Positions 1 to 64,000 of a DNA stretch of 64,000 bases are shown in pieces; the stretch's first letter is position 1; each line of letters starts with the position of its first letter. The notes below the pieces were generated by a model. It did no database searches. It saw only the letters and a list, made by a program, of their open reading frames with translations, and was not told where the DNA came from. The DNA is taken from contig DATHKX010000057.1 of NCBI GenBank assembly GCA_035488835.1, positions 21,149 to 85,148 of the forward strand, read 5' to 3'. Position numbers and translations under genes: made by a program. This DNA is from Gemmatimonadales bacterium (GTDB lineage: Bacteria; Gemmatimonadota; Gemmatimonadetes; Gemmatimonadales; GWC2-71-9).

Positions 1-38
1 GGCGCGGGGCGACACGACGCAAGCGAAGGCGGACACCG

Positions 39-1325
39 TCAGCGCGGTGCCGTAATCGCCGTTTTCAAACGCTCGAGCGCTGCTTCTTTCCCCACCACGT
101 ATAACAGCTCGTTCACCGGCTCCGATACCGTGCCGCCGGTCAGCGCGATGCGGATCGGCTGGAAGATCTTCCCCGCAGCAACACCCTGCTGCTCCGCAAG
201 CGCGCGCAGCCGCCGCTCGAGCTGGTCCGGCGTCCAGTCGGTGTCCCGGAGGGCCGCCACGCTCGCCTCGAGCGACGCCTTGTAACCGGCCGGATCCTTT
301 GCGATCTCCTGTTTCGCTTTGTCATCGAGCCGGACGTGTTTGGCGTCGAGCCGGGCGGCCACCTGGCGCGCCACATCGAGCGTGGTGCGCGACCGGGTCT
401 TCACGGCGGCGATCGCTTTGACCACGGCCTCCGCGTTCCCCTTCACACCGAGCTTCTCGAGCTCCGGGGCCACCAGCGGCAACAGGTCCTCGGCCGGCGT
501 GGCGGAGAGATACTGCCCGTTCATCCACTCGAGCTTCGTCATGTCGAAGATCGCGGCCTTTTGCTGGATCCCGGCGAAGGAGAACAACTGGATCATTTCG
601 TCCAGCGTCATGATCTCGCGGTCGCCCCCGGGACTCCAGCCGAGCAGGGCCAGGAAGTTGCGCATCGCGGCGGGGAGAATGCCCATGTGCTGATAGTCGC
701 CCACCGCGGTCGCACCGTGGCGCTTCGAGAGCTTCTTGCCGTCGGGTCCGTTGATCATCGGGACGTGGCCGAACACCGGCAGCGGCGCGCCGAGCGCGCG
801 GTACAGCGCGATCTGCTTGGGCGTGTTCGAGATGTGGTCGTCGCCCCGCAGCACGTGGGTGATCCGCATGTCGAGATCGTCCACGACCACCGCGAGGTTG
901 TAGATCGGCGTGCGGTCGGAGCGCAGGATGATGAAGTCCTTGATGTCGGCACCCTGGAACGAGATCCGGCCGTGCACCGCGTCTTCCCAGGCGATCTCAC
1001 CGAGCGGGACGCGGAACCGGATCGCGCCCTCGTCCATGTACGCCTTGCCTTCGGCGAGGAGGCGGTCGGCGACCTCCTGGTGGCGCTTCACGCGGGCGCC
1101 CTGGAACACGAGCTCCTCGTCCCAGTCGAGCCCCAGCCAGGTGAGCCCGTCGAGGATCACCTGAGTGTGCTCGTCAGTCGACCGAGCCTTGTCGGTGTCT
1201 TCGATGCGCAGCAGGAACTTGCCGCCCTCGCGGCGGGCGTACAGCCAATTGAAGAGCGCCGTACGGGCGCCTCCGACGTGGAGATAACCCGTCGGGGACG
1301 GGGCGAAGCGGACGCGAACTGTCAT
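39..1325 (-). CDS. gltX: Glutamate--tRNA ligase
   Basis: N-terminus MTVRVRFAPSPTGYLHVGGARTALFNWLYAR carries the class I HIGH-type motif. A KLSKR (KMSKS-type) motif is present. The ORF is full length at 428 aa. Confidence 0.93.
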   Translation of the reverse strand: MTVRVRFAPSPTGYLHVGGARTALFNWLYARREGGKFLLRIEDTDKARSTDEHTQVILDGLTWLGLDWDEELVFQGARVKRHQEVADRLLAEGKAYMDEGAIRFRVPLGEIAWEDAVHGRISFQGADIKDFIILRSDRTPIYNLAVVVDDLDMRITHVLRGDDHISNTPKQIALYRALGAPLPVFGHVPMINGPDGKKLSKRHGATAVGDYQHMGILPAAMRNFLALLGWSPGGDREIMTLDEMIQLFSFAGIQQKAAIFDMTKLEWMNGQYLSATPAEDLLPLVAPELEKLGVKGNAEAVVKAIAAVKTRSRTTLDVARQVAARLDAKHVRLDDKAKQEIAKDPAGYKASLEASVAALRDTDWTPDQLERRLRALAEQQGVAAGKIFQPIRIALTGGTVSEPVNELLYVVGKEAALERLKTAITAPR

Positions 1326-1338
1326 GGGGGGTGAGGTA

Positions 1339-1429
1339 CGGAGGGGGGGGGATTCGAACCCCCGATAGGGGTATTAGCCCCTATAACGGTTTAGCAAACC
1401 GCCGCCTTCAGCCACTCGGCCACCCCTCC
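1339..1429 (-). tRNA. tRNA-Ser (anticodon GCU), class II with a long variable arm
   Basis: Reverse complement reads GGAGGGG-TG-GCCGAGTGGCTGAAGGC-G-GCGGT-TTGCTAA-ACCGT-(variable arm GGGGCTAATACCCC)-GGGGG-TTCGAAT-CCCCC-CCCCTCC-G. The 7-bp acceptor pairs. The loop TTGCTAA gives anticodon GCT. No CCA is encoded. Confidence 0.9.
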
Positions 1430-1454
1430 TCATTGTGGCCTAAGAACCTAGCGG

Positions 1455-1700
1455 CTAGGCGGGTACCGTGGAAGGTGGCGACTTTGCCGTTACTTTGCCA
1501 TTGAAGCGCTTGGCAACCGCTTCGGCAAGGTCGGCGTCGTTGACGATGTTGTAGTGGTCGAACATGGCCCGCGTTTTCCACCCGCACAGCGCCATGATCG
1601 TGCCCTCATCCACGCCGGCCACGCGGAATTCTAACGACGGATTGACCTTCGAATGCTGAGCGATCTGCCCATCGTGCCCCACCACTCGTCTCGAGCACAC
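1455..1700 (-). pseudogene. Tyrosine recombinase (phage-type integrase) C-terminal remnant
   Basis: The 81-aa ORF keeps only the catalytic-Tyr box region VAGVDEGTIMALCGWKTRAMFDHYNIVNDADLAEAV. The N-terminal and core catalytic parts are missing. It lies 25 bp from the tRNA-Ser 5' end and is a paralog of the relic at 18263-18667. Confidence 0.7.
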
Positions 1701-1718
1701 ACTCGCTCCGTCACGTTC

Positions 1719-2618
1719 ATGATGCTGGCGACGGTTTTCACCGTGAGCCGTGGACTACCGGCTCTTCAGCAACCCCTCTACCTGTCGGCCAACATCGACA
1801 AAGACGAGTTCTTCGAAAATGAGCCGATCTACGCTCTCTTTCAGTTGACGAACACGGGTTCCGATACGGCTTGGCTAGGCCGGTTTGAGTTGATGCCTGG
1901 GGAGTTGGACGTAAGGCTGATCAGGTCGGACGGCGCGGTCGTACCCCGTGTCACGGTCTGGGTCGATTACGTCACTGATCCGAGGTCCCGCGGAGATCCG
2001 CTGGCTCCGGGGGGACGTCGGTTTCTGCTGCTCGTGCTGCAGAATCGCTATGGTGTTGAACCGCGACCGGGGCCACGAATCTTCGACAAGTACCTTCCGC
2101 CGGGGCGATACACACTCACGGCGACGTTCAATCCTCACGCGATCTCGCTGCCCGTCGTTGTTATGACTCCGCTTTCCTTTGCGATACGACCGCGCACACC
2201 TGCAGAGGACGCGTCGTTCGGTGAAGTTGCGCGGGTTATGGGTCTCTGGTGGGATCGCGCGCAACAAGGGCAGTACGTGGCGGCCCTCGATGAGCTTGCA
2301 GACCGACGCCTTAAGGCGAATGGCGGCGATCCATATCTCGCTTACTTGCTCAACGAAGGTGAAGTGAAGGCCGAGGCCGCAGGCTTGCGGGTTGACAGCG
2401 CAGGAGATGCCCGCCTTGCGAACCTGCGCGTGCTCACTGCTCTTGCACAGCGGGCGCGCCCATCCGGAGCCCTGGCGGCGCAAGCCGCCTTCTTCGGAGG
2501 TGCGTGGAACATGCGACCGACTCTGTCCGAGCGTTTGGGTAGTTCGCTGGCCGCCGATGTGGTGCGAATGCACGAGGCGAGGGATCTGCTGTACCTCAAG
2601 GCTAGGTCGATTAAGTGA
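1719..2618 (+). CDS. Hypothetical protein (start uncertain; track ORF begins at 1653)
   Basis: Long ORF in visibly lower-GC DNA next to the integrase relic. I recognise no family. It has no signal peptide, so the 5' end may have been truncated by the integration event. Confidence 0.4.
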   Translation: MMLATVFTVSRGLPALQQPLYLSANIDKDEFFENEPIYALFQLTNTGSDTAWLGRFELMPGELDVRLIRSDGAVVPRVTVWVDYVTDPRSRGDPLAPGGRRFLLLVLQNRYGVEPRPGPRIFDKYLPPGRYTLTATFNPHAISLPVVVMTPLSFAIRPRTPAEDASFGEVARVMGLWWDRAQQGQYVAALDELADRRLKANGGDPYLAYLLNEGEVKAEAAGLRVDSAGDARLANLRVLTALAQRARPSGALAAQAAFFGGAWNMRPTLSERLGSSLAADVVRMHEARDLLYLKARSIK

Positions 2619-2766
2619 AACCGCGAACCACATATCTTTGGGGACCAGAAAGCATGACTAGCGGAATGGCTCAACTTGGGGCCCGTGAGTCCGCAGGCGA
2701 GTCCCAAGGCCAGTGCCAGATACGTCGGGATGCGCTTCATGGCTCCCCTTTCGCTGCCTGCCCACG

Positions 2767-3090
2767 TCAGTAGCCGCGCTCCATGAGCTTCACGCGCTCG
2801 GCCAGGTCGGCCGGCTCGGTCTTGACCAAGTCGCCGAACGGCGTGATGTAGATGCGCACGGTGGGGGCTCCGGGAATGCGGGTGGGTCCGAATGCGAAGC
2901 GCCATACGCGTGGGTGTCCCGCCAGCTCTGGCGCGCCCTGCCACAGCAACGTCGTGGATTGCGTTCCCATCTCGGGCGGCGGAGCGCCGAGCAGGTTACC
3001 CACGGTGTAAAAGGCGGCGGCCCACGACGCTCCGAGCAGCAGGGCGCCCACGAAGGCGGCCACGAGCGTCATCCAGAACAGGCGTGCCAT
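2767..3090 (-). CDS. Small N-terminally membrane-anchored hypothetical protein
   Basis: 107-aa ORF with a hydrophobic N-terminus, MARLFWMTLVAAFVGALLLGASWAAAF. Codon usage looks GC3-rich like the host genes. Confidence 0.5.
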   Translation of the reverse strand: MARLFWMTLVAAFVGALLLGASWAAAFYTVGNLLGAPPPEMGTQSTTLLWQGAPELAGHPRVWRFAFGPTRIPGAPTVRIYITPFGDLVKTEPADLAERVKLMERGY

Positions 3091-3304
3091 TTTGAAGTCC
3101 CTGTGGAGGAGGCAGGCGCCCTAACGGATAGCGGGGAAGGCCCGGCGGCACAACTTAGCAGCGAAAATGTCACAGTTCGACCACAAAAACCGGGTCGTCG
3201 CGATACGCGCGGTGACGCCGTGAAATGCCTGTGAGCCCAGTCACCGTGCGGCTTTAGCACGGTTCAGCCTGCACGTGGCACCGCCCTTGCCCCTGCCGTG
3301 GGCC

Positions 3305-3886
3305 ATGCGGCGGATCGCGGTAGTGCTCGTTACAGCGGCGGCAATCGGCGGGTGGCTCACACCATCGGCCGCACAAAAGGCCGCCAGGGTACCCAGTCTC
3401 AGGGCGGCGTCCTACATCTATCTCACGCCGAACCCGTTTCTGGGATCGTTGACGGCCCGGGTCCCGCGCACCGTGCGGCCCAGCGCCGATCGTCGAGCCC
3501 TGCACGCCGTTGCGGAAGCGATGCCGGCCCGAGCCTCGTGGAGTACGGAGCACCTGACCCAGCTTCCTGCGCGCGTGTCGTGGACGCCATCTCACACGGC
3601 GCTGGCGAGTGCATTCCTCGTCACCCTGTTGATCGATGCCGCGCAGACGCGCGAGCTCGCGCGCCAGGGCTGGGTTGGCTTCCGCGAATCGAATCCGCTG
3701 CTGGGCGAGCGGCCGAGCGTCGGCCGGGTGAACAGTTACACCGCCCTGGCGGGCCTCAGCGTGCTCGGCGCGGCCGCGGCGGCCCCGCCGCGCTTGCGCC
3801 CCTGGCTGCTCGGCGCCGCGATCGCGGTGCAGGCATTCACGATCCAGAGTAGTGTGCGCCAGGGGATACCCATCCGGTTTCCCTAG
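3305..3886 (+). CDS. Hypothetical secreted/membrane protein
   Basis: An internal ATG gives MRRIAVVLVTAAAIGGWLTPSAAQ, a signal-like N-terminus. Hydrophobic segments occur later in the protein. No family was recognised with confidence. Confidence 0.5.
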   Translation: MRRIAVVLVTAAAIGGWLTPSAAQKAARVPSLRAASYIYLTPNPFLGSLTARVPRTVRPSADRRALHAVAEAMPARASWSTEHLTQLPARVSWTPSHTALASAFLVTLLIDAAQTRELARQGWVGFRESNPLLGERPSVGRVNSYTALAGLSVLGAAAAAPPRLRPWLLGAAIAVQAFTIQSSVRQGIPIRFP

Positions 3887-3937
3887 ACGCAACGCGCGAG
3901 TGAGTTCGCGGCTTGAGCCGCGGATTACATTCGGTGA

Positions 3938-4645
3938 ATGACCCTCGGTGTTCTGTCAACGATCCCCAACGTCAACCGCTCCATCGTTCGCTGCACCCGC
4001 TGTCCGCGGTTGCGGGCCTATTGCCGCCGTGTAGCCCGGGACAAGAAGCGTGAATTTCGCGACTGGGAGTACTGGGGGAAGCCGGTTCCGGGCTTGGGCG
4101 ATCCGGATGCGCGGTTGCTCGTCGTCGGGCTCGCCCCCGCGGCGCACGGCGCCAACCGCACCGGGCGCATGTTCACGGGAGACTCGAGCGGCAGCTGGTT
4201 GTACGAGGCGCTCTATCGGCACGGGTTCGCGAGCCAGCCGCAATCGCTGTCCCGCGATGACGGCCTGACGCTCAACGACTGCTACATCTCCGCGGCGGCG
4301 CGGTGCGCGCCGCCCGGCAACAAGCCCAGCCGTGTCGAGCTCGACCGTTGCCGGCCGTATCTCGCAGCCGAGCTGCGATTGCTCCGGCGGGTGCGGGTGG
4401 TGGTAACGCTGGGACGGATCGCGCACGAGAGCTGGCTCAAGGCAGCGGGGTGGTGGGAGCGGCTCCCACCGCGCGCGCGGCCTCCGTTCGCTCACGGCGC
4501 GGAGACGATGCTGCCCGACGGCGCCGTGGTCATCGCGTCGTATCACCCGAGCCGCCAGAACACCAACACGGGCAAGCTGACCCCGACGATGTGGAACGCG
4601 GTGTTTCGGACAGCGCGGGCGCTGCTCGGGCAACCGACTCTTTAG
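3938..4645 (+). CDS. Uracil-DNA glycosylase superfamily protein (family 4/5, UdgB-like)
   Basis: CTRCPRL Fe-S Cys cluster region, the GLAPAAHGANRTGRMFTGDSSG motif, and a C-terminal YHPSRQN motif. Confidence 0.85.
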   Translation: MTLGVLSTIPNVNRSIVRCTRCPRLRAYCRRVARDKKREFRDWEYWGKPVPGLGDPDARLLVVGLAPAAHGANRTGRMFTGDSSGSWLYEALYRHGFASQPQSLSRDDGLTLNDCYISAAARCAPPGNKPSRVELDRCRPYLAAELRLLRRVRVVVTLGRIAHESWLKAAGWWERLPPRARPPFAHGAETMLPDGAVVIASYHPSRQNTNTGKLTPTMWNAVFRTARALLGQPTL

Positions 4646-4773
4646 GCTACCCGGACCCAAGTGGGCGGCGAACTGGCGATACGTCAGCGAGATACGCTCC
4701 CAGGGGCTGAGCAACCTGCAGGAGGATCGCGAGCCGTTCCGCTATCGGCCCTACCTTGGCTCCTTTTACGGCC

Positions 4774-4802
4774 TTGACAGTTCTTAAATCGTCTCTATTT
4801 TA
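4774..4802 (+). promoter_or_regulatory. Candidate sigma70-type promoter for the 4.9-12 kb operon
   Basis: TTGACA at 4774-4779, then a 16-17 nt spacer, then TATTTT/ATTTTA at 4796-4802. It sits in an AT-rich patch about 100 nt upstream of the GTG start at 4909. Confidence 0.35.
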
Positions 4803-4908
4803 GTGACGTTATGCGTCCCTAAAACACCGTGCGGTGGGACGCAACCAGGCCAGAAAAAGTGCGGGGTATGACCGTCGCCGTCAAGACGCCCGACTCCATG
4901 AATAGACC

Positions 4909-5457
4909 GTGAGATCCCTCCGACCGGTGGGAGTCGGGCTGGTGGTCGGCGCGATCGCGTTCGCGTGCGATCGCTCGCCCACCGCCGTGCCGATCCCAAC
5001 CCCGCTGGCGGCTCGGTCCCAACCCGGGCCAAGCAAGAAGTCCGGTCTGATCCCGTGTGCCCAATCCTATGACTCCGTAACCAAGCTCATCGGCCGACAG
5101 GGAGGGGCATTCCCCGTAGGCCCCCATTACGTGTTCGTCGATTCGCTGGCGTTGCGCGACACAGTGAGGATCACCATCGTGGCGCCAGCGGGCGCCGTGA
5201 GGTGGGTTCGGTTCCGGCCCGACGGCCTCGTCTTCCAGACGACCGTGGACGGTTGGTCCGCACTGCTCTACACGAATTACAAGGACTGCGGGGTGCCGAC
5301 GAGTGACACGCTCCGGATCGCTCAGGTCAGCGACTCGCTGCGCGTCCTCGGGTACCTGCAGACCTTCGTCAAATCCAAGAAGAACCCCTGGAGTCAAGGG
5401 ACACAATTCGTCGTCGGGCTGTTGCCGCATTTCTCGAACTACGCGGTCGCCTGGTAG
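4909..5457 (+). CDS. Lipoprotein with ZU5-like core and C-terminal HFSNYAVAW motif (paralog 1)
   Basis: Signal/lipobox ...LVVGAIAFAC. Core reads GGAFPVGPHYVFVDSLAL...VRFRPDGLVFQ. It ends ...LLPHFSNYAVAW. Confidence 0.7.
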   Translation: MRSLRPVGVGLVVGAIAFACDRSPTAVPIPTPLAARSQPGPSKKSGLIPCAQSYDSVTKLIGRQGGAFPVGPHYVFVDSLALRDTVRITIVAPAGAVRWVRFRPDGLVFQTTVDGWSALLYTNYKDCGVPTSDTLRIAQVSDSLRVLGYLQTFVKSKKNPWSQGTQFVVGLLPHFSNYAVAW

Positions 5458-5465
5458 GACTCACA

Positions 5466-6164
5466 ATGGCCTCGGAGAATCGTATGTCCCTTCGCCGTTC
5501 ACTGATCCCGCTGGCGCTCGCGCTGTTGGCCACCCGATGCGCCGACGGACCGCATCCCACGGCGGTGCAGCAGCCGACCGCCCCAGCGCCGCACTTCCTG
5601 CGGTGGGCCGGGGGCGCCGCGCCGCAGTTCACCTCGATCGGCGCGCTGTCGGGCGGGGTCGGTGATCGCGCTCGCCTCGCCGCTCCCGCGGGTGGGGTCA
5701 GTCTCGATCGGTATACGGCGTCGTTCTGGGCGGTCCGCGGCGAGCCGCGGTCTCTGCAGATCAACTACCTGAGCTCCACCGGGGACACCAGCTCGCCGTT
5801 CTTGCGGCTCACCACCACTGATCCGGCATATGTACCTGGGGTCGGCGACCTCGCGCCCGGCGACTCTGTGCTGATCACGGTGACGATCGACCCAGAGAAC
5901 ATCAAAGTGTCGCTCGAGCCGACAGGATTGCTGTTCGGCGAGCCCGGCCAGCTGGAGATCTCCTATGGCGGCGCCGATGGCGACCTGAACGGCGACGGTG
6001 TGCTGGACGACGCCGACTCCTACATCGAAGGCCGGCTGCTGGGGCTGTGGTATCGCGAGGGCACTGAGGGTGCGTGGGAGAGAATCCCTGCAGTGCAATT
6101 GCTCTCGGACAAGTCGTTCACCAGTGCGTTGCCCCACTTCTGCGAGTACGCGGTTTCCTGGTAG
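5466..6164 (+). CDS. Lipoprotein with C-terminal HFCEYAVSW motif (paralog 2; alternative start 5484)
   Basis: Signal MSLRRSLIPLALALLATRC. Contains a Ca-binding-like DGDLNGDGVLDDAD stretch. It ends ...ALPHFCEYAVSW. Only 8 nt separate it from paralog 1. Confidence 0.7.
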   Translation: MASENRMSLRRSLIPLALALLATRCADGPHPTAVQQPTAPAPHFLRWAGGAAPQFTSIGALSGGVGDRARLAAPAGGVSLDRYTASFWAVRGEPRSLQINYLSSTGDTSSPFLRLTTTDPAYVPGVGDLAPGDSVLITVTIDPENIKVSLEPTGLLFGEPGQLEISYGGADGDLNGDGVLDDADSYIEGRLLGLWYREGTEGAWERIPAVQLLSDKSFTSALPHFCEYAVSW

Positions 6165-6183
6165 TCGGCGGGGGACAAGCAGC

Positions 6184-8274
6184 ATGCACGCGTCGTCAAT
6201 CGTAATCGACAAGGCCCGGCAGCTCGCCGCCGCCGGACACCACGCCGAGGTCGTCGAGTACCTCGGCGGGCGACCGGGAAGTGAGCTGGCGGATTCGCCG
6301 AGCCTCGCGCTGCTGTACGGCACCGCGTACGCGCGGCTCGGGCGCCACGATGAGGGACAGCGGTGGCTCGACCTGGCGCTCGACCAGGCGCGCAAGCTTG
6401 ACGAGCAGACGGTCGAGCGTCACGCCCTCAATGCGCGGGGCGCCATCGCCCTGGTGAGCGGGCGGATCGACGAGGCAGCGGAGTACTTCACGCAGGCCCT
6501 CATGGCCGCCAGCCGTGACGGCGATCCTGCCACGACGGCCCGTTCCTCCAACAATCTCGGGATCATCAGCAACCTGCGGGGACGGCACGCGGAGGCGATC
6601 GGGTCCTGGGAGATCGCGGCTGCCGCCTTCGACCGCGCTGGTTTGCGCCAGGGCGTCGCCGAGTGCTACCACAACTTGGCGATCGCGTATCGGCAGCAGG
6701 GCGCGCTCGACCGCGCGCTGGCCACGGCCGACCGGGCCGTCGCCGAAGCCGAAGCGGCTGGAGATCGCACGCTCCTGGCGATGGCGCTCCGGGGGCACGC
6801 GGAGATCCGCTTGGTCCGCGGCGAGCCGGAGCTGGCGCGGGGTGAGCTGGACCGCGTTGGGGAGATCCGCCGCGGGCTGCGCGATACGGTCGGAGAGGCC
6901 GAGGACCTGCGGGTCGCGGCGTCGCTGTTGGTGGCCGAGGGCCAGCCGGCGGCCGCGGAGCGAGCCCTGCGCGAGGTGATCGCGCGGGCCGAGCCGCACG
7001 GGCGGCCGCAGCTTTTGGCGCAGGCGACCCGGGACTTGAGCGGGGTCCTGCGCCGCACCGGGCGGGACACCGAAGCCCATGCGGTGGCGCGCACGGCGCG
7101 GGCCATGTTCGCGCGCCTCGGCGCCGAGGGCGAAATCCGCGATCTGGCCGGTCAGGGCTGGGATGAGGCTTTCGCGGCCGAGCTGCGCGGGTCGCTGGCG
7201 CCGCTCCATGCGGCGCAGGAGTTGGCCGATGCCGGGCGCTATGCCGAGCTACTCAGCTACCTGAGTAAGCGCTCGCCGGACGAGCTCGAGCAGTCCCCCA
7301 TGCTGACCCTACTGTGTGGCCTCGCACACAGTCGACTGGGCCGGCTGGACCTGGGCCAGCAGTGGGCCATGGTCGCGCAGTTGCGGGCGCGCATGCTGGG
7401 GGATCGGAAGCTGGAAGCGCGGGCGCTCAACGTCTCCGGCGCCATCGCGCTGGAGCGGGGCGGCATCAGCGAGGCTACCTACTTCTTCACGCGGGCGCAG
7501 GAAAAGGCGATGCAGGATCATGACATGGCCGGCGTGGGCCGATGCGCCAACAACCTCGGCATCATCGCCAACATGCAGGGGGACTACACCCGGGCCGTCG
7601 GAGCGTACACCCGCGCGATCGCCGCGTACCAGAAGGCCCACCACGACCGCGGCATCATCGAGTCGCAGCACAACCTCGGGATCACGTACCGCGAGCAGGG
7701 GCAGCTGGACCGCGCGATGCGGGCCGCCGACGCGGCGCTGGGGAAGGCCGAGCGGCTGGGCGACCGGACGCTCGAGGCTCAGGCGCTCGCGGGACGGGCT
7801 GAGATCCGGGTCATTCGGGGTGAGCCCGAGCTCGCGATCCGCGACGCGGAGCGGGCGCTGGCGGTGCACCGCGAGCTGAAGGACGCTGTCCTCGAGACCG
7901 AGGACCTGCGAATCCTCGCCGTGGCGCTAGGCACCGCGGGGAAGACGCGAGAGGCCGAGGACATGCTCCGCGGGGTGATCGCCCGCGCGACGGCGCAGGA
8001 GCGGCCCCTGCTCGTCGCCGGTGCCCAGCGCGATCTCGCCCACCTGCTGGCGCTCCTGGGAGACGTCGCTGCGGCGAAACCGATGGCGCAGACGGCCCGT
8101 GCCACGTTCGACCGGCTGGGGGCGAAGGTGGAAATCCAGAAGCTGGACGTGTTGCTGGCGATCCCGGACCTCCTGGTTGCAAAGCAGGAGAGCGAACGCA
8201 TGACGGGATCGCATGCAGGACTGCGTGATGACGTACAACGAGGACGTTCGGGCGACCGTGCCCCACAGGAGTAA
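6184..8274 (+). CDS. Tandem-duplicated TPR-repeat protein (two homologous modules of about 340 aa)
   Basis: Two colinear modules share NNLGIISNLRG/NNLGIIANMQG, CYHNLAIAYRQQGALDRAL/SQHNLGITYREQGQLDRAM and RGEPELA in both. The second module starts near nt 7200. Confidence 0.8.
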   Translation: MHASSIVIDKARQLAAAGHHAEVVEYLGGRPGSELADSPSLALLYGTAYARLGRHDEGQRWLDLALDQARKLDEQTVERHALNARGAIALVSGRIDEAAEYFTQALMAASRDGDPATTARSSNNLGIISNLRGRHAEAIGSWEIAAAAFDRAGLRQGVAECYHNLAIAYRQQGALDRALATADRAVAEAEAAGDRTLLAMALRGHAEIRLVRGEPELARGELDRVGEIRRGLRDTVGEAEDLRVAASLLVAEGQPAAAERALREVIARAEPHGRPQLLAQATRDLSGVLRRTGRDTEAHAVARTARAMFARLGAEGEIRDLAGQGWDEAFAAELRGSLAPLHAAQELADAGRYAELLSYLSKRSPDELEQSPMLTLLCGLAHSRLGRLDLGQQWAMVAQLRARMLGDRKLEARALNVSGAIALERGGISEATYFFTRAQEKAMQDHDMAGVGRCANNLGIIANMQGDYTRAVGAYTRAIAAYQKAHHDRGIIESQHNLGITYREQGQLDRAMRAADAALGKAERLGDRTLEAQALAGRAEIRVIRGEPELAIRDAERALAVHRELKDAVLETEDLRILAVALGTAGKTREAEDMLRGVIARATAQERPLLVAGAQRDLAHLLALLGDVAAAKPMAQTARATFDRLGAKVEIQKLDVLLAIPDLLVAKQESERMTGSHAGLRDDVQRGRSGDRAPQE

Positions 8275-8282
8275 GAGAAGCC

Positions 8283-8819
8283 ATGAAGAAAGGTGAGATC
8301 ATGAAGGCCCTTCGTTTGCTGGTGGTCGCGCTGATCGTGGGCGGGTGCAGCGACCGCGCCCTCATCAGCGCTCCAAACGCGGCTCCGCAGGCCCCTGAGG
8401 CGTCGCTCATCGGAGACCTGCTCGGGGCCACGGGGCTCCTGCAATGCTCCAGCCTCTCGTACGCGTCGGCGACCCAGACGATCGGGTCTGGGGGCGGCAC
8501 GATTCGCGTCGGTCCGCACACCCTGACGGTCCCCGCCGGGGCGCTGCTCTCCCCGGTGGTGATCACGGGTGCGCTGGTGACGGGCCGCGGCGTCAACGCC
8601 GTCCGGTTCCAGCCGGAAGGGCTGAGGTTCCAACGGTCGGCGTATCTCACGATGAGCTACGCGAACTGCAACCTGCTCGGCCGGTTGCTGCCGAAGCGGA
8701 TCGCGTACGTCGGCGACGCGCTCAACATCCTTTCGTACCTCCTGTCGATCGACAACGTGCTCGGTACGAAGGTCACCGGGCGGATCGATCACTTCTCCAA
8801 CTACGCGGTCGCCTGGTGA
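8283..8819 (+). CDS. Lipoprotein with ZU5-like core and C-terminal HFSNYAVAW motif (paralog 3; alternative start 8301)
   Basis: Signal MKALRLLVVALIVGGC. Core reads IGSGGGTIRVGPHTLTVPAGALLSPVVITG...VRFQPEGLRFQRSAYLTMSY. It ends ...RIDHFSNYAVAW. Confidence 0.72.
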   Translation: MKKGEIMKALRLLVVALIVGGCSDRALISAPNAAPQAPEASLIGDLLGATGLLQCSSLSYASATQTIGSGGGTIRVGPHTLTVPAGALLSPVVITGALVTGRGVNAVRFQPEGLRFQRSAYLTMSYANCNLLGRLLPKRIAYVGDALNILSYLLSIDNVLGTKVTGRIDHFSNYAVAW

Positions 8820-10429
8820 CCGCGGCGGACCTGCTCCACGAAGGTCGCGCCCGAGAGCGGGCGGCTCGGATTCCCGAGGCGATCGCGTCGTACGAGGCGG
8901 CGATCGCCGCGGCGGAGCCCGCGGGAGAGGATGCGGCGTTGGCCGAGGCGCTGCGGCGCCTCGCCATCGTGCGCCACCGCCGGGGCGACTCCGCCGACGC
9001 GCGGGGGCTGTGCCGCCGCAGCCACGCGGTGGCGCTCCAGGCCGGTAACACCGTGCTCGCGGGCGAAGCGCTCAACACGCTCGGCGGGATCGACCTGGAG
9101 ACGGACGCCGTCGCCGATGCCCGCGAGAATTTCCTCCGCGCCCTGGAGCTGGGTGGGCAGAGTCGCGAGCTGCGCGCACGGGTGGAGCAGAACCTCGGCA
9201 TCCTCGCGAACATCCAAGGCGACTTCGACGAAGCGGTGGCGCGCTACGGGCGGTCCCTCGAGGCGTATCGCGCGTCCAACGACGAGCATGGCTGCGCGAT
9301 CGCCTATCACAACCTCGGCATGGCGAGCGCGGACCTGCAGCAATTCGACGAAGCGGAGCGCTACTTCCTGCAGAGCTACGAGATCGCCGAGCGCGCGGGC
9401 GACGTGCACCTCCAGGGCCTGTGCCTGGTCAACCACGCCGACGTGCATCTCGTGCGGGGGCGCTATGAGGACGCGCGGCGCAACGCGGAGGCCGCGCTCG
9501 TCACGTTCGATCGGCTCGACGCGCTCAGCGACAAGGCCAACGCGTATCGCGTTCTCGGCATGGTGTTCCGCGAGACCGGCCGGCCCGTGCTCGCCGAGGC
9601 GCGGCTGCGGTCAGCGATCGAGCTGGCGGTGAGTGCGGGCGCGGCATTGAACGAGGCGGAGGCCTCGCGCGAGCTGGCCCTGCTCCACCAGGCGATGGGG
9701 CGCAACCAGGAGGCGCTGAGCCTGCTCAACGCCGCGCATCGCCTGTTCGGGCGGCTCGACGCGCGTCGCGAGCTGGTCCATGTCGATGGCAAGATGGCCG
9801 AGCTCGAGGCCACCTACCTCGCGGTGGTGCGCGAGTGGGGCCAGTCCATCGAGTCCGCCGACCCCTACACCTTCGGCCACTGCGAGCGCGTGGCGCGGCA
9901 TGGCGTGGCCGTGGCCCGGGCGCTCGGGATGGACGAGCACGCCCAGACGACGCTCCGGCTCGGCGCCTACCTCCACGACCTGGGAAAAGTGCGCGTGCCG
10001 CACGAGATCCTGAGCAAGCCCGGCCCGCTGACACGCGACGAGCTCGAGGTGGTGCAGATGCATCCGATCTGGGGGATCGAGCTCCTCGCGAGCGTCGAGT
10101 TCCCCTGGGACTTGAAGCCCATCATCCGCTGGCACCACGAGCGCTATGATGGCACGGGATACCCGGATCGCCTGCGGGGAGACGAGATCCCACTTTCCGC
10201 GCAAGTCGTGGGGATCGCGGACGTCTACGACGCGCTCACCACCGCGCGTCCCTACCGGCCGGCCTTCTCCCGTGGGGCGGCGCTCAAGCAGATCGAGAGC
10301 TGCCGTGGGTTTTGGTCGAAGGCCGTGTATGGCGCCTTCGTCGCTTCGCTGGGCCAACCAGAAGCGCCGATGCGGGCGCACCCGCTACACGGCATAGTTG
10401 CGTCTCCGCCACACGCGGCCCGTCGCTAA
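8816..10429 (+). CDS. TPR module fused to an HD-GYP domain (cyclic-dinucleotide phosphodiesterase family)
   Basis: An in-frame GTG start overlaps the upstream stop (GTGA). The N-terminal TPR module is colinear with the 6184-8274 modules (QNLGILANIQGD, AYHNLGMASADL). The C-terminus has HDLGK...HHERYDGTGYP, the HD-GYP signature. Confidence 0.85.
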   Translation: MTAADLLHEGRARERAARIPEAIASYEAAIAAAEPAGEDAALAEALRRLAIVRHRRGDSADARGLCRRSHAVALQAGNTVLAGEALNTLGGIDLETDAVADARENFLRALELGGQSRELRARVEQNLGILANIQGDFDEAVARYGRSLEAYRASNDEHGCAIAYHNLGMASADLQQFDEAERYFLQSYEIAERAGDVHLQGLCLVNHADVHLVRGRYEDARRNAEAALVTFDRLDALSDKANAYRVLGMVFRETGRPVLAEARLRSAIELAVSAGAALNEAEASRELALLHQAMGRNQEALSLLNAAHRLFGRLDARRELVHVDGKMAELEATYLAVVREWGQSIESADPYTFGHCERVARHGVAVARALGMDEHAQTTLRLGAYLHDLGKVRVPHEILSKPGPLTRDELEVVQMHPIWGIELLASVEFPWDLKPIIRWHHERYDGTGYPDRLRGDEIPLSAQVVGIADVYDALTTARPYRPAFSRGAALKQIESCRGFWSKAVYGAFVASLGQPEAPMRAHPLHGIVASPPHAARR

Positions 10430-10518
10430 AGCATAGCAGCGCGCGGCACCTCTCTTGCGGCCCCGCCACAACCGGCTGCAGCACTTTCCGGTGGGGGTCC
10501 ATCACAGAGGGGGATTCC

Positions 10519-11952
10519 ATGAAACGTTGGCTACTTGCCGCCGCGCTGCTCGCCGGCGCGGCGTGCGACTCGCAGCGCGAACCCGCGGCACCGAGCCGCA
10601 CCGTCGATCCCGCGCTCACGGCGGCGCTCGCGACCGTCACGCCGAGCGACAGGCTGGTGGTGATCGTCAACTACGACGAAACGGCGACCACGTCGGATGC
10701 GATGAGCGCGGCCATCATGAACGTCGGCTCCGGCGTGATCCAGTTCAACAACCTGGACCTCGTGGCCGCCTTCGCCACGCCGGCCGAGATCACGGCGATC
10801 AGCGCGCTGCCGGGCGTGCAGGGCGTGTACGCGAACAAGCAGCTCAGGTACTCGATGCTGCACGAGAGCGTCCCGACCATCCGAGCCGATGCGGTCCACG
10901 CATCGGGCATCACCGGAAAAGGCGTCGGGATCGCCATCCTCGACTCGGGGATCGACGGGTTGTACAACCCCGACCTGCACTATCCCGACAAGACGGTCCA
11001 GAACATCAAGGTGATCGCGAACCTCACCGATCTGTTCACGTTCAAGGGCTCGATCAACAAGACCGCGAAGGCAGCGAACCTGTTCGTCGAGAATCTGCCC
11101 AACAGCGAGACTTCGGTCGGCCACGGCACCCACGTCGCCGGCATCGCGGCGGGCCTGGGCACGGCGTCCGGGGGCTATTACACGGGGGTCGCGCCGGGGG
11201 CGAAGCTCATCGGCATCGGGACGGGCGACATCCTGTTCATCTTCTGGGCCCTGGCGGGCTTCGACTACATCCTCGATCACCAGCAGGCCTACAACATCAA
11301 GGTTGTGAACAACTCCTGGGGAACGAGCGGTCCGTTCGATCCGAAGGATCCGATCAACAAGGCGACGAAGAAAGTGGCCAGCAAGGGCATCACGGTCGTG
11401 TTCGCCGCGGGGAACGACGGCCCCGATCAGAACACGCTCAATCCGTACAGCGTGGCGCCCTGGGTGATCGGCGTGGCGGCGGGCTGCAAGAATCTGCCCG
11501 ATCCGACCAACTCCGCAATCCACTGCGCCGATCAGACGGGACAGAATCGGGCCGCGGTGCTGGCCGACTTCTCGTCGCGGGGCATCCCCGGTGATCCGAT
11601 GTACCATCCCGACGTCACCGCGCCGGGCGTGCACATCGTGTCCACCCGCGCCTCGACCGGCACGGTGCTCAACGCCAGCGACGCGAACCACGACTTCGAT
11701 CTGACGAGCAGCTGCGCCATCAGCTTGGCGAACGAGCAGTATTACACCTGCGCGTCCGGCACCTCGATGGCGACCCCCCACGTCGTCGGCGTGGTGGCGC
11801 TGATGCAGGAAGCGGCAGGGGGGCGCCTGACGCCCAATCAGATCGCGTCGGTCCTGACGCAGACGGCGCGCCCGCTCCCGGGGTTTGCTCTATGGGAAGT
11901 GGGAGCGGGGTACGTGGACGCGCTGGCCGCGGTGAACGCGGTACGGCGGTAG
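10519..11952 (+). CDS. Exported subtilisin-like serine protease (peptidase S8)
   Basis: RBS agagggggA upstream. Signal/lipobox MKRWLLAAALLAGAAC. Catalytic triad contexts AILDSGID, HGTHVAGIAAG and SGTSMATPHVVG are all present. Confidence 0.9.
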   Translation: MKRWLLAAALLAGAACDSQREPAAPSRTVDPALTAALATVTPSDRLVVIVNYDETATTSDAMSAAIMNVGSGVIQFNNLDLVAAFATPAEITAISALPGVQGVYANKQLRYSMLHESVPTIRADAVHASGITGKGVGIAILDSGIDGLYNPDLHYPDKTVQNIKVIANLTDLFTFKGSINKTAKAANLFVENLPNSETSVGHGTHVAGIAAGLGTASGGYYTGVAPGAKLIGIGTGDILFIFWALAGFDYILDHQQAYNIKVVNNSWGTSGPFDPKDPINKATKKVASKGITVVFAAGNDGPDQNTLNPYSVAPWVIGVAAGCKNLPDPTNSAIHCADQTGQNRAAVLADFSSRGIPGDPMYHPDVTAPGVHIVSTRASTGTVLNASDANHDFDLTSSCAISLANEQYYTCASGTSMATPHVVGVVALMQEAAGGRLTPNQIASVLTQTARPLPGFALWEVGAGYVDALAAVNAVRR

Positions 11953-12611
11953 GGCGATAAGGGGGGCGGGGGCGGCTCGAGTCGACTGAGCGCGGAGAGG
12001 TTGCGACCGATCCGCACCGCCACCATCACGAACATCCCGACGACGAGCGCGACCGCCGCGCCGGTGGCGATCGGCGCGACGGCCGCGCCTGGCCCGCTCA
12101 GAGCCAGCGCGATGTTGGCAGCGACGAGGACGATCCGAGCTTCGGTCGGGCCGATCCGGCTGTACCCCAGCCGGAACACGCCGAAGGCCTGGGACTCGAG
12201 ATAGATGTTGATCGACAGGATGAGGTAGGCGAGCACGCCCGCCAGCGCCACGCCCAGATCCACATAGGGAGACAGGCCGATCCCCGCGCCGATCGCCGCC
12301 GTCGAGAACGCATCGACGACATGGTCCAGGTAGTAGCCGTAGCGCGGCCGCTCCGCACGGCGCACGCGCGCGAGCGTTCCGTCCAGACTGTCGCCGAACC
12401 AATTCACCACCAGCAAGGCGCTCGCCGCCCACAGCCACGCCGCGCTCAGGGTGGAAAGCGCGTACGCCACTCCCGTGCCGAGCGCGCCCACCATCCCGAG
12501 GACGGTCAGGCCGTCGGAGGTCATCCACGGCGGCAACCGGGCCGCGATGGCGCGGAGCAGCCACCGCTCGGGCTCGGCGAGCAGGAACGTCAGCTCGCGG
12601 CGCGCCGCCAC
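11838..12611 (-). CDS. CDP-alcohol phosphatidyltransferase family protein (GTG start inferred)
   Basis: The motif DSLDGTLARVRRAERPRYGYYLDHVVD fits D-G-x2-A-R-x8-G-x3-D-x3-D. The protein is multi-pass hydrophobic. The start was chosen at an in-frame GTG overlapping the stop of the upstream gene. The track ORF extends to 12896, but that would overlap the upstream gene. Confidence 0.72.
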   Translation of the reverse strand: MAARRELTFLLAEPERWLLRAIAARLPPWMTSDGLTVLGMVGALGTGVAYALSTLSAAWLWAASALLVVNWFGDSLDGTLARVRRAERPRYGYYLDHVVDAFSTAAIGAGIGLSPYVDLGVALAGVLAYLILSINIYLESQAFGVFRLGYSRIGPTEARIVLVAANIALALSGPGAAVAPIATGAAVALVVGMFVMVAVRIGRNLSALSRLEPPPPPLSPYRRTAFTAASASTYPAPTSHRANPGSGRAVCVRTDAI

Positions 12612-13141
12612 CAGACCATCCGGAGCGAGGGGATCATCAAGAGCGCGAACAGGGCGACCATGATCCACACCGGGACTTGCACGGCGGCACCGAGCCATGC
12701 GAGCAGGGCATAGCGCGGTAGGCAGCGCGCCGCCACGGCGGCGGTGTATTTGCCGGCCGGGCAACCGGTCGCGAACGCCAGGGCTTTGAAGGGGAAGAAC
12801 GGCAGCGGTGTCAGACCCGACAGCGCGATCGTTACAAAGGGGAAGCGACGGAACAACCGCTCGGGCCACGTCCTCACCCCCTGGCCCCCTCTCCACTGAT
12901 CGCGCGCCATCCGCGCGATCAGGGGTACGAACATTCGGTGGTCCGCGACGGCGGCGAGCATCGTGCCCGCCGTCGCGACGAGGGTCGTGGTCCAGACGCC
13001 GAGCCGCGGCCCATACCAGATGATGGCGGGCTCGTGCGGCACAAAGGCGAGGGCGATGTTGGACAGGAACGCGTACGCGAAGAGCAGCGCGGCGGAGGTC
13101 GCGGGGGGATGCATGACCCGATATTCGCGCGCCGCTTTCAA
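12590..13141 (-). CDS. DedA/VTT-domain-like membrane protein
   Basis: 183-aa polytopic ORF. The pattern FVPHEPAIIWYG...LSGLTPLPFFPFKALAFATG resembles SNARE-associated/DedA family proteins. The assignment is tentative. Confidence 0.55.
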   Translation of the reverse strand: MKAAREYRVMHPPATSAALLFAYAFLSNIALAFVPHEPAIIWYGPRLGVWTTTLVATAGTMLAAVADHRMFVPLIARMARDQWRGGQGVRTWPERLFRRFPFVTIALSGLTPLPFFPFKALAFATGCPAGKYTAAVAARCLPRYALLAWLGAAVQVPVWIMVALFALLMIPSLRMVWWRRAAS

Positions 13142-13156
13142 GCAGACGTCAAGACG

Positions 13157-13894
13157 CTACCGCACGTCGAACTCCGCCGTGATGTCGTAGTCGTCCACGT
13201 CGCAGATCCCCACGTGCGCGTAATAGTGTCCCGGCCGGGCCGCGGCTTCCTCGGGGAAGTGGATGGCGTCCCGGAACCGCCCGCCGCGCTGCATGGTGAA
13301 GCGTCGGGCGTCCGGGCTCGGCACGATCGTCGTGGTGTCCCACACCGTGACCCCTTCGTGCGACTTAACGGCGATGCACAGGAATCGGTTGTTCTGGAGG
13401 ATGAAGAAGATCGGCGCGGCGCGCCGGTTGAGGATGGTGTACACGAGCATCGGATTCACGCCCGTCGGGCTGCCGGCGTCGTCCTTCCAGCTGAAGCGAT
13501 TGGGGATCACGGAGAGCGTAACGTCGGCGTGGAGGGTCACGCCCCTGTCCACGGTCCCCCGGGCCGTTCCCGGTGGGTCGAGCTCCTTGGCGTTTTCCAC
13601 CTCCATGCCGATGCTGGGATCGCCGCGTTCCGGGAGACGCGTGACCCGCCCACTGGCCTCGATGTACCGATTGAGGTAGCGACCCCAGCGCTCCGGTTTA
13701 CCGACCACCGGCACCACGTACGTCCGCGTACCGAGCACACGGAGCGGCAGCGGGACCACGATCGTCCACACGCCGAACTCGTTGTCCCGCTGGAGGAACC
13801 CTTGGATGGTCAGCGCGGTGTCGACCGACTCCTGCGTGGCCGCGGGTGCGGCGGTGCAGACGAGGAGAGCGAGTACGAGGGCGCGTTCGCGCAT
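13157..13894 (-). CDS. Secreted hypothetical protein
   Basis: Signal peptide MRERALVLALLVCTAAPAATQ. 245-aa ORF with host-like codon bias. No family recognised. Confidence 0.55.
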   Translation of the reverse strand: MRERALVLALLVCTAAPAATQESVDTALTIQGFLQRDNEFGVWTIVVPLPLRVLGTRTYVVPVVGKPERWGRYLNRYIEASGRVTRLPERGDPSIGMEVENAKELDPPGTARGTVDRGVTLHADVTLSVIPNRFSWKDDAGSPTGVNPMLVYTILNRRAAPIFFILQNNRFLCIAVKSHEGVTVWDTTTIVPSPDARRFTMQRGGRFRDAIHFPEEAAARPGHYYAHVGICDVDDYDITAEFDVR

Positions 13895-14154
13895 GCAACA
13901 ATTCTCCGCCGAATGCCGCCCGTCCGCTAGGGCGTTTTTGCGGCACGAGGGGGCGGGGATGCGACAGGGCGGCCTGTGGCGGGGCGCAGCGCGACCCGCC
14001 CGGCAGCTTCATGGATGGATTGTTCCCTCGAGCGCGGACGAGGGGACGAAGGCTCGCAATCAACTCCGAAACGTACCAGCGAGCGTATCGGCCGCTCGGC
14101 GGCTGGCGTCAGAAGGATGCACGAGCCGCCAAGGGGCCAGCCACAGACGTCCGC

Positions 14155-14676
14155 TCAGTGAGCCCCATTGGGCATGACCTCATGGTGAGCGGCGTGATGC
14201 TCGGTGCGTTGGAAGGCCAGGAACGCGTGGATGGCCGCGACGGCTGCCGAGTCTGTGGTCCACATGCGAACCTCGGCGCCGCGTGGACGATCGGTAGCCT
14301 CATAGGTGATCTTGCTGCCGCGAGCCGCCATGACCGAGGTACCTGGGACTACGCGGGCATGCACCTGGAACGGTCTGGCAAAGTCTCCGGCTCGAAACGC
14401 CGTCGCGATGTCGCGCATGTGGTGTCGGATCGCGACGATCCCGGCGGTGTCAGAGAGATTGTCAGCGTCAAGGACGATGCGGCCACCATCCCCAAGGTCC
14501 TCAAAAACATGCGCCGATGCGTATTGATCCACGCCCATGACGGTTTGACCGCGTGCCTGCAGGGCCGCGAACGCGCTGTCCGATTGGTGTCTAACAGATT
14601 CGCCCCCGCGCTCGCAGTTGGCGAAAGCGATAATCAGGGCGAGGGTCGAGATCTTCGCGGCGTAGTTTCTTGTCAT
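14155..14676 (-). CDS. Hypothetical lipoprotein with His-rich C-terminus
   Basis: An internal ATG gives MTRNYAAKISTLALIIAFANC (lipobox). The C-terminus reads HHAAHHEVMPNGAH. The track ORF starts at 14739. Confidence 0.5.
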   Translation of the reverse strand: MTRNYAAKISTLALIIAFANCERGGESVRHQSDSAFAALQARGQTVMGVDQYASAHVFEDLGDGGRIVLDADNLSDTAGIVAIRHHMRDIATAFRAGDFARPFQVHARVVPGTSVMAARGSKITYEATDRPRGAEVRMWTTDSAAVAAIHAFLAFQRTEHHAAHHEVMPNGAH

Positions 14677-15009
14677 GGATGGCTCGGGGGCGCCTTGCGG
14701 ATCGCGCCTAAGCTGCGGGCGAAGGGCTGGCCGGCGCAAGTACGGTGAAGGGCTGCTCCCTTCACCGAATCCGTCGTCGTTCTTCTTGCCGCTAAACGTA
14801 GACCGCTAATCTGTTGCGATCGTTAGGCCATCGCAGCCCCGCGCGTTGTCGGCCGAGGGCGATTCCGCTACGCCTCGACGTAAATCCGTTACGCGGTGAT
14901 CGGGATCACGACGCGTTCGCCCTGTGGGTGCTATCAACCAGTGAGCGTGCCGTGTTCAATTCGTCCTGCGAATGTCGCAAAAGGGACGGGCGTTGCTGCA
15001 TTCTGGGAA

Positions 15010-15051
15010 TGGTCGCGACAGGACTCCAACCTGTGACCTCTGGCATGTGAG
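15010..15051 (-). other. tRNA-like 3'-half fragment (anticodon loop to discriminator; Val-CAC-like)
   Basis: Reverse complement reads CTCACAT-GCCAG-AGGTC-ACAGG-TTGGAGT-CCTGT-CGCGACC-A. The T-arm is 16/17 identical to the tRNA-Ser(UGA) T-arm at 18168-18184. No matching 5' anticodon-stem strand or acceptor strand lies upstream. The T-loop has G where the conserved C56 is expected. Confidence 0.35.
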
Positions 15052-15093
15052 AGTCGTAGTTCTCGTGATGCCAACAAAGAGTGGAGGAAAACC

Positions 15094-15942
15094 ATGGCAT
15101 ACCAGGCCGAAATCAGTCGTAAGAACCCGGGTTGTTTCTTGTTTTTGGTGGACCAGTCAGAGTCGATGGAAGACCCTTTTGGCGGCGGAGAGGCTGGCAG
15201 ACAGAAGGCCGAAGAGCTCGCGACGATACTCAACAAGCTCATTCATAACCTGTGCATCCGTTGCTCCAAGTCGGACTCTATGTACGACTACTTTCATGTC
15301 GGTGTGCTGGGCTACAGCGAAGCGAGCTGTAAACCAGCGCTCGGCGGTGAACTGAGCGGGCGCTCTCTGGTACCGATCAGTGAATTGGCCAATAAGCCGT
15401 TGCGCATCGAAGACAGGGTAAAGAAATCGGACGATGGCGCCGGCGGAGTCATGGACCAAACCGTCAAATTTCCAGTCTGGTTCGATCCATACTCGAAGGG
15501 GGGCACTCCGATGTGCGCCGCGCTCAAGGAGGCAACCCAGATTACCCAGACGTGGTGTCAGGAGCATCCGAACGGCTTTCCGCCGATCGTTATCAACATC
15601 ACCGACGGCGAGGCAACGGATGGAGATCTCGTTGCCGAGGCGCGTAAATTAACGGCGGTCAGTGGCGAAGACGGTTCGGTGTTGCTCTTCAACATCCATC
15701 TTTCGTCGACGGCCGGACCATCGATCGAATTACCGGGCAACGGCAACAAACTGCCGGATCAACATGCCAAACAGCTCTTTGAAGCCTCATCGACGCTCAC
15801 ACCATTCATGGTTGCACGCGCGACAGAGCTGGGTATGCCGGCCGAGGAAAACTCTCGAGGATTCATCTTTAACGCGCAACCGTTGCACGTAATCCATTTT
15901 CTCGATATCGGCACGCGACCGGCGAATGTGCATCTGCGCTGA
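15094..15942 (+). CDS. von Willebrand factor A (vWA) domain protein, TerY-like
   Basis: RBS GGAGG upstream. MIDAS elements are present: DQSES (DxSxS), GGTPM and the TDGEATDG Asp. 282 aa. Confidence 0.85.
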   Translation: MAYQAEISRKNPGCFLFLVDQSESMEDPFGGGEAGRQKAEELATILNKLIHNLCIRCSKSDSMYDYFHVGVLGYSEASCKPALGGELSGRSLVPISELANKPLRIEDRVKKSDDGAGGVMDQTVKFPVWFDPYSKGGTPMCAALKEATQITQTWCQEHPNGFPPIVINITDGEATDGDLVAEARKLTAVSGEDGSVLLFNIHLSSTAGPSIELPGNGNKLPDQHAKQLFEASSTLTPFMVARATELGMPAEENSRGFIFNAQPLHVIHFLDIGTRPANVHLR

Positions 15943-15953
15943 GTACCACTGCA

Positions 15954-16754
15954 ATGGGCACCTCCGGCGGTGAAGCACGCCACGCGGCCAACGAGTGCGA
16001 CATCAAGGTCTTCTGCTGCCCAAAGCTGGGCAACAGCCTTGAGGAGTACGAGGATGCCTGGGCGCATCGGCAAACTCGTCCCCCGGTCGGCATCCGCGTG
16101 GCGGTGGCTGACGGCGCCACCGAAAGCAGTTTTGCCAAGCTATGGGCCGTGCTGTTGGCCGAAAGCTATGTGCGAAGTGAGGTCACCGGGGCAGAGTTTT
16201 TTGCGCGGTTGAACCCGGCGCGCCGCCTCTGGCGGCGAAGATTAGCGGGCCGACCTCTCCCCTGGTTCGCTAGCGAAAAGGCCGAGCAGGGGGCCTTTGC
16301 GGCTTTCCTCGGTGTCCAGATTGACGCTCACACGAACCGTTGGACGGCGCTGGCCATGGGCGACTGTTGTCTTATGCAGCTCGATAACGTCGGGAAAAGG
16401 ATGCGGGTGGTCGAAACGTTTCCCTTACAGAAATCTTCGCAATTCACGATGAGCCCTTATCTGATCGGCTCCAGGTCGAATGGGGAATCACTGAACGAAC
16501 GGATACAAATCAGCAAGGGCAGCCTGCGCGATGGAGACATGCTGCTGCTCGCCACGGATGCGATGGCCGCCTGGCTGCTTAAACGGCATGAAGAGGGGCG
16601 ACCATTATGGAATTGGCTTTACCGGAAGCTCGGCACGCCTGAGAGCTTTGCCGCGATCGTCGCCTACGGCCGCAAAAATGGATTGCGCAACGACGACTTC
16701 ACCCTTGTCCGTGTCATTCATCACGATTCACGGGTTGAAGCGAAGGAGAGGTAG
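15954..16754 (+). CDS. PP2C-family protein phosphatase-like protein
   Basis: Metal-binding-type motifs EEYEDAW, VAVADGATES, AMGDCCL and LLLATDAMAAW occur in PP2C order. The gene starts 11 nt after the vWA gene. Confidence 0.72.
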   Translation: MGTSGGEARHAANECDIKVFCCPKLGNSLEEYEDAWAHRQTRPPVGIRVAVADGATESSFAKLWAVLLAESYVRSEVTGAEFFARLNPARRLWRRRLAGRPLPWFASEKAEQGAFAAFLGVQIDAHTNRWTALAMGDCCLMQLDNVGKRMRVVETFPLQKSSQFTMSPYLIGSRSNGESLNERIQISKGSLRDGDMLLLATDAMAAWLLKRHEEGRPLWNWLYRKLGTPESFAAIVAYGRKNGLRNDDFTLVRVIHHDSRVEAKER

Positions 16755-16756
16755 CG

Positions 16757-17800
16757 ATGCGTGCATGGCCAGACCTGACTGAATACCATGAGGCGGTTCA
16801 GCACCCGCCAAAGGCTTTTGCCGACCCAGGATTGAAAGCGGTCACCCTCGAGCTCGATCGGTTCGGTATGCCCAAGCCGGCCACCGGCGGCAACGCCGTG
16901 GTCTACAAGGCCAACGAACCGGGCGGACTTTTGACATTCAAGAAGACCTGGGCAATTCGCTGCTTCCTGCGCCCGATCAGCGACCATGCCGAACGTTATG
17001 AGGCGATCTCCAAACATCTTCGCAAGGTGCGCCTGCCCTATGATGTCAATTTTCAGTTTCTCAAGCAGGGCATTCAAATTCGCTCCAACTGGTTCCCTAT
17101 CGTCAAAATGCAATGGGCCAAGGGCGACCTTCTGCACAGTCACATTGAGAAGCATCTAGGCTATCCGGCCGCACTGGCGGCATTGCGGGTAAAATGGGTC
17201 ACACTTGTTCGCCACCTCGAAGCCGCCCAGGTGGCGCACGGCGATTTACAGCACGGTAATATCCTGGTGCGCGGCGGATCGATCCAGTTGGTGGACTACG
17301 ACGGCATGTGGGTGCCGGCCTTACGGGGCCGCCACGCCACGGAAATCGGCCACCGTGCCTACCAACATCCCGAACGGAGCGAGCAAGACTACGGCCAAGA
17401 GATTGATCGTTTTTCAGCTCTCGTCATTTATCTATCGCTGGCGGCGCTGGAGAGGGATGTCACCCTGTGGGAACGTTTTCATACCGGCGACAATCTGATC
17501 TTCGTGCGCGAAGATTTCCAGCAGTTGGGTCGATCGGCAATTTGGCAACAATTACGCCGTATCGGATCGGGGGAAATCGATCAGCTCGCCGCTGTCGTGG
17601 CGGCCATGGCGCAGCAGCATCCGATGAAGGTCAGCAATCTCGATAGCGTTCTCCAAAATCCGGCGAGCTACAAGTTCCCTAGCTCGATTCCGGCGTCGAC
17701 TCCGCCCCAGCGAGTCGCTCCCAAGCCGGCGCGCGTGCCGACGCCGCCAGTGCCGAGTTGGATGAAAAAGGGCGGTTATCGTGATCATTCGGATGACTGA
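16757..17800 (+). CDS. Ser/Thr protein kinase-like protein with Pro-rich tail
   Basis: RBS GGAGAGG upstream. Gly-loop-like TGGNAVVYKA, catalytic loop HGDLQHGNIL, a DYDG (DFG-equivalent) motif and GHRAYQHPER are present. The gene starts 2 nt after the PP2C stop. Confidence 0.8.
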   Translation: MRAWPDLTEYHEAVQHPPKAFADPGLKAVTLELDRFGMPKPATGGNAVVYKANEPGGLLTFKKTWAIRCFLRPISDHAERYEAISKHLRKVRLPYDVNFQFLKQGIQIRSNWFPIVKMQWAKGDLLHSHIEKHLGYPAALAALRVKWVTLVRHLEAAQVAHGDLQHGNILVRGGSIQLVDYDGMWVPALRGRHATEIGHRAYQHPERSEQDYGQEIDRFSALVIYLSLAALERDVTLWERFHTGDNLIFVREDFQQLGRSAIWQQLRRIGSGEIDQLAAVVAAMAQQHPMKVSNLDSVLQNPASYKFPSSIPASTPPQRVAPKPARVPTPPVPSWMKKGGYRDHSDD

Positions 17801-18159
17801 GGATCATCGGCGGCATTGCTCGTCGCTGACCCTTTCCATCCACTCGACATTTTTGCCGTAGTGACTGCGTCGGCCGGATCGGCTTGCGGCACACGCTCGG
17901 CAGTACAAACCCAGCGCCTCACGAGACACCGAAGCCCGTCACGTAACTCTAGCCCCGCACACAGCGCCGGAATAGCAACGCGCGCGCGTGCGGAATCATG
18001 AGCGCGCGGCTCGTCCGGTCGCGGCGGGCGCACATGATGCTTGTCCACCATGCCGGAAGGGTGATCGCACGGGCTTTGACGCGATCCTCGGCTCGACGGC
18101 GGCGAGTGGAGGCGCCTGACCCCAATGGCCGCGACGCGGCAAGTTGTTGCGGTAGAAAG

Positions 18160-18243
18160 CGGAGGGCACAGGACTCGAACCTGTACGGGCTTGCGCCCAG
18201 CGGTTTTCAAGACCGCCGCCTTACCAGTTAGGTCTAGCCCTCC
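18160..18243 (-). tRNA. tRNA-Ser (anticodon UGA)
   Basis: Reverse complement reads GGAGGGC-TA-GACCTAACTGGTAAGGC-G-GCGGT-CTTGAAA-ACCGC-(variable arm GGGCGCAAGCCC)-ACAGG-TTCGAGT-CCTGT-GCCCTCC-G. The acceptor, anticodon and T stems pair. The D-stem has one A/G mismatch. Confidence 0.85.
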
Positions 18244-18245
18244 CG
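18205..18245. repeat. 41-bp direct repeat, copy A (tRNA-Ser 5' end through anticodon loop, plus 2 nt)
   Basis: tttcaagaccgccgccttaccagttaggtctagccctcccg is identical base for base to 19283-19323. The flanking bases differ on both sides. Confidence 0.95.
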
Positions 18246-18262
18246 TGTTACTGCGCTTGAAC

Positions 18263-18667
18263 TTAGCGGCTCAGTGGTACCGTCAGAAGGCCCGATTTTG
18301 TCGCTCCTTTGCCGTTCGGCGCGGCAAAGCGCCGACCGACGGCGGCCGCAAGGTCCGCTTCATCAATCACGTTGTACCTGTCAAACATCGCGTGCGTGCG
18401 CCAGCCGCACAGTCGCATAATCTCACCCTCCGATACGCGGCGCCCGACACCGCCGCGCTGGCCGGGTTCAAAATTCACGGCCAACAACACGGCATCCCCG
18501 GCGTAGAGGGCGCACGTCAGCACCAAGTCCCGGCTCGTCGCGGTTGCGCAAACGCAGGTCGGCCCGCGCTGTGTCACGGCTTCGCCTTCTCTTGCTGTCG
18601 GAGCCATTCGCGCAACTGGCCCAACGGTCGCTCCAAGGACGGCGCGTCCTTCATCGCACTGATCCAC
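18263..18667 (-). pseudogene. Tyrosine recombinase (integrase) remnant
   Basis: RRVSEGEIMRLCGWRTHAMFDRYNVIDEADLAAAV matches the integrase C-terminal Tyr box. The expected HxLRR box is degraded to FEPGQRGG. The N-terminal two thirds are absent, and the upstream part overlaps another small ORF. Confidence 0.7.
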
Positions 18668-18816
18668 CGCTGCGTGAGCGGAGCGTCGCCGTGTCCCGTG
18701 GGCAGCCAGCCGTTGCGGTAGTGCTCGGTCAGGGCCAGCTCGCCAATGCCCACGAGCCGGAACAGTTGGTGCGCCTGCGCGGCGGTGAGCACGAGGCTAA
18801 AGGTTGGCTCGGTCAT
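18574..18816 (-). CDS. Small hypothetical protein (80 aa) of the relic element
   Basis: An internal ATG is preceded by GGAGA at appropriate spacing. The product begins MTEPTFSLVLTAAQAHQLFRLVG. No family recognised. Confidence 0.45.
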   Translation of the reverse strand: MTEPTFSLVLTAAQAHQLFRLVGIGELALTEHYRNGWLPTGHGDAPLTQRWISAMKDAPSLERPLGQLREWLRQQEKAKP

Positions 18817-18865
18817 TCTGTCTCCGTTGCGTCGTCGCGTTTTGGCGCGCAGTTTCAGCGCGAGC

Positions 18866-18891
18866 GCCGATAATAGTGGCCGATAATAGTG
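18866..18891. repeat. Perfect tandem 13-mer (gccgataatagtg x2) in a divergent intergenic region
   Basis: 18866-18878 and 18879-18891 are identical. Each copy contains a TAATAG -10-like hexamer. The repeat lies between the divergently oriented small genes. Confidence 0.85.
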
Positions 18892-18930
18892 AAGGAAGGA
18901 TTGAGGGGCATAACAAAGGGAGGTAGCCCA

Positions 18931-19176
18931 ATGGCCGACAAGGTACCATGTCCGGTATGTGGCGCAGCCTCTGACGGCGGCTACAGCATCGGTGACAGCA
19001 CGGTGTTCAAGTGTCTGCATTGTGGCGGCTATCGCTTGGCGGGAACGGTTATCGCGTTGTTTGAGAAGGGCACCTTGCGGAAGCCAGACCCGAAGGCGTT
19101 CCTGGACCTGGTGCGGCGCAAGCGCGGCAGCTCGCGCGAGTATCCCGTCATAATCCCGGCCGACCTTGGCGGATAA
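18931..19176 (+). CDS. Small zinc-ribbon protein (81 aa)
   Basis: RBS AGGGAGG lies 7 nt upstream of the ATG. CPVC...CLHC forms a four-Cys ribbon. The track ORF starts at an upstream GTG at 18889. Confidence 0.5.
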   Translation: MADKVPCPVCGAASDGGYSIGDSTVFKCLHCGGYRLAGTVIALFEKGTLRKPDPKAFLDLVRRKRGSSREYPVIIPADLGG

Positions 19177-19260
19177 AACTTTGTCGTAACTTTGCCGGCG
19201 GCGCGCTGCGGCACGCGTCAGGCGCGGTCCTACGGCGTCACAGTTAGCTATAAAAGCAAC

Positions 19261-19286
19261 GGCCCCGCTTGGGGCCGTTGTCTTTC
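19261..19286 (+). terminator. Intrinsic-terminator-like hairpin
   Basis: GGCCCC-GCTT-GGGGCC followed by gttgtctttc. It sits immediately before repeat copy B. Confidence 0.45.
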
Positions 19287-19323
19287 AAGACCGCCGCCTT
19301 ACCAGTTAGGTCTAGCCCTCCCG
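19283..19323. repeat. 41-bp direct repeat, copy B (orphan tRNA-Ser 5' half)
   Basis: Identical to 18205-18245. No tRNA 3' half follows it. Confidence 0.95.
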
Positions 19324-19359
19324 AACTGGAGGCAACCTAGCCGCGCGCCCGCGCGCCGG

Positions 19360-21693
19360 TCAACGCTCGGTCGGGGGGATGTACCCGTAGCTGGTGTTCT
19401 TGAACACCGAGTCGGCGAGCAGCAGGGCCCGGTTCGCGACCTCCGGGTTGGTGGACCGCAGCGCCTGCGCCAAAGACTGATACAACAGCCCGTACGTCGC
19501 GAGGATCCCTTCCGACGGCCGGTCCACCCAGCCGCGCGGGCGATGGCGCGCCGCGGCGTCCGCGTGATACACGCCGAAGGCGAGCGCCTCCGTGCGCGGC
19601 AGGTTCACGAAACCGAACACGGACATCAGCTTGATGCTGTCCCGCTCGGCGAGCGGCTGCGAGTGCAGCTTGCGCGCGAAGCCGTGCCCTTCGAGGTACC
19701 CGGTGAGGCCGAACTGGTCGGCGTACGGGCCCACCGTGCGCGAGTAGTAGATCGGCCGCTTGCCCATCTGGTCCTTGATCGCCTGAAGCACGATCACGTC
19801 CGCGCGCTCGAGATACTGGCGGCCGAGCTGCTGGGGATCGAGCGTGACCGTGACCCCGCCCAGGTTCGCGTACGTCTTGTGCTCGCCGAGCCAATACACA
19901 GGCTGCAGCGAGTCCTGCACGTAAGTGTCTGAGAAGCTGAGCAGCTTGCCCGTGGGCTTGGGCCAGGCACGGCCCCGGTAGATCGCGGGCGCCGTCGTGG
20001 AATCGAAGTTCGCAAGCGGCCGGCGCTGCAGCTGGCGCACATACCAGTCGGTGTTCGCGAGCGACAGGTTCACGACGGTCACGTCCTGGCGAACGTGCTC
20101 GACCTCCTGGGCGTACCACAGGGGGAAGGTGTCGTTGTCGCCCGCCGTCACGAGCACGCCGTAGGGCTCGACCGACTGCAGCAGGTCGTACGCGAAATCG
20201 CGCGCCAGGGTCTCACCCTTGCGCGAGGCGGTGAGATGATTCCCCCACAGCGGGATGAGCGCGAGTGCGAGCACCGGCGTCGCGAGCATCCAACGGCGGG
20301 CGCCGTCGGGCACGCGGAGCTCGAGGCCCTCGCTGATCCACTCCATGAGGGTCGCGAGCCCCATCCCGACCCACACACCCCACAGCGCGAACGACGCGAT
20401 GAAGAAGTAGTCGCGCTCGCGCACCTCTCGCGCGAGCTGCTTGTCGGCGTCCCACGAGTAGCCGTACTTGAAGTTCAAGTAAAAGATCAGGAGCAGCGTG
20501 AACGTGGCCATGAGTACGGTCATCGCGATCGCGCGGCGGCGGTCCGCCAGCCAATGGCGCACCGCGCCAAGCAGGCCGACCGCCCCGAACAGCACCGCCA
20601 GGCCGTACTGAATGTTGCGGGGAAAATCACGTCCCCATTGCCAACTGAAATACTGGAACCACATCCCGAGCTGGGCCCACAACGTCGCCTGCCGCTCCCA
20701 CACGGGCGGCTTGCCGTACTGCTGGCGAGTGAGCACGTCCCACAGCGCCTTCGCCGTCGTCGGCTCGCCTTCGTTGATGGGTGGGAAGTGCGCCGCGCGG
20801 AGCGGGAGGAAGAGGTAGACCGACACGCCCACGATCGCGACCAGCAGCACCGCGACCGCGAACTCCCAGTTGCGCGCCTGGATGAACGCGTACGCCAGCG
20901 CGCCGAGGAACAGCACGGCGGCGAGCTTCAACGGGCCCGAATTCTCGAGCCCGCTCGCCACGATCAGCGCGTAGACGCTGCAGAACACGAACCACTGCGA
21001 CCACTCGACCCGGCGCGCGGCGTCGTCCGCCGGCCGCTGGTCCTTGAGGAGCGGGTACAGCAGCACCAGGACCACCGGCCCCACCAGCACGCCCATCATA
21101 TGGTTGGTGGACGTCAGGGCGAGCAGGAACACGATCATCAGGAGATGATGGTCGTGCCCTTCGCCGGCGGGCTGATCGTCCCAGCGCACGATGAGCCACA
21201 GCACCAGGGCGATCGAGAGCAGCGACAGCGTGTAGACCTTCTCGTTCACCACCGACTGGTTCCACACGGTGAACGCCGTGGCCGCGGCGAGGGCCCCCGC
21301 TACGGCGGCGAGGCGGCGCGGCAGCCGCGCGGGCACCCACGCCCGCATCCAGCGCTCGCTCACCAGGAACCAGCACCCGGCCGCGATCGCGCTCGTGACG
21401 GCCGCCAGCAAGTTGATCCGCATGGCGTACCCTGCCGCGAGCGGCAACAGGCCCCACGTGTGGGCGATCAGCACGAACAGCGGATTGCCGGGCGGATGCG
21501 GGATCCCGAGCACGTAGGCGGCGGCGATGTATTCCGAGGTGTCCCAGAACTGCGTGGTGGGTGCGAGCGTCAACACGTACAGCACCAGGGCGCCCAGGGC
21601 CACGAGGCCCGCCCAGAGATACGGCGGACCCTCGGGTGTCACCGCGGCGTACGAAGGCTGGGAGAGCCGCTGAGGCTCGGTCATGGTCGTCAT
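19360..21693 (-). CDS. DUF2723-family polytopic membrane protein (glycosyltransferase-like)
   Basis: N-terminus ...[31 protein letters not shown] is typical of DUF2723. Many TM segments precede a large C-terminal soluble domain. 777 aa. Confidence 0.8.
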
Positions 21694-21696
21694 AGG

Positions 21697-23307
21697 TCAG
21701 TGCCTGAACTGTCGAATGCCGGTGAACACCATCGCCAAGTCCGCCTCATCGGCCGCCGCCACGACCTCGGCGTCCTTCACCGAGCCGCCCGGCTGGATGA
21801 TCGCGCGCACGCCCGCCCGCGCGGCTTCTTCTACCCCGTCCGCGAAGGGAAAGAACGCGTCGGAAGCTAACACGGCGCCCTTGGGATCGTGACCCTGCTG
21901 GCGCGCCTTGTGGATCGCCAGGAACGATGCGTCCACGCGCGACGTCTGCCCCGCGCCGATCCCGATCGCGGCCTCGTCACGGGCGAGCAGGATCGCGTTC
22001 GACTTGACCGCGCCCACGGCGCCCCAGGCGAAGCGCAGGTCGCGCCACTCGACGTCGCCTGGCGGCCTCCTGGTCACGACCTTCCAGCCGGTTTCATCCA
22101 TCACCTGCTGGATGTGGGAGCGCTGCTGCGCGAGGAACCCGCCCCGAATCCGCTTCCAGTCCCAACCGGCGGCCTCTCCGGCCGGGAGCCGCACGACGCG
22201 CAGGTTCTTCTTCTCCCGGAACACAGCGATGGCGTCGTCCGCGAACGCGGGTGCCACCACCACCTCGACGAACAGCTCTCGCATTGCCTCCGCCGCCGCG
22301 CGGTCCACCGCCACATTGAAGGCGATCACCGATCCGAACGCGGACGTGCGATCCGTGGCGAGGGCGCGCTCGTATGCCTCGCGCGCTGAGCGGCCCAGCG
22401 CGATGCCACACGGCGTGGTGTGCTTGATGATGGCGCACGCGGCGCGGTCGGCACCGCTCGAGCTCCAGGGCGCGACCGCCAGGAGCCCCGCGTCCAGGTC
22501 CAGCAGATTGTTGAACGACAGCTCTCTTCCGGAAAGCTGCTCCAGGTCGCGGATGCCGGGCTCCGCCGTCGCGTATAGGGCCGCGGCCTGGTGCGGATTC
22601 TCCCCGTAGCGGAGCTCCTGGCGGCGCTCGAGCGCGAGCGTGATCCGCTCGGGCCACCCGGGCGCGTCCTTGGTGAGGTAACCGTGGATCGCGGCGTCGT
22701 ACGCGGCTGTATGCGCGAACACCTTGGTGGCTAGGCGACGACGTAACCCCGGGTCGACTGACCCCGGGCGCGAGCCCGGGGTGCCCGGTCGGTCCTTGTT
22801 CCCCGGGCTGGCGCCCGGGGTCAGTTCGCCTTGCTTCAGCGCTGCTATCACCTGCGGATAATCGTCCGGATCGACAACAACGAACACGTCCTGGTGATTC
22901 TTCGCGGCCGAGCGGAGCATCGAGGGGCCGCCGATATCGATCTGCTCGATCGCCTGCTCGAAGGTGACGCCGGGCTTCGCGACCGTCTCGCGGAACGGAT
23001 AGAGGTTGACGACGACCAGGTCGATCGGCGTGATGCCGTGCTCGGCGAGCGCGGCGCGGTCCCCGGGATGGGCCCGGCGGGCGAGCAGGCCGCCGTGCAC
23101 CTTGGGGTGCAGCGTCTTCACTCGACCATCCATCATCTCGGGGAATCCCGTCACCTGCTCGATCGGGATCACGGAGATGCCCGCCTGGCGTAGGGCCTCC
23201 GCGGTGCCACCGGTGGAGACGATCTCCCAGCCGAGCGCGACCAGCTCGCGCGCCAGCTCCACGATGCCGCGCTTGTCCGACACCGACAGCAGGGCTCGTG
23301 CCTTCAC
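21697..23307 (-). CDS. purH: Bifunctional AICAR transformylase / IMP cyclohydrolase
   Basis: [36 protein letters not shown] (MGS-like IMPCH N-terminus) plus a full AICARFT domain ending ...[11 protein letters not shown]. Confidence 0.93.
22757..22825. repeat. GC-rich palindromic element inside the purH linker
   Basis: The arms 22758-22781 and 22801-22824 are reverse complements at 23/24 positions, with a 19-nt loop. Five CCCGGG sites fall within 22748-22819. Confidence 0.85.
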
Positions 23308-24398
23308 CAGGTCTCGGCCACGGCCCGGATGATGTCGGCGAGGCTCACCACGTCCTTCAGGTCGATCACCTCGGCGGGGGAATGGGAGTAGCGCAGCGGC
23401 CAGCCGATGGCGACGTCCACCACACCGTACGGGGTGAATTCGGATCCGTCGTTGCCGCCGTTGGTGGTTCCGATTTGCAGCGCGACGCCGCGCGCCCGCG
23501 CCACCTGGACCAGGGAGTCCACGTAGGCGGGGGGCGTGATGGACGAGTTGTCCAGCGCCCGCGCCACCGCCCCCAGCCCGATCGGCGCCACGGCGAAGTT
23601 GGGCAGCTCGAGCGGCGAGTCCGCCGACACGAACGTGTCGATGGCGTGGACGCGCCGCGGCGTCGTGCCGAGCGACGCAGCCGCTGCGGCCGCGCCCTCG
23701 AGTCCGATTTCCTCGCGCACGCTCCAGATGAAAATCACCTGGTGCTTGAGCGCCGCGCGGTCCAGGTGCCGCAGCGCGAGGAGCTGTGCCGTCGAGCCGA
23801 CGCGGTCGTCGAACGACCGGCCCGTCGCCCGGGTGCCGGCCAGGCGCACGTACTGCTTCGGCATCGTCAGCGTCGCCCCGGGGCCTATGCCCCGAGCCAG
23901 GGTGGCCGCTCGCGAAGCGGTGCCCACGCTGACACGGAGCGGGGGAGGGGTGTGGCGCGTGAAGCCGGAGTCGCGCGGCAGGAAGACCCCGGCGACGATG
24001 CCCTTGTCAGTATGCACCAGCGCCGGTTTTGCCTCGAACAGGGACAAGATGAATCCGCCGCGGGTCTCGAGCTCGAGCGTGCCGTCGTCGCGGATCCCGG
24101 TCACCCGGAAGCCGATTTCGTCCAGGTGCGCGACGAACACGACCACCGGGTTACCCTGGCCGACCCGCACCCACAGGTTGCCCGCGGTGTCGGTCGAGGA
24201 CGTGGCCCACGCCGGCAGGAGTCGCTTCACCGTCTCCCGCACCGGGCCCTCGGCGCCGGAGACGCCGTAGGATTCCACGAGCGGGGCGAGGACGGCCTGC
24301 GCTTCGGAGATTCGCGTGGAATCTTGGGCGGACAGGCGGACCGGCGGACTGGCGGACAGAAGAAGCAGCGCCAGCACGCAGCCTCTGACCGTTCTCAT
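23304..24398 (-). CDS. M42-family metallopeptidase (exported)
   Basis: Signal MRTVRGCVLALLLLSASPPVRLSAQ. Metal-ligand contexts VAHLDEIGF, SFDDRVG, SVREEIGLEGA and LRYSHSPAE are present. Confidence 0.8.
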   Translation of the reverse strand: MRTVRGCVLALLLLSASPPVRLSAQDSTRISEAQAVLAPLVESYGVSGAEGPVRETVKRLLPAWATSSTDTAGNLWVRVGQGNPVVVFVAHLDEIGFRVTGIRDDGTLELETRGGFILSLFEAKPALVHTDKGIVAGVFLPRDSGFTRHTPPPLRVSVGTASRAATLARGIGPGATLTMPKQYVRLAGTRATGRSFDDRVGSTAQLLALRHLDRAALKHQVIFIWSVREEIGLEGAAAAAASLGTTPRRVHAIDTFVSADSPLELPNFAVAPIGLGAVARALDNSSITPPAYVDSLVQVARARGVALQIGTTNGGNDGSEFTPYGVVDVAIGWPLRYSHSPAEVIDLKDVVSLADIIRAVAETW

Positions 24399-25294
24399 CG
24401 TCCCTCCATCCATTGCGCGATTTCCCGGACGAGCCTGTCCGCGTCGCCCAGGGCCACGGTCTCCACCGCCGTGTCCGCATAGCGCGCCGGCAGCACAGCG
24501 GTCTTGATGTCGTCGAACGGCCCGAGCAGCGCTTTCACGCTCGCGAGGCCGGCGTCGCTCGCATAGAGGCTCTGCACCGTGAAGGCGACGACGACCGTGC
24601 CCTTCACGTTTGGCTTCGATTGCACCGCCGCGGCGAGCGCGGCACAGGCGGCGCGCCGTCCCGCGGACGGGGCGGCGAGCAGCCGCTCACCGTACAGTTG
24701 CGGCCGCTTGGCGAGCGACACGGGCGCGAGCACCGCGATCCCGAGACCCTGTACCTCGGCCGCGGAGGTCGCGCCCACGTCCACGTATGCGTTGTCCACC
24801 GTGAAGACGGGATCGGGCGCGCCGCCCGCGGGCCCCACGCGGCCGCGCGTCAGGTGCGTCGACTTCACGGCGACGACGCCGGGCACCGCGCCGCGCGTTC
24901 CAAACACGGTCACGCGGTGCCCCTCGAGCTGCTGATCGAGCAGCGGCGACGCGGTACGGCCCGCCCCTCCACCTCCCACGCGCCGCAACAGCAGGAACCC
25001 GTCGGGCAGGATGTTGCCCACGACGTAGCCGACTTCGTCGAGCGGGCAGGTGCAGAGGCGCTTGGGGGAGCCCTGACCCAGCGTGAGCGTCACGTTGCCC
25101 GCTCGATCGCGCACGCTGCCGGGGAGCAGCACCCGGAGCGAGTCGGCCATGGCCTGCTCGAGACCGGTGACGGCGGTCATGGAGGCGAACCGGAGCGCGA
25201 GGTGATCCACGTCGCCTTGGGCGGACAGGCGGACCGGCGGAAGGGCGGACAGAAGAAGCACGAGCACGCTGAGACGTCTCGATCTATCGCTCAT
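24395..25294 (-). CDS. M42-like paralog lacking catalytic/metal residues
   Basis: Colinear with the downstream M42 gene, but AHLDEIG becomes CPLDEVG, DDRVG becomes GRRAA and REEIG becomes VQSLY. It shares the ...LLLLSALPPVRLSAQ signal peptide. Confidence 0.65.
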   Translation of the reverse strand: MSDRSRRLSVLVLLLSALPPVRLSAQGDVDHLALRFASMTAVTGLEQAMADSLRVLLPGSVRDRAGNVTLTLGQGSPKRLCTCPLDEVGYVVGNILPDGFLLLRRVGGGGAGRTASPLLDQQLEGHRVTVFGTRGAVPGVVAVKSTHLTRGRVGPAGGAPDPVFTVDNAYVDVGATSAAEVQGLGIAVLAPVSLAKRPQLYGERLLAAPSAGRRAACAALAAAVQSKPNVKGTVVVAFTVQSLYASDAGLASVKALLGPFDDIKTAVLPARYADTAVETVALGDADRLVREIAQWMEGR

Positions 25295-25934
25295 CCCGGA
25301 ATCTCACTGAAGGTTGGTCACCCGCCACGAAACCGGACCCACTCTGGACCAGCCGCACCGCCTCCTCTGGTACGCCCAGCCGCGCCAACTCCAACACGAC
25401 CTGCGGCAGCAACCGATGCTCCACTTCCAGGACGCGTGCGGCGAGCGTCTCCGGCGTGTCGTGCGGACGGACGGGCACGGGCCACTGCGCGATGATCGGA
25501 CCCCGGTCATACTCCTCGTCCACGTAGTGGACGGTCGCTCCCGAGAGCGTGGCGCCGCTCGCGAGCACGGCTTCGTGGACGCGGCGGCCGTACATCCCGG
25601 GGCCGCCGAACGCGGGGAGCAAGGCCGGATGGATATTAATCACGCGCCAGCGAAGCCGCGCGACCGCGGCGGGCGGAATGCGTTTCACGTATCCCGCGAG
25701 CACGACGAGCCGCGCGTCGCCGGTGGCGGTCACGAACTCGGCGGGATCCTCGGGGTCCGTGAGCACGACCGTAGGGACCCCCGCCCGCCGCGCCCGCTCG
25801 AGCGCGCCCGCGCCGGCGGCGCTCGCGACCACGCGTGCGACCCGTGCTACGGCCGAGTCGCGCAGCGCGTCGAGCAGCGCCTGGAGGTTCGTGCCGCCGC
25901 CCGAGACGAGCACGGCCACCGGAACCGGCGTCAT
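25284..25934 (-). CDS. purN: Phosphoribosylglycinamide formyltransferase
   Basis: VAVLVSGGGTNLQALLDA, NIHPALLPAFGG and other GART-family motifs. 216 aa. Confidence 0.9.
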   Translation of the reverse strand: MTPVPVAVLVSGGGTNLQALLDALRDSAVARVARVVASAAGAGALERARRAGVPTVVLTDPEDPAEFVTATGDARLVVLAGYVKRIPPAAVARLRWRVINIHPALLPAFGGPGMYGRRVHEAVLASGATLSGATVHYVDEEYDRGPIIAQWPVPVRPHDTPETLAARVLEVEHRLLPQVVLELARLGVPEEAVRLVQSGSGFVAGDQPSVRFRDER

Positions 25935-26362
25935 TTATCGCAAGGGGCGAGCGAGCGAGGCTTCGTTCCGGGGACGACGCTGAGTGTGAACGCCCCGGTC
26001 GCGAATCGCTCGCTGCTCGTCACCACGATGAAGTAGTCTCCCGTTCGGGGCAGGCGTACGGTAAGCCGGGCGTTGCAGCGGCCGCCCGAGTCATCGTCCT
26101 GGGGCGTCGCACCCTCGAAGCCGGGGCCGAGCAGGAAGGCGTACGCGTCGAACGCGTGCGCTGCGAGGTCGATGGTGACGGTCTTGCCCGCCGTGCCCGC
26201 GAGCCGCCACTGCTGCGTGTAGGTGCTCTCCGCGGGAAGCACGGCGTCGTGCCGCGTGAGCGAGTCGCGTACCGTGTCGCCCACGGCGATCGTTCGCTTC
26301 CCCTGCGCGGCGAGGGCGCTCGCGCTGAGCGCGAGCAGGGCGACCAGTCTCCACGGCTCCAT
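25931..26362 (-). CDS. Secreted PPC (pre-peptidase C-terminal)-like domain protein
   Basis: An internal ATG gives signal MEPWRLVALLALSASALAAQ. The pattern FDAYAFLLGPG...DDDSGG...TGDYFIVVTS is present. The track ORF start at 26467 would overlap gmhB. Confidence 0.5.
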   Translation of the reverse strand: MEPWRLVALLALSASALAAQGKRTIAVGDTVRDSLTRHDAVLPAESTYTQQWRLAGTAGKTVTIDLAAHAFDAYAFLLGPGFEGATPQDDDSGGRCNARLTVRLPRTGDYFIVVTSSERFATGAFTLSVVPGTKPRSLAPCDK

Positions 26363-26384
26363 GGCGCCCAGCAATCTGCGGGCC

Positions 26385-26943
26385 CTACCCGCCGCGCACA
26401 ATCTCGGCGGCGGCGGCGGCGAGGTCGGGCACGACCGCGATGCCGAGCGCGCGCGCCTTCCCGACATGCGTCGCGCCGTGCCCCGTCGCCACGAGCAGCG
26501 CGCGCCCGCCCAGCTTGCGCGCCGGTGCGACGTCGCTCAGCCGGTCGCCCACCCAACGGGACTGCGTCAGGTCCAACCCGAATGCGGCCGTCGCGTCTCG
26601 AAACAGCTTGAGCCCGGGCTTGCGGCACTCGCATGGACCGGTGAACTCGGGGTGATGCGGGCAGAAATACGCGGCGTCGAGCCGGGCGTCGTGCGTCGCG
26701 AGCAGCTCCACCAGACGGCGCTGCACCGCGCTGTAGGCCGCTGTGTCGTACAGGCCGCGCGCGATTCCCGACTGGTTGGAGACGGTGATCACCAGCCAGC
26801 CCGCTTGGTTCAACTGGTGAATCGCCTCGCCGGCGCCTGGGAGCAGACGGACCTTGCCGGGCTCGTGCAGGAATCCCGGGTCCTCCACGATGGTGCCGTC
26901 GCGGTCGAGAAAGACGGCGCGGCGGCCGGCCGCCGCGCGGGCG

Positions 26944-26951
<8 letters not shown>
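26385..26951 (-). CDS. gmhB: HAD-IIIA phosphatase, D-glycero-D-manno-heptose-1,7-bisphosphate phosphatase-like
   Basis: FLDRDGTI (DxDxT), VSNQSGIARG, the Zn-site CPHHP...CECRKP, and GDRLSD. Confidence 0.78.
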
Positions 26952-28301
<1,350 letters not shown>

Positions 28302-28305
<4 letters not shown>

Positions 28306-29615
28306 CGCGTCTTGGCCTTCGTCGAGTCGCGGGGCGCGGGTTTCGGCACGGGGATCTCCACCACGCCAACGCCGTCCCCGGCGACGCCACTCAGGTTGAT
28401 CGCCCCGCGCACGCGCACGAGGTACTTCGCACCCGGGGTGAGCGGCGGCGCGGTCTGGACGACGAGCCGGTCGTAGGGCACGGGACGCTGTGCCAGGAGC
28501 TTGCGCACGCGAGCCGTATCGACGCGGGCCGCGGAGGTGTCCTGAGGCGACCGCGGGGCTGCCGCAACGCGAGGCGGAGAGGGGGGCGCCGCTCGGGCGC
28601 GCGAGCTGTCCCGGCGCGCCGTCGTATCTCGCCGGGCCGTGGTATCCTGCAGCCGCTTGAGCGAATCGGCCACCGCGCGCGCCCGCGCCTGCAGCGAATC
28701 GAACTGGGCCGGCCGGTACAGCGCCCGCACGCCGACGGGCGTCGTGTCGGGCAGGGCGAACACGCGCACCGCGGTCGTATCGGGCGGCCGCGCCGGATCG
28801 AGCGGCTGCGAGAAGCTGATGCGCAGGGTGGTCGAGTCCAGCGACTCGATGGTGCGGATCCGCGGGCCGACGGTGTCGTGCACGAACGCCCAGAGCACGA
28901 CACTCGCCGTCGAGTCGACCGTGACGGTGACCGTGTCGAACAGCTCGCGCCGGTCGAGGCGGCGGTTGTTGTTCTGGTCCTGCAGGGCCCACACACGATA
29001 GCGCCCGGGAGGGATCTCCCGCAGCCGGAAGTTTCCGGCGGAGTCCGTCAGCGTGACGTAGGCGGCGGTATCGGGGAGCGGAGCGGCCCGGATCACGGCC
29101 TGGGCGAGCAGCCGCTGCTCGACCCACAGCACCACCGTACCGCTGAGCCCGGCCCCGGGCAGGGGGCCGCCGGTGGAGAAGACGATGGTCGTGCCGGTCT
29201 TCGTGACGTTGCGGTGCAGGTCCGCGATCCCGGGCAGCAGCTCGAGGTGGTACACGCGGTTCGGCTTCCACCCCTCCTCCGGCTGGATGTGAATGGCGCT
29301 GCGGTGCCAGGACACGTTGACATCGCCCGCGACCGGCGACAACACGACCTTCTGCGCCAGGCCGGTGATAGCGCCTCCGCCACCTGCGCCGCCGGGCGTC
29401 TCGTCGATCACCTCGTCGAACTGGACGACGGCCTTGCCCCGGAAATCCGGCACGACCGCTCCCGACTCAGGTGTCGTGCGCAGGATGGCGGCGGGCGTGG
29501 TGCGGGGCGGGCCGCCCGGTGGCGGACCCTGGCTCGCGCAGCCGAACGCCAGGGCGCTTAGGAGCAGCCCAGCGACTTGAGCTTGTCGGCCAGCACCTGC
29601 CGCTGGTCTCGCCAC
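28302..29615 (-). CDS. Ig-like / carboxypeptidase-regulatory-like domain lipoprotein (GTG start inferred)
   Basis: The lipobox ...VAGLLLSALAFGC is reachable from an in-frame GTG at 29615. The motif GNFRLREIPPGRYRVWALQDQNNNRRLD is present. The start overlaps the valS 3' end by about 58 nt, so it is uncertain. Confidence 0.55.
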
Positions 29616-32275
29616 GCCCGCTCCTTCTCGCGCTCCTTGGCGACCACCTCGGCGGGCGCCCGCGCGACGAATTGCTGGTTGGCCAGCTTGGTGCTGAGCC
29701 CCGCGAGCTGTTGCTCGAGACGGGTCAGCTCGCCCGACAAACGCCGACACTCCTGCTGCACGTCGATCGCATCCGACAGGGCGACGAACACCTCGCTCCC
29801 GTCCGCGAGCACAGCGTGCGCGCCTGCGCCCCTCAAGCTGCCATCGAACTGCAGCTCGGAAAGCTGGGCCAGACGCATGATCGTGTCGCGTTCTCCGTCG
29901 AATGCGGCTCTGATCAGCTCCGTTCTCGGTTTGATAGTAGCTGCGACGCGCGTCTTAGGAGCCACGCGGTATTCTGCGCGAATCGCCCGGATCCTGGAGA
30001 TCGCCTCCTGAACGCGCGCGAATTCGAAGTCAGCCCGAAGCTTCGGGAACGCCGCTGGCACGGTAGGCCAGGCTGCGACCGCAAGAAGGTCTTCGGGCTG
30101 TCGGCCGGGAAGCTTCTGCCACAACTCTTCTGTAATGAAAGGCACGACTGGATGTAGCAGCCGGAGCACAGTGTCGAAGCAGAACGCCAGGACGGCCTGA
30201 GCAGCGGCGGCGTCGCCCGAAGCAGCGGGCGCCCGCTGGGCTGCTGCGGAGGGCGACGTCGCCGCTGCGAGGCGCGGCTTGACTGCCTCCACGTACCAGT
30301 CAGCGAGATCGCTCCACGCGAACTCGAAGCAGGTCTTGGCAGCGTCGTCGAGGCGGAACGTCTCGAGCTGTTCCGTGGCAGCCACGATCGTCTTGTGGGC
30401 CTGGCCGAGAATCCATCGATCTGCCAGCGCGAGTCGCGACGGATCCAAGTTGCCGATAGACGGCACCTGGTCCGGCAGTTGCGCCAAGATGAAGCGTCCA
30501 ATGTTCCAGAGCTTGTTCGCGAAGTTCCGGCCCGGCGCGAAGGTTGTCTCGAGGTCGTTCGGGTCGAGCATAAGGTCCGACCCGAGCGACACGCCGGCGA
30601 TGGTCGTCCAGCGCAGCGCGTCTGCGCCGAACTTCCGGACCACGTCGAGCGGGTCGATGCCGTTGCCCAGCGACTTCGACATCTTGCGATGCTGCGTGTC
30701 CCGCACGATGCCGTGGAGGTACACAGTCTGGAACGGCTTGTCGCCCTTGAAGTGGTAGCCCGCCATGATCATGCGGGCGACCCAGAAGAACAGGATGTCC
30801 GAGCCGCTGACGAGCGTATGCCCGGGATAGAAGCGGGCCACATCGGGCGTCTTGTCCGGCCACCCGAGCGTCGCGAACGGCCACAGCCAGGACGAGAACC
30901 ACGTGTCGAGCACGTCGGGGTCCTGTTCGACCGGCCCGCCGCACTTGGGGCAGGCCTTCGGGTCCTCGCGGTCGGCCCATTGATGGGCGCACTTGGTGCA
31001 GTTGAACACCGGGATGCGGTGACCCCACCACAGCTGCCGCGAGATATTCCAGTCCCGGATGTTTTCCATCCAGTGCTCGTACGTCGCGCCCCACCGCTCG
31101 GGCACGAGGCGAATGGCCCCGGTCCGGTACGCCTCGAGCGCCGGCTCCGCGAGCGGCTTCATCTTCACGAACCACTGATCGGATAGCCGCGGCTCCACCA
31201 CCGAGTCGCAGCGGTAGCAGTGGCGTACCGCATGCCGATGCGGCTCGACCTTCTCGAGCAGGCCGCGCTCCTTGAGCATGTCTACGATCTTTTCGCGCGC
31301 GTCGAAGCGGTCGAGGTCGGCGAGCGCCTTCGGCACGCGGGTCGGATGCTCCATCCGCGCGTCCTCGGTCATCACCAGCGGCATCTCGAGCTTGTGCCGC
31401 AGCCCGATCTCGAAATCCGTCGCGTCATGCGCCGGGGTCACCTTCACGAACCCCGTCCCGAACCCGGGCTCGACCGCGTCATCGGCGAGGATCGGCACCG
31501 GCAGGTCGATGATCGGCACCCGGGCCACCTTGCCGACGAAGGCTCGATGGCGCGGGTCCTTGGGATTCACGGCCACCGCCGTGTCGCCCAGCAGCGTCTC
31601 GGGGCGCGTCGTGGCCACCGTGAGGTAGGGCTTGGGGCCGCCCTCCACGGGATAGCGGATGTAGTACAGCTTGCCGTCGATGTCCTTCGATTCGGCCTCC
31701 TCGTCCGACAGCGCCGTGAGGCAGCGCGGGCACCAGTGGATTACCCGATGGCCCCGATAGATGAGCCCTTCTTTCCACAGGCGCACGAACACTTCCCGCA
31801 CCGCCTGCGAGTAGGCCGGGTCGAGGGTGAACCGCGTGCGGGTCCAATCACACGACGCGCCGATCATCTTGAGCTGCTCGAGAATGGTGGGGCCGGTCTC
31901 GCGCACGAACGCCCAGACCCGCGCGACGAACGCCTCGCGGCCCAGGTCGAAGCGGGTCTTCCCCTCCTTCGCGATCAGGCGCTCCACCACGTTCTGCGTG
32001 GCGATCCCGGCGTGGTCGGTGCCCGGGAGCCACAGGGCTTCGCGGCCGCGCATCCGCTCGAACCGGATGAGCACGTCCTGCGTCACGTTGTTCAGCCCCT
32101 GGCCCATGTGCAGCACGGCCGTGACGTTAGGCGGGGGGATCACGATCACGTACGGCGGCTTGGGGGAGTCCACCCGGGCTGTAAACACGCCGCGCTCGAG
32201 CCAGCGCCGGTACAGCGGGCGCTCGACGGCGTGCGGGTCGTATTGCGGCGGAAGCTCGAAGCGCGGCTCGGGCAT
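29558..32275 (-). CDS. valS: Valine--tRNA ligase
   Basis: 905 aa with PPPNVTAVLHMGQ (HIGH region), KMSKSLGN and a C-terminal coiled coil. Confidence 0.95.
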   Translation of the reverse strand: MPEPRFELPPQYDPHAVERPLYRRWLERGVFTARVDSPKPPYVIVIPPPNVTAVLHMGQGLNNVTQDVLIRFERMRGREALWLPGTDHAGIATQNVVERLIAKEGKTRFDLGREAFVARVWAFVRETGPTILEQLKMIGASCDWTRTRFTLDPAYSQAVREVFVRLWKEGLIYRGHRVIHWCPRCLTALSDEEAESKDIDGKLYYIRYPVEGGPKPYLTVATTRPETLLGDTAVAVNPKDPRHRAFVGKVARVPIIDLPVPILADDAVEPGFGTGFVKVTPAHDATDFEIGLRHKLEMPLVMTEDARMEHPTRVPKALADLDRFDAREKIVDMLKERGLLEKVEPHRHAVRHCYRCDSVVEPRLSDQWFVKMKPLAEPALEAYRTGAIRLVPERWGATYEHWMENIRDWNISRQLWWGHRIPVFNCTKCAHQWADREDPKACPKCGGPVEQDPDVLDTWFSSWLWPFATLGWPDKTPDVARFYPGHTLVSGSDILFFWVARMIMAGYHFKGDKPFQTVYLHGIVRDTQHRKMSKSLGNGIDPLDVVRKFGADALRWTTIAGVSLGSDLMLDPNDLETTFAPGRNFANKLWNIGRFILAQLPDQVPSIGNLDPSRLALADRWILGQAHKTIVAATEQLETFRLDDAAKTCFEFAWSDLADWYVEAVKPRLAAATSPSAAAQRAPAASGDAAAAQAVLAFCFDTVLRLLHPVVPFITEELWQKLPGRQPEDLLAVAAWPTVPAAFPKLRADFEFARVQEAISRIRAIRAEYRVAPKTRVAATIKPRTELIRAAFDGERDTIMRLAQLSELQFDGSLRGAGAHAVLADGSEVFVALSDAIDVQQECRRLSGELTRLEQQLAGLSTKLANQQFVARAPAEVVAKEREKERAWRDQRQVLADKLKSLGCS

Positions 32276-32352
32276 TCCTTATAATAGAACAGGTTGGTGG
32301 AGGTTGGTGGAGGTCCTTCACCATCCTTCCGTTTGTGCTAAAATACCGTCCC

Positions 32353-32511
32353 ATGCCCGACGAGTCTCCGGTGCTCGCGCCGAGCCGCATCGCGCGCTGG
32401 TTCGCAATCGCCGCGGTGATCCTGTTCACCGTCGCGCTCTACTTCCGCGACGGGCGTCGCGTGCCGCCCATGACGGGCACTCCCGCGACGACCGGTCAGC
32501 CGGCCAACTGA
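32353..32511 (+). CDS. Possible 52-aa single-TM peptide upstream of thrS
   Basis: ATG...TGA read by hand: MPDESPVLAPSRIARWFAIAAVILFTVALYFRDGRR.... It ends 4 nt before the thrS ATG. It is below the ORF-track size cutoff and has no homology support. Confidence 0.3.
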   Translation: MPDESPVLAPSRIARWFAIAAVILFTVALYFRDGRRVPPMTGTPATTGQPAN

Positions 32512-32515
32512 CCTG

Positions 32516-34465
32516 ATGCCTCCCGAAATCCGTGTCACGCTCCCCGACGGGAGCGAGAAACGCGTCCCCGCCGGCTCCACCGGCGCCGACCTCGCGAAGG
32601 CGATCGGACCGGGGCTCGCGAAGGCGGCCCTCGCGGTGCGCGTGAACGGCACCGTGTGGGATCTGACGCGCCCGCTCCCCGACGGGGCGAAGGTCACCAT
32701 CATCACGGACAAGGATCCGCAGGCGCTCGAGCTGCTACGCCACTCCTCGGCCCACGTCCTGGCGACGGCCGTGCGGCAACTGTTCCCCCAGGCGAAGATC
32801 GGCTTTGGTCCTCCGATCGAGGACGGGTTCTACTACGACTTCGAGGTGGGACGGCCCTTCGCGCCGGAGGATCTGGAGGCAATCGAAAACAAGATGGTGG
32901 AGGTTGTGAAGGCCGATTACCCGTTCGTGCGCGAGGAGGTGGACCGCGCGGAGGCGAAGCGGCGCTTCAAGGACGACCCGCTGAAGCTCGAGCGCATCGA
33001 GGACCTCGGTCCGGACGAGGTGATTTCGGTTTACACCGACGGCCCGTTCGTGGACCTGTGCCGCGGGCCCCACGTGCCGAGCACCGGGCGGATCAAGCAC
33101 TTCAAGCTGCTGCACGCCGCCGGCGCTTACTGGCGCGGCGACGAGCGCCGCCAGATGCTGCAGCGCATCTACGGCACTGCCTGGTTCACCAAGGAGGACC
33201 TCGAGGGCTACGTGCGGCGCCTCGAGGAGGCCAAGAAGCGCGACCATCGGGTGCTGGGGAAGCAGCTCGATCTCTATTCGATCCAGGAGGACACGGGACC
33301 GGGATTGATCTTCTGGCATCCCAAGGGCGCCATGCTCCAGTTCCAGCTGCGGCGATTTATCGAGGATACGATCCTCGAGCGCGGCTACTCGCTCGTGTAC
33401 ACGCCGCACGTGACGCGCGAGCAGCTGTTCCTGCGCTCCGGTCACTTGCCGCTGTACGCCGAGAATCAATTCCCCCCGATGGCGGCGGGGGAAGGTGAGG
33501 CGGAGGAGGTGCGCTATCGGGTGAAGCCGATGAACTGCCCGATGCACATCCTCATCTACGCCTCGCAGCAGCGCAGCTACCGTGACCTGCCGATCCGGCT
33601 CGCCGAGATCGCCAACGTGTATCGCAACGAGCGGTCGGGGACGCTGCATGGGATGCTGCGCGTGCGCGGCCTCACCATGGACGACGCGCACATTTTCCTG
33701 CGCGAGGACCAGATCGAGGATGAGATCTTCCGGCTGCTCGACATCGTGGAGCTGGTGCTCGGGAAGACGTTCGGGTTGAGCTATCGCCTCGATCTCGCCA
33801 CGCGGCCGGAAAAGAAGCTCGGCTCGGACGACTTGTGGACGGCGGCGGAGCGGGCGCTCGAGCAGGCCCTGAAGCGGCGCGGCCTCACCTACCGGATCGA
33901 CCAGGGCGGCGGCGCGTTCTACGGTCCCAAGATCGACGTCAAGTTCAACGACGCCATCGGCCGCGAGTGGCAGGGATCCACGATCCAGCTCGATTTCCAG
34001 CTCCCCGAGCGCTTCCGCCTGGAGTACACGGGGGAGGACAACCGCCCGCATCAGCCGGTCATGATCCACCGCGCGATCTACGGCACGCTGGAGCGGTTCG
34101 TCGGATTCCTGATCGAGCACTTCGCGGGGGCGTTCCCCCTCTGGCTTGCTCCCGAGCAGGTCCGCGTGTTGCCCATCTCGGACGCGCAGGCGCCTGCTGC
34201 GCGCGCGCTGCACGAGCGGCTGCGCGCGGCGGGCATCCGCTCGCATCTTGACGAGCGCAACGAGACCCTCAACTACCGGATCCGCGACGGCGAGCTGCAG
34301 AAAATCCCGTACATGGCCGTGGTGGGGCAGCGCGAGGCCGATGCGGGCTCGGTGGCGGTGCGGGGACGGGGAGCGGGGAACAAGCAGACAGTGCTGTCCA
34401 TCGCTGATTTCGTGGCGAAGTTGCAAGAAGAGGTTAGCACCCGCTCACTGACACCGTTAGTTTGA
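32516..34465 (+). CDS. thrS: Threonine--tRNA ligase
   Basis: 649 aa with a TGS domain N-terminus, class II core motifs and an anticodon-binding C-terminus. Confidence 0.95.
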   Translation: MPPEIRVTLPDGSEKRVPAGSTGADLAKAIGPGLAKAALAVRVNGTVWDLTRPLPDGAKVTIITDKDPQALELLRHSSAHVLATAVRQLFPQAKIGFGPPIEDGFYYDFEVGRPFAPEDLEAIENKMVEVVKADYPFVREEVDRAEAKRRFKDDPLKLERIEDLGPDEVISVYTDGPFVDLCRGPHVPSTGRIKHFKLLHAAGAYWRGDERRQMLQRIYGTAWFTKEDLEGYVRRLEEAKKRDHRVLGKQLDLYSIQEDTGPGLIFWHPKGAMLQFQLRRFIEDTILERGYSLVYTPHVTREQLFLRSGHLPLYAENQFPPMAAGEGEAEEVRYRVKPMNCPMHILIYASQQRSYRDLPIRLAEIANVYRNERSGTLHGMLRVRGLTMDDAHIFLREDQIEDEIFRLLDIVELVLGKTFGLSYRLDLATRPEKKLGSDDLWTAAERALEQALKRRGLTYRIDQGGGAFYGPKIDVKFNDAIGREWQGSTIQLDFQLPERFRLEYTGEDNRPHQPVMIHRAIYGTLERFVGFLIEHFAGAFPLWLAPEQVRVLPISDAQAPAARALHERLRAAGIRSHLDERNETLNYRIRDGELQKIPYMAVVGQREADAGSVAVRGRGAGNKQTVLSIADFVAKLQEEVSTRSLTPLV

Positions 34466-34469
34466 AAGG

Positions 34470-35657
34470 ATGCCCGACAGCACCACCCCCGTCATTCTCT
34501 CCGCTTGCCGCACGCCGATCGGCAAGTACCTGGGCGGCCTCTCACCCTTGTCCGCGCCCAAACTCGGCGCGCTGGTGATCCGCGAGGCGGTGCGCCGCGC
34601 CGGGATCGAGGTCGGGACCGTCGAGGAAGTGATCATGGGGAACGTGCTCCAGGGCGGGGTGGGCCAGGCGCCTGGCCGCCAGGCGGCGATTCACGCCGGT
34701 CTCCCGGGGACGGTTCCGGCGCTCACGATCAACAAGGTCTGCGGGTCGGGACTCAAGGCCGTGATGCTCGCCGCCCAGGCCATCCGGGCGGGCGACGAGC
34801 AGTGCATCGTGGCCGGCGGAATGGAATCGATGTCGAACGCGCCCCACTACGTGTACGGGATGCGCGGCGGCATCAAGGCGGGCAACAGCCAGCTCGTCGA
34901 CGGCATGATCCACGACGGGCTGTGGGACTCGTTCTCGAACACCCACATGGGCAACCTCGCCGAATACACCGCCAAGAAGGCCGGCGTGTCGCGCGCCGAC
35001 CAGGATGCCTTCGCGCTCGCGAGCCATCAGAAGGCCGTGGCGGCCATGACCGCATGCCGCTTCAAAGCGGAGACCGTGCCGGTCGAGATCCCGGGAAAGA
35101 AGGGGCCGACCGTTATCGACAAAGATGAAGGCCCCCGTCCGGAGACGTCGCTCGAAGCGCTGGCGGCGCTCAAGCCGTCGTTCGAAAAGGACGGCACGGT
35201 GACACCGGGCAACGCACCCGGCCTGAACGACGGCGCGAGCGCGCTCGTCGTCACGTCGCTCGCGTTCGCGAAGGCGCACGGTCTCAAGCCGCTGGCCCGC
35301 GTCACCGCGTACGCGAGCGCCGGCGGCGAGCCCAGGGATTTGTTCTTCGCGCCCATCGTCGCGGTGCAGAATCTCATGGCGAAAGCCAAGACGAAAATCG
35401 GCGACTACGATCTGATCGAGGCGAACGAGGCATTCGCCGTCCAGGCGATCGCTGACGGGCGCGCCCTCGGCTGGGACTGGGACCGCGTGAACGTGAACGG
35501 GGGCGCCATTGCCCTCGGGCACCCCATCGGCGCCTCCGGCGCGCGTATCCTCACGACGCTCCTGTTCGCCCTGACCAACCGGAAACAAACGACCGGCCTC
35601 GCCACCCTGTGTCTGGGCGGCGGCAATGCAGTGGCCCTCAGCGTGGAGATGCTCTGA
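34470..35657 (+). CDS. Acetyl-CoA C-acetyltransferase (thiolase II)
   Basis: [11 protein letters not shown] (active-site Cys), [20 protein letters not shown] and CLGGGNAVA. Confidence 0.92.
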
Positions 35658-36220
35658 TGCAGGCTCAGACCGCCGTCGTATCCGCTCCGTCGCTCACCGG
35701 GCGGCGCGCGCTCGCCGTCGTCGCAGGTGTCGCCCTCGTCGCGATCGCGGCCCAGGTCGCGATTCCGCTCCCCGGCACCCCGGTGCCGCTGACGCTGCAG
35801 CCGCTGGCCGTGCTGCTCGTGGGGGGCCTGCTCGGGCCCCGGCTCGGCGCCGCCTCGCTGCTCTTGTATCTCGCGCTCGGCGCCACGGGCCTCCCGGTCT
35901 TCACGCCGTTCGGCGCGCCCGGAGTCGGCCGGCTGTTCGGTCCGACGGGCGGATACCTGCTCGCCTACCCGATCGCCGCCTACGCCGTCGGCGGACTCGT
36001 GGGTGACGGGCGCCGCTGGGCCCGCGTTGCCCTCGCGGTGTTCGTCGGCCTCGCGCTCATCCACCTCGGCGGGCTGGCGCAGCTGCTGATTATTACTCAC
36101 AGCCTGCACGACGCCGCGCGACTCGGCACGTGGCCGTTCCTGGTCGGCGACCTGGCGAAACTGGTCATCGCAGGCGTCGTCCTGCGGCCCACGGTGAGTC
36201 CGCTGCGCGCGCGCCTATGA
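35657..36220 (+). CDS. bioY: Biotin transporter BioY
   Basis: The ATG overlaps the thiolase stop by 1 nt. [21 protein letters not shown]...[11 protein letters not shown] is typical of BioY. Confidence 0.8.
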
Positions 36221-36242
36221 CGGCGCGCGTTTCGTTTGCGGC

Positions 36243-37091
36243 ATGAGCCGTGTGGCGGTGGTCGGCGCCGGCACGATGGGGAACGGCATCGCGCACGTGT
36301 TCGCCCAGCACGGCTGGGACACCACGCTGATCGACGTCGCGCCCGGCCCGCTCGAGCGAGTGCTCGCCGTCATTCGCACGAACTTCGAGCGACAGGTAAA
36401 GAAAGGGACCGTCACGGCGGAGCAGCGCGACGCGGCGCTGGCCCGGATCCGGACCTCGATGAGCCTCGACGCGGTCGCGGACGCCGAGCTGGTCATCGAA
36501 GCCGCGACCGAGCAGCCCGACGTCAAGTTCAGGATTTTCTCGGACCTCGATCGGCTGGCACCGCCTGCCGCCATCCTCGCGAGCAATACGTCGTCCATCT
36601 CGATCACCACGATCGCCGCCCAGACCAAGCGCGCTTCCCAGGTGATCGGGATGCACTTCATGAACCCGGTCCCCGTGATGCCGCTGGTCGAGGTGATTCG
36701 CGGGCTCGAGACGCGTGAAGAGACCGTGGGGAATGTCGTGGAGGTCGTGAAGGCGCTGGGGAAGACGCCGGTCGTGGTGAACGACGCGCCCGGGTTCGTG
36801 TCGAACCGCGTGCTCATGCCGATGGTCAACGAGGCGATCTTCTGCGTGATGGAGGGCGTCGCGACGCCGGAGGCGATCGACACGGTCATGAAGCTGGGCA
36901 TGAACCATCCGCTCGGGCCGTTGGCGCTCGCCGATCTGATCGGACTCGACGTGTGTCTCGCGATCCTCGAGGTGCTGCACCGCGACCTGGGGGACGACAA
37001 GTACCGGGCGGCGCCGCTGCTGCGGACGATGGTGGCGGCCGGGCGCCTGGGCCGGAAGAGCGGGCGCGGGTTCTATGTCTATCGCGATTGA
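36243..37091 (+). CDS. hbd: 3-hydroxybutyryl-CoA dehydrogenase
   Basis: VAVVGAGTMGNGIAHV Rossmann motif, HFMNPVPVMPLVE and a 3HCDH C-terminal domain. Confidence 0.9.
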   Translation: MSRVAVVGAGTMGNGIAHVFAQHGWDTTLIDVAPGPLERVLAVIRTNFERQVKKGTVTAEQRDAALARIRTSMSLDAVADAELVIEAATEQPDVKFRIFSDLDRLAPPAAILASNTSSISITTIAAQTKRASQVIGMHFMNPVPVMPLVEVIRGLETREETVGNVVEVVKALGKTPVVVNDAPGFVSNRVLMPMVNEAIFCVMEGVATPEAIDTVMKLGMNHPLGPLALADLIGLDVCLAILEVLHRDLGDDKYRAAPLLRTMVAAGRLGRKSGRGFYVYRD

Positions 37092-38220
37092 GCCGCCGGG
37101 CCTCTCGGAGACGCAGCGTCAGATCGTCGAGCTGGCGCGGGAATTCGCGCGCACCAAAATCGAGCCGTTCGCGGCGGAGTGGGACCGCCGGGCGCACTTC
37201 GACCGCGAGGTGATCGACGAGCTCGGCCGGCTCGGGTTCCTCGGCATGTGCGCGCCCGAAGAATACGACGGGATGGGGTTGGACACCGTCACCTACCTGC
37301 TGGCGCTCGAGGAGATCGCCGCCGCGGACGCGAGCGTCGCCGTATCGCTCTCGATCCACAACGCCATTCCGACGACGATGCTCGCGCGCCACGGCAGCCC
37401 CGCGCAAAAAAATCGCTGGCTCAAGGCGATGGCGCGCGGCGAGCTGTTAGCCGGCTTCGCACTGTCCGAGCCGGAGTCCGGCTCCGACGCCGCGTCGCTC
37501 TCCACGCGGGCGGTGCGCGACGGCGATCGCTGGGTGCTGTCGGGCGCGAAGGCCTGGGCCACCAACGGCGGCACGGCCGACCTGATGATGGTGATGGCCC
37601 GCTCCGAGCGCGGGATTAGCGCGTTTATTGTGCCCACCGACGCCGCCGGTTATCGTCCGGGGAAGCCGGAGGATAAAATGGGCCTCCGGGCCTCGAACAC
37701 CGTGTCGCTCGCCCTCGAGGACGTGCGGCTACCGGCCGACCACCTCTTGGGGGATGAGGGCGAGGGGTTCGGGTACGCAATGGAGGGCCTCGACGCCGGG
37801 CGCCTGGGCATCGCGGTTCAGGCGGTCGGGATCGCGCGTCGGGCGCTGGAGCACTCGGTCGCCTATTGCGCCGAGCGACGGCAGTTCGGCCGACCCCTGC
37901 GCGAGTTTCAGGGGGTGCAGTTCAAGCTCGCCGACATGGTGACGCGGGTAGAGGCGGCACGCGCGCTGACGCACTCGGTGGCGACGCGCCGGGACCGGGG
38001 CGAGGACACCACCATGCAGGCGAGCATGGCCAAGCTGTTCGCCTCCGAGGCCGCGATGTGGGTGACGACCCAGGCCGTGCAGCTGTTCGGCGGCTACGGC
38101 TACATGCGCGATTTTCCCGTGGAGAAGCTGTTCCGGGACGCCAAGGTGACGGAGATCTATGAAGGCACCAGCGAAATCCAGCGGATCATCGTCGCCCGCG
38201 GTCTCTACCCCCGCGCCTAG
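37075..38220 (+). CDS. Acyl-CoA dehydrogenase (short/branched-chain type)
   Basis: 381 aa with ACAD N/M/C domain motifs, and the catalytic Glu context YEGTSEIQRIIVAR. Confidence 0.9.
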   Translation: MSIAIEPPGLSETQRQIVELAREFARTKIEPFAAEWDRRAHFDREVIDELGRLGFLGMCAPEEYDGMGLDTVTYLLALEEIAAADASVAVSLSIHNAIPTTMLARHGSPAQKNRWLKAMARGELLAGFALSEPESGSDAASLSTRAVRDGDRWVLSGAKAWATNGGTADLMMVMARSERGISAFIVPTDAAGYRPGKPEDKMGLRASNTVSLALEDVRLPADHLLGDEGEGFGYAMEGLDAGRLGIAVQAVGIARRALEHSVAYCAERRQFGRPLREFQGVQFKLADMVTRVEAARALTHSVATRRDRGEDTTMQASMAKLFASEAAMWVTTQAVQLFGGYGYMRDFPVEKLFRDAKVTEIYEGTSEIQRIIVARGLYPRA

Positions 38221-39319
38221 CCCTGCTGCTGACGCCGGGCGCAAGCCCGGGGAACGCGAAGGGCTCGAGCTATTCTCCCTGCTCGCCGAACACGAGCACG
38301 AACAGGTCAGCGCGTACTACGATCCGTCCACCGGGTACCGCGGCCTCATCGCGATCCACTCGACAGTACTCGGGCCCGCGCTCGGCGGCACGCGCTTCTG
38401 GAGCTACCCCAGCGACGCGGCCGCGCTGGTCGACTGCCTCCGCTTGGCGCGCGGTATGACCTACAAGGCCGCGGTGGCGGGGCTCAACCTGGGCGGCGGG
38501 AAGAGCGTCATCATCGGGGACAACCGCACCACGCGGCGCGAAGCACTGTTCCGTGCCCACGGGCGCCACGTCGAATCGCTCAAAGGGCGCTACATCACGG
38601 CCGAGGACGTCGGGACCAGCACCAGCGACATGGAGTACATCAAGGCCGAGACGAACCACGTCACCGGCCTGGTGGGCACATCGGGGGACCCATCCCCCGT
38701 CACCGCCTACGGCGTGTACCGCGGCATCAAGGCCTGCGCGCGCTACCGCTACGGCTCGGATAGCCTGGCCGGGAAGTCGGTCGCTTTGCAGGGATGCGGC
38801 TCCGTAGGCTATCATCTGGCGAAGCTGCTCTACGCCGAGGGGGCCGTCATCACCTGCAGCGACATCGACCCGCAGCGCGTGAAGCGCGTGGTGGAGGAGT
38901 GCGGAGCCAAGGCGGTGGCGTCGGACGCCATCTACGACGTGCGGGCCAGCATCTTCGCCCCCTGCGCCCTCGGGGCGGTGATCAACGACGACACCGTGCA
39001 GCGGCTGCAGGTGGACATCGTGGCCGGCGCGGCGAACAACCAGCTCGCCGAGGACCGGCACGGCGATCTGCTCGAGCGGCGGGGGATCACCTACGCGCCC
39101 GACTACGTGATCAACGGCGGCGGCCTGATCAACGTGAACGCCGAGCTGCACGGCTGGGCGCCCGAGCGCGCGCGCTCGAAGGCGGGGGAGATCTACGACA
39201 CCCTGCTGCGCGTGTTCGAGATCGCGCGGGAAGAGGGGTGTCCCAGCCACCAGGCGGCGGACCGGCTGGCAGAGCAGCGGATTGCGGCGATCGCGAAGGT
39301 GCGGCGGAACTTTGTCTGA
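38159..39319 (+). CDS. Leucine (Glu/Leu/Phe/Val family) dehydrogenase; start uncertain
   Basis: GGTRFWSY...ARGMTYKAAVAGLNLGGGKSVI plus an NAD-binding GCGSVG motif. Homology begins at LELFSLL (about 38264), but the only in-frame start seen upstream is the ATG at 38159. Confidence 0.85.
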   Translation: MKAPAKSSGSSSPAVSTPAPSPAADAGRKPGEREGLELFSLLAEHEHEQVSAYYDPSTGYRGLIAIHSTVLGPALGGTRFWSYPSDAAALVDCLRLARGMTYKAAVAGLNLGGGKSVIIGDNRTTRREALFRAHGRHVESLKGRYITAEDVGTSTSDMEYIKAETNHVTGLVGTSGDPSPVTAYGVYRGIKACARYRYGSDSLAGKSVALQGCGSVGYHLAKLLYAEGAVITCSDIDPQRVKRVVEECGAKAVASDAIYDVRASIFAPCALGAVINDDTVQRLQVDIVAGAANNQLAEDRHGDLLERRGITYAPDYVINGGGLINVNAELHGWAPERARSKAGEIYDTLLRVFEIAREEGCPSHQAADRLAEQRIAAIAKVRRNFV

Positions 39320-39749
39320 GAAGATCTACGTGGGCGCGGACCACGCGGGCTTTCAGCTGAAGCAGAAGCTCGTGGACGAGCTGAAGCGGCTGGGCTACGA
39401 GCCGGTGGACGCGGGGCCCAAGGCGATGGATCCGGCGGACGACTATCCCGACTTCGGCCGTCCGGTGGCCGAGGCGGTGAGCAAGGGCACTGTGAAGCGC
39501 GGCGTGCTGACCTGCGGGACGGGGGCCGGCATGGCGTTCGTGGCCAACCGGTTTCCGCGGGTGCGGGCGGCGGTGGCGTGGAGCCCGGAGATCGCGGAGC
39601 TGGCGCGCAAGCACAATGACGCGAACGTGCTCGTGCTGCCGTCGCGGTTCGTGAGCGAGGAGGAAGGGATGGACATCCTGCACAAATGGCTCGACACCGC
39701 ATTCGAGGGCGGGCGCCACGAGCGGCGCGTCGGGAAGATCGACGCATGA
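39312..39749 (+). CDS. rpiB: Ribose-5-phosphate isomerase B
   Basis: An in-frame TTG gives [17 protein letters not shown]... and a 145-aa product typical of RpiB. CGTGAGM is present. Confidence 0.85.
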
Positions 39750-41032
39750 TCGATCGGCGCACCCCGCTCGCCAAGGCGGACCCGGTCATCTTCCAGCTGA
39801 TCCGCCGCGAGGTGGAGCGGCAGGAGCACGGGCTGGAGCTGATCGCGAGCGAGAACTTCGTCTCCGTCGCGGTGCTCGAGGCGATGGGCACCGCGCTCAC
39901 GAACAAGTATGCCGAAGGGCTGCCGAGGAAGCGGTACTACGGCGGCTGCGAGATCGTGGACGAGGTCGAGCAGCTCGCCATCGATCGGGCCAAGGCGCTG
40001 TTCCAGGCGGAGCACGCGAACGTCCAGCCGCATTCCGGGGCGCAGGCGAACATGGCGGCGTACTTCGCGGTAGCGAAGCCGGGCGATACGCTGCTCGGGC
40101 TGGCGCTGCCGCACGGCGGCCACCTGACCCACGGCGCGCCCGTGAATTTTTCGGGGACGCTGTTCCGCGCGACGCATTACGGCGTGCGCGAGGACACCGG
40201 CCGCATCGACTACGATCAGGTGCGCGACGTCGCGCGCCGCGAGCGTCCGCGCATCCTGATCGGCGGCGGGAGCGCCTACGCGCGCATCATCGATTTCGCG
40301 ACGCTCAGAGCCATCGCGGACGAGGTCGGCGCGATCTTCATCGTGGATATGGCGCATTTCGCCGGGCTCGTGGCCGCGGGGATCCACCCCTCGCCCGTGC
40401 CGCACGCGCACATCGTCACGACCACCACTCACAAGACCCTGCGCGGTCCGCGCGGCGGGTTGATCCTCTGCCAGGAGGCGTTCGGGAAGGACGTCGACAA
40501 GCAGGTGTTCCCGGGCATCCAGGGCGGCCCGCTCGAGCACGTGATCGCGGCGAAGGCGGTGGCGTTGGGAGAGGCGCTCGCCCCGGAGTTCAAGGCGTAC
40601 GCCACGCAGGTCGTGCGGAATGCGCAGGCCCTCGCCGCGGCGCTCGTCGAGCGGGGCTACGCCATCGTGTCGGGTGGGACGGACACGCACCTGATGCTCG
40701 TGGATCTGCGGCCCAAGCAGGTGACCGGCAAAGAGGCGCAGGAGCTGCTCGACCGGGCCGGCATCACTGTGAACAAGAACACGATTCCCGGCGATCCCCA
40801 GAAGGCATTCGTCACGAGCGGGGTCCGCATCGGCACCCCGGCCGTGACCACGCGAGGTTTCACCGAGGCCGAGATGCTCAAAGTGGCGGAGTTCATCGAC
40901 ACCGTGCTCACGAAAAAAGACGACGCGACCATCGCGCGCGTGAAGGCCGAAGTGCGCGAGCTGGCCGAGCAATTCCCGCTGTACGCGCCGCCGGTGCGCG
41001 CGACCGTCGCGGGGGTGCACCATGCGCGATAG
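39746..41032 (+). CDS. glyA: Serine hydroxymethyltransferase
   Basis: The ATG overlaps the rpiB stop (ATGA). [11 protein letters not shown] and the PLP-Lys context [14 protein letters not shown] are present. Confidence 0.95.
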
Positions 41033-41486
41033 CGGCGCGTCCTCGGGCCGGCCCGGCCGCGGCTCGGGCTCCTTCACGGTGCATCCCGCCGAAGAGCTCG
41101 AGGTCTACTTCAACGAAGTCGCCCACGGCCGCCCGGTGGGCTTCGTCGCCTCGTCCAAGTGGAAGCCGCCGACGGACATCTACGAGACCGACGACGCGCT
41201 GGTGGTCTACATGGACATTTCCGGGATGCGCTCGGAAGACTTCACGGTCGAGTACGTGGACGGCGTCCTGACCATCGCCGGCGAGCGCACCGCCCGGCGC
41301 CACGAAGGCAAGCCGCACTATCACGCGATGGAGGTGCAGGTCGGTCCCTTCGAGCGCCGCTTCCGCCTCCCCGTGCCGGTCGACCCCGGGAGCATTCGGG
41401 CGAACTACGAGCAGGGCTTCCTCGAGGTCCGGCTGACGAAGCTCCCGGCCCGTCTCTCGGGCCCACAGTCGGTGCGGGTGCAGTAG
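41022..41486 (+). CDS. Hsp20/alpha-crystallin family small heat-shock protein
   Basis: ACD pattern [22 protein letters not shown]...[12 protein letters not shown]...GFLEVRL. Confidence 0.85.
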
Positions 41487-43871
41487 GTGGATCGCCTCCC
41501 CGTCCTGCCGCTCGGCCGGATCGTCGTCTACCCGCACGTCGTGCTGCCCATGGCGCTGACCGATCCGCACGCCGTGCAGCTGATCGACGAGGTGGTGCAG
41601 GGCAACAAGCGCCTGCTGCTGGGCGTGGTGCGGCCGCTGGGCGGCACCGAGCCGCCCGAGGGCGCCGTGATGCAGGCCCGCGCCGACGAGCTGTACGAGG
41701 TCGGCACGCTCGGCACCGTGGTGCGCATGCTCAAACTGGGCGACGGGTCGGTGCGCGTCATGGTGCAGGGGCTCGAGCGGGCGCGGCTCGTCGAGGTCGC
41801 GCCGATGGAGCACTGGCTGGTCGCGGGCTACGAGACACTCCCCAACACCGTGCCCGAGGACGCGCGCACCGAAGCCTTGAAGCGCACCGTGCACGCCCAG
41901 TTCTCCCGGGTGATCGACATCGCGCCCTACCTGGGCGAGGAGCTGCACGAGGTCCTGGTCGGCATCACCGAGGGCGGCAAACTGGCCGACTTCGTGGCCG
42001 CGAACCTGGACCTGGCCCTCCCGGCCAAGGCCGAGCTGCTGGCGCTCGACGACGTGAACCGCCGCCTGGAACGGCTCGCCGAGCTGCTGGGCCAGGAGCT
42101 GCAGGTGCTCGAAGTCGGCAGTCAGATCCAGGAGAAGGTGCGTACCCGCCTCGATCAGAATCAGCGGGAGTACGTGCTGCGCGAGCAGATGCGGGTGATC
42201 CGCCAGGAGCTGGGGGAAGAGGAGGGAGAAGACGAGCTGACCGAGCTGGCCGGCCGGCTCGAGGCCGCCGGGCTCCACGACGAGGCCAAGAAGGTCGTCG
42301 ACCGGGAGCTCAAGCGGTTACGCCAGATGTCGCCGCAGTCGGCCGAGTACCATGTGGCCCGCACTTACCTCGAGGTCATCGCGACGCTGCCCTGGGGCCG
42401 CACGTCGGAGGACCGGCTCGATCTGAAGGCGGCGCGCGACATCCTCGACCGCGACCACTACGACCTGAAGACCGTCAAGGAGCGGATCCTCGAGTACCTC
42501 GCGGTCCGCACCCTCAACCCCGCGGCGCGCGGCGGCATCCTGTGCTTCGTGGGCCCGCCGGGCGTCGGCAAGACCTCGCTCGGCCAGAGTATCGCCGAAG
42601 CGCTGGGGCGCCGCTTCACCCGCGTCTCGCTCGGAGGCGTGCGCGACGAGGCCGAGGTCCGCGGCCACCGGCGCACCTACGTCGGCGCGCTCCCGGGACG
42701 CATCATCCACGCGCTGCAGCGCTGCGAGACGCGCAACCCCCTGCTGATGCTCGACGAAGTGGACAAGATGGGAGCCGACGTGCGCGGCGATCCGACGGCC
42801 GCCCTGCTCGAGGTGCTCGACCCCGCGCAGAACGGCACCTTCGTGGACCACTACCTCGAGGTACCGTTCGACCTGTCGGGCGTCATGTTCATCGCCACGG
42901 CCAACAGCCTGGCACCGATCCCCGACCCGCTGCTCGACCGGATGGAAGTGATCACCTTGCCGGGGTACACGCCCGGCGAGAAGCTCGCGATCGCCAAGCG
43001 CTTCCTCCTGCCGCGCCAGCTGAAGGAGACGGGGCTCCAGACGGAGCGGGCGAGCATCGCCGACGGGGCGCTCGAGCGGCTGATCGGCGAATACACGCGG
43101 GAAGCCGGCGTGCGCCAGCTCGAGCGCGAGATTCAGGGCGTGCTCCGCAAGGTGGCGCTCGAAGTGGTCGAGGGACGGGCGGCGACCATCAAGGTCACCG
43201 CGAAGAACCTCGAGAAGTTCGCCGGCCAGCCGAAGGTCCAGAGCGAGGTGGCGGGACGCAGTCCGGAGGTGGGGGTGGCCACCGGGCTCGCATGGACGCC
43301 CGTGGGCGGCGACATCATGTTCATCGAAGCGATTCAGATGCCGGGGAAGGGGCAGATCACCCTCACCGGGCAGCTGGGGGACGTAATGAAGGAGTCCGCC
43401 CAGGCGGCGTGGAGTCTGCTGCGGGCGCGGGCGGGGCCGCTCGGGATTCCGCTCGACGCGTTCACGCAGACCGACGTGCACCTGCACCTGCCGGCTGGGG
43501 CGGTGCCGAAGGACGGTCCGTCGGCCGGGATCGCGATCGCGACCGCGCTGGCGTCGCTGTTGTGCCGCCGTCCGTCGCGCCACGATGTCGCGATGACGGG
43601 CGAGCTCACGCTGCGCGGGCGCATCCTCCCGATCGGCGGGCTCAAGGAGAAGCTGACGGCGGCGGCGCGCGCCGGCGTCAAGACCGTGCTGGTGCCGGCG
43701 CGCAACCAGAACGACATCGTGGATGTCCCCGACGAGGTGAAACAGCTGCTCGAGATCAAGCCGGTGGAGACGATCGACGAGGTGCTCGAGCTGGCGCTGC
43801 TCGAGCCGCACCCGTTGCGGCCCGTTGCGGTACGGGCTCGCCCGTCGGGACAAACGGAGGCGCGGCCGTGA
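41487..43871 (+). CDS. lon: ATP-dependent Lon protease
   Basis: LON N-domain, Walker A GPPGVGKTS and the catalytic Ser context PKDGPSAGIA. 794 aa with a GTG start. Confidence 0.95.
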   Translation: MDRLPVLPLGRIVVYPHVVLPMALTDPHAVQLIDEVVQGNKRLLLGVVRPLGGTEPPEGAVMQARADELYEVGTLGTVVRMLKLGDGSVRVMVQGLERARLVEVAPMEHWLVAGYETLPNTVPEDARTEALKRTVHAQFSRVIDIAPYLGEELHEVLVGITEGGKLADFVAANLDLALPAKAELLALDDVNRRLERLAELLGQELQVLEVGSQIQEKVRTRLDQNQREYVLREQMRVIRQELGEEEGEDELTELAGRLEAAGLHDEAKKVVDRELKRLRQMSPQSAEYHVARTYLEVIATLPWGRTSEDRLDLKAARDILDRDHYDLKTVKERILEYLAVRTLNPAARGGILCFVGPPGVGKTSLGQSIAEALGRRFTRVSLGGVRDEAEVRGHRRTYVGALPGRIIHALQRCETRNPLLMLDEVDKMGADVRGDPTAALLEVLDPAQNGTFVDHYLEVPFDLSGVMFIATANSLAPIPDPLLDRMEVITLPGYTPGEKLAIAKRFLLPRQLKETGLQTERASIADGALERLIGEYTREAGVRQLEREIQGVLRKVALEVVEGRAATIKVTAKNLEKFAGQPKVQSEVAGRSPEVGVATGLAWTPVGGDIMFIEAIQMPGKGQITLTGQLGDVMKESAQAAWSLLRARAGPLGIPLDAFTQTDVHLHLPAGAVPKDGPSAGIAIATALASLLCRRPSRHDVAMTGELTLRGRILPIGGLKEKLTAAARAGVKTVLVPARNQNDIVDVPDEVKQLLEIKPVETIDEVLELALLEPHPLRPVAVRARPSGQTEARP

Positions 43872-44254
43872 GCGACTTCGCGACGCTCGACGAGGCGTTC
43901 CAACGCATCGGGCGGCAGGACGGCCGCTATCACGAGCGCGGCTATCTGTTCGTGCTGGCGGCGCTGGAGTACGCCCAGGGCAAGCTCCCGGTGCGCCGGC
44001 ACCTGAGCGGCGGGGAGCTGGCCTGGGCGTGCCGGGACTTCGCGCGAGAGCAGTTCGGCTTGCTCGCGCCGAGCGTCCTCGGGCACTGGGGCATCGCCAC
44101 CACCGAGGACCTGGGACGGATGGTGTTCACGCTGATCGACGTGGGGCTGCTCGCGAGCCAGCCGACCGACAAGCTGGAAGACTTCGAGCGGGTCTACGAT
44201 TTCGCGGAGGTGTTCCGGGCCGGCTATCCGTGGCCCGGCGTGGAGCGCGGATAG
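43868..44254 (+). CDS. Conserved hypothetical protein, TIGR04138 (Minf_1886)-like
   Basis: The GTG overlaps the lon stop (GTGA). The pattern RYHERGYLFVLAALEY...RHLSGGELAWACRDFAREQFG...LGHWGI.TTEDLGRMVF.LI..GLL matches my recollection of that family. It was hidden inside a long off-frame track ORF. Confidence 0.55.
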   Translation: MSDFATLDEAFQRIGRQDGRYHERGYLFVLAALEYAQGKLPVRRHLSGGELAWACRDFAREQFGLLAPSVLGHWGIATTEDLGRMVFTLIDVGLLASQPTDKLEDFERVYDFAEVFRAGYPWPGVERG

Positions 44255-44283
44255 GGGCGTCGGATCGGGGGAAGGGGTGACGC

Positions 44284-44481
44284 ATGGACGACGTGAGGGA
44301 ATGGCCCGCCTGCAGAAAATGTCAGCAAGGTCTCCTCATTCCGTTGTCGGACTATGGCCGCGACGGGGCGCCGATCACTTACAAGGCCTGGGTCTGCTCG
44401 AACCCCGAGTGCGGGTTCAACATCCGGATTGACAACGGGGAGATCTCCTTCGGTCGCGCGATCGGCCAGAGCTTCAAATAA
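44284..44481 (+). CDS. Small zinc-ribbon protein (65 aa)
   Basis: CRKC...CSNPEC forms a four-Cys ribbon. The ORF is compact between coding neighbours. Confidence 0.45.
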   Translation: MDDVREWPACRKCQQGLLIPLSDYGRDGAPITYKAWVCSNPECGFNIRIDNGEISFGRAIGQSFK

Positions 44482-44483
44482 GC

Positions 44484-45308
44484 TTGGACGCCGTGCGCGC
44501 GCCCGCCGTGAGCGGGCGCTTCTACCCGGGAACGAGGGATGAGCTCGAGCGCACGGTGCGGGAGCTGCTCGACGCCGTGGGCGAGGCGCGCCCCGCCCCG
44601 GCGCGCGCCGCGGTGGCCCCGCACGCGGGCTACCTCTATTCGGGACTCACCGCGGCGCACGTGTTCGCGCGCCTCGAGATCCCGCCCATCGTCGTGATTT
44701 TGGCGCCCAATCACACCGGGGTGAGCCGGGCGCCCGGCGGTGCGTCACTGTGGGAGGCGGGCGCGTTCCGGACGCCACTCGGCGACGTGAGCGTGGACGA
44801 CGGCTTCGCGCGGGCGCTGCTCGAGACGTCGACGCTGGTGGGCCCCGACCACGCCGCCCATGCCTCCGAGCACGCGGTGGAAGTCGAGCTGCCCTTCCTG
44901 CAGTTGAGGCGAGCCGACGTGCGGATCGTGCCGCTCGTCCTGGCGTGGGACGCGTGGGAGGGGTGCCGCGGGTTGGGCGAGACACTGGCCGGGCTGGTGC
45001 GGCGCTGGCCCGACCGGGTCCTGCTCTTGGCGTCGAGCGATCTGAACCACTACGAGCCCGCGACCACGTCCGAGCACAAGGACCGGCACGCACTCGAGGC
45101 CATCGCAACGCTCGACGGCGCGGAGCTGCTGGCGCGTTGCCGCAGCGAGCGCATCTCGATGTGCGGCCGGGCGCCCGCGGCCACCGTGATGGCCGCCGCC
45201 CGCGCGCTCGGCGCGGAGCGCGCCGACGTCGTGCACTACAGCCACTCCGGCATGGTGACGGGGGACGACGACGCCGTGGTGGGATACGGAGGAGTGGTGA
45301 TCCCGTGA
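44484..45308 (+). CDS. Memo-like protein (AmmeMemoRadiSam system protein B family)
   Basis: PAVSGRFYPG, APHAGYLYSG and later His/Asp motifs. Non-ATG (TTG/GTG) start. Confidence 0.8.
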   Translation: MDAVRAPAVSGRFYPGTRDELERTVRELLDAVGEARPAPARAAVAPHAGYLYSGLTAAHVFARLEIPPIVVILAPNHTGVSRAPGGASLWEAGAFRTPLGDVSVDDGFARALLETSTLVGPDHAAHASEHAVEVELPFLQLRRADVRIVPLVLAWDAWEGCRGLGETLAGLVRRWPDRVLLLASSDLNHYEPATTSEHKDRHALEAIATLDGAELLARCRSERISMCGRAPAATVMAAARALGAERADVVHYSHSGMVTGDDDAVVGYGGVVIP

Positions 45309-46828
45309 ACCCGATCCCCGTGCTGTCCGCGACCGAGGCCGCCGCCTGGGATTCGGCCGCCCGCACGCAATACCGCATTCCCTCCCGCGTGCTCATGGAG
45401 ACCGCGGGACGCGCGGTCGCGCACCTCATCGTGCGCGACTATCCCGCCGTGCTCGGCCGCGGGGCGCTGGTCGTCGCCGGGGCGGGGAACAACGGGGGAG
45501 ACGGGTGGGTGGTGGCGCGCGCGCTGCATGCGAGCGGCGTCGCCGTCTGGGTGGCCGCGCTCGACCCCAAGACCGACGACGCCATCGACAACCGCGCGCT
45601 CGCCCGCATGGACGGCGCGCGCGAGACGGGCCGGGAAGAGCCGTGGCCCGCCACGGCCGTGGTGATCGACGCGCTGCTCGGCACCGGCGCCGCCGGACCG
45701 GCGCGCGGCGACGTGCTGGCGCTGGCCCAGCGGCTGGTCGCGTACGGAGCCCCGGTCGTCGCGATCGACGGCCCCACGGGACTCGACCTGTCGAGCGGCG
45801 AGGCACACGGGCCGGTGCGCGCCGAGCTGTCCGTCACATTCGGGGGCCCGCGCCGCGGCCACCTGCTCGCGCGTGAGTGGTGCGGCAAGATCGTGGTCGT
45901 CGACATCGGGCTGCCGCCCGCCGATCCCGTATGGCCCGTGCTGGTAACGGACGCGTGGGCGGGGGCGCGGCTGCCGAAGCTCACCCCGACGATGCACAAG
46001 GGCGACCGCGGCCGCGTCACGGTGGTCGGCGGCGCCAACGGCATGACGGGCGCCGCGCTGCACGCCGCGCGCGGGGCGCTCGCGGCCGGCGCGGGGCTCG
46101 TGAAGCTCGTGGCCGCGAAGGAAACGATCGAGGCGGCGCGCTCGAGCCTCCCCGACGTGCTCACGGTCGAGTCGGCGCTCGGCCCCGAGCTCGAGGCTGA
46201 GGCGGCGGAAGCACTCGAGTGGGCCGACGCCCTCGTGATCGGTCCAGGGCTGGGCCGCGAGCCGCCGCGCGCCCAGTTCCTCCATGCTGCGCTGGCGCGC
46301 CGCCCGATCCCCACCGTGCTCGACGCCGATGCCCTCACGCTGTTCCGCGGCCCCGCGGAGCGGCCGGTGGTGCTCGCGCCGCACCTGGGCGAGTTCCGCG
46401 CCCAGTTCGGCGACGAGCTCGCCGACGCGGCGGCGAACGACCGTTGGGCAGCCGCGGCGAAGGCCGCTCAGAAGGTGAAGGGCACCGTGCTCCTCAAGGG
46501 CGTGCCCACCGTCATCGCCGACCTGCGCGGGCCGATTCACGTGGTCGCGAGCGGCAACCCGGGACTCGCCACCGGCGGCTCGGGCGACCTGCTCGCGGGC
46601 TTCATCGGCGCCTTCCTCGCGCGCGGCAGCGCGGGGCCCGAGGCCGCCGCGCTGGGCGCCCATGCGCTGGGCCGGGCGGCGGAGCACGGCGCGCGCCAGT
46701 GGACGGCTCGCAGCCTGCGTCCCGCCGATGTCCTGGCCGCGCTGCCCGAGATCTGGCGCGCGTGGACCAACACGCAGCCGGTGGGGCCTCCCGTGCTCAC
46801 GGTCCTGGAGCCGCCGGAGACGGCGTGA
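45305..46828 (+). CDS. nnr: Bifunctional NAD(P)H-hydrate repair enzyme (epimerase/dehydratase)
   Basis: The GTG overlaps the upstream stop. YjeF-N motif VVAGAGNNGGDGWVVAR and C-terminal carbohydrate-kinase motif GGSGDLLAG. Confidence 0.88.
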   Translation: MNPIPVLSATEAAAWDSAARTQYRIPSRVLMETAGRAVAHLIVRDYPAVLGRGALVVAGAGNNGGDGWVVARALHASGVAVWVAALDPKTDDAIDNRALARMDGARETGREEPWPATAVVIDALLGTGAAGPARGDVLALAQRLVAYGAPVVAIDGPTGLDLSSGEAHGPVRAELSVTFGGPRRGHLLAREWCGKIVVVDIGLPPADPVWPVLVTDAWAGARLPKLTPTMHKGDRGRVTVVGGANGMTGAALHAARGALAAGAGLVKLVAAKETIEAARSSLPDVLTVESALGPELEAEAAEALEWADALVIGPGLGREPPRAQFLHAALARRPIPTVLDADALTLFRGPAERPVVLAPHLGEFRAQFGDELADAAANDRWAAAAKAAQKVKGTVLLKGVPTVIADLRGPIHVVASGNPGLATGGSGDLLAGFIGAFLARGSAGPEAAALGAHALGRAAEHGARQWTARSLRPADVLAALPEIWRAWTNTQPVGPPVLTVLEPPETA

Positions 46829-47786
46829 CGCGCCGGTCACTCCGCCTGGGCTCAGGGGGTGAGTTCGACCGCCTGCGCGCCATTTTCGCGGCGCTCGGCG
46901 CCGCGGGCCGCGACCTGGGTGACGATTGCGCGCTGCTCCCCGTCGGCGGCCGGACCATCGCGATCAGTATCGATCTGTCGCTCGAAGCGGTGCACTTCCG
47001 CACCGACTGGCTCTCGTTTCGAGAGATCGGCTGGCGCGCGACGGCGGCCGCATTGTCGGATCTCGCCGCGGACGGCGCGACCCCGCTCGGGGTCCTCGTT
47101 TCCCTCGGCGTGCCCGGCAACCGGCAACGGCGTCCCGGCAACGCCTCACCCGCCGTTCAGATCATGGCGGGAGTGGGATCCGCCGCCCGCAGCGTCGGAG
47201 CCAAGGTGCTCGGGGGCGACATGGCGCGCTCGCCCCGCTACCTCGTGGACGTCTGCGTGCTCGGGCGCGTCGCGCGGCCGGTGCGGCGGAGCGGCGCGCG
47301 TCCGGGTGACGGGCTGTGGGTCACGGGGCGGCTTGGTGGTGCGGGGCTCGCGCTCGCCGCGCTCCGGGCGGGCCGTCGCCCAGCGCCGACTGTACGGCGC
47401 CGCTTCGCCCGTCCGGTACCGCGCATCGCCGCGGGGCGCTGGCTGGCGCGGCGTGGAGCGCGCGCCATGATCGATATCTCCGACGGGCTGGCGGGGGACG
47501 CGGGGCACCTCGCGGCGGCGTCGGGCGTCGGGATTGCGATCGAGCTGGAGCGCGTTCCGTGCTGGCCGGGTGTCACGCCGCGCGCGGCCGCGGCGAGCGG
47601 CGAGGAGTACGAGCTGCTGGTCGCCCTGCCGCGCAGCTTCGGAACCGCGGGCGCCCGCGCCTTTCGCCGCGCCACGGGGCTGCCCTTGACGCGCATCGGC
47701 GCGTGTACCGCGGGCCGCGGCTTGCGGATCACCCACGAGGGGCGACTGATCACGCCTCCCCGCGGCTTCGATCATTTCCGCGCGCG

Positions 47787-47790
<4 letters not shown>
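46825..47790 (+). CDS. thiL: Thiamine-monophosphate kinase
   Basis: The GTG overlaps the nnr stop. GDDCALL, AIRS-family N and C domains, and DISDGL. Confidence 0.85.
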
Positions 47791-50129
<2,339 letters not shown>

Positions 50130-50132
50130 GTG

Positions 50133-50786
50133 CTATCGTGCTCCCACGATGATGGCCAGGCTGATCGCTTCCAGCGTCTCGCTTCCGCTGCCGCCTCTCC
50201 CTACCGCCGCGTCGTCCATGCGATAGGCGAGGCGCAGCGAGAACGGTCGCTGCGGCGGTCGGTACACCACGCCCGCCTCACCGCCCTGCACCCGGCCGGC
50301 TCCCGCCACCAGATTCACCTGCGAGGACAACGCTCGCCACAGCTCGACGTAGCTCGTCAGGCTCGCCGTCACGATCGGCGCATCCACGCGGGCCCGGGCC
50401 TGCCAGAAGACCCACCGCTCGGTGACGGAGTCCGTGACGTAGGCCCGCACGAAGGGACCGACACTCATTTCGAGCCAGGGGAGCGGCCGCGCGGAGACGA
50501 CCAACCGGCCTTCGATCAGATCGCGTTTCACGGCCTGATCCGCCGTCTGCAGCGTGCCGCTCGAGAGGCCCAGTCCCACAGCGAACCCGTTGAACACGAG
50601 TCGGCCCTCTCCGCCGAGCACCGGCCCGCGCAATCGAACGGGACCGGCGGCCCCGGCCGCCGCCGAATCGCTCCGCATCCACACAAAGCCGGCGTCCCCG
50701 CGGAACGCCAGGGTCGGCCGACCCTGCGAGCGAGCGACGGCCGTCGTGGCGATGGCCAGGATTCCGATCAGCCCGAGGGTCCTCAT
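50133..50786 (-). CDS. Secreted hypothetical protein, possibly an outer-membrane beta-barrel
   Basis: Signal MRTLGLIGILAIATTAVARSQ followed by an alternating-hydrophobicity pattern. No family recognised. Confidence 0.5.
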   Translation of the reverse strand: MRTLGLIGILAIATTAVARSQGRPTLAFRGDAGFVWMRSDSAAAGAAGPVRLRGPVLGGEGRLVFNGFAVGLGLSSGTLQTADQAVKRDLIEGRLVVSARPLPWLEMSVGPFVRAYVTDSVTERWVFWQARARVDAPIVTASLTSYVELWRALSSQVNLVAGAGRVQGGEAGVVYRPPQRPFSLRLAYRMDDAAVGRGGSGSETLEAISLAIIVGAR

Positions 50787-51829
50787 GGGGATCCTCGCTC
50801 CGCGATGGTCTCGGGTCCGGCGCGGACGACCAGGCGCACCGTGCGCAGGCGGGCGGCGTTCTCCGCCCTTACCGCATCGAGCTTTTGCTTCCAGGTATCG
50901 CGCAGCGATGCGTTCGCGCGAACGTTGGCGTCGAGCGGGCGCGGCTTCCGTGCGAAAAAGCCGACGAATCCGGCGACGCCCACCGTCGCGCCGACGGCAA
51001 AGCGTGCCCCGGTCGCGTCCTTGCCCGGCGCCAAAATCGACGGCAGCGCGACGGCGGCGGCTCCGGCGACGAGCCCCGCGGCGAGCGACCGGAAGGCCGG
51101 ACCGCTCGACATCCGCTCGGGCAAAAACGGCGGCTCTGGGGGCCAGGCGAGCGTATCGGGCAGCTCCCGCTTGACCTCGAGCACGACCTGGCGCGCGCGC
51201 GGCCCATCTGCCGTGGGGGTCTGCGGCGTTACCCGCAGGACGTAGCGGCCATTATCGGCAGGCGCCCCCGCCGCCGTGAGGCCGTCCCATGCCACGACCT
51301 GGCTGTCGGCCACCGGACCGCTGTACAGCTGGCGCACCGGTGTGCCGTCCTCCTGCGCGAGCGTCACCGTCACGTCCGCGAGCGAGCTCGCGAGCACGCG
51401 GGCGGTGAACTGCTCGAGCCGGGTCCGCAGCTCGGTGACGGGCGGTACCGCGACCGCGATCGCCCTGGTCGCCCGGCGAACTTCCTGAAACAGATTCGTG
51501 ACCTGCGGTGGAAAGATCAGCTCGTCCGGCCGATAGCGCGGGTTGAGCAGGACCAGCTGGCGGAACGCGGCGACGGCGGAGTCGCGCTGTCCCCCGAACA
51601 GCTCCGTCGCCGCGAGGTACGTGAGCGCCCGCGCCCGCAGCGAGTCGGCCAGCCCCGCGGCCAAATCGCGTCCCAGGCTCCGCTCGAGCAGGGCCGCTGC
51701 CGCATCGTAGTCCAACGCCTGATAGGCTCGCACGCCCGCTCCCAGGAGATCGCTCGCCGACTGGGCACGCAACGCCCGCGCTCCGCACAGCGGCAGCGAC
51801 AAGGCGAGAACGAGGGTGGCGCGCGTCAC
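50783..51829 (-). CDS. Secreted TPR-like plus Ig-like (FlgD-Ig-like) domain protein with C-terminal TM
   Basis: Signal MTRATLVLALSLPLCGARALRAQ and the central pattern VTVTLAQEDGTPVRQLYSG...WDGL...NGRYVLRV. The start overlaps the upstream gene end by 4 nt. Confidence 0.5.
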   Translation of the reverse strand: MTRATLVLALSLPLCGARALRAQSASDLLGAGVRAYQALDYDAAAALLERSLGRDLAAGLADSLRARALTYLAATELFGGQRDSAVAAFRQLVLLNPRYRPDELIFPPQVTNLFQEVRRATRAIAVAVPPVTELRTRLEQFTARVLASSLADVTVTLAQEDGTPVRQLYSGPVADSQVVAWDGLTAAGAPADNGRYVLRVTPQTPTADGPRARQVVLEVKRELPDTLAWPPEPPFLPERMSSGPAFRSLAAGLVAGAAAVALPSILAPGKDATGARFAVGATVGVAGFVGFFARKPRPLDANVRANASLRDTWKQKLDAVRAENAARLRTVRLVVRAGPETIAERGSP

Positions 51830-51832
51830 GGG

Positions 51833-52426
51833 CTAGCGCTCCACCAGCGTGATGTCGGTGATGCGGAGCCGCTGCCCTGACGCCACGTCGATCACGCGGT
51901 CGTACGGCCGGTAGCCCTCGCGCTCCACCCGCAGCCGGTGCCGGCCGGGCGCGACCGTGCGATCGGACTGTGGCGTGTTCCCGATGCGCTGATCATCGAG
52001 GTACACGCTGCCCCAGGGGACGGCGTTCACGGAGAGGAGACCGGGTTCCAGGCGGGGCCGCTCCACCCGCGCCGGGGGACGGGGGGAAGGCGGCGCCGGT
52101 CGCTTCGCGACCGGGGCACGCGGCGCGACGGTGGGACGGGTCGTGCGCGCCGGCGGTGATGTCGCAGATGGAGGCGACCCGGGATCCAGCCTGGACGGCA
52201 CGAACGTGTCGCTCCTCGCACTCGCGGGCGCGCTGGCGACCGGTTCTCGACTGGCCGGGGACGCGGGAATCGAGGAACTGCCTAGCCACACTGCGCCGCC
52301 AGCGAGCGCGACCAGGAGGCCCACGGCGACGGCAGCGACCCGCCCGCGGAGGCGATTCGTCGCTGGGTCCGCGTCGAAGTCGATGAGTACGACCGGTGGG
52401 CCCGGCCCTTGGTCGGGGCAGCCCAT
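51833..52426 (-). CDS. PEGA-domain membrane-anchored protein
   Basis: C-terminal VNAVPWGSVYLDDQRIGNTPQ...VAPGRHRLRVEREGYRPY matches the PEGA pattern. An N-terminal TM and a Pro-rich linker are present. Confidence 0.65.
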   Translation of the reverse strand: MGCPDQGPGPPVVLIDFDADPATNRLRGRVAAVAVGLLVALAGGAVWLGSSSIPASPASREPVASAPASARSDTFVPSRLDPGSPPSATSPPARTTRPTVAPRAPVAKRPAPPSPRPPARVERPRLEPGLLSVNAVPWGSVYLDDQRIGNTPQSDRTVAPGRHRLRVEREGYRPYDRVIDVASGQRLRITDITLVER

Positions 52427-52769
52427 CAGGGTCCCCCGACGTTGAAAGGCGCACTCTCGGTGCCATCCAGCGGGGAGCTGCGCGCCACCAGGGTGTAATC
52501 GCTGATCCCCGACTGGTCGATGCTCAGGTCTGCGAACAGTGCTCTCATGGCCTGCTCATCGAGCCTGCAAGCGTCGCACCGCGTCGGTGCCGGTTCGCGA
52601 GGCCGGTTGGGGCGGATCTCGAGGGTCGGCAGGCGCCACGTGTTGGATCGGTGCAACGGGTGTTTCGGGCGCCCAACGGTCTGGGGGCCTTTGTTGCATT
52701 CTGCGGGCGCCAGCTAGGCCGCCACTCCCGCCGTCGCGGCGGGCCCGCTAGGTTCTTCCCCTGCAGCTC

Positions 52770-52843
52770 GGCGGCGTAGCTCAGCTGGTTAGAGCAGCGG
52801 AATCATAATCCGCGGGTCGTCGGTTCGAGTCCGACCGCCGCTA
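52770..52843 (+). tRNA. tRNA with CAU anticodon (elongator Met, or Ile2 if lysidine-modified)
   Basis: GGCGGCG-TA-GCTCAGCTGGTTAGAGC-A-GCGGA-ATCATAA-TCCGC-GGGTC-GTCGG-TTCGAGT-CCGAC-CGCCGCT-A. It lacks the initiator hallmarks (no C1/A72 mismatch, no GGG/CCC anticodon stem). Confidence 0.85.
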
Positions 52844-52864
52844 CTGAGTAGCACTAAGGAGCCC

Positions 52865-54781
52865 ATGTCGCGTCGCTTCTTGTGGCCCTGCGGGCTCTTC
52901 GTACTACTCCACCTCCTCGTTGCCTCGTGCCGCTCTCCCCAGGCGCCGGCCTGGTTGGTCGAGCGAGCCCGCCAGGAAGCCGAGCTGGCCGCGCGCTCAC
53001 AGGTGGCTCACGACTTCCGGTTCACGGATCGGAGACAGGCTAGCGGCATCACGTTCGAGAACCGGGTCGTCGACGACGCGGGCAAGGACTACAAGCTGGT
53101 TCACTACGACCACGGAAGCGGACTGTGCGCCGCGGACGTCGATGCCGATGGTCTCCCCGATCTCTACTTCGTCACACAACTCGGCACCAACGAGCTCTGG
53201 AAGAACCTGGGTGGCGGTCGGTTCGTGAATGCCACTGCCGGGGCGGGGCTAGAGTGGCCCGACGCGATCGCGGTGGGATGCGCGTTCGCCGACATCGACA
53301 ACGACGGCGATCCCGACCTGTTCGCCACGACGGTGCGCCATGGCAATCGTTTGTACGAGAACCTCGGCGGCGGGACGTTTCGCGATATCACCGCACAGGC
53401 GGGCGTGGGATACGTCGGCCACTCCTCCGGCGCCGTGTTTTTCGATTATGACGGCGACGGCCTGCTCGATCTGTTCGTGACCAATGTGGGTGTGTACACC
53501 AGCAACGCGCGGGGTCCGGGCGGCTACTACGTCGGTCTGAGTGACGCGTTCATGGGCCACCTCCACCCCGAGCGCGCCGAAGCGAGCATTCTCTACCACA
53601 ATTTGGGCGGCAACCGCTTCAAGGACGTCACGCGCGAAGTCGGGCTGGTGGATCTGAGCTGGAGCGGCGATGCCACGGCGCTCGACATCAACGATGATGG
53701 GTTCCCCGACCTCTACATCCTGGACATGCAGGGAGGGGATCACCTCTGGCTGAACGAGGGCGGGAAGCATTTCCGCGACGCGACCACGACATACTTTCCG
53801 AAAACCGCCTGGGGCTCGATGGGGGTGAAGGCGTTCGACTTCGATGGCGATGGCCGGCTCGACCTCTTCGTCACCAGCATGCACCCGGACATGTGGGTCA
53901 ACATCGCGCCGGGCGACTGGAAGGCCGAGGGTCGCAAGGCCGACTCCTCGACCGTGGCCGCCGGGATGATTCCCGAAGGGAAGGCGCGCTTCATCTTCGG
54001 CAACGAGCTGTTCGCAAACCGCGGCGGCCGATTCGCGGAGGTGTCAGACTCGGTCGGCGTCGAAACGTATTGGCCGTGGGGGCCGAGCGTGGACGACCTC
54101 AACGCCGACGGATGGGACGACATTTTCATCGCCGCGGGTATGAACTTCCCGTACCGCTATGGCATCAACTCCCTCCTGCTCAACCAGGGAGGTCACCACT
54201 TCCTGCCGAGCGAATTCGTGCTGGGGGTCGAGCCGCGAGCGAACGGCGCTACGCAGCAGGTCTGGTTCACCATCGATTGCAACGGCGCGGGACTGCTCGA
54301 TCGTTGGTGTGAGGCGTGTTCCAAACCGACGGCGATTGCCGTGGGGTGTCGACTCGATACCGCACGCCGCCTGACCATGATGGGCTCGCTCGGTACGCGC
54401 GCCGCGGTCGCGCTCGACCTGGATGGTGACGGTGATCTCGACATCGTGACCAACGAGTTCAACGCCGGTCCCCAGGTGCTGGTGAGCGATCTCGCGCAGC
54501 GACATCGCATCCACTTCCTCAAGGTCCGCCTCAGGGGCACGCGCTCGAACCGCGAGGGGATGGGTGCGCAGGTCACCGTCGTGCTACCCGACGGGCGTCG
54601 GTTGCTGAAGGTCGTCGACGGAAAGTCGGGATACCTGTCCCAGAGCGACCTGCCGCTCTACTTCGGTCTTGCGGACGCCGACCACGCCGGATCGATCGAA
54701 GTGCGTTGGCCTTCGGGTCGACGCCAGAGCGTGGTCGGCCCCCTCAAGGCCGGTCAGACCATCGAGGTGATCGAGCCGTGA
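52865..54781 (+). CDS. CRTAC1-family protein (FG-GAP/VCBS repeats plus ASPIC/UnbV domain)
   Basis: Repeated D.DGD.DL motifs (DADGLPDLY, DNDGDPDLF, DYDGDGLLDLF, DFDGDGRLDLF, DLDGDGDLDIV) and a C-terminal GYLSQSDLPLYFGL. A signal peptide is present. Confidence 0.85.
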   Translation: MSRRFLWPCGLFVLLHLLVASCRSPQAPAWLVERARQEAELAARSQVAHDFRFTDRRQASGITFENRVVDDAGKDYKLVHYDHGSGLCAADVDADGLPDLYFVTQLGTNELWKNLGGGRFVNATAGAGLEWPDAIAVGCAFADIDNDGDPDLFATTVRHGNRLYENLGGGTFRDITAQAGVGYVGHSSGAVFFDYDGDGLLDLFVTNVGVYTSNARGPGGYYVGLSDAFMGHLHPERAEASILYHNLGGNRFKDVTREVGLVDLSWSGDATALDINDDGFPDLYILDMQGGDHLWLNEGGKHFRDATTTYFPKTAWGSMGVKAFDFDGDGRLDLFVTSMHPDMWVNIAPGDWKAEGRKADSSTVAAGMIPEGKARFIFGNELFANRGGRFAEVSDSVGVETYWPWGPSVDDLNADGWDDIFIAAGMNFPYRYGINSLLLNQGGHHFLPSEFVLGVEPRANGATQQVWFTIDCNGAGLLDRWCEACSKPTAIAVGCRLDTARRLTMMGSLGTRAAVALDLDGDGDLDIVTNEFNAGPQVLVSDLAQRHRIHFLKVRLRGTRSNREGMGAQVTVVLPDGRRLLKVVDGKSGYLSQSDLPLYFGLADADHAGSIEVRWPSGRRQSVVGPLKAGQTIEVIEP

Positions 54782-54880
54782 GGGTTCCGCCCCCAGGTCC
54801 TTGACCCCTGCTTGACCAGCCGAAACCAGATTGGCACGGCACGTTGACTCTTCTCATGGCTCTCAAACGCGGGTGTCGAT

Positions 54881-55390
54881 ATGCTCCGCACCGTTGCTGT
54901 CTGCTCGATCGCGCTGTTCGCACAAGGCATGGCGGCTGCCCAACGACTGGCGCCGCCCGTTGGCACGAGGATTCGCGTTACTCCTGTCGACGCCAGCGCA
55001 CCGTATCTGATCGGGACCGTAGTCGGACAGACGGGCGACACTCTCGTAGTCCTTTCCGAGCCACGCGACACGGTACGTGTTACGCTCGCGACTCTCGATT
55101 TTCTCGAAGTGAGCGGAGGTCGGCACGGACACGTCGGGAGAGGAATGGGACTCGGGTTCCTTGTTGGAGCCGCAGGAGGTGCCGCGATTGGCGCCGCAGC
55201 GATCGATTCGGAGTGGCGTGGGGTCGGGGCGCTTCTCGGTGCCGGGGTCGGAGGATTGGGCGGTCTGCTGGTCGGGGCGGCGGTCGGAAGCGCCGTTCGG
55301 ACGGAGCGCTGGGATGCCGCTCCCGGGTGGGACCTGGGGGTTTCGGTCTTGAGGGGCGGGGCTGGGTTCAAGGTGGCGATTCGGTTCTAG
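54881..55390 (+). CDS. Secreted hypothetical protein with Gly-zipper membrane segments
   Basis: Signal MLRTVAVCSIALFAQGMAAAQ and C-terminal GLGFLVGAAGGAAIGAAA...GAGVGGLGGLLVGAAVG. Confidence 0.5.
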   Translation: MLRTVAVCSIALFAQGMAAAQRLAPPVGTRIRVTPVDASAPYLIGTVVGQTGDTLVVLSEPRDTVRVTLATLDFLEVSGGRHGHVGRGMGLGFLVGAAGGAAIGAAAIDSEWRGVGALLGAGVGGLGGLLVGAAVGSAVRTERWDAAPGWDLGVSVLRGGAGFKVAIRF

Positions 55391-55395
55391 GCTTC

Positions 55396-55435
55396 AGGTT
55401 GGCCGGAGGCAAGTGAGCCCCCGGCCAGCCAACCT
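55396..55435. terminator. Hairpin between convergent genes (possible bidirectional terminator)
   Basis: aggttggccgg ... ccggccagccaacct forms an imperfect stem with a 4-nt bulge. It lies between the stops at 55390 and 55457. No clear U-tract is present. Confidence 0.35.
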
Positions 55436-55456
55436 TCAACCAAACTCCTTTCGCAA

Positions 55457-56068
55457 TCACTCGCGGTCCTGTAATCCCCTCCACACCACCGGCCGAACGT
55501 CGCCCGAGCGCTCCGCGGCGTACGCCTGCGCGGCGTGGAGCAGCGCTTCGTACTCGGCCCGCCACTCCGGCGGCATGTTCGCGCGGAAGTGAGTGGCGGT
55601 CATCACCGAACCCGTCGCGCCGCGGGCGGCGCCGTGACCCACGGCCACCACGTCGCCCAGGAAGCAGGTGGAGCTCCCCGTATCCATCACGTTCGCCACG
55701 CGGCACTCGAAGTGCGCGTAGCAGTCGTCGAGCACCGGCACGCCCAGCGCGCCCGGCCGGTGCGGGACGTCGGCGAGCTTGTCGCGCGCGCGCCCGCTCG
55801 CGAACCCGAGGCGGTGGATCAGCTCGAACTGGTCGTCGCGCAAGAGATGCAGCACGAAGCGGCCGGTCTCGAAGATCAGGTCGTGGCTGTAGTTGAACTT
55901 GTGGATGTAGACCGACACGCGCGGGATCGCGGGCACGATCGACGCGCGAACCGCGCTGTCGGCGATCATGCCGTTGCGCTTCCCACCGCGCTCGGACGTG
56001 ATCGCCACGACCGGGGAGGTCAAGTTGCGCAACAGCTGGTAGATCTGGTCGGGCTGCAGGATTGGCAT
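55457..56068 (-). CDS. Flavin reductase-like (FMN-binding split-barrel) protein
   Basis: LTSPVVAITSERGGKRNGMIADSA pattern. 203 aa. Confidence 0.72.
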   Translation of the reverse strand: MPILQPDQIYQLLRNLTSPVVAITSERGGKRNGMIADSAVRASIVPAIPRVSVYIHKFNYSHDLIFETGRFVLHLLRDDQFELIHRLGFASGRARDKLADVPHRPGALGVPVLDDCYAHFECRVANVMDTGSSTCFLGDVVAVGHGAARGATGSVMTATHFRANMPPEWRAEYEALLHAAQAYAAERSGDVRPVVWRGLQDRE

Positions 56069-56147
56069 GGCCCATATTTACGACTGCGCCGGAGCGGCGG
56101 GCAAGGCGCGCGGCCGCACCCGCCCCGCCAATCATTTATACTACAGC

Positions 56148-57506
56148 ATGACGTCGCTGCTGTCGCGCCTCCGCGACCACCTCGAACGCACCCGCCTCCT
56201 CGGGGAGCCCGGGATCGCCGTGCTGGCGGTGTCAGGGGGCGCCGACTCCGTAGCGTTGCTCGACCTGCTTCACGGCCTTGCTCCCGAGCTTGGCCTGTCG
56301 CTCGTCGTCGCGCACGTCGATCACGGTATTCGACCGGACAGCGGGGCGGTCGCACGGGCGGTCGCTCAGCTGGCCGAGCGCTACGAGGTGCCGTTCGAGG
56401 TCGGGGAGCTGAGTCTCGGTCCTGACGCCACGGAGACCGTCGCGCGCCGGGCGCGCTATGGGTGGCTCGGCGCGGTCCAGCGCCGGCACGGCGCGCGCTA
56501 CCTGCTGACCGCGCATCACCGGGACGACCAGGTCGAGACGATTCTGCTCCGGCTCCTGAAAGGGAGCGCGCCGGCGGGCCTCGCCGGCATCCCGGCGCGC
56601 GGGCGCGGCGGGCTCGTGCGGCCGCTACTCCCGTTCGCGAAAGCGCGGCTCCTGGCGCATGTCGCCGAGCTCGGCCTCCCCGTTCACGATGATCCCGCGA
56701 ATCGCGACCCGCGACACCTGCGCAGCTGGGTGCGCGGCGAGCTCCTGCCGCTCGTCGCGGAGCGGCTGGGGGCGCGCGCGAGCGACGACGTGCTGCGCGC
56801 CGGGCGGGCGGCGGCGCGCGAGAGGCGCGCCTGGGACAGCGTCCTCGACCACCTGCCCGATCTCGGACTGCGCGTCGAGCCGCACCGCATCGAAGTTGCC
56901 CGGGGGGGATTGGCCCGCTATGATGACGTCCTGTCCGCGGCGCTGTTGCGGGCCGCGGCGCGGCGTACCGGCCTGGTGCTGGGCGTGCGTCGCGCCCGGC
57001 AGCTGGTCGAGTTGGCGCGCCGCCCGTCCGGGCGGCGGCTGTCGCTGCCGGACGGCTGGATGGCGGAGGTGGCGTTCGATCGCCTGCGCGTGACCCGCGC
57101 GGTTCAGGACGCCGCCGTCGAAGTCGTTCCGACCGGTGAGCGGGGCAGTGCGGTGTTCGGCGAGTTTCGCGTGGCCTGGACGCCCGATCCGGCGCCGGCG
57201 CGGCTGCCGCGGACGGACTGGACGACGTGGATTGCGGGAGCGAACTGGGAAGTGCGGTCGCCCCGTTCGGGCGACCGGCTGGTTCCGCTCGGCGGCATCG
57301 GGCGGCGGCCGCTGCGCCGGATGCTGATGGAAGCGCGAGTGCCGCGGAGCGACCGGTCGGGCTATCCGGTCGTGGCCCGCGGCGAAACCATTCTGTGGGT
57401 GCCGGGCATCTGCCGGAGTGCTGCCGATCTCCCGCGGCCCGGAACCCGGGCGGTACGGGTGGATGTTACCAAGCACAGCGGGTCTCAAGCAGACGGGCGG
57501 GCGTGA
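56148..57506 (+). CDS. tilS: tRNA(Ile)-lysidine synthase
   Basis: The internal ATG at 56148 gives MTSLLSRL.... The PP-loop VAVSGGADSVALL is present, and the gene precedes hpt and ftsH (conserved order). Confidence 0.85.
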   Translation: MTSLLSRLRDHLERTRLLGEPGIAVLAVSGGADSVALLDLLHGLAPELGLSLVVAHVDHGIRPDSGAVARAVAQLAERYEVPFEVGELSLGPDATETVARRARYGWLGAVQRRHGARYLLTAHHRDDQVETILLRLLKGSAPAGLAGIPARGRGGLVRPLLPFAKARLLAHVAELGLPVHDDPANRDPRHLRSWVRGELLPLVAERLGARASDDVLRAGRAAARERRAWDSVLDHLPDLGLRVEPHRIEVARGGLARYDDVLSAALLRAAARRTGLVLGVRRARQLVELARRPSGRRLSLPDGWMAEVAFDRLRVTRAVQDAAVEVVPTGERGSAVFGEFRVAWTPDPAPARLPRTDWTTWIAGANWEVRSPRSGDRLVPLGGIGRRPLRRMLMEARVPRSDRSGYPVVARGETILWVPGICRSAADLPRPGTRAVRVDVTKHSGSQADGRA

Positions 57507-58016
57507 GCTCAAGCGGATCGTCTTCGACGAGGAGACGATCGCGCGGCGGGTCCGCGAGCTCGGCCAGGAAATCACCGCGGCGTACCCGGACGGCGAGCTG
57601 CTGGTGCTCGGTCTCCTCAAGGGAAGCTTCATTTTCCTGAGCGATCTCGTGCGCCGCATCGAGCGGCCGCTCCAGGTGGACTTCCTGGTGGCGGCGAGCT
57701 ACGGCGCCGATACGATCTCGAGTGGGAATGTCCGGCTGCTGTACGACCCGGAAACAGAGCTGCGGGGTAAGCACATCCTTCTGGTCGAGGATATCGTCGA
57801 TACGGGAAAAACCCTCAACCGACTGGTGGCGCTCCTGCGCGAGCGCGCGCCACGGAGCCTGGAAATCTGTGCCTTGTTGCACAAGCACCTGGCCGAGCAT
57901 CTCGAGCTCGAGCCGGCGTTCGTCGGGTTCGACGCTCCGCGGGTGTTCCTCGTGGGGTACGGGCTCGATCACGCCGAAAACTTCCGGCACCTGCCGTACG
58001 TGGCGAGCCTGACCTG

Positions 58017-58017
<1 letters not shown>
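57463..58017 (+). CDS. hpt: Hypoxanthine phosphoribosyltransferase
   Basis: LVLGLLKGSFIFLSDL and the PRPP motif LLVEDIVDTGKTL. The start was chosen at ATG 57463, giving 184 aa and overlapping the tilS end. Confidence 0.85.
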
Positions 58018-60002
<1,985 letters not shown>

Positions 60003-60066
60003 GCCACAGCGCCGCTCCCAGAGCAAGAAAATCGCACAGTTGCCGTAGGTGTTAGGATTGAGGGCC

Positions 60067-61260
60067 ATGGAAGCGAAGAACGCGGACCTCACGGCACTGC
60101 GCATCAACCGCTCACCCGAGCCCGCCGAGGCGGCGTCGTCCGGCCGCGCCCGGCGGTGGCTCACGATGGGACTGCCCGGCGCCACCATCCTGGTACTCGC
60201 GGCGGTCCTGCTGGTCCGCGGCGGCGCCCTTGGCTCCTCGCTCCCGGTGCACCTGACGCCCGCGACCATGGTATCGCCGATCCGCTCCGGCGCCGTCCTG
60301 GTCGCGAGCGGCTACGTCGTGGCCCAGCGCAAAGCCGCGGTCGCCTCCAAGGGCACGGGCCGGCTCGTCTATCTCGGCGTCGTCGAAGGGAACCGGGTGC
60401 GGGCTGGCCAGGTGATCGCCCGCATCGAGGACGCCGACGTCAAAGCCCAACTCGCCCAGGCCCAGGCCAACGTCCAGCTCAGCCGTGCCGAGCTGCACGA
60501 CGCCGAGCGGTCGTTGGCGCGGGAGCGCGTCCTCGGTGACAGCGGGGCCTCGTCGCAGGCGAGCTTCGACGCGGCGGAGTTCCGCTATCAGCGCGTGAAG
60601 GCCGGCATCGCGGCCGCGGAGGCGGCCGTGGATGCCGCGCAGGTGGCGCTCGAGAATACCGTGATCCGCGCGCCCTTCGATGGCACAGTGCTGACCAAGA
60701 ACGCGGACGTCGGCGAGGTGGTGGCGCCGCTCGCCGCGAGCGCATTCTCCAAGAGCGCCGTGGTCACGATCGCCGACCTGCGCTCGCTCCAGGTCGAAGC
60801 CGACGTCGCCGAGTCGAACCTCGAGGCGGTCAGCCCCGGCCAGCCGTGCGAGATCGTGCTCGACGCGTATCCCGACGCGCGCTATCCGGGTTCCGTCGCG
60901 ATGATCGTGCCCACGGCGGACCGCGCGAAGGCCACGGTGCAGGTGAAGGTGGCGTTCCGCTCCTATGACGCCCGGGTACTGCCGGAGATGAGCGCCAAGG
61001 TCCACTTCCTGCCGCGCCCGTCGCGCGTGGCCGTGGACACGCAGCTGGTCCTGGTCGTCCCGAGCACCGCGGTAGCCGAGCGAAACGGCCGCAGCGTCGT
61101 GTTCGTCGTAGAGCGGAACCGGGCGGTGGAGCTGCCGGTGGTCGTGGGCCGGCAGGTAGGGGCGTCCGTGGCCATCCGCGAAGGATTGCGTCCCGGCGTT
61201 CAGGTGGTCGACAGCGTCGGCGCCCGCCTGCGTGGCGGCGTCAAAGTCACCGTGCAGTAG
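60067..61260 (+). CDS. Efflux periplasmic adaptor subunit (HlyD/MacA family)
   Basis: N-terminal TM, coiled-coil hairpin region, RAPFDGTV lipoyl-like motif and a beta-barrel C-terminus. Confidence 0.85.
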   Translation: MEAKNADLTALRINRSPEPAEAASSGRARRWLTMGLPGATILVLAAVLLVRGGALGSSLPVHLTPATMVSPIRSGAVLVASGYVVAQRKAAVASKGTGRLVYLGVVEGNRVRAGQVIARIEDADVKAQLAQAQANVQLSRAELHDAERSLARERVLGDSGASSQASFDAAEFRYQRVKAGIAAAEAAVDAAQVALENTVIRAPFDGTVLTKNADVGEVVAPLAASAFSKSAVVTIADLRSLQVEADVAESNLEAVSPGQPCEIVLDAYPDARYPGSVAMIVPTADRAKATVQVKVAFRSYDARVLPEMSAKVHFLPRPSRVAVDTQLVLVVPSTAVAERNGRSVVFVVERNRAVELPVVVGRQVGASVAIREGLRPGVQVVDSVGARLRGGVKVTVQ

Positions 61261-61268
61261 AGGAGCTC

Positions 61269-61943
61269 ATGCCCAATCCGATCGTCCAGGTTCGCAGCGT
61301 CTCGAAGTCCTACCACCGCGACAGCATGGCGATTCCCGTGCTGCACGACATCTCGCTCGACGTTCCGGAGGGAGAATTTCTCGGCCTGATGGGCCCCTCG
61401 GGGTCGGGGAAGACCACGCTGCTGAACCTGATCGCGGGCATCGATCGCCCGGACGCGGGGGCGGTCACGGTCGCCGGCACCGACGTCACGAAGCTGAGCG
61501 AATCGGAGCTGGCCCGTTGGCGGGCCCGCCACATCGGGTTCGTGTTTCAGTTCTACAACCTGATTCCAGTGCTCACGGCCTACGAGAACGTCGAGCTGCC
61601 GCTGTTGCTTACCTCGCTCTCCAAGGCCGAGCGGCGCAAGCATGTCGAAACGGCGCTCGCGCTGGTCGGCCTGCAGGACCGGGTACACCATTATCCGCGG
61701 CAGCTCTCGGGCGGCCAGGAGCAGCGCGTGGCCATCGCGCGCGCCCTCGCGACCGACCCCACCATCCTCGTGGCGGACGAGCCGACGGGCGACCTCGATC
61801 GTAAGTCGGCCGAAGAGGTGCTCACGCTGCTCGAGCGGCTGAACAAGGAGTTCAAGAAGACCATCGTGATGGTGACGCACGATCCGCACGCGGCCGAGCG
61901 AGCGCACATCGTGCGCCACCTCGACAAAGGCGAGCTGCAATGA
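61269..61943 (+). CDS. ABC transporter ATP-binding protein (MacB/LolD type)
   Basis: Walker [10 protein letters not shown], signature LSGGQEQR and Walker [10 protein letters not shown]. Confidence 0.92.
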
Positions 61944-61953
61944 TGGGGCGAGC

Positions 61954-63120
61954 GTGAAACTGCTCAAAATCGTTCTCAAGAACCTGTTCCGGCACCGGCT
62001 GCGCACGATCCTCACGATGCTGGGGATTGCCACGGCGGTGATGGCGTTCGGCCTGATCCGCACGATCGTGGGCGCGTGGAACGCCGGCGTTGCCGCGTCG
62101 GCCGAGAACCGGATGATCACGCACCACAGCGTGTCGTTCATCTTCCCGGTGCCGCTGCCGTACCGCCAGCAGATCGCGCGGATCCCGGGCGTGACCGCGG
62201 TGTCGTGGGCCAACTGGTTCGGCGGCGTGTACGGCGACCCCAACGATTTCAAGAACTTCTGGCCACGCCTGGCGGTGGACCCGGAGACGTTCTTCGATCT
62301 GTACCCCGAGTTCCAAGTGCCGTCGGATCAGCTCGCCGCGTTCAAGAAGGAGCGCAACGCCTGCGTCATCGGTCGCAAGCTGGCGCAGCAGCATGGCTTC
62401 AAGCTCGGCGACGCGATCACGATGGAAGGCGACATCTTCCCCGGTCGCTGGGAGTGGGTGGTCCGGGGGATCTACACGGGCCGGGACCAGACGGTGGATG
62501 AGACCCAGATGTTCTTCCAGTGGCTGTATCTGCGCGAGCAGGTCCAGCAGCGGGAGCCGGGCCGTCCGGTGGATGCGGGTTGGTACATCCTCCGGGTCGC
62601 GTCGCCGGACGCGATGCCGCGGGTGGCGACCGCCGTCGACGAACAGTTCCTGAACTCGCGCGCGCCGACCAAGACCGAGAGCGAGAAGGCGTTCCAGCAG
62701 AGCTTCGTAGCGATGTCGAGCGCCATCATCACGTCGATGCAGGTGATCTCGGTCGTGATCGTGGGCATCATCCTGCTGGTGCTCGCGAACACGATCGTGA
62801 TGGCGGTGCGGGAGCGGACGCGCGAGTACGCCGTGCTCAAGACGCTGGGCTTCTCCGCGCGACACCTCGTGGGCCTCATCTTCGGGGAGTCACTGCTCAT
62901 CGCCTTGTGCGGGGGCCTGGTGGGTGTGGCCCTCACGTTCCCCATGGTGGCGGGCTTCGGCAAGGCGCTCCCGACGTTCTTCCCAATCATCAACGTCGCG
63001 CCGCTCACGATCGCGCTGGCGCTCGGTGCCGCGCTCGTCGCCGGCCTCGTCGCGGCAGCGTTCCCCGCAACTCGAGTGGTGCGCACGCCGATTGTGGCCG
63101 GCCTGCGCACCGTGGGATAG
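61954..63120 (+). CDS. ABC transporter permease (MacB_PCD plus FtsX domain)
   Basis: GTG start. An N-terminal TM, a periplasmic domain, then three C-terminal TMs with the [11 protein letters not shown] motif. Confidence 0.85.
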
Positions 63121-63129
63121 AGGACGCCG

Positions 63130-64000
63130 ATGCGGATTCCTTTCTCCTACATCTGGCGCAGCCTCTGGGCCCGTCGCCTGACGACCGTCCTGACGCTGGG
63201 CGGCGTGGCACTCGTGGTGTTCGTGTTCGCAGGCGTCCTGATGCTCGCGCGGGGCCTCGAGGCGACGCTGGTCGAGACGGGCTCGCCCGACAACGCGATC
63301 GTGCTGCGACGCTCGGCGGGCTCCGAGCTGGTGAGCCAGATCGATCGTGGGACGGCGAGCGTGCTGGAGACGCAGCCCGAGATCACCCCGGCCAAGGACG
63401 GCCGCCCGCTCTTGTCGCGGGAAGTCGTCGTCGTGATCAACCTGTTCAAGAAGACGACGAACGGGATGAGCAACGTCGTGGTGCGCGGCGTGTCGCCCCA
63501 AGCGTTCGAGCTGCGGCCCGGCGTCCGCATCACGGAAGGGCGCCCATTCCAGTTCGGTACCCACGAGATCGTCGTGGGGCGGAACATCTCGAGCCGGTTC
63601 AAGGGCGTCGCGCTGGGTGCCGACCTGGGGTTCGGCGGCGACCGCTGGACCGTGGTCGGGATCGCCGACGCCGGCGGCACGGGGTTCGACTCCGAGATTT
63701 GGGGGGACGCGGACCAGCTGATGCAGGCCTTCGGCCGGCCCGTGTACTCGTCGGCGACGTTTCGCCTGCGCGATCCGGCTCAGTTCGACGCCGTCAAAGC
63801 CCGACTCCAGGCCGATCCACGCTCCCAGTCTCTGGAGCTCAAGCGCGAGCAGGAGTTCTACCGCGAGCAGTCGCAGGCGATGGCCAAGTTCATCAAGATC
63901 CTCGGGCTCGTCGTGACCACCATCTTCAGCGTCGGTGCGATGATCGGCGCCATGATCACGATGTACGCCGCGGTTGCGAGCCGGGTCGTCGAGGTGGGGA
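63130..64000 (+). CDS. Second ABC transporter permease (FtsX/MacB type), 3' end outside the window
   Basis: Read by hand: MRIPFSYIWRSLWARRLTTVLTLGGVALVVFVF... stays open to the window end. It is absent from the track because no stop is reached. Confidence 0.8.
   Translation, partial: MRIPFSYIWRSLWARRLTTVLTLGGVALVVFVFAGVLMLARGLEATLVETGSPDNAIVLRRSAGSELVSQIDRGTASVLETQPEITPAKDGRPLLSREVVVVINLFKKTTNGMSNVVVRGVSPQAFELRPGVRITEGRPFQFGTHEIVVGRNISSRFKGVALGADLGFGGDRWTVVGIADAGGTGFDSEIWGDADQLMQAFGRPVYSSATFRLRDPAQFDAVKARLQADPRSQSLELKREQEFYREQSQAMAKFIKILGLVVTTIFSVGAMIGAMITMYAAVASRVVEVG

Follow-up and report, generated by a model that had tools for sequence, protein, structure and literature searches.

A perfect 41-bp direct repeat in a Gemmatimonadales genome very probably marks a tyrosine-integrase element inserted in reversed configuration at tRNA-Ser(UGA)

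A short insert upstream of the single tRNA-Ser(UGA) gene of Gemmatimonadales bacterium GCA_035488835.1, a soil Gemmatimonadota represented by a short-read MAG of 3.14 Mb, is bounded by a perfect 41-nt direct repeat. In our assessment, the two 41-mers are very probably the attL/attR cores of a tyrosine-integrase element that integrated site-specifically at the anticodon loop of this tRNA gene, in a configuration reversed with respect to the usual one. The analysis covers a 64-kb stretch of contig DATHKX010000057.1 (the window), and all coordinates without a prefix are window positions.

A repeat search of the 64-kb window found 18205-18245 to be identical to 19283-19323, a repeat expected by chance in 64 kb with a frequency of about 1e-15. 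The exact 41-mer occurs at two sites in the 3.14-Mb genome, both in the window. Widening the 41-mer to 57 nt lowers the identity to only 88%, and the bases bordering the 41-mer differ between the copies. Together with the ARAGORN placement of the tRNA, these data confirm the first-pass annotation, which had described a 41-bp identity with differing flanks. In tRNA numbering the 41-mer runs from -2 to 39, i.e., it includes nt 1 through the entire loop CTTGAAA (33-39), so that the 5' half of the intact gene lies inside the identity block. Native sequence makes up the 3' half and extends about 34 nt beyond it; genome G006, for example, matches 18126-18245 at 93%. The site comprises the following features:

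18159-18243, minus strand: intact tRNA-Ser(UGA), the sole genomic copy (ARAGORN, anticodon at position 35; Rfam tRNA clan match, class II)
18205-18245, minus strand: probable att core, proximal 41-bp copy, tRNA positions -2 to 39, as far as the last base of the anticodon loop
19283-19323, minus strand: probable att core, distal 41-bp copy, which is the displaced native 5' half at the ancestral tRNA position (from the repeat and the empty sites)
19360-21693, minus strand: TMEM260-like glycosyltransferase gene, the conserved chromosomal flank that defines the empty site (Pfam PF11028, E 2e-41)

Orthologues of the TMEM260-like gene are present in 26 of 28 genus genomes, and five congeners (G009, G006, G002, G011, and G024) have an empty site, with an intact tRNA gene 39 nt past the TMEM260-like stop codon. 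These genomes align to window positions 18160-18245 and to 19283 onward with a single 41-mer, i.e., they show the unoccupied site of a site-specific insertion, in which both flanks are joined with one repeat copy. The five empty sites therefore identify 18246-19282 as an insertion and show that the copy at 19283, together with its promoter, is the native 5' half, now displaced. Since the two 41-mers are identical, it is by flank comparison alone that one of them would be assigned to the element. In G020 and G021 the same site is occupied by different inserts. The first-pass annotation had interpreted the repeat as an att-site pair and had pointed to uninterrupted tRNA-Ser(UGA) genes in relatives as a check; such genes exist in the five congeners, and the integrase relic inside the insertion and the arm-type repeat pairs flanking both copies (see below) also bear the interpretation out. 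A local duplication or an assembly artefact, which would have produced the 41-bp copy without site-specific recombination, has in its favor only the MAG status of the genome and the identity of the copies. It is refuted by the five empty sites, by the different inserts in G020 and G021, by the integrase relic and arm-type repeats within the interval, and by nine elements of like geometry at six different tRNAs, and we assign it virtually no probability.

The insert is 1,037 bp long, compared with 5.0-13.6 kb for complete relatives of the element, and contains the following:

18263-18478, minus strand: C-terminal relic of a tyrosine integrase, about 70 codons, with the GW...Y catalytic-tyrosine motif (from translation; not a functional gene)
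18295-18313, minus strand: putative arm-type site pair on the integrase side (GGCAAAGgagcGACAAAAT on the minus strand)
18532-18863, minus strand: segment 94% identical to positions 45688-46020 of contig C65 of the same genome (blastn)
18574-18816, minus strand: 80-aa ORF common to the window relic and the intact C65 element (tblastn, 98.8%)
18931-19176, plus strand: 81-aa zinc-ribbon ORF found only in the window relic (weak Zn_ribbon match, E 0.007)
19178-19196, minus strand: putative distal arm-type site pair, 11 nt apart (GGCAAAGTtacGACAAAGT on the minus strand)
19250-19280, minus strand: GC-rich hairpin and T-run right after the displaced 5' half (terminator scan)

The integrase relic shares 77% amino acid identity (tblastn) and, over 100 bp, 84% nucleotide identity with the integrase of a sibling element on C65 in the same genome, and its ORF has no Pfam match. 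The C65 sibling encodes a 344-aa integrase (Pfam PF00589, E 3e-15) that ends 2 nt before tRNA-Gln, and its 38-nt 5'-half repeats are 6.8 kb apart; a further integrase relic beyond the distal 38-nt repeat marks C65 as a tandem array. Judging from the fact that the window relic matches both ends of the C65 element, in order, the window insert is a deletion derivative of the element that is whole on C65. The 80-aa ORF belongs to no Pfam or PHROG family and has no homologue in other elements, and for the zinc-ribbon ORF we found neither a Pfam or PHROG family assignment nor a homologue in the genome or in related elements. The divergent stretch 18817-18930 lies upstream of the 80-aa ORF and the integrase relic.

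Related loci show that the layout is a property of the family. A co-oriented tRNA gene lies directly downstream of the integrase gene in 15 of 17 homologous loci of relatives, and the remaining two reach contig edges. Among the ten loci extended upstream, seven have perfect 5'-half repeats of 36-46 nt, which together with the window and C65 gives nine repeat-bearing elements. The full-length relatives that the first-pass annotation had suggested looking for thus exist, in the form of C65 and seven more, and all these intact family members have the 5' half, in agreement with its view that the upstream element supplied that half. Carriage of the 5' half is the rule for the whole local integrase lineage. 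In six of the nine repeat-bearing elements the identity block stops exactly at the final base of the loop, and in the others within -2 to +4 nt of it, and we infer that the crossover takes place within the anticodon loop. Williams 2002 reportedly designated the anticodon-loop class of tRNA-integrating elements sublocation 'A'; in this class the identity block between attP and attB has one boundary at the anticodon loop, as it does here.

Eight of nine related elements have pairs of arm-type repeats, 11-12 nt apart, at -73/-62 and +85/+96, with motifs that differ from element to element; the window, too, has arm-type pairs on both sides of the core. The integrase gives weak matches to N-terminal SAM-like domains. 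These features are those of a lambda-type attP served by an arm-binding integrase, and binding of the arm sites is predicted. The hairpin at 19250-19280 (fold dG -38.7 kcal/mol, z -4.25), whose equivalent with a T-run is found in six of nine related elements, is probably a strong intrinsic terminator in the tRNA sense. The same hairpin also closes the plus-strand ORF.

We propose that attP, read in the tRNA sense, would have consisted of the integrase 3' tail with two arm-type sites, the promoter-like block described below, the tRNA sequence from nt 1 to the anticodon loop, the terminator hairpin, and two further arm-type sites. With a crossover in the shared loop, the element would come to lie upstream of the gene. 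What would remain beside the TMEM260-like gene is the native promoter with the native 5' half, capped by the terminator of the element, and the native 3' half would be joined to a promoter and 5' half brought in by the element. Later loss of about 5 kb, including most of the integrase gene, would have left the 1,037-bp non-autonomous relic.

The first-pass annotation had also noted the same arrangement of integrase and tRNA at tRNA-Ser(GCU), where a co-oriented integrase C-terminal relic is indeed present directly upstream of the tRNA gene:

1339-1640, minus strand: sister relic, with tRNA-Ser(GCU) at 1339-1429, TTCCAC-N17-TAGGTT before the tRNA, and about 60 integrase C-terminal codons
1481-1500, minus strand: arm repeats of the sister relic, GGCAAAGT twice

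No displaced 5' half was found within 12 kb of this relic, and its distal att has been lost. Classical 3'-half repeats of at least 30 nt were not found for any tRNA of this genome on its own contig.

The fact that the window insert has kept both arm-site pairs and both cores raises the possibility that it is a miniature non-autonomous element, still excisable or movable by a cognate integrase acting in trans. The terminator is likewise intact, and the related C65 integrase is encoded in the genome, with an arm motif, CGGGCAAGT, that is one to two bases off GGCAAAGT. However, a search of the genome turned up no full-length integrase that has the GGCAAAGT arm motif or is specific for tRNA-Ser, and the C65 integrase frame has no start codon ahead of the conserved N-terminal residues. 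We consider continued mobility improbable and treat the insert as the decayed product of a site-specific integration; in practice, the locus itself is ordinary, a dead 1-kb remnant.

The reversed configuration poses a question that the usual configuration avoids, namely from where the tRNA is transcribed after integration. Two stretches are relevant:

19334-19363, minus strand: native tRNA promoter, TTGACC (19363-19358), 18-nt spacer, TAGGTT (19339-19334)
18260-18288, minus strand: element-borne promoter-like block, a candidate promoter, TTCTGA (18288-18283), 17-nt spacer, TAAGTT (18265-18260)

The native TTGACC overlaps the stop codon of the upstream gene, and TAGGTT lies 12 nt before the displaced half. 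G020 and the five genomes with an empty site all conserve this promoter, and the earlier presumption that the native promoter stayed with the copy at 19283 therefore holds. In the element, TAAGTT shares bases with the integrase stop codon and is positioned 16 nt ahead of tRNA nt 1. A TAnnTT hexamer is found at this position in 17 of 19 int-tRNA junctions, and among host tRNAs a TAnnTT ending 8-20 nt upstream occurs in 17 of 43, against an expected 0.3%; the position of TAAGTT is that of the -10 boxes of host tRNAs. At tRNA-Phe, where the block is present at 14 of 18 complete genes in the genus, only CACTCCCAC-N17-CCGCTAAGTT-N17 is left in 14 genus genomes, with unrelated DNA directly upstream in nine of them. 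tRNA-Ser(UGA) is likewise eroded to the block in G027, G012, G015, G007, G008, G022, and G023. That the two-block motif outlives the integrase at tRNA-Phe and tRNA-Ser across the genus speaks for a promoter carried by the element, and the TAAGTT block probably now drives the single-copy tRNA-Ser(UGA). That this tRNA would depend on element-borne transcription, as the first-pass annotation had supposed, is suggested by the position and conservation of the motif, by the terminator behind the displaced half, and by the single copy of the tRNA.

Alternatively, the integration may have occurred as described with the tRNA being transcribed by read-through, either from a promoter deeper in the relic (the divergent region 18817-18930) or by native transcripts leaking through the hairpin, in which case the conserved block would be a binding site of an attP accessory protein or of the integrase. 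The ORF82 and integrase-relic frames are read in the same direction as the tRNA, and the -35-like hexamers TTCTGA, TTCCAC, and TCCCAC are poor sigma-70 matches. A sigma-70 consensus scan of 17800-19500 found no promoter, but it is uninformative for the TAnnTT -10 of this phylum since it also missed the conserved native promoter. Read-through would further agree with what is seen in L071. In this close relative the tRNA and the integrase gene converge, as is classical, and the same spacer holds a related motif, AACTTCAAG, which cannot serve the tRNA there; part of the conserved block may thus be an attP protein-binding site. However, the L071 motif lacks the TA of the hexamer, and the position of TAAGTT agrees with the -10 of host tRNAs. 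Moreover, an attP binding site would not outlast the death of the element, no internal promoter is left at tRNA-Phe in the 14 genomes, and in seven genomes tRNA-Ser(UGA) has eroded to the block in the same way. We therefore regard read-through as unlikely and favor the element-borne promoter.

In Islander, islands with a 5' tDNA fragment number 159 vs. 3760 with a 3' fragment, i.e., 159/3919 or about 4% (PMC4383910), and recombination on the 5' side has been termed 'considerably less frequent' (PMC6563490). The first-pass annotation had called this the unusual side of the tRNA and knew of no such case; the rarity is confirmed by these counts, but precedents exist, as 5'-fragment islands have been catalogued (PMC4383910), and the window element thus belongs to a known minority class. 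It shares with these islands a tyrosine-integrase element upstream and an intact tDNA with a directly repeated upstream 5' fragment, a layout that the Islander configuration filter accepts (PMC4383910). On one replicon, the window holds an intact tDNA and a directly oriented cognate fragment, with the 5' fragment at 19283-19323 upstream of the full minus-strand tRNA. The insert is shorter than the 2-200 kb covered by Islander and has no on-board integrase (PF00589), which the C65 sibling and the elements in relatives possess. Accordingly, it is a relic of an island-class member rather than a complete member and would be missed by the Islander filters, which require at least 2 kb and an on-board integrase. 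Unlike the catalogued 5'-fragment islands, its host is an uncultured Gemmatimonadales lineage.

The classical anticodon-loop class comprises 2083 Islander islands and uses the same integrase family, with relatives of 33-41% identity in Acidobacteriota, Nitrospirota, Binatia, and other phyla; these distant loci were recovered with an alignment as query, whereas the single C65 integrase retrieved none. The classical elements share the crossover sublocation and the organization of attP, whose arm repeats lie in the integrase 3' tail, some 60 nt away from the end of the tRNA. They differ in that they carry the tRNA 3' half (tRNA positions 30-94 in L151 and 31-77 in L152), sit downstream, and leave the native promoter in charge. 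Their identity block starts 2-3 nt before the loop. In the window family, the tRNA-derived segment has the opposite orientation with respect to the integrase gene and arms, and the promoter-like block fills the spacer. At least nine switches between 5'-half and 3'-half carriage among 64 loci of the integrase family suggest that an anticodon-loop core can be re-set easily in either orientation relative to the arms. Such lability within one integrase family is relevant to how integrases evolve new attachment sites and to their application as genome-engineering tools. Integration into the 5' part of a tRNA gene is also reported for archaeal proviruses and plasmids (Krupovic and Bamford, 2008; Gaudin, 2014; Cossu, 2017), including CalSub-E1 in tRNA-Ser, all as cited in PMC6563490; these represent another domain of life and other integrase types.

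Reversed integration could amount to a one-way exchange of the promoters of essential tRNA genes, in which later decay can strip all but a block of about 48 nt; we put this forward tentatively, at a little below even chances. If true, every insertion puts an element-borne promoter in place of the native one. In most species of the genus (about 15 of 24 genomes), the single tRNA-Ser(UGA) now appears to be expressed from upstream DNA derived from a mobile element; the same appears to apply to tRNA-Phe, given the block at 14 of 18 complete genes, and the Ser-GCU, Gln, Leu, and Met tRNAs may also be affected. The genomes form a natural deletion series, in which the integrase and arm sites erode and the promoter-spaced two-block motif beside the tRNA persists, leaving scars that are overlooked by tools expecting a 3' fragment, an on-board integrase, or a length of at least 2 kb.

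As to the wider neighborhood, single inversions and tandem integrations fail to derive the gene order of the window, with a TerY-P cassette 3' of the tRNA, from that of G015, G012, G020, or G004. Among these four genomes, the TerY-P cassette lies on the 5' side of the tRNA, in two orientations.

A repeat search of the window showed that the 41-mers at 18205-18245 and 19283-19323 are identical and that the flanking bases differ on either side. In the source genome (3.14 Mb, 210 contigs), the 41-mer was confined to these two sites. ARAGORN annotated a minus-strand tRNA-Ser(tga) at 18159-18243, where Rfam also called a class-II tRNA, and this is the sole tRNA-Ser(UGA) gene copy in the assembly. 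In tRNA coordinates, the repeat starts 2 nt 5' of nt 1 and ends at position 39, the final base of the loop CTTGAAA. Repeat search and ARAGORN agree with the first-pass annotation, which had described a perfect 41-bp direct repeat from the anticodon loop to 2 nt past the tRNA 5' end. The repeat observation is confirmed and its interpretation as a trace of integration is supported.

The repeat adjoins a TMEM260-like glycosyltransferase gene (19360-21693, minus strand) with orthologues in 26 of 28 genus genomes. The uninterrupted locus predicted from the integration model was found in five congeners (G009, G006, G002, G011, and G024), in which an intact tRNA-Ser(UGA) follows 39 nt past the TMEM260-like stop codon. 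In blastn comparisons, these loci match window 18160-18245 plus 19283-21600 with an overlap of one 41-mer, and so represent the empty site. They carry TTGACC, overlapping the stop codon, followed by N18-TAGGTT 12 nt before the tRNA. The same arrangement is kept before the displaced half (the 41-mer copy at 19283-19323), in line with the proposal that the original 5' half was left at 19283 with its native promoter alongside. By this comparison, 18246-19282 is an insertion and the copy at 19283 is the native one. G006 and the window have 34 nt 3' of the tRNA in common, so the tRNA 3' half and trailer are chromosomal. In G020 and G021, the same site is occupied and a displaced half lies beside the TMEM260-like gene in each; their inserts and arm motifs differ, showing that the site was hit more than once.

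The interval between the two 41-mers measures 1,037 bp. Read in tRNA sense (minus strand, high to low coordinates), the parts of this relic and the displaced half are ordered as follows.

Parts of the relic, in tRNA sense
19323-19283, minus strand: displaced 5' half
19280-19250, minus strand: 10-bp GC-rich hairpin and T-run (terminator scan; dG -38.7 kcal/mol, z -4.25)
19196-19178, minus strand: octamer pair GGCAAAGT and GACAAAGT, 11 nt apart
strand opposite to the tRNA: Zn-ribbon ORF, 81 aa
between the Zn-ribbon ORF and the integrase relic: ORF of 80 aa
minus strand: tyrosine integrase C-terminal relic, ~70 codons, ending ...CGWRTHAMFDRYNVIDEADL...
18313-18295, minus strand: second octamer pair, within the integrase tail
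between the integrase-tail octamers and the intact tRNA, 16 nt before the tRNA: promoter-like block TTCTGA-N17-TAAGTT

Using blastn, we found that the relic aligns in the same order with both termini of a longer element, located on contig C65 of the source genome, at 84% nucleotide identity for the integrase 3' end and 94% between 18532-18863 and C65 45688-46020. The relic thus corresponds to a C65-type element minus ~5 kb. The divergent stretch that separates the 80-aa and Zn-ribbon ORFs contains a perfect tandem duplication of the 13-mer GCCGATAATAGTG (18866-18891), which could be an operator or promoter; its start coincides with the point at which identity to C65 is lost.

C65 40264-47290 is the intact sibling element at tRNA-Gln. 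Among its cargo are the shared 80-aa ORF, a response-regulator receiver protein and a TacA-like antitoxin next to an unassigned ORF of 166 aa. Its integrase frame (344 aa, PF00589) ends 2 nt before the tRNA-Gln(UUG) 5' end, and the integrase alignment shows conserved R, K, H-x-x-R, and Y catalytic positions. Since no ATG, GTG or TTG precedes the conserved TWW(M)DY N-terminal strand in this frame, translation may begin at an internal Met, or the gene may be freshly damaged. At a distance of 6.8 kb upstream, the tRNA-Gln segment that spans nt 1 through the anticodon loop is repeated as a perfect 38-nt copy. A second integrase C-terminal relic follows just past this distal att (47196-47286), which makes C65 a tandem array in mirror image.

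Searching 61 related genomes with the C65 integrase gave 17 matches. In 15 of them, a co-oriented tRNA (Gln, Trp, Cys, Leu, Ser, Phe or Lys) follows immediately downstream, and the remaining two are cut by a contig end. Upstream extension of 10 of these loci revealed perfect direct repeats (36-46 nt) of the tRNA 5' half at seven, 1.4-13.6 kb away; these seven, the window and C65 form the nine-element set used below. In six of the nine, the identity block stops precisely at the final loop base; in the other three, its end falls within -2 to +4 nt of that base. Full-length relatives, namely C65 and the seven elements, hence carry 5'-half repeats, and their layout matches the earlier claim of an element that sits upstream of the tRNA and supplies its 5' half.

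In eight of the nine elements, element-specific 8-9-mer pairs (for example CGGGCAAGT, CGGCACAG, CGGCAAAC, GGGGATAG, TCGTGCCA), 11-12 nt apart, occur at -73/-62 from tRNA nt 1, inside the integrase C-terminal tail. The same motif is paired again at ~+85/+96, beyond the core (8/9), and the window holds a degenerate version of it. The displaced half runs immediately into a strong hairpin and T-run in tRNA sense in six of nine elements. From these motifs, the element ends look like a lambda-type attP. The circular element would carry, in order, arms, promoter-like block, tRNA 5' half, terminator, and arms.

The tRNA would need a new transcription start, as only one copy of the gene exists and 1.1 kb with a predicted terminator separate it from the native promoter. 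We infer that the element-borne block provides it. TAnnTT ends 8-20 nt 5' of 17 of the 43 tRNA genes in the source genome (expected, 0.3% per gene) and occurs only four times elsewhere in the 120-nt tRNA upstream regions. This concentration marks the host tRNA -10 position, and TAAGTT, TAGGTT or TAACTT occupies exactly this position in 17 of 19 integrase-tRNA junctions. Among complete tRNA-Phe genes found in the genus (L161-L182), CACTCCCAC-N17-CCGCTAAGTT-N17 precedes 14 of 18, with both blocks 90-100% conserved and the spacer variable. Integrase tail and/or arm repeats still lie directly 5' in five of these (G001, G007, G027, and two G025 contigs; four in the alignment plus one contig-edge copy). 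The remaining nine, including the source genome's own copy (C105 16940-17060), have unrelated DNA from 2-3 nt upstream of the first block, and the set reads as a natural deletion series. At tRNA-Ser(UGA), upstream DNA of the element type is present in ~15 of 24 genus genomes, in several of them worn down to the block, and the native TTGACC-type promoter persists in six or seven. Because the block is kept after the element is gone and an essential tRNA needs a promoter, we interpret it as a promoter and not as an integrase-binding site. Part of the block may also serve attP, as L071, a close relative with the classical layout, has AACTTCAAG in the same spacer; the upstream hexamers, moreover, are poor -35 matches, which counts against a promoter role. 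Within an otherwise reversed Gemmatimonadota clade, L071 (3340-3602) is the nearest relative of classical layout: its tRNA-Pro(ggg) and integrase gene converge. L071 keeps two arm repeats GGCAAACA, and its AACTTCAAG motif lies in the 48-nt spacer. This locus offers a good pair for the study of orientation switching.

The relatives belong to Gemmatimonadota/Gemmatimonadales MAGs, and the integrase family reaches Acidobacteriota, Nitrospirota, Binatia, Rokubacteria, and deltaproteobacterial lineages at 33-41% identity. Of these 80 family loci, 59 have a tRNA directly at the integrase 3' end, 44 convergent (classical) and 15 co-oriented (reversed). In two classical controls, the repeats cover the tRNA 3' half (positions 30-94 and 31-77), with their start 2-3 nt ahead of the loop, and arm repeats lie in the integrase tail too. 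On an ML tree built from 87 integrases, 12 changes of orientation are required (bootstrap range 12-14), at least nine of them are forced by well-supported branches, and either orientation is monophyletic in 0 of 200 bootstrap trees. Displaced 3' fragments of tRNA-Ser(UGA), from start positions 29-33 to the end, lie 1.4-3.8 kb downstream in G022 (L200/L209, G022:C214), G001 (L203/L210, G001:C50), and G023 (L199/L211, G023:C207). Within the genus, this tRNA has therefore been used from both sides, at the anticodon loop each time.

Islander accepts a '5' fragment upstream' configuration and lists 159 such islands versus 3760 with a 3' fragment (PMC4383910). Recombination on the 5' side is called 'considerably less frequent' in PMC6563490, where Zhao & Williams 2002 is cited along with several examples from archaea. 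The side of the tRNA regarded as unusual in the first-pass annotation is indeed the rarer one but is not new, since the kind is already catalogued; the locus represents this minority class in decayed form. In the literature compared, we found no description of a promoter-plus-terminator attP design, of a promoter block surviving as a scar, or of orientation-switch frequency within one integrase family, and we claim no priority for them.

In the window, the 3' side of tRNA-Ser(UGA) is occupied by a vWA/PP2C/kinase (TerY-P-like) cassette (15082-17802). In G015 (L156, G015:C31, 7085-10205), it sits between the tRNA and the TMEM260-like gene, i.e., in the position of the element, with its orientation unchanged; it is inverted at this position in G012, G020, and G004 (L157, L159, and L160), and in G004 a tRNA-Cys lies 57 nt past its kinase (far) end. 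No single event was found that converts one cassette order into another among these five genomes. The cassette resembles mobile cargo carried by these tRNA elements. Its vWA end is ~300 nt from the distal att hairpin in G020 and G004. In the window, an orphan sequence resembling a type-I tRNA 3' half (15010-15051, loop CTCACAT) lies at the vWA end; its T-arm is identical to that of tRNA-Ser(UGA) at 16 of 17 positions, and neither ARAGORN nor Rfam made a call there.

At tRNA-Phe, a different junction is present in G019, G021, and G008, and GTCCCACTGT-like tandem repeats in G019 and G008 suggest another element type; one divergent tRNA-Phe copy has the canonical promoter TTGACG-N17-TAATAC. L208 (G012:C32) and L194 (G025:C68) carry TGGGCAAA/TGTGGGCAAAC tandem repeats before tRNA-Ser(UGA), without the TAAGTT block, and represent a further, different type. 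In the source genome, element-like blocks precede tRNA-Met(cat) (window 52770-52844, upstream region 52700-52770), C79 tRNA-Leu(caa), and C102 tRNA-Leu(tag) (CCACTCCCGCC...CCGCTAGGTT; CCCCTTCTACGGGG...GCGCTAAGTT; ...TTGCTAAGTT). No integrase was detected beside these three blocks, which may be older promoter scars.
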